Shown here in pieces: positions 1 to 64,000 of a DNA stretch of 64,000 nucleotides. How positions within the stretch are numbered: position 1 is the first letter of the stretch; every line of letters begins with the position of its first letter. This DNA comes from Hypanus sabinus (taxonomy: Eukaryota). The position numbers and the translations under genes are program-made. The notes under the pieces are model-generated. The model saw only the letters and a list, made by a program, of their open reading frames with translations. It was not told the origin of the DNA and searched no databases. The stretch is taken from assembly GCF_030144855.1 (NCBI RefSeq), contig NC_082731.1:23932001-23996000 (forward strand), given 5' to 3'.

Positions 1-1199
1 TCTTCTGCCAATTTCGACTGCATCTCCCTCCGTTATTTCCGTTTGCCGCTTTGTCATTCTATGCACTGGATGTAGATTCATTCTACGGAATCACATAACA
101 CAAGAAAATACTTAATCTTCCAGTTACTCTGCTTCATCATACGGGCATCGATACAGATCTCTAAAGCCTACCACAACGTACACAATTGCATTCCTACATT
201 CTATGAATTAATCAGCCTCCTCTCATTCTGTAACCTTTCGTGAGGTGCTCCTGACCTTCGTTCTATCGCATGTAGGTCTCTCAGTAACAGTAATTCTGCT
301 GATAACTATTCAGGCTAACCGAATGGCGACGCTGTATTGTTATAAAGAAATGGCTTCTCTGTAATATTACTTAATGCTTTGGTAGGTTTCTGTATCTAGA
401 ATATTTGTGTTATGACTGTAGATAAGGGGGTGAACTAACCAAAGGAGAATTGTTATGCTATCTTGCATGTGTAAGCTGAGTTGTGGTTCGCAATCTTTTT
501 CGGGAGGGGAGCAAGGAGGACGGACGTGTGAGGGGCGGCTAGCGGTTCCAGGGCGGCGGATAATGGACGTCAGCGGTTCGAACGATATCTCGGAAGTCTC
601 GGAAGGCCGTTGTGGATGGAACCGGCAGAGTGATCTCAAATACATTAAAATATTACGTGCAAAAACTGATAAACTTCCTGATTTGGCGAATTTAGGTTAT
701 TTGTTTCTCGTAACCCATCACTATGAAATAAGTATAAAGTCGCAATTAGTTACTCATCTTTGGTGTATGGTCTGATATTTGTGTTGCGTGCTTGTACTGG
801 GTGGATGGAGGCATTTCATAGTGTTTACACAGAAGTACTGCGCTATTGGCGGGGCGACGGCAGTTCACCGTAATTGAACGGGGGTAATTTGAGGGCACAG
901 ATGCTACACGTACTTATTAATTTTGGGGGTTTGGGCATTATAGGCAGCGCCAACTGTATTGTTCATCAGCAGCAATAATTTGCAAACTCTCGATGTTCTG
1001 AGAATGTGTACAGTAAAGGTTCATCCAGATGAAAGACACCCAGTGCTTAATTTGCCTCTGACACAGTTTTCAGAAACCAAATTTGACTGGGAACACATTT
1101 AGAGTTAAATGATTTTACTTTAATCATTCGATCGTCTGTTCGATAACACCAAAAATGGGCGAGACATTGTAAGGAATGACAATGTTTGTGGACACTTAC

Positions 1200-1257
1200 C
1201 GGGCTCGACCGTGACCGTTGTCCCCTTTCCTTCATGTGTATAAGTCTTCCAGTCATA
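1200..1257 (-). CDS. NAR-TCR J gene segment (cassette B), intact: YDWKTYTHEGKGTTVTVEP
   Basis: 58 nt (19 codons + 1). It carries the VNAR-type EGxG motif instead of W/FGxG. A phase-1 splice donor G|GTAAGT follows at 1194-1199, and a 23-RSS precedes it. Confidence 0.93.
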
Positions 1258-1296
1258 CACAATGATCCTGTTCTCAGTCTCCCCAATACAACAACT
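1258..1296 (+). other. 23-spacer recombination signal sequence of J (cassette B)
   Basis: CACAATG (1258-1264), a 23-nt spacer, then ACAACAACT (1288-1296). Confidence 0.93.
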
Positions 1297-1643
1297 ACAC
1301 TCACGTGAATATGCTTAGAATCGTCACAATTGGTTTTCCAATGTTTCCAGTGTCGTTAATTCAACAGATAGCATGTTGCATTCCGCATTTTCTGGCAGGT
1401 CAACATGCTCTTTGAAAGAGAAAAAAACAAAAACACAACCAAATTAAGATAAATAGCAGACCGATTCCGAGATGGAAAAAAAACATAGCAAACTTTTCAA
1501 ACAAAAACATTTATGAAACACGGAAATAAGAAATAATCTAATCAGACTACTGAGCAAACATTGTCGGGTTTGTATATTTTGTACAGTACATGCAGAACAC
1601 CTGCTTTAAAATCTTTTGTTTTATTTATACATAAAAAACATTC

Positions 1644-1671
1644 TTAAATTGTTCAGATCTCTTCGACTGTG
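1644..1671 (-). other. 12-spacer RSS on the J-facing side of D (cassette B)
   Basis: Minus strand CACAGTC, 12 nt, ACAATTTAA. The paralog at 62678-62705 reads CACAGTA-12-ACAAATAAA. Confidence 0.8.
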
Positions 1672-1687
1672 TGTACCCAATGAAGTA
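1672..1687 (-). CDS. NAR-TCR D gene segment (cassette B), TACTTCATTGGGTACA
   Basis: 16 nt flanked by two 12-RSS, between V and J. All three frames are open (YFIGY / TSLGT / LHWV). The position is conserved in cassette A. Confidence 0.82.
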
Positions 1688-1715
1688 CACAGTACCTCAG
1701 GTGAATCCCAAATCC
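1688..1715 (+). other. 12-spacer RSS on the V-facing side of D (cassette B)
   Basis: CACAGTA (1688-1694), a 12-nt spacer, then CCCAAATCC (6/9 match to ACAAAAACC). Confidence 0.75.
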
Positions 1716-2035
1716 CCCGAGGAATCGTTGAGAAAAGCGAGCAGGAATTAAATCCCAGCGATGGCGTTATCCGGTACCAAGTGCTCAGGATCGATTCGTC
1801 TGTCGTTGGCAACAAATGTGTGCTGTGTGTTTTTTAAATCTCTGTGGAATTGTATTGGCACAAACTTCAGAGCACCCACGTTCCCGCGACTGTAGAAGTA
1901 TTTTGACTGAACGTGATTAATAAAATATAAAACTGACAGTTAGCTAGACTGTAAGACGGATCGGAAAGAGGGATGTTAACTTTACCGGCATACCCATTTT
2001 GTTCCATCTGATTCAGGAGTAAGCTACAACCGGAG

Positions 2036-2073
2036 TTTTTTTGTACAGCGGGAAACCGAGGTCAATCATTGTG
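2036..2073 (-). other. 22/23-type RSS of the NAR-TCR V (cassette B)
   Basis: Minus strand CACAATG (2073-2067), a 22-nt spacer, then ACAAAAAAA (2044-2036). Confidence 0.9.
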
Positions 2074-2367
2074 CGTAAATCCATTCGTATTCAGCTTGAC
2101 AGTAATAGGTGCCGCTGTCTTCCACTCGAAGATCCCTAATATTCAACGAAAACTGCATGTCGGTTGTTTTAATCGAAGTAGAAAATCTCCCCCCGGCTGT
2201 GATCACTTTCCGTTCGGCCATTGATGGGGTCACCCTGAAGAATCTTCCAGTACTAAAATGGTATGTACCATAAGAACCAGGCTGTAAACGGCAGGTGATG
2301 GTGGCAGTCAGACACTCATTCAAGTTTATAGTACTGGGGTTCTGAGTCACCGACTGACTCAACGAAC
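2074..2367 (-). CDS. NAR-TCR V exon (IgNAR-like V domain), cassette B, open and intact
   Basis: After acceptor AG (2368-2369) it reads SLSQSVTQNPSTINLNECLTATITC...GGRFSTSIKTTDMQFSLNIRDLRVEDSGTYYCQAEYEWIY. Both canonical Cys are present. The 18 residues between the strand-C aromatic and the D-strand F match VNAR spacing (no CDR2). There is an extra Cys in the A'-B loop. Confidence 0.92.
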
Positions 2368-2505
2368 CTAGGATTAAAAGGAGGAAAGTGAGTTGAAATC
2401 AGAGTCGAAACACACAACAGAGTTAAACCAGAAGAATTCTTAAAACGCAGAATGGCTCAGACAGATTTAATGTAAACGTAATGTGGATGTGTGAAATGTA
2501 CTCAC

Positions 2506-2548
2506 GCCGTAAGCAGAACAAAAGTGTCAATAAAAAGAAGACTCCCAT
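2506..2548 (-). CDS. Leader exon of the NAR-TCR V (cassette B): MGVFFLLTLLFCLR
   Basis: ATG at 2548, a hydrophobic 43-nt exon, and phase-1 donor GTGAGT at 2505-2500. It splices in frame to the V exon. Confidence 0.9.
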
Positions 2549-3270
2549 CGTCAACCGGGAAGATTTTTGAACTGACGAGGACGTGGACCATCCGGCCGGC
2601 ACACTTAAGACAGAATTTGCTTCAGATTTGGACAGTGAACTTTCAACGACATGTTTGGTGAAGGACAGTTGGATGTTCTGATTTGGGTATTTGTTCAGGG
2701 TGAGGAAGCTCCTCCCATAAATACCTGATGTTCAACATACGTGACGGAGATGGCCTATCAGTGGACAAGTCTTTTTCATTCGCTAGTAAGCGGACGGCCT
2801 TTCAGAAATATTATATTATTTGCTATTTTTTTGATTTTGAGGATTGTGCCCCAGACTTCCAGAGAATATTTCAATTCTTAGACTGGTTCCTGATGGAACT
2901 CAGCCTCGGCCCTGATCTTAACGGCAGGTCGGTGGGACGAGTTGACAATCTCTCCCTCAGCTGGGAAGATTGTTCAAGTCATTTTCAGCCTTTGGATACA
3001 CCATTCCGTCATGACTACTCATAGCAGAAAATGTGGAAGAGAGTAATCCTGCATCCAAACAGGTTCAATTTTTGCATATTTTAGTGAAGACGTACCATAG
3101 GAATCCTTACTTCTCCCTTTGTATTCAAAGTCGACATCAATCTTCGCTTTGGTGTCCAGGTTGTTCGAGTATCTAGAAGTCTGTTGAAGAGAAAATAATT
3201 TTGATATCCAGTGAGGGAAAGCTCAGAGCCGGGGATCAGAAAGTTCAGTGCAAGTCAGTTATATAGAGGT

Positions 3271-3488
3271 NNNNNNNNNNNNNNNNNNNNNNNNNNNNNN
3301 NNNNNNNNNNNNNNNNNNNNNNNNNNNNNNNNNNNNNNNNNNNNNNNNNNNNNNNNNNNNNNNNNNNNNNNNNNNNNNNNNNNNNNNNNNNNNNNNNNNN
3401 NNNNNNNNNNNNNNNNNNNNNNNNNNNNNNNNNNNNNNNNNNNNNNNNNNNNNNNNNNNNNNNNNNNNNNNNNNNNNNNNNNNNNNNN
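3271..3488. other. Assembly gap (N run)
   Basis: Run of n. Confidence 1.
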
Positions 3489-4179
3489 TGATGACCGCTT
3501 GTAAAATTCTCTTCAATACTCCACAGTGACTATTGCCAGTGGAGGCTGATAAATTGACATTTAAGTGATTTGTTATGTATACAGGATCAATGGACGACAA
3601 AGCTATGTCAATACACTTGAGTGTTGTCAAGTGTGGGCTTGATCGTGAACTGATTTATGTCGGTCTGCCTTGGATCGTGCTCTGCAGGTTACATGTTGTA
3701 CTGTTCTCTGTTCTCTCTTCTACCTAAAGAACCAGGGTTAAGAGGCCACATCATATGCACAAGTCAATGGCAAATGCCAGAATTATATCGAATGTTAGGA
3801 ACTACTCAGCAGAGCAGCAATAACAAAACACGACAATCATTGAACTGATGAGGCTGGAAGAAGTTAATGATTAAATGAAAACTGGAAATGTGATGTGCCA
3901 CAGTAGAATTGAAGACATAGGAGATAGTGGAGTTTTGTTAATTGCTATTGGGTGTGGTTTTCTCCAGGATTTGAAATTAGATTAGGATTCTGTCAGATGT
4001 TACGGAAAATAATATGCAGAAATTTAACTTTTCCTGTACCTCCACAGTTACAGATAGTTTTTCTTTAATAATTATGGGAATGGCGCCACCAGCTGTACTG
4101 AAAACGTAGCAGAGAAATAAATAAGCAAGAAAACAAACAAGTAAATAAAAAATGAATACCTGAAATAATAAATTCATGA

Positions 4180-4232
<53 letters not shown>

Positions 4233-4240
4233 CAGACAGA
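4180..4240. repeat. (GATA)n/(GACA)n microsatellite
   Basis: About 12 TAGA units followed by GACA units. Confidence 0.97.
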
Positions 4241-4689
4241 CGGAGAGATCAATAGACAAACAGAAGATGTTATAAGCAAAAGTGGGCTTCGCAAGCTAGT
4301 GAAAACAGCATATGCAACTGATGATAATGAGACCGGAGCGCGAGAGGATGGAGGTCATTCAGGTTTCCCTATTGAGTATACACAACATCAACTGTAGCTG
4401 TTTGATGTTTACCCATAGAGCTATCGGTATACGAAGCGTGAGAAGACGTTGCAAAGCCAAGTTCGCGGACTGAGAACATAAGGTATCGATTTTCAGCGTT
4501 TTGGTGGTTTACACTGCAGTCATTCAGAGATCCCAACGCTGAGAAGACGGAGCTCTCAGGTACGCTGATTTGAATGAATAACCCATCAATTCATGACAGA
4601 TTCGCGTTTTGAACTACAAGATGGATCGATTGACAAGAACAAATTCGTAAAAGATAGACGAATATGGGCAGACATCGGTGGATTGAATT

Positions 4690-6230
4690 GCATTGAATTG
4701 AACTCAATTGACTTCATTTCTTGCATCCTTCATCAACATGATTGAGTATATATCTTTGGCAAACGTTACCGTCTAAATGTGCAATGTGCAATTTATTGTA
4801 AGTTAAAATAATTAGGATATGCAACAGGACAGTCAATATAACATCGAAAACGATTTACTCAGTTTATGGCCTGTTGGAAGAAGCTATCCCTGAGACTGTT
4901 GGTTCTGTCTTTTATGCTGCTATACACTTTGACCGATAGTAGTAGCTGGGACACTTTGTGGCTGGTGTGTCTCGGATGCCCAACCATGCTTCTGGCCCTG
5001 ATCGATCACCTGTATTAGTAAATGTCCAGAATAGTGGGAAGTTCACATCTACAGATGTGCTGGGCTGTCCGCACCACTCACTGCAGAGGTCTGCGATTGA
5101 CGCAGGTACATTTGCCATACCAGACGGTGAAGTTGCTAGTCAGGATTTTCTCCATTCTGCCTTATAAAAATCCTTACTATCTGAGAGCCAACACAAACCT
5201 TGAGAGGACCAAGGCAAACTAGAGGCGCTGTTGTGGCTTTTTCACCACACAGTTGGCATGTGAGGTTGTGCAGTTTGCCTCGGTGTTATTTGAGATTAGT
5301 ACAATTAGTCCAGTGTCGTCATCAAATTTGAATTATCACAGTGGAGCTGTGGGTGGGAACACAAGTAATGGGATACATTGCGTACCAACAGTAGCGGTGT
5401 GGCGTTAGTACACAGCCCAGAAGAGCACCAGCGTTGAGAGTCAGAGAACAAAGGTAGAGAGTCCACTTTTACGATCCGCCGGTAATCTAACAGGATGTCC
5501 AAGGTCCAGCTGAACATGGCAGGGGAAATGTCGAGGTCTATGATGTTTTGTCGAGCTTGGAGGGAACTATATGGTACAGTGCTGAACTAAAGTCCAAGAA
5601 TATCATTTTCGCTTAAGCATTACTCTTTTCAAGATGTGTAAGGACAGTGTATCGAGCTGGGGCTATTGCCTCATCTATCGATCGTTTGAGTTGGTAGGCG
5701 AATTGTTGGCGATCCGGTATGGGAGGTAGGCACGCTGCTCATGTAGTACCTGAGCAGCCTAACGTAGCATTTGATTATTATTGATGTGTCTGACATAAGG
5801 CGCCAGTCGGTCATGCATGTTAACTTGATATTTAAAGATATAAGAATCGTGGATGTTTTGAAACAGGAGCGCACTCTATACTAGGCGAGGTAGAGATTAA
5901 AACTGTACAAAATATTGGACCTGCCAGTGGTGCAGCGCACATCGTCAGTAACCGTGATGAGATGTCTTCCGGCCCCACAGCCTACTGACTGTCCACTGGA
6001 TAGAAACACCTGCGTACTTCGACCTCACTGATGACCAGGTTGCCGGTTACTTCATCTGCATCTCTCCTCAGGGGCTCAGTATTCGCGATGTCGGATCTTG
6101 CGTGTAAATATTTAGCTCGGTGAAGCAGAACCAGAGACTTTCCAAGCTCCACTGGATTTAGTTTTGAAGTCTAAGATATTTCTGCAGACCCTGCAATAAA
6201 TTCCGTGTGCAGTTCGTGGAAAGTTGAGTA
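4690..6230 (-). mobile_element. Degraded Rex1/Babar-like non-LTR retrotransposon (RT region)
   Basis: Minus-strand remnants VISEVEVRRCF...VGPEDISSRLLTMCAAPLAG and VVKKPQQRL*F, with an (ATTCA/ATTGA)-like tail near 4690-4710. Confidence 0.72.
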
Positions 6231-6479
6231 TGGATCTTGTTCATGTATTGGTGTTTCGTTGGCTTCATACCTTTGTGCAAATTGTTGCTCCATTTCTTGA
6301 GATCCTGCTGATTACCGACAAAATAAGCTCTGCGTTGAGTGATAATGCGGCGCTATGGGAACCGATGATCCCTATTGCCAGTTGCCAGGATTCGCCAGAA
6401 CGAGTTTTCAGAATTTCAGATGGGTGTTTGAACTATGAAACGCTGTGGCCCATGTACGTACAAGTGAAAATTATCGTAA

Positions 6480-6790
6480 GGCTCAGTAGGTTCTGTAATG
6501 ATTTGAAGGAATTATGTACTGCGCTAAAAGACGAGACATTCAGAGCTTCGAACTCTAGATTTCACCCTGTGCCTCGTCATCGACAGCCCAGAAGTTCGAA
6601 AGTGACAGGCTTAAACACATGGCTATGGATTTGCTCTAGGATGGAGGACGTAAGATTTTGGACACTCGGATCTCTTCCAATGAAATATTGTCCTGCACAG
6701 AACAGGCGGTTTGCACCTGAATTGGAAAGGGACCAATATCCAATTCAGAAGACTTGCTCGTGCTGTGCTGTAGAGTGACAGAACAAAAAG
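6480..6790 (+). mobile_element. CR1 ORF1 (SGNH esterase) remnant
   Basis: LNTWLWICSRMEDVRF...GLHLNWKGTNI matches the esterase tail of the longer CR1 at ~31760-31900. Confidence 0.65.
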
Positions 6791-8039
6791 TAGACTGAAA
6801 GGGGTTGATAATATTTGAGAGAAAGTCAGCAATCAGAACAATGAGAATCTAGCGCCGGATTTCCAGAGCCGTGTTTATTTCACGGTTGGAGGTGTCGTAA
6901 GAAAGTCGGTTGAGTTCAAAACATAAATGGAAGCAGATTATTATCATTTCGTAGCCATTAGTGTACCTTCGTTGTGGAATTGCTATGTCTTCCGAGGTCG
7001 TTTTACTTTAGACGCGGCTTTACGGCAGCAATTGCAGTTTGGGCATCACTGGTCAGTATTTCTGCTACTGTGAATCTTAAGAGAGTAGAAGATGAACTCT
7101 TCTCCAAAACTCATAACGTTAAAGAGGAAACATTACTTTCATTTTTTTAAGCAAGATTAGTGTATTATTGTTGCCTTATACAAATTTAGAGTCGCCAATT
7201 TCAAACAACATTTGCAAAGGTAATATCACGCACTTCTACCTCCTACCTTCGGAGTCGAGAATTCTAGTACACGATTTTTTCTGCTACCCAATGTGCAACT
7301 CCCTCTCCCAGACCTCTTACAATTCGAGCTCCAGCCACCTCTATTCCAAATACCAGAACCAAGACAGCATTCGTCACCTCTGTCCTAACTTGCCGACTCT
7401 GACGGAGCCGCCGCTAATTGGGAAAACATAACTGCGATTTGTTATAAATATCACTAATTCGCTGTTCAGTTGCGTCACGTTTTAGACCATTAAGGGAGTG
7501 GAAATTGATTAGCACTGTTGAGTTTAAATTGCACCATTGATACATAAACATTTAATGTATTTATACGTTCCAATACTTGAAGGATATCTTCATTCTTGTC
7601 AAAAGTAATTGAGGTATAATGATACCTGACAGGTGAGATTTGTTGCAAGAAATCAATATCGGACTTGGGGACTCCTCCTTGCCGGTGGCAGGGATTATAT
7701 TTGTAAATGGAGAACTTTGTTCTGACGGATCCAGCTACCTTTCATTTCTGTCAATTGTCACTAATACAACAGCTAATCTATATATCGTCTCAGGAGGATA
7801 TCGAACACAATCTCTACTATCCAGAATAGGGTTATTGGTCTCCACTTAATCTTGCCAAACACACAGTTTTGATCAACAACATAATTCCACGCCAGTTGGG
7901 AAACAGGATTCTGGCTTGTTTGAGGATTTTTCAGTTTGCCTCACCTACTCTTTTTCTCTGTAGTCGTTCTGCTACTCTCGATTATGTGTATCTGAAATAG
8001 ACATTAGTGACTGATGATCAGAAATTAGGGAAACTTGTT

Positions 8040-8720
8040 TCCCGTCCAGCCACTGGCTAAAATGCAGCGTGAAGCGCATCCTAGCGCGAAGACATTCCTG
8101 TCATCTTGTTGGATATTTTTTTTTTTCTGGAACGGTAAGGATATGTGAAACAAAAGGTATGGACCTTTCACTTCCATCGCTCATAACGTATGTCATGACT
8201 GCACCTATACCATTTGGACGGACGTGAAAGCAAATATGCATTGGACGTTGTGGATCACAATGATATTTGATTTCAGATTTGTGATTGTTGTGATTCCTTT
8301 TATAGGAGACAACTTGAGAGCATCTTGACTTGCTGTATCACTGTCTGGTACGGGAACGGTACACCCTTTTATCACAGCACTCGGCATAGTGTAATGCGGG
8401 CAGCCCAGCACATCTCTAGTTGTGAACTTCCCATGAGTCAGGATATTTACATGGACAGGTGTGTCTGTGTAAAAACGGCGGGTGGGATCATTGGGGACCA
8501 GAGTCACCATCAAGCACAATCTATTTCAGCTGTTACCATTGTGGAAATGGTACCGCAACATGAAAGGCAGTAGCAACAGGCACCGGGACAGCATCTCCCA
8601 CTAGAACAGCAGACTGATTAACTCACGCAGATTTGACGGTACTGTATATTACATCGACTGTTCTATTTATTATAAAGTACTATGATTGTATATTACACAA
8701 TTGGACTGAGACGTCCACAG
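8040..8720 (-). mobile_element. Rex1-like LINE 3' fragment
   Basis: Similar to 4900-5220 (e.g. 'gggcagcccagcacatct', 'tgacttgctgtatcac'). Confidence 0.65.
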
Positions 8721-10145
8721 AGATTCCTTTTTACTCCTCAGGTATGTGAGAAAAAAAGTAACGAACAGACATTTCAATTTTTGAGGCGTCCGTCTATGTT
8801 CTAATTTTCTGAGCACTCTTGCGTGTGAATGGATACGACCACTTTCGTTTAATGGTTTTTACACTTGGCGAAACGTACTCCGAGAACATGATCTTCTATC
8901 CATTTTAACCCTGTCTTTAGTTTTTGCAGATACTCCCTTTCATCCTCACCTGTTACAAGAATTCATTAAGGTAACAGTGTGTGTTTGAGAAGCATTGCTG
9001 AACCTGCTCGAGTGCCTTTGCAGATGATATTCCAAAATAATAGCCTATGATAGCGATAAAGCCCTTGTGTGTGTTTCCATAGGGAAAGATATTGAACTCT
9101 TCTTCCGTTTCCACCTGTAGGTAGGACTCAGATAATTCCTCTTTGATGAAGCCTTTCACGCGAGAACGTTTTGCAAAGATAACGTATATTCTGAGCAAAG
9201 GGATTGCTCTACGTTCAGAAATGGATTGATGATGTCATTAAGACACAACTGATCCTGACAGATGTATCATTACTGGCTAGAAGCTGATGGACAACTTCAG
9301 GATTCACGTTTTCCACTCAAACTAGGAAAACGTTCCCTCAGCCTTCATGCGATCTCGTTCAGCATGGTTGGTGCAGGGTACGGAGATGCTATGTAAAACT
9401 GGTGTGTGGAATTTTCAAATCAAAAATGAGTCCAATTCAATTTTAATTAATTACAGATTATGTTTGATTTAAACCTTAGAGTTTGTCTCTTGCTAGTTGA
9501 CATGTTAAATCTCAGATCAGCTCATTCCGCTGACACTGTTATCTTTATCAGACTTGCTTATCAATGCCAGGTTGATTGCTGCTTTTTTGAAAACTGCAAT
9601 TTTTTTTTTATATCACTCTCTTTCCTGTGCAGTCTAGTTACTTTCGACTGGCCACATACCTTACCATTTTGCGTTTCTGTAAGTTTCACCTTTAAAATTG
9701 CGTCGGTGAGCCCTATCAAAACGAATCACAATGTCTTCTACAGATACGTTTGATATATTTTTCCAATTTTTTTGAAGTTCAGTTTAATTCCTGACCGCAA
9801 CTGAAATGCGGGTCTGCTGCAGATATCATTGATATCAGACATGTTAACTGTTCTTTTAACAATGCCCGGTGTTTCAGTTACCAAGAGGGTTTTTAAGTGT
9901 TGTCTTGTAAATTTCCACGAACTCCAAGAAACCATCACGCTGTATTAACAGAGACTATCATCTAACTGTCAATGTTCCTTTATTTTTTTTTTCTATTCAA
10001 TCGCGTCGCTGAAATGGATTACACTTTCGTTCGATACCGCTTAAGCAAGCAAAAGAAAATGATCGAACTTGCTTTATATTTTATCCGATTTTCAATTATT
10101 ACGCAAATGCAACTATATTTCCGATATAGACAGACACATCCAGGG

Positions 10146-10353
10146 NNNNNNNNNNNNNNNNNNNNNNNNNNNNNNNNNNNNNNNNNNNNNNNNNNNNNNN
10201 NNNNNNNNNNNNNNNNNNNNNNNNNNNNNNNNNNNNNNNNNNNNNNNNNNNNNNNNNNNNNNNNNNNNNNNNNNNNNNNNNNNNNNNNNNNNNNNNNNNN
10301 NNNNNNNNNNNNNNNNNNNNNNNNNNNNNNNNNNNNNNNNNNNNNNNNNNNNN
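10146..10353. other. Assembly gap (N run)
   Basis: Run of n. Confidence 1.
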
Positions 10354-10839
10354 ATGAACCCGGTAATTACCTTTGTTCCTGACATTTTAAAATCTCGCAG
10401 TCTCTCTCTCTCTTTCACTCTCTGTCTCCCTTCCGAGGAAGAACGTGCAGCGTTATATTGCTTTTCTTACGTGGAATGTTTCTGTGTCCATTTTGAATTT
10501 AAAAGAAAGTGCTGCATATCCAAGAGAAGGTAATTGCTTCGGACTGGTTTTCAAAATACCTCGCCGTATTTCTTAGCAGTTCGATGGCAATACATCCGAA
10601 ATCCGCGGAGAGGATTGACGAGGAAATTAACGCTGCATTACGTGCATGAATATTACTGAGTATCAGGTCGGCAAAAGCAGGCTTGATAAATTATAACGAA
10701 GTCGAGAGACTTATTTCAAAGTCGAGAGATCAATATTGACGGTATTAAGAAAGGCCACGTGAAACAGCCCAATTAGCATAATAAACTTAAGAATGAAATG
10801 CACAATCAAAAAATGAAAGTCCAACGCTAAAACAGAGAA

Positions 10840-11245
10840 GCAAATGTGTTCGGGACAACTTCGTGTCCAGGACTTGAGAGAGGTATTTAAATTTATGTGG
10901 GCGACAGATAGAGTTGACGTGGTTAGGCCTTTTCCATTGAGAGCAGCGGAGATTCAGACAAGAGCACATGAGTTGGGAGTTAGGGGGCAAAAGTCTAAGG
11001 GTAACACGAGGGGGAATTTCTTTACTCAGAGACTGGAAGCTGAGTGTAACGAGCTTCCAGTAGAAGTGGTAGAGGCAGGTTCGGTATTGTCATTTAAAGT
11101 AAAGTTGGATAGGTATATGGACAGGAAAAGTATGGAGGGTTATGCGCTGAGTGCAGACCAATGGGACTAAGTGATACTAAACGTTCGGCACGGACGAAAA
11201 GGGCCGAGCTGGCCTGTTTCCTTGCTGTAATTTTTATACGGTTAT
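10840..11245 (+). mobile_element. 5'-truncated CR1 LINE (same subfamily as 30721-35027)
   Basis: Near-colinear with 34600-35027 (DRVDV...FPLR...KGNTRGNFFTQR...KLDRYMDRK) and with the same 3' UTR. Confidence 0.9.
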
Positions 11246-14200
11246 AAATGTTGAATATGTGACTCTACACATTTTGTTCAACAAGGCCGAATACCAAATG
11301 ACAATGATCGTAGTAATAAACAGACAGACATATAACAGATACAGGGTCACTATGTCTCCTCCACCAGGGATTCCATGATAATAATTACTTCAATTAAATA
11401 CAAAAAGTTGATATGACATCTTCCAATTTCGGAGTTGTCTTTGCGAACCTGAAGCTAAGCAACTACCCACAAAAATCTGGTTCGTCATTGCGCTTGAGTA
11501 ATTTTTTGAAAACTTAATTCGTATTCATCTTCAGTTGCCATGAAGAAAATGAATGCAAAGCGATTATTCTGGTTGATGATTATGGAATGCTTATGAAATA
11601 GCTTCTGCTGCAGTCACCTCTCAGATGTTATTGTATATCCAATTAATAACATGTTGCTTGCTGTTCATTTTCTTGAAGAATAATAGTCCGGCTACTGTAT
11701 AAGGGATGCATCCCATCACTGGCATGTTATATTTCAAATGGAGTTTCAAATTCGTTTATTTTTATCGAACATTTCGACTCTATAATATTCAGCTCAGAAG
11801 AACGTAATTTTGTCGTGTTCCACATAGACAAAAATGTGTAATCGTGCTTTGTTGTTTAACAATGATGTCGGAACTTTTGGAGTTCTCATGTGGATGGAGG
11901 GTGCTTAAACATTGTGCGTAGAATTGAACGTACCTGCAAGGTGAATTGGAATTGAGTGTTGTGCAATCAGCACAGACATATTCAAGATCTGAAGTCACAA
12001 GAACCCTTTGGGGGAAGTGACCACAATATTATCATATTTACCGTGAAATTTGTGAAAGGTGTCTTGTCATTTATCAGTATTAAAGTGGAAAATTGCGTTA
12101 CAGCTCTCTAAGAGAGGCAGTTGGCCAGAATTGATCGGAAAGTAACTCGCGCAGGAATACTAGCATAACAGCACGAGCTCGAAATTCGGAAAACAATTTA
12201 GATTGCTCTGGATATATAGTGATATATTGGACGTGTTTCTGATGTTTCCTATGGTAGGAAAACCTAGAACAAGAAGATACAGCCTAAGAATGGATGGGGC
12301 CCTTTTCAGCCATGAGATGATGGTATTTTTTTGTTATTGGCAGTATTGAATCTGTGAAGCTCATTGCCGCAGACAGCTGTGTAGGCCAAGTATTTATTTA
12401 TATTTATGGTAAAGTTGTACAGATTCTTGATTGATCAGCGGATGAATAGATGTGACGAGAAGGCAGGAAATTTCGGCTGAGACAAAAAGTGGTTCTGCCA
12501 TGATGAAATGGCGTAGTATGCTGATGGTTTATATGAACTAATTCCCTCCTATGTTCAAATGAATTGAAGTATAATAGTCTCTGAAGTACTTAAACAAGAA
12601 AAGTTACACAAAGCTCAACATGCATGTTTCGAATGCGTCATACAGATAAGAGATCTAACTTCTGAAGCAGAATCCAATGTTTATGTACTTTTTTTATTGT
12701 ACGCTTCATTTTATGTGAAGCTATGGTCAGTCAAAGTACATGGATACAGTTTAATTCTTTCTATTTAAACAATTGAAATGTTATATGTAACTTCAATGGA
12801 ACGTGACTGAGAATCAGCGACAGCTGTAAGAGTTAGAAATCCTTGGCGATTTAAATTATATTGTAGGCGGTTAATGTCGGTAAAAATCTAATGCTTGTCT
12901 TGTAATAGGAGAGCGAGACGTGTGATGACAATTAATGACACAAGAATCCAGTAGAGTGTGATGAAATATTTGACGCAAATCAAATATCATATGATTGACT
13001 CGAAGAGAGTTCAAAGCATGGTGGCTTCCTAACAATGTATAATATTGTCTAATTAGGATATATGCGCCTCTTTTGTCATTGACTGGTCCCGTTGTGCCTC
13101 CAGAGAATCAGTAGAAATGATTCTTTTATTGGTATTCATTACTGTCTTATCGTCAAATATGAGGCAGAATGCTGAGTTAATTTAGAATAAAAGACACAGA
13201 AAACGCTGCTAAAACTAAAGTGGTTTTAAATACAGTAGCACTGATGGTTGAACAAAAAATATCAAATGCCAATGCAAAGTGGATTTGTCACTGCTGAAAG
13301 AAACAGCGAACGTATTCAAAAGAAAACATGGAATAAAACTTCAGACATGAGTAAGCATTTATAATCTTCTTGATTTGTTCCGTCTGTATGGAGTAGAGGT
13401 GTAGGTTTGCCTAAAATTGTTCAAGTTATTTGAGATTTTTCAGCACAGTTTGCTCATCCCGCCGACGTACATGACAGTGTAGGAGATCATGAGCTCGTAA
13501 GGTGATAATTGCTTTCACGCAGTTGTTAGAAAATCGGACTAGTGTGCCGCTGTTACGGTAGAGCACCACGGTGATACTCCGAAACCGGTAGATTGTACGA
13601 TGTATGGTCCGCTGCCTTCACTGGAAATCCTTTGGAAATGTATTGATTATTTGCAAAACGCAGTTTCGGGATATATCACTCTTCTAGTAAACATCATTCC
13701 TTTTTGGAACTAATACACTCCGATTTCTCAGTTTCATCATTTGCCGTTTTTATCGATCAAATGGAAAATCTGGAGAAGAGAGATTTGTCTTTAGACGACA
13801 ATTCAATTCGTAACCCCTAAGCTCTGAAGTTGAATCTTAGCAATGTGTTCGAGAGTCACGTGATACTGGCATGCAAAGTAAACATCATTATTCAAGAAGG
13901 GGATGTGTATGGATTACAGGGGGGCCCGAGTTTATGCTTTTCAAATCCTGGGCTATTTCGCTGTTTAAATACGTAATAAATAAATGATAAATCCGAAAAT
14001 GTGTCCTGAATGTAAATGACTAACAGAATAGGTAATAATCTAATATATCAGTTGTTAAAAGGACAAGCCAAATGATAATTTATGAGAAATTACTTAAGTA
14101 CATACACACAGACAAGAGCAGAGAAAAAGTTGAATAAGTTACTCGATTACTGGAATAAGTAGACAGACAGATACGCAGACAAATTGAAGCAAAATGGTCA

Positions 14201-15559
14201 CGTGGATAGAGGTATAATTAAATATAAGCCAATAAATAAATTACTTTTCAAATTATTCAGCTGACACTGCGCCTCCTGGTGCTCAGTTTGAAAAAAAAAA
14301 TGGAACATCTGCTGACATGTGTGTCTATTCATGAACAGCCTGAGGAAAAACTGAATGTGGCATGTACTGTCAGTTCCAGGTAGGCGTTATTCGTTTACCT
14401 CTTCATGCAAAATATGGTATTACTTGTGTTTAGTGGTCCTGCTGTAAAATATTCAATATGCATTATAATAAGACATCACTGAGACAAAGCGGACCAGGCG
14501 GTAATAAAAAACAATATCATAGAAATCATATAAATATAATAAATCATAGAAGACCAACGTAAATGCAGATAATGCTGTTTGAAAAATCTACAATCTGGCA
14601 CATTAAAGTATCTAGAAGACTTTTAACGTAATCTGAATATTTACACACACTTCATCAATTGTCAAACTTCATTCACCAATTTAATATTTAGATTTCATGC
14701 TCATAAAAGTAACCAGACCATAATGTGAATTCAAGGCTAATCGAATTTAATTTCTAATTCTTAAGAATTATATCATCAATGATCTGCCATAATGTAATAC
14801 ATTAATCCAGTAAATAATATAATATTAAAAAGATGTTCAACGAGAACAGCTAAATAAACACAACATTTTCTAATAAACAGAAAACGCAGTCATAAACAAG
14901 TAGCAAAAAATAACAGAAATATGCTGATATAAAAGAACAATAATAGTCTCTAAATCTGGATTCTTCTCAATATCACTAGAACACTGTAAAAAATCCAGTG
15001 ATGAATTAGGCCAACATAACAATTTAAATATACATCTGTACAAAGCCACACGAGGAAATACCACTAAATCAGTTTACAGACATTTCAGAAATTAGTAGAC
15101 TTGGCTATGCCGTTTTCTCAGGTTTTAAAATATTTAGCTGAAAACATATAGAACCCGCAAATAAAATATATTAAGATAATGCTAAGATATTTACGATCTA
15201 GATAACAACAGTACTGAAGCACATAAAAGAAAAGCCTGCTGAATTCATATCAAGGCTAAATATGTACGTGACTGCTCCCGGTGAAGAAAACTGAACTAAA
15301 TGACTTCAGGAACAAGGAAAAATCCTGAAACAGGAAATTGAAAATGATTCAACGCGCAAACATATTTCTGCAAACACTTTGGAAAATGTCCTTTATATTG
15401 CTCAAATTCTCATTACGGAACAGATGGAATATTCACCGTTCTGCAGTGTTGTCCAAGCGAATGCTTTAGCTCCACTATCGCAGGCGATATTGCAACCAAC
15501 TGGAATGTTCACAAGCATACAACTATATAAATTTGCAATATCTCCATACCTCCTAATGA

Positions 15560-17350
15560 AAACTGCAGGATAAATAAACTTGTGACAGTAGGGTATTTTA
15601 ATGTCCCAAGTACTGATTGGGACTCCCATAATGTTAAACGTCTAGTTGGTTTGGAGTTTGTAAAACGTGTTCAGAATTCTTTTTTTTTTCTAAATACACA
15701 TATAGAAGTACAGACTGGAGAGGATGCAGTATTAGATATCCTATTAGGGAAAGAGGTCGGACAGATGATAGAAGTGTGTACAGGGGAATACCTAGTTACC
15801 AGTGATCTAAACATCTTTAGTTTCAACGTGATCGTCGATAAAGGAAGATCTGGTCCTCGGATAAAGGCTATCAAAAAAAATGCCAAATTTGAAGAAATGG
15901 GAAAGAATCTAAAACACGTGGATTGGGATAGGTTGTCCTCTGGAAAGGATGTTGTTGGTAAGTGTGAGGCCTTCAACGGAGAAATTTTGAGAGTGCAGAG
16001 CTTGTAAGGTCCTGTCAGCATTAAAGGCAAAGTGAATAAAAATAAGGAACTTGGTTCTCTCTGGATATTGGAACTCTAGTAAAGAAGATTAGAGAGATGT
16101 ATGACATGCATAGGAAACGGGGAGAAAAAAAGGTACTTCAGAAGTATAAAAAGTCAAAAAAAAAACACTTAATAAAGAAATCAGAAGTGCTAAAATAAGA
16201 TTGCTTTGGCAGTCAAGATGAAGGTTATTCCAACGAGATTCTACAGGTATATTAAGAGCAAAAGGATAGTAAGGAATTTTATTGCTCTTCTTGAAGATCA
16301 GAGTGGTCGGCTCTATATGGAACCAAAATAAACGGGGAAGATCTTAAATGTTGTTTATTTTTTCCCCTTCTATATAATAATGCAAACAATTAATGATGTC
16401 ATGGAACATATACAGATAGAACAGGAGGAAGTTCTTGCTGTCGTAAGGCAAATCAGATAAATTCCGAGTACCTGACAGCTTATTCCCTCCGACCTTGAAG
16501 GAGAATCGTATTGAAATTGCAGAGGCTCTAGCAGATATATTTAAAATGCAAGTATCTATGTGTGAGGTGTCGGAGGATTGGAGGAGAGCTCATGTTATCA
16601 CATTGTTGTAAACAAGGTTCTCAAAGTAATCCATGACATTACAGTTCGGTGAATTTGACGTCTGCAGGAGGTAAGTTATTTGAAGGATAATGGCAGATGT
16701 CGAGAGTGGTATTGGAGGATTACTCCCCTTCCTGGAGACCTGTGATATTAGTGTGCTACAGGGATCCGTGCCTGGTCCATTGTTATTTGTCATCTATTGC
16801 AATGATATGAATGATAATGTGTTGAATTGGTTCATCAAATTTGCTGATGAAAGCAAAGACTGGCGTTGAGGCCGACAGTGGGGAAGGGTTTCAAAGCTTG
16901 CAGAGGGATCGTGCCCAGCTGGAGAAAAGGGCTGAACAATGGTAGATAGAGTTTAATGCACACAAGTGTCAGGTTTTGCACTTTGGAAGGTAAAACAAGG
17001 TCGAATATACAAGGTAAATGGTAGGGCACTGAAAAGTGCAGTAGAACAGAGGTATCTGGGAGTACAGGTACAACATTCCCTGAAAGTGACGTCACAGGTC
17101 GATCAGGTGGTATAAACAGCTTTTGGCACATTTGTCTTTATAAATCGAAGTATTGTGTATAACGGATGAAATGTTATAGTGACATTGTCTCGGGCTTTGG
17201 TGAGGCCGAACTTGGAGAATTGTGTGCAGTTTTTGTCAGCGAACTACAGCAAGGATACTAATAAGGCAGAAAGAGTGCACAGAAGGTTAGATATGATGTT
17301 GCCGGGACTTGAGAAACTGAGTTACAGAGAAAGTTTGAATAAGTTAGGGC
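15560..17350 (+). mobile_element. Degraded CR1 ORF2 (endonuclease + RT fragments)
   Basis: GLEFVKRVQNSF, AVLDILLG, QGSVPGPLLFVIY, KFAD, LVRPNLENCVQF; many frameshifts. Confidence 0.85.
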
Positions 17351-18029
17351 TTCATTCCTCTAGATGGCTGCGAAACTGCAGTAGGTTTTGCAGAATAATT
17401 TTTCGTTGTTGATATTTTTTGGCAGTATGTTCCCCGCCAGTTGACTGATCTCAGCTTTTTCAGTATTTTAGAAATACCATGTAAAAACATTTTGTTTTTT
17501 TTATGCTATCCATAGTGCGGACGCAAGTGCCTTTGTATGGTTAAAGTGCGCTCAGAACAAGTTGCTTCTCCTACAATCTGGATATGAAGCAGTGTCCCCT
17601 TTATGGTAACCGAAAAAAGGACGGAATAGCCCGGACCCATGCGTGTGCCCTGGTTGAATCTTTTATTTGATTCCCATTCTCTAGCCATTTATCTCTTCCA
17701 TAATTTATCATCCAAGCTCTTTATTTCCTGTTCCCCTCCCTGTGTCACCTATAACCTTGCATTTCTCCCACGCTTTCCCTAACCTTACAACTCAATTCCA
17801 CATTTTATTATTCTATGTTTATTCCAGTTCTGCTGAAAGTTCTCGGACCGAATAGTCAAATGTACTCATTTCCAAAAATGAAGCCTGGATCCAAATTCAT
17901 TTTCGTTTTAAACAGATGTCAATGAAATCCTTAACTTTGCCCATGGACCGTACAGTACATAACATCGTTTGATAGCCACAGATTAAACGTCTATCTCTTC
18001 GAATTCTCATAATTTCGAACGGACTATGT

Positions 18030-18525
18030 TGCTTATGCGGTTTTCAATGAAGACATTGGAAAGAGTATAGAGGAGATTTACAAGGATGCCGTCTGGTTTA
18101 CACACTATGGATTATGATCAGAGATTAAGGGTGCTAGGGCTTTACTCTTTGGAGAGAAGGAGGAAGAGAGGAGACATAATAGAGGTGTACAAAATAATAA
18201 GACGAACAGACAGAGTGGAGAGCCAGCGACTATTCCCCATGGCACCACTGAGCAGTACAAGAGTACATGGCTTTATGGCAAGGGGAGGGAGGTTCAAATG
18301 GAATATTAGAGGAAGGCTTTTCATTCAGAGAGTGGCTGATGCGTGGAATACACTGCCTGAGTCAGTGCTGGAGGCAGTTACTCTACTGAATTTTAAGAGA
18401 GTAATAGACAGGTATATGGAGGAATTTAATTTGGGGGGTTACATGGGAGGAAGGGTTTGAGGCTCGGCAGTATATTGTTAGCCGAAGGGCAAGTAATGTG
18501 CTGTACTATTCTATGTTCTATGTTC
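18030..18525 (+). mobile_element. 5'-truncated CR1 LINE with (CTATGTT)n tail
   Basis: RLRVLGLYSLERRRKRGDIIEVYKII...FIQRVADAWN, followed by 'ttctatgttctatgttc'. Confidence 0.88.
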
Positions 18526-21254
18526 CAAGACAGTGAACGACCGGATGTCACGTTGGTATAAACGTTTGTTTTGAGGATACGTAGATTCTTGCTCCCATTC
18601 TTTTTCTGCTGGCAATGGTGCAGTCTCTTTTAAATAAAGTCCAAAATTTCACAGTTTTATCTTCAGGAGGGATGTCGTGATGTGTTGTCTTTTTTTTTTT
18701 GGTTTGTTGATTTTTCGAAGACTTGGTCATGCTCCTCCATTGCAGAAAATGCGATACCTCTCAATATCTTCACGATTCAGCACCTAGATAGCACTGTTGT
18801 ATCGATTGCTGCATAGCTAGTAGGTATCTTGTGGCCGTCACATGATCATGAAGTAATTGAGTTTCTGATGAGCGTGATGCAATGGTCTTGTGATTGTGGA
18901 GTGATGTATTTTACCGCCAGTTTGAGGTCACATATTGTAATTTTCCCGCCAATGAGAGGTCATGTGATGTCCTGTTTTTTACAAGTATAAAACCGGGAAA
19001 GCCTGCTGTGAACGCAGGAGTTCCATGTTTTCCTTGGGACGTCGTTTAAGCCAGATGTTACGCCGTTATGCTGCGTATTTGGATTCAGGGCGCAGTTTTG
19101 TTTGAAAGTGGAGTTTTGATTCTTACTGAAAAGTACATTTTCGTTGTGCTGGCAGTTTTGAAAAATCTCTGCCAGTTATGTTTGATGTATAATTTATAAC
19201 ATTGATCATTACAGAAAATATTATAATTACCCGAGTTAATATAGTTTAAGAATATTTTCGACCACGTGCTAAGATACATTGAGATGTAAAATAATTATTG
19301 TTTAGTTATAGGTATTTCTACCAATGTCAGCATGGATGCAACCTTTTATCCTCATATATGCACCTCTCCCTGAGGCTTCCTCCTTCGCTCGAACGTTCTG
19401 TCCCATATTTAGTTATGCCTTGAGATGCCCGTAGAATCATTCTTTAACCATATTTAGTGATGCTTAGCACTTTTAGAGTTTAATGACTATTGTTTCACCG
19501 GTTGCCGAGTAGAGTTTCTTTCTGACTGCTCAATAACATAAGGTACCTACAAAATAATTGATAATAAGCTAATTATTCCCCTTAAACCATTCCCCCATCT
19601 ACCTATCACTCTACCTGTTTACTTTTTCCTTCATCACTTTGGACACGCGCTAGACTGATTCGTTACGGATTCGACCAAGACTGAAGCTGTGTAACATTGC
19701 CACAGCCAAGACTGTGAGTGCACTAATCACATTCCTAAGATTTTGAAGCTACACCTGGAGGTTGGTGAAGGAGTACCGCAAAGTAAGCCACCCTTTGAAT
19801 CAACCTTTCTGCGTTTACCCTGCTTGGGGAAGAAAGGGAGGACGACAACAGTAGAATATGACTAAGTTCATCATAACTATTCTTAGTAGCAGGATGGGAT
19901 CAAAATAGAGAAAGAAAACCTTCTGGATGCTGAGGGAACAATTGCCTATGGTCTGCAGTACCTGTGTTTGTCTTGGCAGACTCAAAATCGCTGAATGTAT
20001 TGCTTGCGGACGACAGTCGTCTGGTTTTAGGGGTGTTCCAATTCAGGATTGGGCACAGTTTTGAAAATGGTCAAATTCGTCACCTGCACATTACACCCTC
20101 TGAGCTAAACCTCCCCACAGACAAATTGGTGCTTCTGTCATTGAATTTGCTTGTAGTGGATAAATTGGATTATTATCAGTTTGGTGACTAGCTCCAGATC
20201 AGAAGCGAAAACATCCAAATCACCATATCCTGACCACGATGAAATTCGAGTCCACAGTCCATAGTTTGTTGGTAACATTGCTTGAACTACCTGCTGGGAA
20301 GCCGGAAATTTGATATGGAGTCGTTGTACTGAAGATCGCATAAAGGGCCGGGAATGACATAGCTGAGATAGGATAGAGCTGTGCATCATTTTCGAGCTTC
20401 TTGTTACGGCATTCCACGAGCTTACTGCAACAAGAATGCACTGAATTTTAAATAGTTGCTGATATTGAGCCCTGCAAAGGCGACTATAGCTCAGCGATAT
20501 GACACTTCTACAGGTACCGTTTGCTCTGCCCTTGTGGAATGGGATATAGCGCGGTTTAATTAGTCGAAACAGTCTGCCATACCGCTACTGCTGAGAGAAT
20601 GGAATAGACTCGAGTCGTGAAATGCGGTGATACAGAGAGTCGGGGTTTTTATAAATGTAAGTGAGTATTCCTATATGGCTCAGTCTCAGTTATTTTGAAG
20701 TCACTTCATGATATTTAAGAATCATGAAGAAACATACCTCAGGGAAAAGGGATCTCTTCTCCATTTTTCAGCTTTTTGTGCGGCCATGTAGCCCTGAGAA
20801 CGAAGTCAGCATTTTCCGTTTTATCCTTTTATTTTCTCTGCCGTAACAGGGAGAGATTTATTTTGTGATGCGGAGAATGTTTAAAGAGCACTGAATTCCT
20901 TTGCAATTGTAATAGCTATTTCGTTTTACAAGGGCAAAGTGGACAATACATTATCATGATATTGGACACCGATGGGTGATTGTCACTAATGAGGGTGAAC
21001 GTATTCCCATAAAAGCACTGGCTAAATTTTTAAAGTTATACCACTCACAAGGCCGCTCTCTCAACCTGCGCTCGTCTTTGCAGCGGGATGACAACGTGAC
21101 GAAATGTCGACGTTGTCTTCATTCCACCACGCATCACTTATTATACGACTGCACGTAGGAAGAATGTAATCACTGGCAAAACTGATCTGACGAAATGTTT
21201 TATTGTCAATAAATAGATAGATAGATAAGGATGGAGTAAGAAAGGGAGGAGGGG

Positions 21255-21670
21255 CATTACCGGAAATCAATGTTCATATCATCAGGTTGGAGTCGACCCA
21301 GACGGAATTTAAGGTGTTGTTTCTCCAGACCGAGCGTGACTTCATCTTACAGGTGAGGAGGCAATGCATTGACTTATCGGAGAGTGAATGGGACGTGGGA
21401 TTAAAATTAGCGGCTGTTCGGCGATCCTGATTACTGTGGCGGACAGAGAGTTTGTATTTAGCGAAGCAGTCTGCCGATCTGCGTCGGGTCTCACCAATAT
21501 GCAGAAGCCAAACACGGAGCTCCGGACATAATATATCACACCAGCAGATTCACAGGTGAAGTGTTGCCTCACTTGGAAGGACTGTCTGGGGACCTGAGTT
21601 GTGGTGGTAAGGGAAGACGTGTAAGGGCAGGTGTAGCACTGTAACAGCTTATTTGCTGATGTCAATTTCT
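21255..21670 (-). mobile_element. Penelope-like element GIY-YIG/3' fragment, inverted relative to the main copy
   Basis: FQVRQHFTCESAGVIY; it is the reverse-complement homolog of ~23110-23420. Confidence 0.78.
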
Positions 21671-21729
21671 GAAGACAGCTTATGTACTGCTGTCAACTGC
21701 AACCGAGGCACAGCGACAAATCACTGATA

Positions 21730-24030
21730 CCTCCTGATACCTACCGCTGAAACATGACCCCACTAAGGAACACAAATCCATTTACTCCCACGCCAACACT
21801 GACCTTATCAGATCTGGGGATCTCCCTTTCACTGCAAACGACCTCTTAGTTCCCACAGTCCTCACTTCCCGTTTCTAACTCCTAACTAAGATTCATGAAC
21901 AGGCCTGTCCATGAAGACCCATTGTCTCTGCTTGTTCCGACCCTAACGCACTTATTTCTACATATCTCAACACTCTTTTATTTCCCCATGTTCAATTTCC
22001 TTCCCACCTATGTTCGCGTCTCTTCTCATGCTCTGGATTGTTTCAATGATTTCAAGATTCTCTGAAAACCATTGTCTAGTTTACATGATAGATGTCCAGT
22101 CCTTACATACCTCCATTTCTCACCAGGAACTCCACAGACCGCTCTGTTTCTTTTTGGATTCCAGACGCATCCAGTTCACGACTAACACTACTCTCCTCCG
22201 TCAAGCGTAATTTGTCCTTATTTTTAATAGTTTTCCTTTGGCTCCTCCTACTTCATTCAAAATAATCCTGTAATTATGGGCACCCGTATGGGAGTCTGCA
22301 TAGGCTGCCATTTTGTTGGCTATGTGTGGCAGTTCATGTTCCAAGCATATAATGGTATCCGTCCCCCACATTTCCTTTGCTACCTCGACGACGGTATTGG
22401 TGCTGTTTCGTGCACCCATGCTGACCTCGCAGACTTCATCAACTTTGTCACCAATCCACCCTGCCCTCAAATTTACTTGGTCCATTTAGAACACCTCCTT
22501 CCACTTCCCTGATCTCTCTCTGTCTCTATGTCTGGAGACAGCTTATCTACTGATGTCTACTATAAGCCCAAGGACTCAAAAAGCAACTTGACAACTTCGC
22601 TTCCCACCCTGTTACTTGCAATAATGCCATCCTCTTATCCGAATCCATTCGTCTCTGCCGCATATGCTCTCAGAATGCGACACTTCCTTCCAAGACGAAG
22701 GAGGTTTTCTTATTTTGTTAAAGAAAGGTCCTTCCGTTCTCCCATCATCTATTATGCCCTCAATGGCATCTCACCCTTTTCACGCACATCTGCTCTCACC
22801 ACATTCTCCGTCCATCCCACCAGTGATAGGGTTCCTCTTTTTCCGCAAACAAAACCAAACAGCCTCCATGTCCAACGTATGATTCTCCGCAACCTCCGCC
22901 ATCTTCAACGTGATCCCACCACCAAGCACATGTTCCCCTCACCCCAGCATTCTGCTTTCCGCAAGTATCTCTCCCGATGCGAGTCCCTTGTCCATTCGCC
23001 CACCTCCATCTTTTCCACACCGATCGCCCTCCTGGCATTAATCGTTGTAAGCGGTACAACTGCTGCACCTGCCCTAACAATTCGCCCCTCACTACCATTC
23101 AGAGCCCAATACAGCCCTTCCAGGCGAGGCGCTACTTCACTGTGAATCTGCTGGTTTGAAATTCTGTGTCCGATGTTCCCATGTGACGTTCTATATATTG
23201 GTGAGACCCGACGCTGATTGGCAGATCGCTTCACTGAACACCTACGCTCTGTCGGCGAGAGTGCACAGGATCACCCCTCTCCATTCCCTTTTGCGATATG
23301 AGAATCCATAGCCACTTTCTACTGTCGACATGAAGCCACACTCAGTTTGGAGGAACAACACCTTATATTCTGTCTGTGTAGCCTCCAACCTGACGGCATG
23401 AACATAGAATTCTCTAAAGACAGTTAATGACCCTCTTCCACATCTGACCCGATTGCTATTCATTAATCAATCGATCAAGCAATCAATCAATCAATCAATC
23501 AATTAATTAATTTACCCATTCACCCATTCATACATTCATTCATTCATTTACTTATCCATTTATCTCTTTGATTGTTTGTCTGGTTATCTATTTATTTATC
23601 CATTTATCTATACGTTTATTTATCTATCTATCTATTTATCTATTTATCTGCTTGATTGCTTGCTTGCTTATCCTCCCATGCCTCCCCTCTTTCCCTCTCA
23701 AAGTAACCACGTGTCTGTGCTCCATCTTCCTCTGGTGCTCCCTTCCGCCTCTTTTTTTTCATTCAGTTCGTTCCGTTTCATGATACTCGCACTTCTCCAG
23801 CCTTGTAACATTTTTGCCAATCAACTTACCAGGTCTTGGTTTCATCCCAACCTAGCATGTCTTCTCCTATCAATTCGGGTCTCTCCCTCCTCCTCCCACT
23901 TACAGATCTCTTACTCTTTCTTTATCCCGTTAGTCATGACGAAGGGTCTCGAACCTATACCTCGAAATTAATTCTTCCTATAGATCGTGCCTGTCCTGCT
24001 GCGTTCCATCAGCATTGTCTTTGTGTTTTC
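21730..24030 (+). mobile_element. Penelope-like retroelement (RT + GIY-YIG), degraded, with simple repeats in its 3' part
   Basis: MGTRMG...FVGYV, CYLDD, TDVYYKP and LYIGETRR*LADRFTEHL. Mixed TCAA/TTCA/TATC repeats lie at ~23465-23660, and a 'gacgaagggtctcg' tail near 23940. Confidence 0.82.
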
Positions 24031-25154
24031 CATACATCAGTAGTCAGCACTGAGGTGAAGTTGAAGATTGTAATTTCAATTACAAACAGAATGATAAGAC
24101 GGGATATGCCGACTTTCTAAAATAGGATCTGCTATAACTCTTGATAGATGCGTCTACTCTTCTGACACAATATGCAACTGGAATGTAAGAGAGAAACGGG
24201 AAAAGGGAGAATCCATTCCGATAAATCAATGCCTCGAACAAAGCAGAAGCCTCTCGGATTCTAACGATTTTTTAACTGCTTCTTACGAATTCAAATCATA
24301 TTATTTTCGAAGAACTTCGAGAACAGGGCTATTTGATCACGGAGCTGTTCGGTGATTTGAGTAGAATCACTGGTGGTGGCAGAGAAGCCGTCCGTGGTGT
24401 CGAAGGGTTTGGCATTCCTTTCTGAGAAGAAGCTGGCGTGTATATCCGGGAAGTGGTCTGTTAGTGGCCGACAGTAAACTGAAGGAACCGGCTTGGGTTC
24501 CGAGGAGTTGCCTGCCTGTAGATGGTATTTCTGCATGCTACCCGAAAGCAGCAAATCTAGCAGATTACGATCACCTGCAGCATAATCTTGCGAGATACTC
24601 TGGGACATTTCAGATACAATTCTAGTTCTCTTTCATTTATAACTCAGTTGGATAGTGAAAACAGCAGTTCACGCAGGCGTGTCAAGCGTGTCTGATGTGC
24701 GCTGAGAATATATCACCTCTGTTGACACAGTCGTAGCAAAGGCGACGCCTCAGGCAAATGTTGTTTTTACATTCGCGAATAGCATTGCACATGGCATGGA
24801 TGGCCTTCGGAAATACAAATCAGTAACTCTCACTTCAATAGAGGGGAGCTATCGGAGGAGATTTGTCCTGACAGGTTTTATGAGTATGTGAAGAACATTA
24901 AAGACTGCCAGCTTGTATTTGGGATTGGAACATCAAGCCCTACTGGCTGATTGAATTCCTTGAGTAAGTGGCAAAGTACAAAGATTGTAATTTGTTTAAG
25001 ACAGAAATATTGATGCGGTGCAATTGTATTTTAGTAAAATTGTGTTGTCCTTAAGGCATTTATTTAACCATACTAATTTTCCGCTTTAAATAATTTGATG
25101 TAACTCTTTGCTAGTTAAAGTTAAAGATTAATAACCACGTTACAGTTGACCGAA

Positions 25155-25254
25155 AGATAAAATTCATTGTCTATACGGCGGCATACGGTGACGTCACCTT
25201 CGTTTTCACCGCGTCCTGTGGTTAACTTCCTGTCGGAAAAGGAGAAAAGGGCGG
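25155..25254. promoter_or_regulatory. Candidate cis-regulatory cluster (GATA, CRE, RUNX, ETS, GC box)
   Basis: AGATAA 25155-25160; palindrome GGTGACGTCACC 25187-25198; TGTGGTT 25217-25223; ACTTCCTG 25225-25232; GGGCGG 25249-25254. Motif match only. Confidence 0.4.
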
Positions 25255-25779
25255 GTTGCGCGCCTGGAGTATGAACGTGAAAATCTCCATGTCTACCCTT
25301 AAAGAAACATTGCAGAAGCAGCACCGTGAGTTCATATGGCAGTAGACATTTTGAAGTAAAAATATTAACGCGGATTTTGCTAAAGGAAATTGCGGTTGAT
25401 AAGTTTAATTGAAAGCATTGCAGGCAAAATTCTGCTGCAGTCTACCTAAATCCGCTGATGGTCAATATACTGCATAAATGCTTAAAGAGATTCTCTTTAT
25501 ATTTCGTATCTTTGATGAGCTCCTTTCTAATAAAGTTTGCTATAGTTTTCATTTTACAAGCATTTATGATGCAAACGTTGTCTAATGCACGTAGCACACA
25601 CATCATATGACTGTATCATTTTATCAACAGTATTCAGCATAAGATGTTAATGTGGAAGAGTGAACGGTAAATGGTTAACCTTACTACGACTTTGTCTTCA
25701 TTAGCTTCTGTTTAACTTGGATTTTAGTCAGAGTTTCGACACCCTGCTAGAGAATATTACAGTGAAAAGACGGAATCAT

Positions 25780-28700
25780 TAGATGTTCGACAACTGGCAT
25801 GATGGTTTCACGATCAAGCACCAAGTCGTTTGCATCCAGCTACAAGAACAGTTGGACTTCGGCCAGTGTGGCGGCACTCGCAAGAGCTTAAGCAGAAGCA
25901 GCCAAGGTGCGAGCGTCATACGCTAACCAAGAGGAGAAACTGAAAATGTAAATGGCCGCTAGAGGTGTGGAGCATATAACAAAAGACGCACAAATCCAGA
26001 TTGAAACAATTTCCAGAGAAGCGGAAGAACATTTGGAAAAGGCAAGGATAGATGCAGAGTCAGAATTGCTGACGTGAAGCTGATGCAGCCGTTCTAGATG
26101 AAACAGGAAAATCTATATCAGAATGGGCTAAATTGGAACGCAGCGGTGAACACGTCCAATCTCAAATTTACCTAGAGTTCCATTCTCCCTCTCCATACCT
26201 GCCTGTTGGTGTCCCAGACCATGCAAAATCACAGGGAAACTTTGTTGCATCGCGCCCAACTGCGGAGGAGAACTCACAATCGTAACCTTGCTAAAAACTC
26301 AGCTATGAAAGGACTGACTACAAATACTTCCCTACACCAAACCTACGAGAACGGGCGAGATCAGAGAGAAAGTCTGAAGTCAGAATATCAAATCCAAGCA
26401 TGGACGTACACGGTCAGTCATATGTCATCCAACATATTCCTCCAGCTAGAATGCCACCTGCAGCAAAACCCTGGACGCAGTATTTAGCGCGAAGAGTCCA
26501 AGTCGATTCAGGACTGTACCAGTTTGATGACAAGCCTGAAAATTACCGTGCGTGGTACGACTCATTCACCAGTTAAGCCGGCGGAGGTCAGCTCACAATA
26601 ACCCAAGAGATGGACCTTATGACGAAGGGACTGGGAAAGGAATCAACAGAACAGGTGAAACGCATACACTCAGAGTACGTCACAAACCCTAATCCAGCCT
26701 TTCACAAAGCATGGGAGAGACTTTGGGGCTGCTAGTCGACTCCGAAATTATTGAGTGGAAGCTATCTCAATGGCTGGACAATCTTCTTAGAGCTAAAGCC
26801 ACCAGCCACACTAAATTAAGAAAACTCGAAGATTTACTCTTGAACATCGACGGTGCTAAAGAAGTCGGCTATTTAACAGGACTGCCTTATTTGGATATTT
26901 CACGTAGAATTGGTCCAATTGTGGACAAACTTCCATTTGGGCTTCAGAAAAGGTGAGTGTCTATTGCATCAAGGAAGAAGAAAGAGAACATGTTCGATTC
27001 ACACCCTTTGAGTATTTTAGGTTTGTATGAAATGGGGCGAAGAAGCGAAACGATACAAGCTTCATAAATCAAGGTAGCACCACAGCTCACATGAAACCAG
27101 TCAAATCTGTTTTGAACAGCTTTGACATCAATTAATCCGTCTCAGTGTGCAAAACCAAAGTTTCCACAACTAACGATGACCCTAGATAGAATTGTCCATT
27201 GAACAACAAACCACACCTCTTCAAAATGCAAAAGGATTAGAAACGAACCCTTTGACGAAAGAAAGGACCTTCTCAGTTAAAAACGAATATGCTTTATGTG
27301 CTGCTCATCGACTGCCCACATCGATAAAGAGTGTACGTTCCCTGTAAATCGTTTACCTTAGACCTTTCTCTGTCATCGCAGAAACATATATCAGGAAGGC
27401 AGAAGGCTTCCAGCTCGAGTCTATCGATGGTAGAATTATCATCTATCAACCTCCAATCTTAGAGTGCAATGAGATATTGAATAACCGATCAGAGATTGCA
27501 ACGCCAAGCGCAATTCTACACCATCCCCATCTCCACCACATTGCCAAGCATATCCGAGAACTGGATCGAGAAGCAGAAATATTCCTGCAACTCGGAAGAG
27601 AAGTACTTAGGGTGCACAAATTCATGCAGCAGATCAATGGAACACACAACACACGCTTCGCCCAAGGTCTGGATCTGCGCTGGGTGTTGATGGGGAGGTG
27701 TGCCTTGGCAACGTACAGAAACCAACAGTTAATACGTTCAGCACTGCCGTGCTAGACCTGGCATGGGCAAACTACGGCCCGGGGGCCATATGCGGCCCGT
27801 TAAGCTTTTTAATCCGGCCCGCAGAACTTGTTGAAATTATATTAATAAACCTTGTTAACGTTTTCCCCCGCAATTCTGGCGTTTTCCCAATAGATGACGC
27901 ACTCTATATATATTGACCTTTGTTGAGGTGCAGCGTATTACTCCACATTTGCGCTTTGCTCTTTGTTCGGCTCGACCTATTTGTGGGAACAGGCGTTCAG
28001 CGTCATGAACATCAACAAAGCCAGCCACAGATCCAAATTAACTGACCAACATCTCAGGTCCATCCTGAGAATCGCCACAACATAACGAAATCCAGACTTT
28101 GATGCGCTGGCTAAAAAGGGAGACCAACAACACTGTCCCCACTGAAATGAAAAATAAGTTTCTTCGTTGTGTTATGTAAAAAATGCATTTGAAAATATTT
28201 TTTTCAATAAGCCTTACATGTTACATGTCATTTCTGTTAAGTGATGGACATGAACAGGTGCAGGTGCACGTACATTTTCAAAATAAAAAATGCGCTCCTG
28301 ATCAAATAACGCACTCCACATACAGGCGCGCTGTCACTGTTCTGTCATTGGGCTGGTCGTTGTTGAGTATTGGCACAGGGGACCATTGAATAAGAAGGAC
28401 AAGTAGACCTGCATCTCCTACCGTTTTTGAAATAAAGACAATCAGGAGGAGAGTGATGATGATAATATCTTGAAGGATAACAGAATTTTCAGTGCTTTAA
28501 AATAATAACTGTTACTATTACAAAAAGTTGTATTTTATTCATTTAATTTTCAGTGTTTTAAAAGTCATTTCAATAAATAGCTAAATGCCATGGGACTTCA
28601 AAGACAGATATTTTGTTATAATGCATTTGTTCATTTTCAATTGAACTTAAAGCACATGTTTTCTACATATCCCATGATATTTTATTTTCTCTTATGAGGT

Positions 28701-30010
28701 GTATTACCAAAACACTCCGTCCATCTGCTCTTGGTCCAGCCCCCCTGTCAAATTTTAGAACCCTTTGTGGCCCACAAGTCAAAAAGTTTGCCCACCCCTG
28801 TGCTAGACAGTGGCCGCCATTCAATCTTTCAGCCCTGCACTGCCGTGAAGTGTATGAAGGATGCACAACAAAAGCACAACCATAGTAAATTAACTGAGAA
28901 GTCACTGAGGCAGTCAGTCTCCGCTCAAACTGAGCACACCAATAAACTTGTTCCATTATGGAATATGCCATCTTCTAAAAAAATACTGGTCACAATGGTC
29001 TTTAAAGACGAAGCAAATAACAGATCGCCCCACTACCGTTCAGCAAATCCAGCCAGCCCTAGCAGAAAAACCACGAACAGGCTTCGTTGGAGGCCATCCC
29101 ACCATCTGAAGGTGCTCAAGTGATCAGAGACATAGATCTAGTTGGAGAAACAATACCCACGCAGAAGAGTTTCGGTCACCATTCGGAGATCAGGACCAAC
29201 ACATTCACGTTCTTCGTGCCGACGACAATCAAACCGTTCCTCCGTCGTGGATATTTTTTCTCCAATGTCAACAGTGTTTTCGATTCTCTCTGTCTACTAA
29301 CGCCGGTAACGGTCCAGGGAAGAGCCCACCTCCGAGCTCTCCGAATGGGATACTCCACTAACAGAAGACAGGCTAAGCAGATAGGAAGCTTGGAGAGTTT
29401 CTGTTCGAGACCTAAGACAGCATCATGTCCCACATAGTGTTACCCGCTCTTGGAAACCAGCCAAAGGAATATAACGCACACACGATGAAAAGTAGATTGG
29501 TCACGACAAGGAGGAACGAGCACAATACTTTGACAACCTGTTGTCCAGTTAAAAGTAAATTGGTGAAATGGCCCATACTTTACTGATTGGAAAAGAAGAC
29601 ACAGGGACACGCTCACTGGCAGATCCTTTGAACTGTGATGGTGATGCTATCAATGTCAGTAGCCAAAATCAATTGGGCCAGCAGATTACTACGCAATGCA
29701 AGCATGGAAGTGACCTTTATGTTGTTAGTAGTCCCATCCACACGGATCGGGAAGTACAACATGGAGACAATGAACTGTGTACAATGCGCATCAATGGCAA
29801 AAGATCGTCTTCAGCAAATGCTTGTATCTGCCAAAGTGAAGATGCCATTTATTCACTGGGTGGGAAACACGTCGGGATACAGCTTCCTGTGTTGTCATTA
29901 TTGTGTGATCTGTGATAATGTATGTGTAGAAACGAATCAGCTGGAGAGTGCAGTGTCTTTTGCTATTGGCGTTAACTTTAATGGAACTATCTATCCACTG
30001 GCGGGGTAAA
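25780..30010 (+). mobile_element. Degraded BEL/Pao LTR retrotransposon internal region (gag-pol remnants)
   Basis: AEAAKVRASYA; GLYQFDDKPENYRAWYDSF; YLD..IGPIVDKLPFGLQ; Cys/His knuckle remnants; LGREVLRVHK..NG..FAQGLDLRWV; KPFLRRG..VNSVFD.L.LLTPVTVQG. Many frameshifts. Confidence 0.82.
27758..28800 (+). mobile_element. Non-autonomous hAT DNA transposon (SPIN/OC1/Charlie-like) nested in the BEL element
   Basis: 8-bp TSD TGCTAGAC at 27750-27757 and 28801-28808. 16-bp TIRs CTGGCATGGGCAAACT / AGTTTGCCCACCCCTG (13/16 match). Internal hAT C-terminal remnant LFGSTYLWEQAFSVMNINK..RSKLTDQHLRSILRI. Confidence 0.92.
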
Positions 30011-31006
30011 GAATGAACTGGATATTTTTTTTAAACAAACTCTCAAGGTCCGGACCGGGAGGTCCGCTTTTCGGTTGCCTATGCGGTTCAACGATCCTTA
30101 TTCCGTGATTTCCTGTTTCTCTGATACCATTGGGTGCCTTAATTGAGCACTCTGATTCTCTTTTTGGGCTAGCTCCATAAATAGCGTCGGGATACAGTTT
30201 CAGGCTGATTGACTGTTCCCTTCTTTCCTCTTTCCAGCTGAAGACTTGCCTGCAACCTACGTCTGAAGCCTAGCTTATCCAGGAGTACATCGCTCATCCC
30301 AGGAGATCTTCACCCAGTTCAGGAACACCTCGCCCAGCCCGCGGCTGAAGATTCCTCGTCCTGTGCTGGATCGCCCCATCAGAATACTCGGCAGTTTACC
30401 ACGGCAAGCATCCCGGACCTGCGTCCTAGAAACGGTACCTGCCCTGCGAAAGAATTCCGGCCGGCATCTTATTAATAGTCGCGGTCCTGCGCTCCTATTA
30501 GGAGTCCCAACTCCGTACCCAAGAGCCTGACCAAGCCCACTCCAAGATCTGAGCTAAATCTGTCTCAAGCGGTTTAAAGTAATTAATTGAAGAGAGATCA
30601 ATTGATGCTTTGTAATTGTAATTTAGAAAGGGTGTGTTGCCCTTAAGGCATTTCTCTAACTTTAAAAAATTTCCGCTTTAAATAATGTTGTTATAACTAT
30701 TTTCAGTTTACAATTAAAGGTCTTTTGGAAGAGGACAGCGAGGCTTGAGAGGAAGTGCGGCGGCGGCCATTTTCAAATTGTCCAATTGCTTCTCAGATCG
30801 GAGTTCTGAGAGGCGAGACTGCGCAGGCGCGTGAAGGAGGCCCGGGAAGGAGGCAAGATATATAAAGAACGCCGCCTTAAGAAGCGGGCAGCTTCGTTTG
30901 CGGGCAGCGGAGTGCGCCGGGAGCAGAGTGTCGGGCTTGGGCTCAGAGGGCTTAGGCGGGAGAGGGCACAGTAGGCTTATCTTTTAGTTCTTGTGTTTTC
31001 ACTTAT

Positions 31007-31945
31007 TTGGGAGGTATGAGTGTGAGGGCAGCTTGTTGTTCTCGGTGTCGGATGTGGGAGATCCTGGAGTCTCCGAGCCTCCCGGACGTCCACATCTGCG
31101 CCAGGTGCGCCGATCTACAGCTCCTGAGGGACCGAGTTAGGGAACTGGAGCTGCAGCTCGATGACCTTCGCCTGGTCAGGGAGAGTGAGGAGGTGATAGA
31201 GAGGAGATACAGGCAGGTGGTCACTCCGGGACCACGGGAAGCAGATAGGTGGGTTACAGTCAGGAAGGGGAAGAAGCAGGTACTAGAGAGTACCCCCGTG
31301 GTTGTAACCCTTGACAATAAGTACTCATGTTTGAGTACTGTAGGGGAGGGACAGCCTACCTGGTGGGACTGACAGTGGCCGAGCCTCCGGCACAGAGGAC
31401 GGCCCTGTAGCTCAGAAGGGTAGGGTTAGAAGAAAGAGGTCCATAGTAATAGGGGACTCAATAGTCAGGGGCTCAGACAGGCGTTTCTGAGGAGGTGACC
31501 GGGAGTCCCGGATGGTAATTTGCCTCCCTTGTGCCAGGGTTCGGGACGTTTCTGATCGCGTCCAAAATATCCTGAAGCGGGAGGGTGAAGAGCCAGAGGT
31601 CGTGGTACATGTAGGTACCAATGACATAGGAAGGAAAGGGGAAGAGGTCCTGAAACGAGAGTATAGGGAGTTAGGAAGGCTGTTAAGAAGAAGGACCGCA
31701 AAGGTAGTTATCTCGGGATTATTGCCTGTGCCACGCGACAGTGAGAGTAGGAATAGAATTAGGTGGAGGATGAATGCGTGGCGGTGGGATTGGAGCAGGG
31801 GGCAGGGATTCAAGTTTCTGGATCATTGGGACCTCTTCTGGGGCAGTGTGACCTGTTCAAGAAGGACGGGTTGCACTTGAATCGTGGGGGGACCAATATC
31901 CTAGCGGGGAGGTTTGCTAGGGCTACAGGGCGGACTTTAAACTAG
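31007..31945 (+). pseudogene. CR1 ORF1 (CxxC zinc finger, coiled coil, SGNH esterase), disrupted
   Basis: CCSRCRMWE..HICARC..LRDRVRELELQL; VIGDSIVRG; VVVHVGTNDIG; KKDGLHLN. It is split across frames. Confidence 0.88.
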
Positions 31946-32149
31946 TAAGATGGGAGGGCGGGAGACTATTTGAGGAGACTATGGGAGAGGAGGTTAGTTC
32001 ACCAGTGGAGCAAGTAAATAGACAGTGTGTGAGGGAGGAAAGGCAGGTGATGGAGAAGGGATGCGGTCAGCCCGAAGATGTAGGGGAGAAGAAAGAAAAG
32101 GATAATAAATTTGAATGCATTGTTAGGGATGGAAAGAGAGGAGGAGACG

Positions 32150-34946
32150 GAGAGTATCTTAAATGTATCTATTTTAATGCTAGGAGCATTGTAAGAATGG
32201 ATGACCTTAAATCGTGGATTGATACCTGGAATTATGATGTTGTAGCTATTAGTGAAATATGGTTGCAGGAAGGTTGTGTTTGGCAACTAAATATTCCTGG
32301 ATTTAGTTGCTTCAGGTGTGATAGAGTAGGGGGGGCCAGAGGAGGAGGTATTGCATTGCTTGTCCGAGAAAATCTTATGGCGGTGCTTTGGAAGGATAGA
32401 TAAGTGAGCTCCTCTAGGGAGGCCATTTGGGTGGAATTGCAGAATGGGAAAGGTGCAGTAACACTGATAGGAGTGTATTATAGGCCAGCTAATGGGGCGC
32501 GTGAGTTGGAAGAGCAAATGTGTAAGGAGAAAGCAGATATTTGTAGTAAACACAAGGTGGTGATTGTGGGAGATTTTTATTTTCCACACGTAGACTGGGA
32601 AGCTCATTCTGTAAAAGGGCTGGATGGTTTAGAGTTTGTGAAATGTGTGCAGTATAGTTTTTTGCAACAATACATAGAATTACCGACTAGAGATGGGGCA
32701 GTGTTGGATCTCCTGTGAGGGAATGCGATAGGTCAGCTGACAGATGTATGTGTTGGGGAGCATTTCGGGTCCAGTGATCACAATAGCGTTAGCTTCAATA
32801 TAATTATGGGGAAGGACAGGACTGGACCTAGAGTTTGATTGGAGAAAGGCTAATTTTGAGGGGATGCGAAGGGATTTAGAGAGAGTGGATTGGGTCAAGT
32901 TGTTTTATGGGAAGGATGTAATAGAGAAATGGAGGTCATTTAAGGGTGAAATTATGAGGGTGCAGAATCTTTATGTTCCTGTTAGGGTGAAAGGAAAGTT
33001 GAAAGGTTTGAGAGCACCATGGTTTTCAAGGGATATTAGAAATTTGGTTCAGAAAAAGATGGATGTCTACAATAGCTATAGGCAGCATGGAGTAAAGGAA
33101 TTGCTCGAGGAATATAAAGAATGTAAAAGGAATCTTAAGAAAGAGATTAGAAAAGCTAAACGAAGATACGAGGTTGGTTTGGCAAATAAGGTGAAAGTAA
33201 ATCCGGAAGGTTTCTACAGTTATATTAAAAGCAAGAGGATAGTGAGGGATAAAATTGGCCCCTTAGAGAATCAGAGTGGTCAGCTATGTGTGGAACCGAA
33301 GGAGATGGGGGAGATTTTGAATGATTTCTTCTCTTCGGTATTCACTAAGGAGAAGGATATTGAATTGTCTCAGGTGTGGGAAAGAAGTAAGGAAGTTATG
33401 GAACCTATGACAATTAAAGAGGTGGAGGTACTGGCGTTTTTAAGAAATTTAAAAGTGGATAAATCTCCGGGTCCTGACAGGATATTACCCAGGACCTTGA
33501 GGGAAGTTTGTGTAGAAATAGCAGGAGCTCTGACGGAGATTTTTAATATGTCATTAGATTGTGCCGGAGGATTGGCGTATTGCTCATGTGGTTCCATTGT
33601 TTAAAAAGGGTTCTAGAACGAAGCCTAGCAATTATAGACCTGTCAGTTTTACATCAGTGGTGCGTAAATTAATGGAAAGTATACTTAGAGATAGTATTTA
33701 TAATTATCTGGATAGACGAAATCTGATTAGAAGTAGCCAGCATGGATTTGTGCGTGGAAGGTCATGTTTGACAAACCTTATTGAATTTTTTGAAGAAGTT
33801 ACTAGGAATGTTGACGAGGGTAAGGCAGTGGATGTAGTCCATATGGACTTCAGCAAAGCCTTTGACAAAGTTCCACATGGAAGGTTAGTTAAGAAGGTTC
33901 AGTCGTTAGGTATTAATGCTGGAGTAATAAAATGGATTCAACAGTGGCTAGATAGGAGATGCCAGTGAGTAGTGGTGGATAATTGTTTATTGGGGTGGAG
34001 GCCGGTGGCTATCGGGGTGCCTCAGGGATCTGTTTTGGGCCCAATGTTGTTTGTAATATACATAAATGATCTGGATAATGGGGTGGTCAATTGGATTAGT
34101 AAGTATGCCGATGATACTAAGGTAGGAGGTTTTGTGGATAATGAGGTAGATTTTCAGAGCTTGCAGGGAGATTTATGCCGGTTAGAAGAATGGGCTGAAC
34201 GTTGGCAGATGGAGTTTAATGCTGAGAAGTGTGAGGTTCTACAGTTTGACAGGAATAATCCAAATAGAACATACAGAGTAAATGTTAGGGCATTGAGGAA
34301 TGCAGAGGGACAGAGAGATCTAGGAATAACTGTGCATAGTTCCCTGAAAGTGGAGTATCATGTAGATAGGGTGGTGAAGAGGGCTTTTGGAACGCTGGCC
34401 TTTATAAATCAAAGCATTGAGTGCAGAAGTTGGGATGTAATGCTAAAGTGGTACAAGGCATTGGTAAGGCCAAATTTGGAATATTGTGTGCAGTTCTGGT
34501 CACCGAATTATACGAAAGATATCAATAAATTAGAGAGAGTGCAGATACGATTTACTAGGATGTTACCTGGGTTTCAGCAATTAAGTTACAGAGAAAGGTT
34601 GAACAAGTTATGTCTCTATTCATTGGAGAGCAGAATGTTGAGGGGGGATTTGATCGAGGTATTTAAAATTTTGAGAGGGATAGATAGAGTTGACGTGAAC
34701 AGGCTGTTTCCATTGAGAGTAGGGGAGATTCAAACTAGAGGACATAATTTGAGATTTAGGGGGCAGAAGTTTAAGGGAAACACGAGGGGGTATTTCTTTA
34801 CCCAAAGAGTGATAGCTGTGTGGAATGAGCTTCCTGTAGAAGTAGTAGAGGCCAGTTCAGTTGTGCCATTTAAGGGAAAATTGGATAGATATATGGACAG
34901 GAAAGGAGTGGAGGGTTATGGGCTGAGTGCGGGTAGGTGGGACTAG
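32150..34946 (+). pseudogene. CR1 ORF2 (APE endonuclease + reverse transcriptase), disrupted
   Basis: CIYFNARSI, YDVVAISE, GVYYRP, VIVGDF, NYRPVS, QHGF, DFSKAFDKVPH, GVPQGSVLGP, YADD. Stops at ~32401, ~32716 and ~33966, plus frameshifts. Confidence 0.92.
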
Positions 34947-35093
34947 GAGAGATTAAGGGTTCGGCACGGACTAGGAGGGCCAAGATGGCCTGTTTCCGTG
35001 TTGTGATTGTTATATGGTTATATGGTTAATAACCACGTTACAGTCTTACAAACTGCAAAATTAATATGCTATGGTGCATCGCACCCCAGGTGA

Positions 35094-35108
35094 TTACGTC
35101 ACTTCCGG
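35094..35108 (-). promoter_or_regulatory. ETS-CRE composite motif CCGGAAGTGACGTAA
   Basis: Plus strand TTACGTCACTTCCGG, about 120 bp 3' of the V RSS nonamer. Motif match only. Confidence 0.35.
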
Positions 35109-35226
35109 TACGAAGATATTTATTAAATATCCTCATGTACGCAGATTTGCTGAGAATTGCCGTCAACTTCTTAAATTGTTCTCATTGCCGCACTGCTGAA
35201 GACGCCATCTGAAGAGCTCCAGTGGG

Positions 35227-35265
35227 AGTTTTTGTATCATTCGACACCCTGCCTGTTGCACTGTG
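35227..35265 (-). other. 23-spacer RSS of the conventional TCR V alpha/delta
   Basis: Minus strand CACAGTG, 23 nt, ACAAAAACT. Confidence 0.96.
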
Positions 35266-35572
35266 GTTGTCATTGCGCAGAGATACAAGGCAGAGTCAGA
35301 GACAAGGACACCGGAGATGTCTAAATGTAACGTCTTATTTGTTCTCTGATAAACAGCCGAAAAGCGCTTTGAAGCTTGTGCTGACTGTTCTATGGAGCCG
35401 CTGCTGCAAATCCTCAGAATATATCTCGAAGCTTCTGCGGGAGATTGGTAATACCACAAAGCATTGTTACCATCATAAGCATCAGGGTAACTGCAGGACA
35501 GTGTTAAATTTCGTCCTTCTTCAACCATTAACACACGCGGATACTGGGACATTGCATCAACAACAAAGGCTC
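35266..35572 (-). CDS. T-cell receptor V alpha/delta exon, open and apparently functional
   Basis: After CTGCAG acceptor: AFVVDAMSQYPRVLMVEEGRNLTLSCSY...LWYYQSP...RFSAVYQRTNKTLHLDISGVLVSDSALYLCAMT. Cys23, Trp41 and Cys104 are present, with a consensus RSS. Confidence 0.93.
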
Positions 35573-35648
35573 CTGCAGCAGATCAAAAATACAATTATTC
35601 ATCTGCTTGTGAATCAATCCCAAAACCAGCGTTGAAACAGAGACTCAC

Positions 35649-35739
35649 CGGGAACAGCCAGGATAATTATTAGCAACGACAAAACACAGAATATTATTAC
35701 AGAATTAGTAGCAGAGCGTAATGTGGAGAAATGCATCAT
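35649..35739 (-). CDS. Leader exon of the TCR V alpha/delta: MMHFSTLRSATNSVIIFCVLSLLIIILAVP
   Basis: 91-nt open exon with a hydrophobic core, phase-1 donor G|GTGAGT (35648-35643) and a 76-nt intron; in frame with V. The start ATG is uncertain. Confidence 0.85.
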
Positions 35740-36029
35740 GCTGCTGCCTCCAATGCACAGACTATTTTCCTGCATCAGAAGAATGTTATATTATCCAAGA
35801 AAGAAATAAGCGTTTCCGTTGTGTATGATTGGCTGGTATCTCGGAGCCAATATTATTTGAGTGCACCCATGGCATTACATGCTGACTTATTCTCACTCTT
35901 CTCTCCATCCCACCCCCCCCCCCCCTCTGATTTGCTTTTCAGCCTCATTCTTCCTCCATTGTTTATTCTTTTCCCTATAACTCTGATTTGTTTTTGTCTT
36001 TATTATTATTCCTGGTGTGTATTGTGTGT

Positions 36030-36560
36030 CAGGGAGGGGTAGCACCTCTGGTGGGGAACATGTCGTGTCCTTCGTAGGTGGATTGCAAGCTTTGTTCCCC
36101 ACCTAACACTCAGCTCTCACCTGTTGTTCCCGTAGCTGTTTGCATGTGATAGCGGCCACACCACGGTGAACGGCTTCACCAAGGTGGCAAAACCAGGTGA
36201 GGGTAACCGACCGGTCTCAAACCCTTGTTGAGATAGTGAGTTGTCTATCCCTCAATGTGAAGACTGACTGCGGTGGATTGAGCGGACGAGACCAATGAAA
36301 TTTCCAACGGTCAACCAGGCGGTCTCTGCAAGTGTAGTGGAACGTGTAGAGCGGTACAAGGGACAACATACGTCCTGCTCAACCAATGCGCCTAGTCTCA
36401 TCTACACTTATCAGGCCCTTTGTCTTGCCACTGGAATCCAGAAGAAAATCGGGATGAGAGAGTGAGGCTGACGCTGCGCAACCCTCCCTCACGTAAAAAC
36501 AAATCGTGCGCTAGTCTCGACATTGTCATCAACATAACGGTGTCGAAGTCTTCATCGACG
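36030..36560 (+). repeat. Probable interspersed repeat (RTE-type 5' UTR-like)
   Basis: GC-rich block 'gggtagcacctctggtgggga...' that is unlike its flanks. The family assignment is from recall only. Confidence 0.35.
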
Positions 36561-38025
36561 ACGACGTTGGACGAACAAAATTAATATTTCTATCAACACT
36601 CGAAAATTCTGAAGCAACACCGAATTAGACAGCCAGTATAAAGAAAAATAAGCATCCGAATTTCCGGATCGAGACTTTTCATCCTGACAGAAAGAAGTGA
36701 ACCAAATGCTAGTATCCGTGGCGATCAGCAGGATCTGTCTCAGTGATAATAGGATTCATGTGAGACGAGAAGGCAGCAATGCCCTGGAGTCTAATCTTGC
36801 AGAAGACTATGAGAATCTGAGCGTGGACAGAGAGGATGTAAAACAAGAAATCAAATAGGAAAATATAGGTTTCAAGCAATATAAGGAATTACCAGCGAAA
36901 AGAGAGAACTGCGGTTGAGAACACTGATCAGACTGCAGAGTGGTAACTGCAACGCGGAGAAGGAAAGAGACCTGAACAAAAGGGGAAAAAAGGGAATGGA
37001 GAAAACCAGAAGCTTAAAATAAACAAACAGAAAAAAAAAACTATACTTAATTCCGTGATCTTCGAGTTTTCTGATCGGAATATTGGTTGTTCTTCCCAAA
37101 ATATGCAACCAGTTTGCACGTGAAAGCGAAAGAGGCTGCCGATGGAAACACCCTTTTATGGGTCGGAAGTGCAGTTGATACGGTTCTGAACGAGAAGACA
37201 TCGGTTTCCGCAAGTGGTGCAAAGGGGCTTTAAGAAGCGAAGATCAATCTAGGTCATGTTTCAGTGACGCTTATAACGCTGCATAAAACTGCGGAAAACC
37301 TATTACTATAGATGATACAGATGAAATCTGTCTAAACATTTTGGTTATCCCCTCCAGAACCACCAACATTTTAAGTGTTGATTTATACTGAAACGTTGAG
37401 TTTCGTATCTCAATTGCTGACTTAATGCACTATTTTCTATTTTCATTTGAATCAGACAGGACATATTCTATTCAACTTAAAGAAATAAAGAAAATTAATA
37501 CCCTTTTAACATTAGACAATTCTGAAATTAAAAAAAGCTGTGAAGATACATTTACATCAACACAAATGCGATTCAACAGTGCATTCGAGCATTTATAATT
37601 TTGATAAGACGTACAGACCACTAAGCTTAAATGTCAGCAAAATACAGAAAAATATAATAAATAATCAATATAGAAATAAAAGATATCCAACGTCAGAGAG
37701 TAACTCCATGGAACATACACCACCATGATCAGGGCGGGAGGAATAGCAATGCAGTGATATTTAATATTTCGTCATTTCCGACAAACTTAATATAAAATTA
37801 CAGAATTTCTTATCTTTTTTTTTTTTTTGTTACATAATTTCATACATTTGCGCCTTGCATCCTGCTCAGTGAATTCATTCTGGTTGCTCTAGTGAGAAAA
37901 AGAGAATTTTCAGAATGCATGACATTATAAATGCATATATAGGTTGCTGAAAAATTAAACGCAACGGATATGATGTTTAAATGCGTTATTTGTGAGTTCA
38001 TCTGAAGGCTAGAGGTATAAATTAC

Positions 38026-38029
<4 letters not shown>

Positions 38030-38058
<29 letters not shown>
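38030..38058. repeat. (TA)n microsatellite
   Basis: About 14 TA units. Confidence 0.95.
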
Positions 38059-38061
<3 letters not shown>

Positions 38062-38859
38062 GTGTGCGTGTGTGTGTTTACACACACACACATATTTATA
38101 TAGTCAGATATATATTCTGCAAAACTGGGCACTTTTTTTCAGGAATTGATACGAGTTGATAGGTAAAGAGGAACAGCTGAATCGTGTATACCATAATTAT
38201 ATATATAGTCCAATATTAGCCAAATCTTTTCTTGTTTATTTTGCTATTTCTCTTTCTTTTGTTATTTTAGTGTTCTCATTTCCAGTCAGCAGATTTGAGT
38301 TTTTCTTAACAGGAGCCATTGCACTTCTCCATCGTTAAAGTTGAACACTATATTGTGTGTTTGTTTTCAAATATTTCATTCAAAAATATTGCTATAACAT
38401 TCATTGTTGTTTGGAAAAAATTGTAAATAATTTATATGATGATAAATATTTAGTATGTAGTTTCTATTGTTGTTCCAGAGTCCAGGTATTCTCTTAGCAT
38501 GACGTCAAAAATGAGGATAAATTTGCTGTAACCAGAATTCTGGCAATAGCATTCTGCAGAGGAATTATTGTAAGGATGTCGAACAGTTGTTGAAATAATT
38601 CAATTGTTATGAATCCCTATGGTTCATATTTTCTGTGGACTGCCACTTTAAAATGATCGAGTTTTTATTAAGAGAAAGGGGCGAAGAATGCTCGGAAGAT
38701 TGATGACATGTTTTATCGGCAGTTTGTTTACATTTTCACAAGGACACAGCCTGCTTGTAAAACTCTTACAGAGAGTGGAGGAGGTTATAGGTTGATAGAC
38801 AGCTGGTGTCCAACATGTGGTGATAAAGTACCAGGTCCGCTGATACTGAGAGACAGACG

Positions 38860-39935
38860 GATATACTTTATTGATCGCGGGCAAAATTGGGGTTATTTGC
38901 AGTTGCACCAACCAAGAATAGAAACGAAATATAGCAAAATTAAAAAAAAGAATTAAATAATAACAGGAAAATAATGCCAAGTAGAAACAAGCCCAGGACC
39001 AGCCTATTGGCTCAGAGAGTCTGAAGACGAGGGGGGTGTTGTAACGTTTGATGGCTGCAGGCAGGAATAACATCCAGTGACGCTCTGTGTTGCATCTCTG
39101 TGGAATGAGTTTCTGTCTGAATGTACTCCTATGGCTGACCAGTACATTATGCAGTGGATGGGAGATATTGCCCAAGATGTCTTGCAACTTGGACAACATC
39201 ATCTTCTCATACAGTGCCGTCAGACAGTATTTTTCACAACCCCCCCCCCCCATCATCATTGACCTTGCGAATGACATTGTTGATTCTGTTCGAGCCTGCT
39301 ACCTTCAGCCTGCTGCCCCAGCACACGTAATAGCACTGACCACGACAGACTCTTAAAACACCCTCAATATCGACCGGTAGATCTTAAAGGACCTCGTCTT
39401 CCTCAGGAAATAGGGGCGACTTTGACCCTTCTTGTAGACATCCTCAGTGTTGATTGACCAGTCCAGTTTATTGTCAATTCGAATCCCCACGTACTTGTTA
39501 TCCTCCACCATGTCCACTCTGACCCTTTGGATGGGAACAAGGGCCGCCTGTGCCTTGCCCCTCCTCAGGTCCACGAACATATCCTTAGTCTTTTTCACAT
39601 TAAGCTGCAGATGATTCTGCTCACACCAGGCGACAAAGTCTCCCACCGTAGCCCTGTAATCAGCCTAATCTCCCTTGCTGATGAATCCAAGTATGACAGA
39701 GTCATCAGAAAACTTCTGAAGATGGCAAGTCTCTGTGCAATAGTTGAAGTCCAAGGTGTAGATGGTGCAGAGAAAGGGAGACAGGACAGTTCCTTGTGCA
39801 TCCCCAGTGCTGCTGGCCACACTGTCTGACACACAGTGTTGCAAGCGCAGATACTGTGGTCTGCCAGTCAGGTAATTCATAATCCATGACACCAGGGAAG
39901 CATCCAGCTGCATCACTGTCACATGCGACACAGAG
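38860..39935 (-). mobile_element. Rex1-like LINE fragment inserted in the 5' LTR
   Basis: QGTVLSPFL..YTLDFNYCTETCHLQKFSDDS and KKGQSRPYFLRK. The LTR sequence resumes on both sides, as shown by the uninterrupted 3' LTR. Confidence 0.85.
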
Positions 39936-42580
39936 AGGAACATGGTTTTTGACATTGGACGAGCTTTGTTGCACCCAAAGGAAGGTAATGCTTTTGGAGT
40001 ATCGATTCGGGGAACTTTGATAAGTGGTTCTCGCAGTGTGTAAAGGATTAACCGGTAGGGAATTATTTGTGTGTCCACCGTTGCCTGTGTGATAATTCCA
40101 TCACTGAAGAACGGTCGCATATGCTATCGACACAGTCGGTGACTTCAACAGGATTTCAGAGTACAACGGGGATTTCCTAAGTCAACGGGAAGATCGACGA
40201 CATCACCTCTCACCTCTCTCTCTCGATCAAACGCTACTCAGCTAACTACCTCGATGTGAACTGAACACTCTTCATCATCGTAAGACTATAACCATTTTGT
40301 CCTATGTTTGAAAGAGCCTAATTTTGTTCCTTTTTCCACACTTCTGTACACATAGATATCTTTGCTAACCTGTGTAATATATCTGCATTTACATTAATGT
40401 ATTGCGTAGATACTAATAAGCACTATTAGTTATTCATGATACCACACTCCAATGAGTTTTAAATTTCTGCTGGTTCCTTAGCCCGTTACGGAGTACGTGA
40501 CAAAATTGGGGCCAGCGTTCGGGATTTGAACAAATTGCGTGGGGGTTTGTTTGAATTGGTCGGCGAAAAAAACACTTATTTGATAAGGTTGTGTGGAAAA
40601 AAAAACAAAAGAAATGGATGTTGAGGGTTTTCTGGAAAGACCAGCTCCTGAGGGCATAAAGAAAGCTAAAAACGATGACTTGAGGGAAGTTGTAAAAGCA
40701 TTGAAACTTAGGGAGTCACTGACTGAACTGTATTTCAAAGGTGGTACTCCGAGTGCTAATAGTAGAGCAATATGTTTCTATGAAGCACTCTAGTGAAGAG
40801 GAGTTAGAAACATTTCCTCTAAAGATCCAGTTGCGACTGAAAAAGAAGGGGCTACAGAGACTTAAATTAATGGGAGAAGAGACAGAAAAACAGAGATAAG
40901 AAGCAGAAAAAAAACGCAGAGACAGTTCGAGAGGGAAGGGTGGCAGCGACAAGATCAACTGGCAGGTAGGACTAAGGAGCGGTTGTAATTGAAGAATTTC
41001 TGAAGTATGTTTCCGAGGATGTAAGGACATTCCGAGATGAAATGGATGCCGCTACCTTGTAGGAGTCTGCTGGGTTGGCACCCGAGTTTGCTTTAACCCA
41101 CAAGGTTGAGTTTACTCCGAAAGAGAGTATCCGAGAGAACAGCTGAGACGATCCGGGAAAACTGAAATTTGAAGGTGGGACTGATATTGAAAGCCTTGAA
41201 GAGGCTCCTGTCCCGTTTGACTATGTTTAGGTATTTGAAGTCCCTGTGAATTCACAGCGTTCTGAACCTTGTGGTGAAACTCAGTTAAGGTCTGAGGTGG
41301 CTGACTTGGTGGAAGAGGAATGCAGTCCATTTGAGTCAGATGGGCTTGGTTCCGTGCGTCAGGGGTTAACCTTAGTCCAGTGGAAAATGTGGACTCTCAT
41401 TCACTTGTGTTAGAAGCTTTTCTAAATGTTACTGATGAGTTGAAAACTGTTGATGTGAATCTTATTGAAGATATTGGGAATACTAGTGTTCCTGGTCTTT
41501 TGAATAAAATACTTGTGAATACTGGATTGTTTTCAAGACCATTGACTGTCCTGAGAGAAACAGCTCTCTCTGATTTTGAGACTGTACATGCTGATTTGTT
41601 GAATTATATTTTGGAATTTAAAGATAAGCAACTTGTTGATGTTGTTCAAGTTTGTGATTTGGAGAGAGCATATGCAGATGTAATTATGGAAACATTTGAA
41701 AATAAATATCTTGGAAATAGAATTAATGACTTGTTTGGAAATTTGATGAAGGAGTTGGTACCTGGGGAGGGTAAAGTTCAGGTCGACCTTGAAAGCCTTC
41801 TTCGATCTGATTACGTGATGTTTAAATGTTCGATTTCGAAGGTGAAAAGGGAAAATGGTTGACCAAACGCCACTTTGAGTAACAGGATCTTGTTTTGCAG
41901 GAATCTGACTGTTTATGTGAGATAACATGTGAAAGATAAAGAGGATACCATGGTATACGCTGCTGTAATGTGGAACATGATAATCGTGTATGTATCGTTT
42001 TATATTCTGTAATGCACAAATAAAAAAATGCTCTTTATTCAAATTTTTGTTTTCTTGGAGTGAGGTGTTATGTACCCTAGAGTTCATATTTTGTGTAGAC
42101 TATCACTTTAAAATATTGGGAGAAGGAGACTGGCTTTTGGACACTGAGTTGTCATTAAGAGAGAGTGGTACGAAAAAGTGCTCGGAAGATTGAGGCTATG
42201 GTTTATCGGCAGTTTGTTTACATTTCTACAATGATAATGCCTGCTTGTAAAACTCTTACAGAGAGAGGGGGCCGGAGCAGACTGATGGACAGTTGGTGTT
42301 CAACATGTGGGGATAAATACTAGGACCGCTGATAAACAGACAGACACACGGTTTTGGACACTGAACAATTATTGTTGTACCCACAGGAAGTTGCTTTTTG
42401 TCGTAGGATCAATTCGGGGAAATCGATCAGAGGCTCTCGCAGTGTGAAAAGGTGTGACTAGAGGGGATTTATTTGTGTGTCCAACTTTGCCTGGGTGATA
42501 ATTCCATTACTGATGAACGGTCGCATGTGTTCCGGTCGCAGTTGATGACTTCGACAGGATTTTGGAAGACAACGAGAAGA

Positions 42581-42732
42581 NNNNNNNNNNNNNNNNNNNN
42601 NNNNNNNNNNNNNNNNNNNNNNNNNNNNNNNNNNNNNNNNNNNNNNNNNNNNNNNNNNNNNNNNNNNNNNNNNNNNNNNNNNNNNNNNNNNNNNNNNNNN
42701 NNNNNNNNNNNNNNNNNNNNNNNNNNNNNNNN
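42581..42732. other. Assembly gap (N run) inside the 3' LTR
   Basis: Run of n. Confidence 1.
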
Positions 42733-44149
42733 GACCTCGATCTGAACTGGCGTGCTGAGTTCTGCCAGCAATTTGTGTTATTATGAACTCATTTAATCAC
42801 CGTATATCCATTCACCCCTAGGTCTGAAAGACCTGTGTAATATATCTGCATTTATAATACCTTCTTGCTTAGTTACTAATAAACACTATTAGTTATTAGT
42901 AATACCAGACTCCAATGTGTTTTCATTTCTACTGATTCTTTAACCCGTCAAGGGAATCGTGACCGTATTTAATTTAACGCTTTTATGGGTGGCATGTTCA
43001 TTATCTACTTCTACAGAATTACTGTTCTCTTTAGTTCGCTTTCTTTCCTTCTTTCTACAACATTCTGCTTTATTTGAGTTAATATGTCGATATAATTTCA
43101 ATTATTTTATTTTACTCTAACTATGTTGATCTGCTGTTGGTAGTGTATTTACATATGAATTATATTCTTCTGGAAACATTTGATGACTTTTTTCTAAGAA
43201 TTATTTCCAGATAGCTTTAATTTCCTTTGCTCCATAATATGAAGGCATTACTAATGTGTTTATTTTTATTATGTCTTTCTTCTCTGATCTGCTTCAGTGG
43301 TATGATCTAAAGTAGACTTCCACTGAAAACTACCTACCGTGGTTGAAGCCTCCGTTGTTGCTGAGTTACGTTGAATGTTGGTTGTATATTTTTCGTTGTT
43401 TGCATGATACCCGGTGCCTGTCCTCCTAGTCAGTTGTGCACCCCAAACGGTTTGTTTTCTTTAACGCCCAGCGCCAGCTACGGGTGTACGTTGGCGATCT
43501 TCTTTCAGCGCTATAGTGCTCTATTCCGCTCACGGCTATCCATACTTAAAGAGTTTTTGTATATATATCTATATATATCTACAGGCAGGTTTTAGTTTCA
43601 TTCGACACGAACATGAAGAACAGACGTTCATTAGAGAGCCGCCCAAATTACTTATAAACGAGCCTACATTTATTTTTACGTTTCGTTCAGTGGAGGGGTA
43701 TTGATTTCCTCGCTGTCCTACATGTAAATAGAACGCTCTCCAATGTGAATCAGAGGCCTCATCTCAGGGAGGAAAAAAACTCATTCCGTAATGCCCTCGT
43801 TCCCGATTTCAAAGGCGTAAATTCTTATAAAATTAAATGGAAATCTACCTACGTGCCAGTTGTCAAAATCATATCCTTCGGAATACTATCTATTAATGGA
43901 ATAAAATTGGACTGAGAGGCAAGGACTTGGAAACGCTAAACGTAAAACAATGCAGTAAATCAATTCCACAGCGAACATAGCTAAAATTTGTCATATTGCA
44001 GAAGTGTGATCAGTGTCCGCCTTTAATCAAGAAGTGGAAGTACAACAAGATAATCTGACATACCGAAGTGTGGGCGTGGAAGAGAAAGGTTTACACGCTT
44101 GTTCTTAATACACTGTGACATTCGTTCAATGTGCTATTACCCCTAATAC

Positions 44150-45470
44150 GACAGATGGCGTATATGGCAATCATGTAATGCTTATCAAGCTGACTCGGCT
44201 AAAATCCCACAAAATGTTCCGGCATGAATCGTGTGTGCTGTTTTATGCCTGGTAATACATTGCATAGATGGTTTTGAGCCTGTTATACATTGGCCTGCGA
44301 TAGACTGTTCATTTGCTCCATCCCATCCCAGAAGGAGATTCGGGCATTCAACATACTCGCCAGGACATATTTGTAAACGTTTTCTAATGTTTAGTTGACA
44401 AACTAAAGGTCCTCGTATCACTCAAGAACTTTAGTTGCTTTATTGACTTCGCTGTAGCTACATCAGTATGTTGCGTTCAGTGTAGGTCCTCAGAGATATT
44501 GAGACCCAGGTACCTGTCATTGCTCACTCTCTCCATTTCTGATTACTCTATGAAGATTAGTTTTTTGTTCCCACATTTTACCCTGTTTGCAGTAGGCAAT
44601 TAGTTATTTTGTATTGTTGAAGTCCAGTACAATTTTGCTGCTGCGACTTCGGTCAACTCACTGGTATATCTCCCTGATGTACGTTCTTTCGGCACTATCT
44701 AAAATGCCTATAATGATTGCATCATCAGCAACCTTTTGCATCGTATTTGGGTTCTATGAATATATTTGCTACTCATTCATTCTGTAGAGTGAGTAGATCT
44801 CAGAATAGAGAACACATCCCGGTTTTGATCCAGCGTCGATTGTCAGCATGTGGAACTGTTATTTCTAAACGATACAGATAGTGGGCTTCAGGAATGAAGT
44901 GCTGGATCCGATTACAGAGAGAGTTAAAGAGAATTATGTGCAGTACACTTTTCGATCAGCGCTGTAGATAAGATTGTGCTAAATGCTCAGCTGTCATCAA
45001 TAAACAGCATCATGTCACAGGTATTAACCTTGTCCAGGTGATGACACGATTGCGTAGAGACTCATAAAGATCGCGTCCTCTATTGATTTATTGCCACAAT
45101 TGATAAATTGATCTGACAATAGGTTCCAGACGATACGGGTGATGATTAAAGTCAGGAATAACCTGACTTAAAATCATAAAATCTGAACGGGTTCTCCAAG
45201 GCGACAGTCGTTCAAGAAGCTGTTGCCCATTTGAAGCGCGTGGACAATTCTGCCAGAACATTGAAGGATGCAAAGCGTCGTCGATTAATTCCAGCAGTGG
45301 TGTAACGGAGATCAGTATCTTACCATGTGCTGAAACGTTTCCTGTGGGGTTGCAACATTTGAAGACTTTCAAGACAGCCTAAACTGTGCCAAAATAAACA
45401 GATTAGAGGATCACCGATTGTTGCAGGATCCGCATAGCGTTAGCATTATTCAAAGCTAGCATAAAGATGC
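44150..45470 (-). mobile_element. Degraded Rex1-like LINE
   Basis: Minus-strand VADDAII motif and 'gtacctgggtctcaatatctctgaggacct' remnant, similar to the other Rex1-like copies. Confidence 0.6.
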
Positions 45471-47383
45471 TGTATTGTCTGATACTGAAGTACAGTCTGC
45501 ATTCATGACGTTGGGCTTTTCCTGTTAACGACCTAATGGCTGGCAAGACCTGGCAAAGTTGAGGGGCATCCGATGTCACTTGCAACGTCAACGGAATTGG
45601 ATTTTTGCCTGTGCAGATCGGTCTCCGCCTTTGATACATGGCTTTGCTATACAGACCTGTCGCCAGACATATATCCGACAGACCCAGTACCAAGCAGTCT
45701 CCGAACCTCCTGCTCCATTCACACCTTTTGATTTGGAGTTTTTCCATTAAATTCTGTTTGCATATACCGATGCACAATCAGTATCAGAGGGCATCTACCT
45801 TGGTCAAAGTGTTATCGTGTAATAGTCGATTTAATATAGCCTGCTCATGCGGGTATATATAGATCAGAGACGATATTTCGAAGGTAAACTCATACATGAG
45901 TTACTGATCAGGTCTGGAGTGGAGAAGACGCGGGCTACGACGTGTCACGCGTTGGGCAAAGACCGGCCTGAAAGGTTAATTCGTTCCTTACTAGACGTTC
46001 GGGAAAACATCGATATCGGGGTAAAAAAATGGCCTAATCTAGACCCTAAATCTTGAAAGGGGCCGGTGTGTTGTAGTTAGGGAACCGAAGGATCATCGCC
46101 GTGTAGGTTCAGACCATACCCTTCCTTGAATATGGTCCGAACTCGGATGATGATGTATCTGCTGCCCTTCGCAATTTCTCCAATAATTGATGAGGAGATT
46201 CCCAACCTTTCTCACGCCGAGGTGGGTGAAATGGGCGGAAGTATCACTGGGGATATGGGTATGCATTATGAAAATATCGGCAGTCTGGACTCTAAAGTAA
46301 CAGGACATCAGAGTGCGTTCAGCCAAGTGACGATGGGACCGGGATTATCGGGTGGCAGGAGTAATAGACGAGGAGAGGTCTGTCAAATAGATTGGAAAGA
46401 TTCCAGGAGTGTCTAAAAATGAAGCTATAAATGTTGGTTTACGGAATTCCCAAAGAGTCATGAAACCTCCAGAGTGACTGCCCAATGTCGCACCCGAGGA
46501 ACATACAATGGCTCCTATCCCCTTGGTGAGCTCTGCCACTGATATTTACCCCTATGGTAGACGTTCTGCTTTTGTATGAAGGTCTGAAAAATTATTTCAA
46601 TGTCATAAGGACATGGCAATTTTATTGGGGGGAGCGTTTCTACTGTTAACGTAATGTTATTTTCCTGTTGATGCAGTGTTTGGGTTATAGTGAGAGATAA
46701 TGATAATGTTGTAATATGAACTGTGCCAATCGTTAGGCCACGGAAGGAGAGACTAGACGGTAAGGGCAACCAGTCGTCGGATTGGAACCGCTGGGAATCT
46801 TAACTTAATCGAACAAGATTCTGCAATCGACTGAGGATCGGGGAATATGACATTTGGAAGTGCTCAGTTCCAACGTGTGCACAGGCGATTGTTTAGTACA
46901 AGCGCCTTTTTCATTTTCTTTTCTTTGCTAACCGTTTTGTTGAGATACATCAATGAATTTATTTAATCCGATACTATGCCTTCACTGTCATTTCTTAGCA
47001 CTCAATTTTGTAACAGGGTGGCGAATTACACAACACCCTCTCAAACCGGGCATTGGATTGCCAGAACGTTCTTAATCTCACGGGTTTGACGGGCCAGTAA
47101 ATTTATTCACTAAATTGGCAAAGCCCAGGAAACCTGCCATCTTTTATCTGTAATACCATACCTATATTGTGCTAAATAATGCATATAATTCTTCAGAGAG
47201 AAAATATAATGCTTATACAGTTGCTGAAAATATGCTGAACTAAATATAATATAAGGGTTGATGAATTTTCGCTTTAGAGATCAACAATTTGATTTGGAAC
47301 GACTCCCTCTTTGCCGATCTGTGCTGTATATTTCCCGAATGACAGCTTCTCCTGATAACACATTACTGGAGATATCGGGGGAG

Positions 47384-47422
47384 GGTTTTTGCTCAGACAC
47401 TGCAACTCTGATCATCAGAGTG
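47384..47422 (-). other. 23-spacer RSS of the TCR V pseudogene
   Basis: Minus strand CACTCTG, 23 nt, GCAAAAACC. Confidence 0.85.
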
Positions 47423-47726
47423 AACATCAGAGCACAATACTATGCAGCCGAATCCTTGATTAGTAACCCCGTGATGATAAAAATATATTTCAGAATTCAT
47501 TTCTATAAATCAGCAGCCCATCTGCTCCGGAATTCTGAGCTTAATGAACAAAACTAGTCCTAATTCTTCAATATATTTCCCGGCGATTCTCTGTGTAGTT
47601 GCATATAAACGAAAAGAGGTTCAACTGCAGATCTCCCGGAGTAGCAGTATTTTAGTTTTATTTTCTGCCTTTCCTAAATCACTAATGCAACTGCATTCGG
47701 AAACACCGACTCTTGCTCAGAGGCTC
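47423..47726 (-). pseudogene. TCR V alpha/delta pseudogene (not in the ORF track)
   Basis: One frame reads ASEQESVFPNAVALVI*ERQKIKLKYCYSGRSAVEPLFVYMQLHRESPGNILKN*D*FCSLSSEFRSRWAADL*K*ILKYIFIITGLLIKDSAA*YCALM. V-set spacing is preserved with 6 stops, the acceptor is mutated (CTACAT instead of CTACAG), and an RSS is adjacent. Confidence 0.85.
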
Positions 47727-48009
47727 ATGTAGTAAAATATAATATAAGTAAGCAGTCTGGGGAGGATCTACATCACGCCATGGATAATGACAATCAACGT
47801 CACATATCCAACTGACAGAATATGGTTATCAAGAAACAGCAGACGGAGGCAAGCCTTTTAATCTGGAGAAGGCGCTGGGAAAAAGACAAACAAACAAACA
47901 ATATCCGTCCCTCTTGTGTGCAGTGTGTGCGATAATTGCTTAGTAGAGTAGTCAGCATACTGTACATGCAATGGGGTGCTTCTGTAGCGCATGACTGGCT
48001 AATTCCTCA

Positions 48010-48490
48010 TTGGAAATACTAATGGAAGAAACCTTATATAACGATCTTGTTTGGGAGAATTCTACTGCCATGATGATGTCAAACTCAGATTGGAGGAGCA
48101 GCGCCTCATATACTATCTAGGAAGTTTCCAGCACCTTGGTATGAACATCCAATTCTCCAACTTCAGGTAATTCCCTCCCTCTCCCTTCCTTCATCCCAGT
48201 TTTACACTGTCTATCACCTCACTCATGATTCTGGCTTATTCTACAACCCATAGTGCTTTCCCCTTAGATTACTTCATGAACTCTCCTGCCTACCCTCTCC
48301 CTTCTTCCCCTCTCCCATCCCTTTATCTTTCTTATGCTTGGTGTTCCACACACCACCTACCTCCTTTATGGGGCCCCTGTCTCCTACTTCTTCAGTATTG
48401 AGGAAGGGTCCCGGCTCGAAATGTTGACTGCACCTGTCATCGGATGCTGCCCGACTTGCTGAGTTCATCCATCTTGTTTGTACGTGCTGT
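48010..48490 (+). mobile_element. Penelope-like 3' fragment / short repeat
   Basis: 'aaactcagattggaggagcagcgcctcatatac..ggtatgaacatccaattctcc' and tail 'gaagggtcccggctcgaaatgttgac..gatgctgcccgacttgctgag'. The tail recurs at ~56135-56240. Confidence 0.7.
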
Positions 48491-50034
48491 TTGCTAACAT
48501 TGTTTGCTGGTCCGCTCCCTTCACTTTTTCTCTCTCTTCACACTAACTCTCACACGGTCCCTTTTACTTTACCGTTCTCCCTTTTTTCTCTGTCTACCTT
48601 TATTTGTCTTTCTATCTCTGTATCTCTATCGTTCCAACGAAGATAAATTATCTCTCAACCCGTCAGATTCCTGAGTTCTCGTTATCCTCTCTGACAGCTT
48701 GGAACTTTATATATTTTTCCAATATCCAGTCGTTGCTATTTTGGTTTACTTTTTGCATTCAGTGTTCGCAAACTCGAACATACACACATAAACACTGACA
48801 TACCCGCGGAAGTGGTTCGCCTAGGTAATGATTTTTTTTTTTCTCTAAGGTCAGGATCTCGCAAGACTGTTGAACCTTTGCACACCGAAACGCGCAAACA
48901 TAGAACATTTACTGACTCAGCAAGGAAGCAAGCCAGCGAGTGTTCAACAACAGTCTTAAAGATAAATATTTGAGAGACACGAAACGGCAGTTGTATTTCC
49001 TTTGAATTGATGTAATATTCCATATTAATATAATGTTGCTCCGATAGCATTGCTAAAGTTTTAAGGACAGCAAAGGACAGCCAAAAATTCCTGTTTATTT
49101 CACACACACTAGAAGTCACAGAATCACTGAATTACCAACAAGTAGACGCAACAAGTCTAACGAGTCCTAAAAAAGACGGCACGACGTTGCAGGACCTTAT
49201 TTCAACCAGGTATCCAGCTTATCAACAAAGGTCAGAGCGCTGTAATACCAAAATTATCTCTGCATATCAAACGTTAAATATTTGTAGTTAATGTATGCTC
49301 CGTTTATAACGTTTTATTTGAGATTTATTACGGAAGGTTGTGCTAATTGTTAATTTCTCCAGTTTTGTCCTGCAATATTTCAGTAATGGAAGTATTGTTC
49401 TGTATTTTACGCTTGGCACCGAAACTCAATAGATTCTGGTGCTGTAAACGTATTGACAATAGAACGATTCTGAATTGCCTCTCGAGGTCGAGCTGCCGGT
49501 AAAGAGTTAGAGGTATCTTATTTCAAGCAGCTAAAACAAGTCAACATTTAGGCAGCAGAACCTGACAAACCAAGAATGAAATATTCCTGCTCAAGTTGAG
49601 TACGGTCATGATACAGATGCAAGTCTGATTTGCTTGAGAGAGAGTAAGTTGGGAGGGAACCATTTAAGGGGCGGAGAACTCAGAACATGCTAGGTCAAAT
49701 ATTTCTGAAACAGAATCACAGGTCAGTAAAACGCTAAGCACCCAACATATAAGAGATATGGGAAACTTTATTCTCCGCAGCTGCTAGTTACGTGAGAAAT
49801 GCATTTCAATGTTGGTCCTTACACATCGTGTTAGAGAATTAGAGTTGGAGCTTCACGACTGCCGCTTCCTCAAAATAATTGAGAACGTGATCGATTTTAG
49901 CGGGAAAAAAGTAGTCATTGATAAGGTGCAAGAGATATGATGTGGCTGGGTAACTGCAATTGAGGGTACAGTCTGGGAAAGAATCCTGGTTTTTGCTGAG
50001 ATCGTTCGAATCAATAACAGGGACAGCGTTTTAT

Positions 50035-52150
50035 CCATATAATCATTTAACAATTACAGCACGGAAACAGGCCATCTCTGCCCTCCTAATCTGTGGCGAA
50101 CTCTTACTGTCACCTGGTCCCACTGGCCCGCACTCAGCCCATAATCCTCCATTCCTTTCAAGTCCATATAACTATCCAGTTTTAACTTAAATGTCAGTAC
50201 CGAACCTGCCTCTACCACCTCTACTGGAAGCTCGTTCGACACAGCCATCACTCCCTGAGTAAAGGAATTACTCCTCGAGTTACCCTTAAACTTTTGCCCC
50301 GTAACTCTCAATTCCTGTCTTCCTGTTTGGATTTTCCCTTCTCTCAATGTAAAAAGCCTATCCACGTCAACTTTATATATCCCGCTTATATATTTATATA
50401 CATCTAGTACTGAAACCCGGGTAACATTCTAGTAAATCTTCTCTGTACTCTAACTATTTCGTTGACATCTTTCCTACAATTCGGTGACCCAAACTGTAAA
50501 CAATACTCCAAATTCGGCGTTACCAAAGCTTTGTACATTTTTATATTATATCCCAACTACTAGACTCAATACTGTGATTTATAAAGGCCAGCATACCAAA
50601 ACATTTTTTAACAAACCTTTCCAAATGAGATTCCACCTTCAGGGAACTATGCTCCATTATTCCTAGATCAATCTGATCTACTGCATTCCTCAATGCCCTA
50701 CTATTTACCATGTATGTCCCATTTGGATTATTCCTTCTAAAATGTAGCTGCTCACACTTATCAGCATTAAACTCCATTTGCCATCATTCTTGTAACTGGC
50801 CTAAATCTCTTTGCAAGCTTTGAAAAACTACTTCATTATCCACAAATTCACCTGCGTTAGTATCATCTGCAAACGTACTAATCCAAATTACCACCCCATC
50901 ATCCAGATCATCAACGTATATGAAAAACAACTTTGGACACAGTACAGATCCCTGAAGCATACCACGAGTCACCGGCCTCCAACCTGACAAACAGTTATCC
51001 ACCACTACTCTCTGGTATCTCCCATCCAGCCGCTGTTGATTCCTTTTTACTACTTCAATATTAATACCCAACGATTGAACCTTCCTAACTAACCTTCGGT
51101 GTGGAATCTTGTCAAAGGCCTTACTGAATTACATATAGACATCATCCACTGCTTTACACTCGACAACATTCCTCTTCACCTCTTCAAAAAATTCAATAAT
51201 ATTTTTCAAACTTGATCGTCCACGCACAATTCTTTGCTGTCTGTTCTAATCAGACTCTGTCTATACAGATAATTATACATAACATCTCTAAGAAAACTTT
51301 CCATTAATTTACGCACCACTGACGTCAATCCGATATGGCTCTAATTTTCCCGTTTAATCTTAGAACACTTTTTAAACAAATAAATTACATCAGCAATACG
51401 CCTGTCCTGTGAACTATCCTCATTTCAATTGACAATTGAATTATTTCTGTCAGAGCCACTGCTATTTCTACTTTAACTTCCCTCAATGTACTAGTGAATA
51501 TCCAGTCAGGACTCAGAGATGCATCTACTTTTATATTCCTAAAAAGGCCAGTACTTCGTCCTTTTTAATCGTAATCGTTTCCGTAACTTCCCTACTTGTT
51601 TCCCTCACTTTACACGATTCAATATCCTGCTCCTTAGTGAATACCGACGAAAAGAAATTGTTCCAAATTCCTCCCATCTCTTTCGGCTGCACACATAGCT
51701 GTCCACTCTGATTCCCTAAGGGACCAATTTTGTCTGTCACTATAGATTTGCTTTTAATATAACTGCAGAATCACGTCGGATTTATTTTCACCTTAACTGC
51801 CAAAACAACCCAGTATGTTTTTTTAGCTTTTCTAATTTCATCTGAAGATTCTTCTTACATTCTTTATATTCCTCGAGAACCTCATTTACCCTTGATGCCT
51901 ATATTTATTCTAGATATCTCTCTTTTTCCTAACCAAGTTTCTAAGATCCCTTGACAACCATGGCTTTCTCAAACGTTTAACCTGTTCTTTCAACTTAAAA
52001 GGAACATAAAGCTTCTGTACCCTCAAAGTGTCAGCTACAAATGACGTCCAGTTCACTATTACCTCCTTCCCATAAAACAAATTGTCCCAAACAACTCCTT
52101 TTAAATCCTGCCGCAACTCCTAAAAGTTGGCCGTTCTCAAATCAAAAATT
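50035..52150 (-). mobile_element. Degraded CR1 LINE (ORF2 fragments, same subfamily as 30721-35027)
   Basis: DRLFTLREGKIQTG, MEFNADKCE, QGSVLCPKLF..FADD and DKIGPLGNQSGQLCVQPKEMG, with internal deletions. Confidence 0.88.
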
Positions 52151-55020
52151 TCAACCTTGCATCCAGTCCTATCCTTTTCCATAATATTATTTTTGTATAC
52201 TTTTAGAGGAATGCCTGCCGGGAATACAGCAGAGATACGTTTACTGGCATTTGAGACTAGGCTTGTGGATCATAAAAGAAGAAGTCAGTTGGTGATAGGT
52301 GTTTCAGTTCTTAGCAGAAGGTAGGCAGGATTCTGCGGAGGTGAAATAGAATCTCAAATTGTTTGCTGTGCCCATGGTCCAGCGTCAGCGAGGAGTCAAT
52401 TCTGATCCATTTAAGTATTAACAGGAAGGATGAGCAACCATAATCCATGGTAAATATTGGTATCAAATATATTGGTAGTAGAAGCAACAAGGTTAATAGA
52501 GACAATTTCGAGTTCGGGATAGGCTGCGGAATGGCAAGATATCAAAAGTAAATATATTTGGATTTCTGTACGGGGCACACGCCAGTGAGTTGCGGAATAC
52601 GATCGCATAGAGATGCTTGTGTTCTGAATACATTGCCGTCAACTCATTGCATCCAGTGTTCATAATGTAATTAGTTTCAAAGTAAGTACTGAAAACAAAT
52701 TTGACGTGTACGCGGGTTGAAATTCTGAACTGCAGAAACACCGATTTTCAGGTATCAGAAATAATCAGATAAGTGTGGATTCGAGTACGTTGTTTTATGG
52801 CAGATGAATACGAGGAAAAAGTGCGACGTCTTCAAAAAATTGCGAATTGTAGGTGCCTGTCCGATTAAAGGGTGAAGACAACTGTGTTAGGGAAACTTAG
52901 CTTTAAAGAGCGGTTGATGAACTGATTGTGAAAGCAATAACGACCATAGCCGCTATGGGTAAGCAGGAGCAAATAATATACTTACAGAGGTTAAAAAATG
53001 CTACACCGCTCGTTGGAAACATATTAGGTTGTCTAAATGAAAGCATGAAGTTGTCCAAACGGATAAAGTTAAAGAGATTTTTTTAGGACATCTACTGACA
53101 TGTTGAGTGATATAGGACTGCAAGAGAAAAAAAAATAAACTTCAAGAAAATAAGAATAGAAATCTATGCCTGCAGGCAAAGGAGAACAGAAAGAACTTGA
53201 ATCTGTGTCTTTGCATCTGTATTTACTCCTTAAATGGACAGATAGTCTTCAGGGCCGATACGAAAAGTTAGCGAGATTGTGTACTAAATTTTATGCAAAT
53301 AGTGAATGATGAGGAGGATTGTCACCACAGGACGTGAGGATGATCTTTTTTTTTCTGTTTTGTATCCGTTCTATGATTCTAACATGATGCGTTAGCAAAC
53401 GAGTATCGAATGTAGAAAATCGGTTGTTGCAGTCACAGAACGTTTCACGATTTCTGGATTGCTGCTGGACTCGAATCATCCTACTTTGCGTAATATAGCA
53501 TTATAGATAGGAAGTTTCTTCAGATAATCAATGCACAGAACAACCTGGGCATCAGTTGACGGACAGCGACAGTTCGATTTTATTATCAGCTATAAACACA
53601 CGCAGAAAAAATGAGAAAAATCGAATCCATCTTCTTCTCTCCAAAAAGCTATTTAGTATAGGAAGAACTTGCAGTTGCACTTAAGTCCTTTTACAAACTG
53701 TACGTATTTAATCAACAAACAACAATAATGTGTGGATTATTAAATCGGAAACTAACTTAGAAAATTTGGAGGTAAAACCAGTAAATTGCAGAATTGTTTT
53801 AGTAATATCGAGAATGCTTGAGAAACACGTCGTGCCTTTGCAGTACGAGAGCATTTGAAGAAAATTTTAAAAAATGCAAAATAATGTTGGAAATTTGCAA
53901 GGGACCCATTCTCAGTATAAAGGCGAAAAAGAATGGAACCACCGCCCGTGCAATAAATGAGCAACTTGAATAGATATGAAATGCTATCACTACTGACCAG
54001 ATTAATTTCGAGACTTGTAATTTCTGAATATATTCAAAGACCGGTAAGAAACCTAATATCCATCTCTCACATGGGATATATATGATGATCTAACAAAATG
54101 AGGAAGAGACTTTTTTTCATTTTCAGAATGAAGTGGGGCGACTCCTTGGTAGAGTCTCCCACTTTATGTTATTCTAAATCGATCACTACACCTAATATGA
54201 CCTATCGATCTCTGCCATTTTCTGACTGCACGCGTACTTAAACAGTGAAGATTTTAATCAAGAACCGATCCATCTGCTTTGTCCAACTGTTTAGCAGGAT
54301 CAGTACATTTATTAACCAAGATGAATATTTCAAATTGTCCATAAAGGTATGTACATCGAAGATTTATACGTGTTGGAATGATAATTTGAGCATTACGTAC
54401 ATTATTTGAGCTGTGTTTAAAATTCAATAACATATGAATACCCATGAATGCAGTCATAAGTGCATTTCTTCCGGGCAAATATATAAAATACCCTGTCAAC
54501 AGTCATACACAACTTAAGACATATCAGACGCATACAAGATAAATTCAGATAGTAGACAAAAATTAGTCCAAATCCCCGAATAAAAGAATGTTGTTGCTGT
54601 CCAGAGTCAAAACAATACATGCAGTACTGGAGCGCGATAAACACTGGAATGCAACACTGTCGGCAGCATGGACGCCGAGCACGCAATCTCCTGCAACGAC
54701 TACTCGTCTTCCTCCTCGTTTACTGCCAAAACGAGAAGGCACAGTTTGAGGCCTGGACCGAGGCTACGTAACTGCCGGAATTATACAGTAAACAGGACTT
54801 GCAACATTACAGACTATGAATGTCTAGTGTGTTCTTGCCGTTAAAAAAACTACGAAGACAAGCACTAAATTTTATTCTTCACTTCGTGTCCCCATAGCGA
54901 TCCCGAAGCTAATCCTTACCTGGTCTTAAAGTACTCCGTATGAAGTCCAGCTACATTACTTTCTCTCCAAACAACCATCGCGCGACAGGTAGACATGCAG
55001 GATTCGAAGTACTTAACGTT

Positions 55021-55157
55021 NNNNNNNNNNNNNNNNNNNNNNNNNNNNNNNNNNNNNNNNNNNNNNNNNNNNNNNNNNNNNNNNNNNNNNNNNNNNNNNN
55101 NNNNNNNNNNNNNNNNNNNNNNNNNNNNNNNNNNNNNNNNNNNNNNNNNNNNNNNNN
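55021..55157. other. Assembly gap (N run)
   Basis: Run of n. Confidence 1.
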
Positions 55158-58100
55158 TAGATACGTGGGTAAATAAGTAAGTACTTAAATAATTAATCCA
55201 ACCAATAAATAAGTGCACATATACACACTGTGCCGTCTACGGTTTCAATTTTTACGTTTGGCTGACGTGTAGAATACTCATTTAAATCAATCAGAATAGT
55301 ACAAGTTCATCCTTTCAACATTTTATAGCCATAGAATCTATATAATTCTCATTTACAGAAAACCTGCCCTTTTTAAGAATAACCAAATTGTGCAGCACAA
55401 ACACAAATTAGAAATTCATTATCGATGTTTCTCATTCACCATGTGCGTATGGAGCCGCAACATCTTGAGCTGTAGCAAGTATTGCATGATCCAAATTCTC
55501 TTTGAATAATAGTGTAAAATTCGTCAGCATTAGAGCTGAAAACGTATGCAAATGAGCACTAGGTTTATTAGATAAATTGCGTAACATGGGAGTTCAGTTG
55601 TAAGTGCTCATGCATTCATCGAAAGTTACCTGTAGAACGTCTCGCTAGAAACTGTACAAGGGCAGATCCTTCAATTCTACTCACAGCAGTTCAGCACAGC
55701 TACTGTCTGAAGCTGGAGGTGCAGAACACACCTCCCAGTTGTGTGCAAAAAAAAAAAAAATGTTTATTGCGCCGACTTTAAGGGTGCTTATTTGGCCAAC
55801 TCGTTAAACAATTAATTTTAATAGTTGTATTATTTTCTACTATGACAACCTTTACTTTTAAGACAGGTGAGGTAAATTGTAATATTTCTCTCACTGAGCC
55901 ACATCGAGGGGGTCTCTGAAACATTTACGTTATTTCAGGCGTATACTGAGGTATTGAATAATCGCCGAATGCTCCTGTAAAATATTTAAAAAAAAACAGG
56001 AACAGTGAGGAGTTTAGAATTCAACCAAAGCTAAGCACAGAGTTATTTTAAAATGCACTCATTTGGTGCATGAAGCGATGATTATTATCGTTAATCATTC
56101 ACACAACGTAGACACTAGTTTAGATACAATACTGACGAACGGTCTCGGCCCGAAACGTTGACTGCTCATTTCAACTGATGCTGCCCGACCTGCTGAGTTC
56201 ATCCAGCTTTTGTACGTGCTAATTTGTCCACAGCATCTCCAGTGCACTTTGCATTTAGTTTAGAACATGAACATGAGATGAGCAATGAATCCATCCTGTT
56301 TGTGTTCGGATATCTGTTATGAAAACAAGAACGAGCCATTAACTGGTGTATGATGTGCTGATCGATGACAGTTGACACTATTACAGCATAACCTTCCGCC
56401 TTGACATTCGCTGATTTGTTCTGCTACTTCTTTTTTTCTTTCCAACTTCCAGAATCTCACAGAGATTTAGAGCAGTGTTGAACTACAGCGCGGAAAGAAA
56501 TCATAAATGGGGTAATCACACCCTTGTTCACCACTGCTGTTGGCAGATTATTCCACTCAGGCCATCCGATGAATGATTTCTCCCTCAAGACCGCATTAAA
56601 CTCTCACCCATGACCTTTAGTTGCAAATTTTCCTAAATTCCAAGGGGAAAAAAAGCCTATTTCCATTGAAACTACCTGATTCCCTTATTGTTTTCTACAC
56701 TTTAATAAAAATGTCCACTCATTCTACGGAGTTTCAGGGAAGAACTTGATAATATTTTACAGCTGTCCCCTTTCCGTAGGTCCAAAGGAAAAGGCACCAT
56801 TGTTTTTGACTTCACTGAAGTTTTGATTATGTAAACAATCATTCAGAATTATCCACTCATGATCTCTCCCGTCAAATCTGGGTGCATGGGAAGACGATCA
56901 CATTGTTCGTAAAGATTGCCTCTCCATATGCGTCTGTGTCATTTTATATGTAAAAGCCCCTGGACATCACCTTTCCATTGTTTGTTAAAGCAGCCCCATG
57001 CATCCTGTGTATGTCTCTCTTTGACATGTTTTTCACATCTTCTAACATCACGTACAGTACCTGACTTGCTGTAAGCGCTTACCCACTGTGAGCCTCGTTC
57101 TCCGATTTAATAAGGGCCACAATATCCTAGAAAACAAACGGTCGCTAAATTTGCTTTGCATTGCATTCAAAAAGGGTTCCTTCGGAAATATTCGGTGACT
57201 ACTGAAAGATTAAAATTTACTATATTCTGCAAAGCGGTCCATGTTTTTATGATAAAGGAAGATGTAGTTTAGCTGAGAGATTAGGGAGAAACGTCCTGCA
57301 AGGAATCACAGTAAAAGAGCCGCGAAAATATATGAGTCAACCGAAGGAATAGTGGACGGCTTGTTTGAGAGTGTGAGCTGTAGAGTCGCCAAGAATGGAT
57401 ATAAACACTTCGCTTCCTCCATCAGTTTTTTTTTTTCCCCGGATGTCCCACTCTTCTTCCCACGTGCAGATCGGCGAGTATTTGATAGCTGCAACGTAAA
57501 TTGTAAACTGTTTTCTGAATGAAAATACATGGAGAGAAGGATCTGTTCTGTATAGACATCTTTCTTAATACGTCGAAACAGTGACGAGATAACGGGATAA
57601 TCAGCCATAGAGATTAAAGCGAAATTCACAATGTGGAAGCGACTGATAGTATCGGATTGCATCTTGAGTGTTTCTGGAAATATAAGATATATCAATATAA
57701 ATGTGCGTTTAATGCATCTATTTATGTAACGTATGTCTGAATGAAGACATGTTTGTTAAACAGAAACTATGTTCGACATCTTTTTAGTTGTTTTCCTCAC
57801 GGCACAGCACAGAATAGAGCATTACAATCCATTCAAAATACGTAACCCTACTGTTCACTGAAATCCACAATTTATCCAGCAGCTATTCAAAAGACATTTT
57901 AAAATGACTACTTCAGCCAGGCGATACGTATTTGAAATGTGGCAGGGTACCAGAACATCCGATCTACACTCGTGCATTCTATGGCCAGGACGTACAGACT
58001 ACTGACAGTTTACCTGGAATTGTAATCCCTGATTTGCAATAGATTTGATTTAACCGCTACAATACAGTGGCGCCAAAGCATATAAAACCACAGTTTTATG

Positions 58101-59049
58101 TTACAGTAGCAGTTTTGCGGAAATGCATTTATTTAGAAAGTCATGGAAGCAGCAATGAATCAGAACTAATAACTAATAGAGCAAATCGTTTCGTTTTGTT
58201 GTCCAATATAGAGAACCGGGTATTCCTTCTAATTAATGTGTCTTTGGAGTATTGCTTGGGGATCCCAATAGGAGCAAGTTCCGGCTCGGACTAAATTGAT
58301 GCAAATTAAGGACATGCCGAAACCTACGTTATCTCTTATGAGCTGCAGGATTTACGATTATTCCTCACAAATAGTTGTCACGGGATGTTTACATTGCAAC
58401 CCCTCTCCTAGTAACTCGAATCCCTCCAATTATATAAATCCAATTAATCGGAATAACAAGTAATTACCAAAACAGAGCAGTTTCATTAGGTTTCATGGTA
58501 TCAGTAGAATGTGAACGCAACAAATGACATCTCAATGCCGAGCGACTGCATGTTAATACTTTTTGGAGGAACATTTCATACGCGTCTAAGATACATTCAG
58601 GCTCTGTATAAATGCATCGTGATAAGGACACGGGCGTGGATATGACAGAAACTGAATAATATCTTTACCTCCTGATGTCGTATATATCTGAAGCAATAGA
58701 TTATGATTTTATCTTTGGAAATAGTTTATTACATAAATACATTATACTAAATCGCATATAAGGACTCCTTATCCTATATTCATGCAGAATAACTATTTCG
58801 TAACATTGAACTATAGCAATTTTATAGTATAATAATCTAACCCACTACCAAGACTGAAGCTGACTGCTAAATTAAAAAAAAAATGATATTTGACATTATC
58901 TGTGCTTTAAAAGCAAATCAAAGTTTTTGAATATAATTCCGAAAATGTCCCCACGATGGTCGAAAGTCTCGACTAGATTCAGAGATTGAATATGGGAATA
59001 TGCTCTAAATTTAAACATAAGATCATATCACGTAACTATTCGGCATGTA

Positions 59050-59440
59050 TAGTTGGGTCCGCAACTTTCCATTTAAGCAAGAGCGTCCTTCGGGGCATAA
59101 GAGAAATAAAACCCAAAATGTGCAAGTAAGATGACTCCAAAATTATATCCTTTCCTGCAACGATACCAAATAAAGCGGTGAAAGGAATAGCGTTGCAGCT
59201 TATATTGAAAAAGTAATCGAGAACGTTTTAAATAGTACTTTCCAAAATTTTCCATTAATCGGACATGTCCAAAACATAGAAATGAGTGAAGCTTCTCCAT
59301 TATTACATTTTTCTGCAAACGGAGACTTATCCAAGTAAAAACGAGACAGCTTATCCTTCGTCATATGTGCTCTATGTAATTGCAACACTTCAAAATCCTG
59401 CAACCTTTGCGCTACTTTCCTGTCGCCGTTTCCTCGACAC
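59050..59440 (-). mobile_element. L1/Tx1-like LINE ORF2 C-terminal remnant
   Basis: LHRAHMTKDKLSRFY..SPFAEKCNNGEASLISMFWTCP..KFWKVLF resembles the L1-clade C-terminal CCHC region. Confidence 0.65.
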
Positions 59441-59896
59441 AACGTTTTTGTAATTTTGCTACATTCATATGATTGTTAGATTGTATGTAAGACATAGATG
59501 TGGCATAAAATGTATTAGGAATCAGGAACCACAATGAGCACCCTCAATGAGTGCAATGTCCCAACTCTTTTCCTATGTCTTGTGGTATAAAACGCGAATT
59601 TACAAAAGGAAATGATGTCTTTTCGCTCCAGGAGTAAATTCTGCAGAGATTTGTGTCTTCCCTTTACACAGACAAAATGGTGAAAGAAATCGGCAGATCG
59701 ACTGCAACCCTTGAGATAATTTTTCGAGCCAAGAGATTCCATCAGAACATTATAATTTCCTCCAGCATATTTTGGGATTTGATTTTGGTACTTTTGTTTT
59801 CTCTATCACCATTCTACTAAAAATCACACCGCACTGCGATTTCATGCCGTTGATGCCGTGCTCGGCAGCGGTGTATTTATATGATACTACTAAAAG

Positions 59897-59935
59897 TGTT
59901 TTTGTATTGTTCTATCGCTGTTCAGCAGCACTGTG
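59897..59935 (-). other. Second (downstream) near-consensus 23-RSS behind the supporting V
   Basis: Minus strand CACAGTG (59935-59929), 23 nt, ACAAAAACA (59905-59897). Confidence 0.85.
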
Positions 59936-59957
59936 TGGTTGCAAAAAGAGGCTCAGT

Positions 59958-59996
59958 GCTTCTTGTGGAGCGCTGTCAATTTGCGGCATCACAGTG
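59958..59996 (-). other. 23-spacer RSS of the supporting TCR delta V
   Basis: Minus strand CACTGTG (59996-59990), 23 nt, ACAAGAAGC (59966-59958), directly after YYCAISPFP. Confidence 0.88.
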
Positions 59997-60299
59997 CTGG
60001 GAACGGACTAATTGCGCAGTAATACAATGCAGCGTCGCTCAGTTGCAGTTTTGAGATCGTCAGCTGGCTGATTTTCTTATCAGGATCTAGAACAGCAGTA
60101 ATTCGTTCACCGGCGATTTTTATTTCGTCTTGTTCTCCAAAGGTTTGTCTCTGGACCAGATGTATGTGTGGCTGTACTCGAAGCTGCCGATACCAGTGTA
60201 ACGTTTTGAAACAATGCACATTATAATTACATTTTAATCTGATGTTGCCAGCAAGAGTAGTTTGTAGTTCAGGTATCTGAGACGGTGGAGAAATGGATT
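59997..60299 (-). CDS. Leaderless supporting TCR delta V of NAR-TCR (cassette A), intact
   Basis: After acceptor CCTACAG (60300-60301) it reads (E)SISPPSQIPELQTTLAGNIRLKCNYNVHCFKTLHWYRQ...SQLTISKLQLSDAALYYCAISPFP. It has an extra Cys in CDR1, no leader exon was found upstream, and it is phase-1 compatible with the NAR J donor 1.94 kb upstream. Confidence 0.9.
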
Positions 60300-62236
60300 C
60301 TGTAGGAATGCAAAGGATGATTATTGGTGTTTAACATGTCTATCAGAAAAATTGTCCCAAATAAGGGAAAGAAAATTTGCTTTTACGCAAGCACATGTCA
60401 ATTAGAGTGTATCTCAATTGAAACATTTATTGTCACTTCCGTTTACTGTAAGAAATTGTTGCAGTGTAAATATCAGGAGCACATGACATTTGGAGGACGC
60501 ATTGCTGTTATGAAAATATTTGATACTGTGTGAATCAATGTGAAAGAAAGAAACTGAATTCATGGAGAAGTTCTGTCGAGCCATCAAAGTCATAATGGGT
60601 GGATCTCACTTTTTTCAGTTCTATGCTGATTTTTTTCTTCATAGACTTTCCCCATTATGGATTGTAGCCTGTGCCCCATCTTGGACTGTAGTTTGGCATC
60701 ACATTTTTGAGGTTGAAGCGTGCAGACTGGTCAGTTTTTTTTTTAAGCAGCTGAAGACTGATCCGAATTTTCAAGCGGATTTTAGCAGATGTCCATATAA
60801 ATGTTCGGATCCCGAAACATTACTTATTCTTTTTATGCAGTTGGTATGACATTTCCGGTCCTATCTGAGAAATAATTGGAGAAAACTATGTTCATTGTTT
60901 CCTGCATGTCGCTGGCTCATATGTGTTATTTCTGCATGTGGTTTATGACTTAAGCTTATGACAACATTTCCCACGTGCATGACGGTGGTCGGTTGTATTC
61001 ATTCTACGAAGATTGGATAGGCATTTCAAACTTATTACTGGCTGCCAATTTCGTCTGCATCTCCCTCCGTTAATTATGTTTGCCACTTTGTCTTTCTATG
61101 CACTGGGTGTAGATTCATTCTCAGGAATCACATAACACAAGAAAGAACTTAACCTTACAATTACTCTACTTCATCATACGGGCCTCGGTACAGCTCTCTA
61201 AAGCCTACCACAACGTAGATAATTGCATTCCTGCATTCTATGAATTAGTCAGCCTCCCCTCTTTCTGTATCCTTTCGTGCAGGTGCTCCTGATCTTCGTT
61301 CTATCGTATGCAGGTCTCTCAGTAACAGTAACTGTGGTGATGACTATTCAGGCTAACCGAATTGCGACTCTGTATTGTTATAATGAAATGGCTTCTCTGT
61401 AATATTATTTAATGCTTTGGTAGTTTTTTTTTGTGTCTGGATTATTTGGGTTATGACTGCAGATAAGGGGGTGAACTAACCAAAGCAGAATTGTTATGCT
61501 ATCTTGTATGTGTAACCTGAGTTGCAGTTCGCAGTCTGTTTCGGGAGGCGAGCGAGAGGACGGATGTGTGAGGGGCGCCTAGCGGTTCCAGGGCGGCAGA
61601 TAATGGAGGACAGCGGTTTGGACGTTGGACGAAGTCTCGGAAGGCCGTTGTGGATGGATCCGGCAGCGTGAGCTCAAATGCCTTAAAATATTACGTGCAA
61701 AAACTGATAAATTTCCTGATTTGGCGAATTTCGTTTAACTGTTTCTCGTAACCCATCACTAAGAAATTACTATAAAGTCACAATTATTTAAACAGCTTTG
61801 GTGTATGGTCTGATATTTGTGTTGCGAGATTGTACTGGGTGGATGGAGGCATTACATAGTGTTTACACAGTAGTATTGCACTATTGGCGGGGCGACGACA
61901 GTTAACCCTAGTTGAACGGGGGTAAATTGGGGGCACAGATGCTACACGTACTTATTAATTTTGGGGTTTGGGCATTATAGGCAGCGCCAACTGTATTGTT
62001 CATCAGCAGCAATAATTTGCAACCTCTCGATGTTCTGAGAATGTCTACAGTAAAGGTTCATCCAGATAAAAGACACACTGTGCTTAAGTCGCCTCTGACA
62101 CACTTTGCAGAAACCAAATTTGACTGGGGACACATTTAGAGTTAAATAATTTTACTTTAATCATTCGATCGTCTTTTCGATAACACCAAAAATGGGCGAG
62201 ACATTATAAGTAATGACAATGTTTGTGAACACTTAC

Positions 62237-62294
62237 CGGGCTCAACCGTGACCGTTGTCCACTTTCCTTCATGTGTATAAGTCCTCCACGCATA
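62237..62294 (-). CDS. NAR-TCR J gene segment (cassette A): YAWRTYTHEGKWTTVTVEP, GxG motif altered
   Basis: Open 58 nt with donor G|GTAAGT (62231-62236). GGG>TGG changes EGKG to EGKW. Confidence 0.9.
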
Positions 62295-62333
62295 CACAGT
62301 GATCCTGTTCTTAGTCTTCCCAAGACAACAACT
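62295..62333 (+). other. 23-spacer RSS of J (cassette A)
   Basis: CACAGTG, 23 nt, ACAACAACT. Confidence 0.95.
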
Positions 62334-62677
62334 ACACTCACGTGAATATGCATAGCATCGTCACAATCGGTTTTCCAATGTTTCCAGTGTCGTTAATTGA
62401 ACAGATAGCACGTTGCATTCCACATTTTCTGGTAGGTCAAAATGCTCTTTGAAAGAGGAAAAAAACAGAACACAACCTAATTAAGATAAATTGCAGACCG
62501 ATTCTGAGATGGAACAAAAAACGTAGCAAAGTTGTCAAACAAAAATATTTATGAAATACGGAAATAACAAATAATCTAATCAGACTACTGAGCAAATATT
62601 GTCGGGTTTGTACATTTAGTACAATACATGCAGAGTACCAGCTTTAAAATCCTTTTATATTTATACAAAAAATATTA

Positions 62678-62749
62678 TTTATTTGTTCAGATCTCTTCTA
62701 CTGTGTGTATGCCTTGACTTACACAGTACCTCAAGTGAATATCTAATCT
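62678..62749 (-). CDS. NAR-TCR D segment (62706-62721, TAAGTCAAGGCATACA) with flanking 12-RSS (cassette A)
   Basis: The J-side RSS is CACAGTA-12-ACAAATAAA (62705-62678). The V-side RSS is CACAGTA-12-ATCTAATCT (62722-62749; nonamer degenerate). One frame begins with a stop. Confidence 0.8.
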
Positions 62750-63066
62750 CCCGAGGACCCTATAAGAAAAGAGAGCAGGAATTAAGTCCCAGTGAATGCG
62801 TTATCCGGTACCAAGTGCTCAGGAACGATTCCGTCTGTAGTTGGCGACAAATGTGTGCTGCTTTTTTTTAATTATGTGGAAGTTTATTGGCACAGACCTC
62901 AGAGCACCCGCGCTCCCGCAACTGTAGGAAGATTATGACTGAACGTCATTAATAAAAAATAAAACTGACTGCTAGCTAGACTGTAAGACGGTTCGGCAAG
63001 AGGGATGTTAACTTTAACGGCATACCCATTTTGATCCATCTGATTCAACAAGAAGCTACAACGGAA

Positions 63067-63104
63067 GTTTTTTGTACAGCGGGAAGGCGATGTCAATCAT
63101 TGTG
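63067..63104 (-). other. 22/23-type RSS of the NAR-TCR V (cassette A)
   Basis: Minus strand CACAATG, 22 nt, ACAAAAAAC. Confidence 0.92.
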
Positions 63105-63374
63105 AGAGACGCCATTGGTATTCAGCTTCCACTGGAAGATTCCTAATATTCAACGAAAACTGCATGTCGGTTGTTTTAATCGAAGTAGGAATTCTCCCCC
63201 CGGCTGTGATCACTTTCCGTTCAGCCATTGATGGGGTCTGCATGAAGAATTTTCCAGTAATAATATCATATTCACCTGAATAACCAGGCTGTGAACGGCA
63301 GGTAATGGTGGCAGTCTGACACTCATTCAAGTTTATAGTACTGTGGGTCTGAGTCACCGACTGACTCAACGAAC
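63105..63374 (-). pseudogene. NAR-TCR V exon (cassette A), in-frame 24-nt deletion removing DSGTYYCQ
   Basis: It reads ...NIRNLPVE^AEYQWRL versus ...NIRDLRVEDSGTYYCQAEYEWIY in cassette B, so the second canonical Cys is lost. Confidence 0.9.
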
Positions 63375-63512
63375 CTAGAATTAGAAGGAGGAAAGTGAGT
63401 TCAAATCAGAGACGAAGCACACAACACAGTTAAACGAGATGAATTCTTCAAACGCAGAATGACTCAGACTGATTTAATGTAAACGTAATGTTGATGCGTG
63501 AAATGTACTCAC

Positions 63513-63555
63513 GCCGTAAGCAGAACAAAAGTGTCAATAAAAAGAAGACTCCCAT
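63513..63555 (-). CDS. Leader exon of the NAR-TCR V (cassette A): MGVFFLLTLLFCLR
   Basis: Identical (43/43) to 2506-2548, with donor GTGAGT. Confidence 0.9.
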
Positions 63556-64000
63556 CGTCAAACGGGAAGATTTTTGAAATGACGAGGACATGGACAATAA
63601 AGCCAGCACACTAATGGCAGAATTTGCTTCAGATTTGGACAGTGATCTTTCAACGACAGGTTTATTGAAGGACAGTTGGTGGTTCTAATTTGTGTATTTG
63701 TTCAGGGTGAGGAAACTCCTCCCATAACCGCCTGATGTTCAACATGTGTGACGGAGATGGACTATCAGTGGACAAGTCCTTTTCATTCGGAAGTAAACGG
63801 ACGACCTTTCAAAAAATATGTTATTTTCTACTATTTTATGATTTTGAGAACCGTGCCCCAGACCTCAAGAGAATATTTCAATATTTAGACCAGCTCCATT
63901 TAGACGGAGCGGGCGACATAGTAGAGAGAAACGGAGAGGGACTCCAAGTGAGGTTCGGCCGGGTAAGTTCCTTTAAAAGTAGAACGTTTCAATACTTGAG

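Follow-up and report, generated by a model that had tools for sequence, protein, structure and literature searches.

NAR-TCRs are known from sharks, rays and chimaeras. The nurse shark receptor was described by Criscitiello, Saltis and Flajnik (2006, PNAS 103:5036; as recounted in PMC1845163, PMC5931798 and PMC12227049), and for a stingray, NARTCR V segments have been located in a chromosome assembly (PMC12227049). Three traits set the NAR-TcR V apart from the V of IgNAR: a typical leader, an a-b loop cysteine and the lack of the tryptophan of the 'WYRK' motif (Venkatesh et al., PMC1845163). In IgNAR clusters the D segments number three, except in type III, which has two (PMC4279169, PMC3149040). 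Here, we examine a stretch of 64,000 nt of Hypanus sabinus DNA (NC_082731.1, positions 23,932,001-23,996,000, forward strand), referred to below as the window, whose numbering is used for all positions. It carries two paralogous cassettes, A and B, and we consider that cassette B is probably the N-terminal half of a NAR-TCR unit in germline, unrearranged form, located within the V region of a TCR alpha/delta-type locus in a ray.

Cassette B extends over 1349 nt on the minus strand, from the ATG of its leader to the final base of its J. A preliminary description had placed a leader, a V followed by a signal with a 22-nt spacer, a D flanked by two 12-spacer signals, and a J with a 23-spacer signal and a splice donor within 1.35 kb. 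This arrangement matches the minus strand base for base, and direct reading bore out every coordinate and spacer length, as well as the open frames and the splice sites, without exception. The parts of cassette B are the following:

2506-2548, minus strand: leader exon, 43 nt, phase 1, ATG at 2548-2546 (direct reading)
2368-2505, minus strand: leader intron, 138 nt, donor GTGAGT at 2505, polypyrimidine tract, acceptor AG at 2369-2368
2074-2367, minus strand: NAR-type V exon, open, with Cys23 and YYC present (direct reading)
2036-2073, minus strand: V recombination signal, directly adjoining the V, CACAATG / 22-nt spacer / ACAAAAAAA
1688-1715, minus strand: D 5' signal, nonamer GGATTTGGG / 12 nt / heptamer TACTGTG
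1672-1687, minus strand: single D, 16 nt, TACTTCATTGGGTACA, all three frames open (direct reading)
1644-1671, minus strand: D 3' signal, CACAGTC / 12 nt / ACAATTTAA, nonamer 4/9
1258-1296, minus strand: J signal, nonamer AGTTGTTGT / 23 nt / heptamer CATTGTG
1200-1257, minus strand: J, YDWKTYTHEGKGTTVTVEP plus 1 nt, phase 1, with a G-x-G-T-x-V-T-V motif (direct reading)
1194-1199, minus strand: J splice donor, GTAAGT (direct reading)
1-1193, minus strand: initial 1.2 kb of a presumed intron between the J and a supporting V, recognized by homology to the corresponding intron of cassette A

The leader exon encodes a hydrophobic signal peptide, MGVFFLLTLLFCLR, plus one nucleotide, and its GT...AG intron splits the leader in phase with the V exon. 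The latter translates as (R)SLSQSVTQNPSTINLNECLTATITCRLQPGSYGTYHFSTGRFFRVTPSMAERKVITAGGRFSTSIKTTDMQFSLNIRDLRVEDSGTYYCQAEYEWIY, with QPGSYGTYHFSTG as its CDR1. Given the 22-nt spacer of the V signal, the 12/12 arrangement of the D and the 23-nt spacer of the J signal, the 12/23 rule is obeyed. Cassette B is thereby confirmed as an intact, unrearranged germline V-D-J unit. Past Cys104, the germline V continues for eight codons (2074-2097) that read QAEYEWIY, a stretch that constitutes a long germline share of CDR3; its AEY.W motif also occurs in cassette A.

Candidate recombination signals were weighed against shuffled sequence, with a nonamer threshold of 6/9 and with hits counted on either strand and at more than one spacer length for each heptamer. 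A consensus scan of the window returned 17 signal-like matches, compared with a mean of 4.9 (range 1-10) after shuffling, and the majority of the 17 fall exactly at the V, D and J borders of the two cassettes or at the borders of other V exons. The D 3' signal of cassette B, with its nonamer of 4/9, lies under the threshold of the scan; its counterpart in cassette A scores 6/9. Between V and J, a single element with opposed heptamers occurs in cassette B, and likewise in cassette A. The layout of cassette B is no assembly artefact, because contigs in germline form from four public runs span both the V/signal and the signal/J borders with 95-99% identity. Runs of N in the window are confined to 3271-3488 and three other places.

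What kind of V domain does cassette B encode? Each exon was searched separately. The V exon matches the Pfam V-set family (E 9.7e-09), and its best single-domain matches in the PDB are VNARs (2ywz, 1.4e-12; 1ver, 2.5e-12), with which it aligns with only one gap, of three residues, in CDR1. The top ESM Atlas cluster is annotated as 'shark V-NAR antibody' (score 0.93). When the V exon was compared with proteins by a word-based search, no match came up in the band of 53-170 aa, which excludes full-length NAR-TCR chains and makes the result uninformative on relatives, and an AlphaFold2 model of the V exon alone, built without an alignment, had a mean pLDDT of 41.8, too poor for a reading of the fold.

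The proximity to solved IgNAR V domains would also be expected if cassette B belonged to an IgNAR heavy-chain cluster, with its J spliced to IgNAR constant exons further left, and the window, which holds neither type of constant exon, is compatible with such an arrangement. Nevertheless, we regard this as extremely unlikely, first of all on account of the V itself. The cysteine of its a-b loop ('NLNEC') aligns to the G of 'TGES' in 2ywz, seven residues ahead of Cys23, and the tryptophan of WYRK is absent, FFRV being aligned to WYRT of 2ywz with a phenylalanine in its place; both are traits of NAR-TcR, not of IgNAR (PMC1845163). With its typical leader, the predicted V domain carries all three of the listed NAR-TcR hallmarks. 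Second, the number of D segments is one, against three in IgNAR or two in type III (PMC4279169, PMC3149040). A third argument comes from the DNA behind the J, for which the paralogous cassette A provides a template. Cassette A is 88% identical to cassette B and comprises the following parts:

59897-63555, minus strand: cassette A as a whole
63555, minus strand: ATG of the leader
63374-63105, minus strand: NAR V exon
62721-62706, minus strand: D
62294-62237, minus strand: J, with a phase-1 end and a GT donor
60299-59997, minus strand: leaderless supporting V, followed by two tandem 23-spacer signals

Aligned over 5-2883 and 61042-63890, the two cassettes share 88% identity, with their parts in the same order. 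Their leader exons are identical (43/43), their leader introns are 90.6% identical and the spacer of the V signal is 22 nt in both. The D cores (1672-1687 and 62706-62721) are 62% identical, and the signals that flank them 82-89%. The two cassettes also share, without a mismatch, a block of 28 nt at 2611-2638 that lies some 65-90 nt upstream of the ATG of the leader, with flanks at 84%. The block includes AAGCAAAT (2622-2615), which agrees with the Ig octamer at 7/8 positions, a match that is not compelling; the exact octamer, ATGCAAAT, was not found near any leader in the window.

The tip unit of cassette A (63555-62235) is a decayed copy, and of the two tip units in the window that of cassette B is the intact one. 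The V of cassette A has suffered a 24-nt in-frame deletion between 63129 and 63128 (corresponding to 2121-2098 in cassette B), which takes out EDSGTYYC, including Cys104, the second canonical cysteine. Furthermore, its J reads EGKW where that of cassette B reads EGKG, and one frame of its D opens with a stop (TAA). Copies in the array thus do die, as this visible decay of cassette A attests, and cassette B could likewise be a structurally intact front half of a NAR-TCR that is orphaned or unused, be it that the duplication fell short of the supporting V, that this V is defective or that the D-to-J signal is too weak. The nonamer of 4/9 in the D 3' signal of cassette B points in the same direction. 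On the other side, all frames and splice sites of cassette B are intact, as are the CAC/GTG cores of its heptamers, and the leader exon is fully conserved between the two copies. On balance, we judge an orphaned or unused front half to be unlikely.

In cassette A, an acceptor AG at 60301-60300, approximately 1.9 kb past the J, opens the leaderless V in the matching phase 1. This supporting V reads ...LKCNYNVHCFKTLHWYRQ...AALYYCAISPFP and has a cysteine in CDR1 (NVHC). Among solved structures it is closest to TCR alpha chains (about 1e-10), with antibody chains behind, and it is a V of TCR alpha/delta type. Of the two tandem 23-spacer signals behind it (59897-59996), the proximal one reads CACTGTG/23/ACAAGAAGC and the distal one, which is nearer the consensus, CACAGTG/23/ACAAAAACA.

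The 1.2 kb behind the J of cassette B matches the intron between J and supporting V in cassette A at 90.8% identity, and at 94.7% over the first 320 nt. This bears directly on an IgNAR cluster, since the homologous intron in cassette A ends at a V of TCR type and not at a C exon, and the open frames in 1-1199 behind the J of cassette B contain no Pfam domain and no Ig domain. It also bears on an orphaned front half, in whose favor it can be said that the supporting V of cassette B falls outside the window, and against which it counts that the homology continues up to the window edge. As the alignment extends to base 5, the predicted supporting V of cassette B should be found 739-1041 nt left of base 1. 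The preliminary description had estimated by colinearity a distance of about 0.75-1.05 kb, which our recomputed value of 0.74-1.04 kb upholds. Its reading of the cassette as NAR-TCR likewise gains support from the VNAR-like V and its hallmarks, the single 12/12 D, the phase-1 donor of the J and the homology to the intron of cassette A.

A high-copy interspersed repeat occupies about 330-870 of the cassette B intron, with its counterpart at about 61370-61910 in the intron of cassette A. Its summed contig depth reaches 5,000-13,000 in the four public runs, which bear three organism labels, and it has neither an Rfam match nor a Pfam domain. Since the repeat is common to the J-to-V introns of both cassettes, its insertion predates their duplication.

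Between the two cassettes lies a conventional TCR alpha/delta-like V with its own leader (35266-35738, minus strand, ATG at about 35738). It encodes a V-set domain, reads ...SDSALYLCAMTT and is followed by a signal composed of the perfect heptamer CACAGTG, 23 nt and ACAAAAACT, a nonamer with 8/9 matches. The neighboring V exons, namely this one and the supporting V of cassette A, are of TCR alpha/delta type. No constant exon of any kind occurs in the 64-kb window, and for this reason the assignment to delta draws on the types of the neighboring V exons and on the literature. At 31900-35000 (plus strand) lie the endonuclease and reverse-transcriptase domains of a non-LTR retrotransposon that frame changes have broken up, and at 50787-51128 (minus strand) a second reverse-transcriptase fragment. 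Rfam gave no match on the full window.

Intactness is the one positive sign that cassette B may function. Between the V exons of A and B, 24 differences are non-synonymous and 4 synonymous, with a dN/dS of 1.83 that is not significant (Fisher p 0.34). Counted by codon, the differences are 20 non-synonymous and 3 synonymous, and 8 of these 20 fall in the 16 residues of CDR1. Such a ratio, uninformative as to function, fits either diversification or a loosening of constraint on one of the copies, with no purifying selection apparent in the comparison. A dN/dS that is not below 1 is also what an unused copy would be expected to display. A search of public sequencing runs for the cassette B stretch found no RNA run, which again agrees with disuse; the four public runs behave as low-coverage genomic DNA, with contigs that read through from exon into intron and in which neither V-D-J joints nor splice joints were present.

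If cassette B is a NAR-TCR front half, as we favor, its anatomy and the NAR-TcR literature (PMC1845163, PMC5931798, PMC6795676, PMC12227049) suggest how it would be put to use. First, RAG would join D to J (12- to 23-spacer) and then V to DJ (22/23- to 12-spacer), direct joining of V to J being barred because the signals of both have long spacers. Second, transcription would start upstream of the leader, which would be spliced onto the rearranged VDJ exon, and the phase-1 donor of the J would be spliced to the phase-1 acceptor of the leaderless supporting V-delta located left of base 1. Finally, this supporting V would be separately rearranged to a TCR-delta D and J and spliced to C-delta. If expressed, the product would be a delta chain of three domains in a gamma/delta receptor; its antibody-like tip domain would be unpaired and probably tied by a disulfide between the a-b loop's cysteine and the CDR1 cysteine of the supporting V.

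A wider reading would see in the array of cassettes a library of tip domains encoded in the germline, given that most differences between copies are substitutions that change an amino acid. As the D is flanked on either side by a 12-spacer signal, an upstream TCR V with a 23-spacer signal might even join to it, giving rise to chimeric chains with two V domains. We would assign little likelihood to this scenario. More soberly, cassette B adds one well-formed germline copy to an already known family, and opens no new question. Its practical value lies in annotation: the tip unit of cassette B is intact, and that of cassette A is not.

Among known systems, the TCR-mu of marsupials and monotremes is similar in that the antibody-like V at the tip of its three-domain chain is unpaired and sits on a supporting V (PMC3457774). 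It is convergent, however, relies on V domains of the VH type and has a constant gene of its own; it is not known from cartilaginous fish. Elasmobranch IgNAR shares with cassette B the V fold, the framework GGRF...FSL.I.DLRVEDSGTY.C and a short C'-C'' region, but has three D segments and keeps the tryptophan of WYRK. The J of IgNAR is spliced to C-NAR exons; in the 1.2 kb behind the J of cassette B, no Ig domain was found. Judged by the listed hallmarks, the V of the elephant shark NAR-TcR (Venkatesh et al. 2007, PMC1845163), like that of cassette B, has a leader and a cysteine in the a-b loop and lacks the tryptophan of WYRK; its V-delta partners are leaderless with a cysteine in CDR1 (PMC1845163), as is the supporting V of cassette A.

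The nurse shark NAR-TcR, in the account given of it by later papers, is likewise close. There, two independent V(D)J rearrangements lead to a three-domain delta chain, as is proposed for cassette B. In the nurse shark, the tip unit is followed downstream by a V-delta that has no leader and carries a cysteine in CDR1, the position in which a supporting V is predicted for cassette B. As far as that account goes, in both systems the V resembles that of IgNAR and has a leader and rearranging segments of its own, and cassette B stands apart by belonging to a ray, by the 22-nt spacer of its V signal and by the eight germline codons past Cys104.
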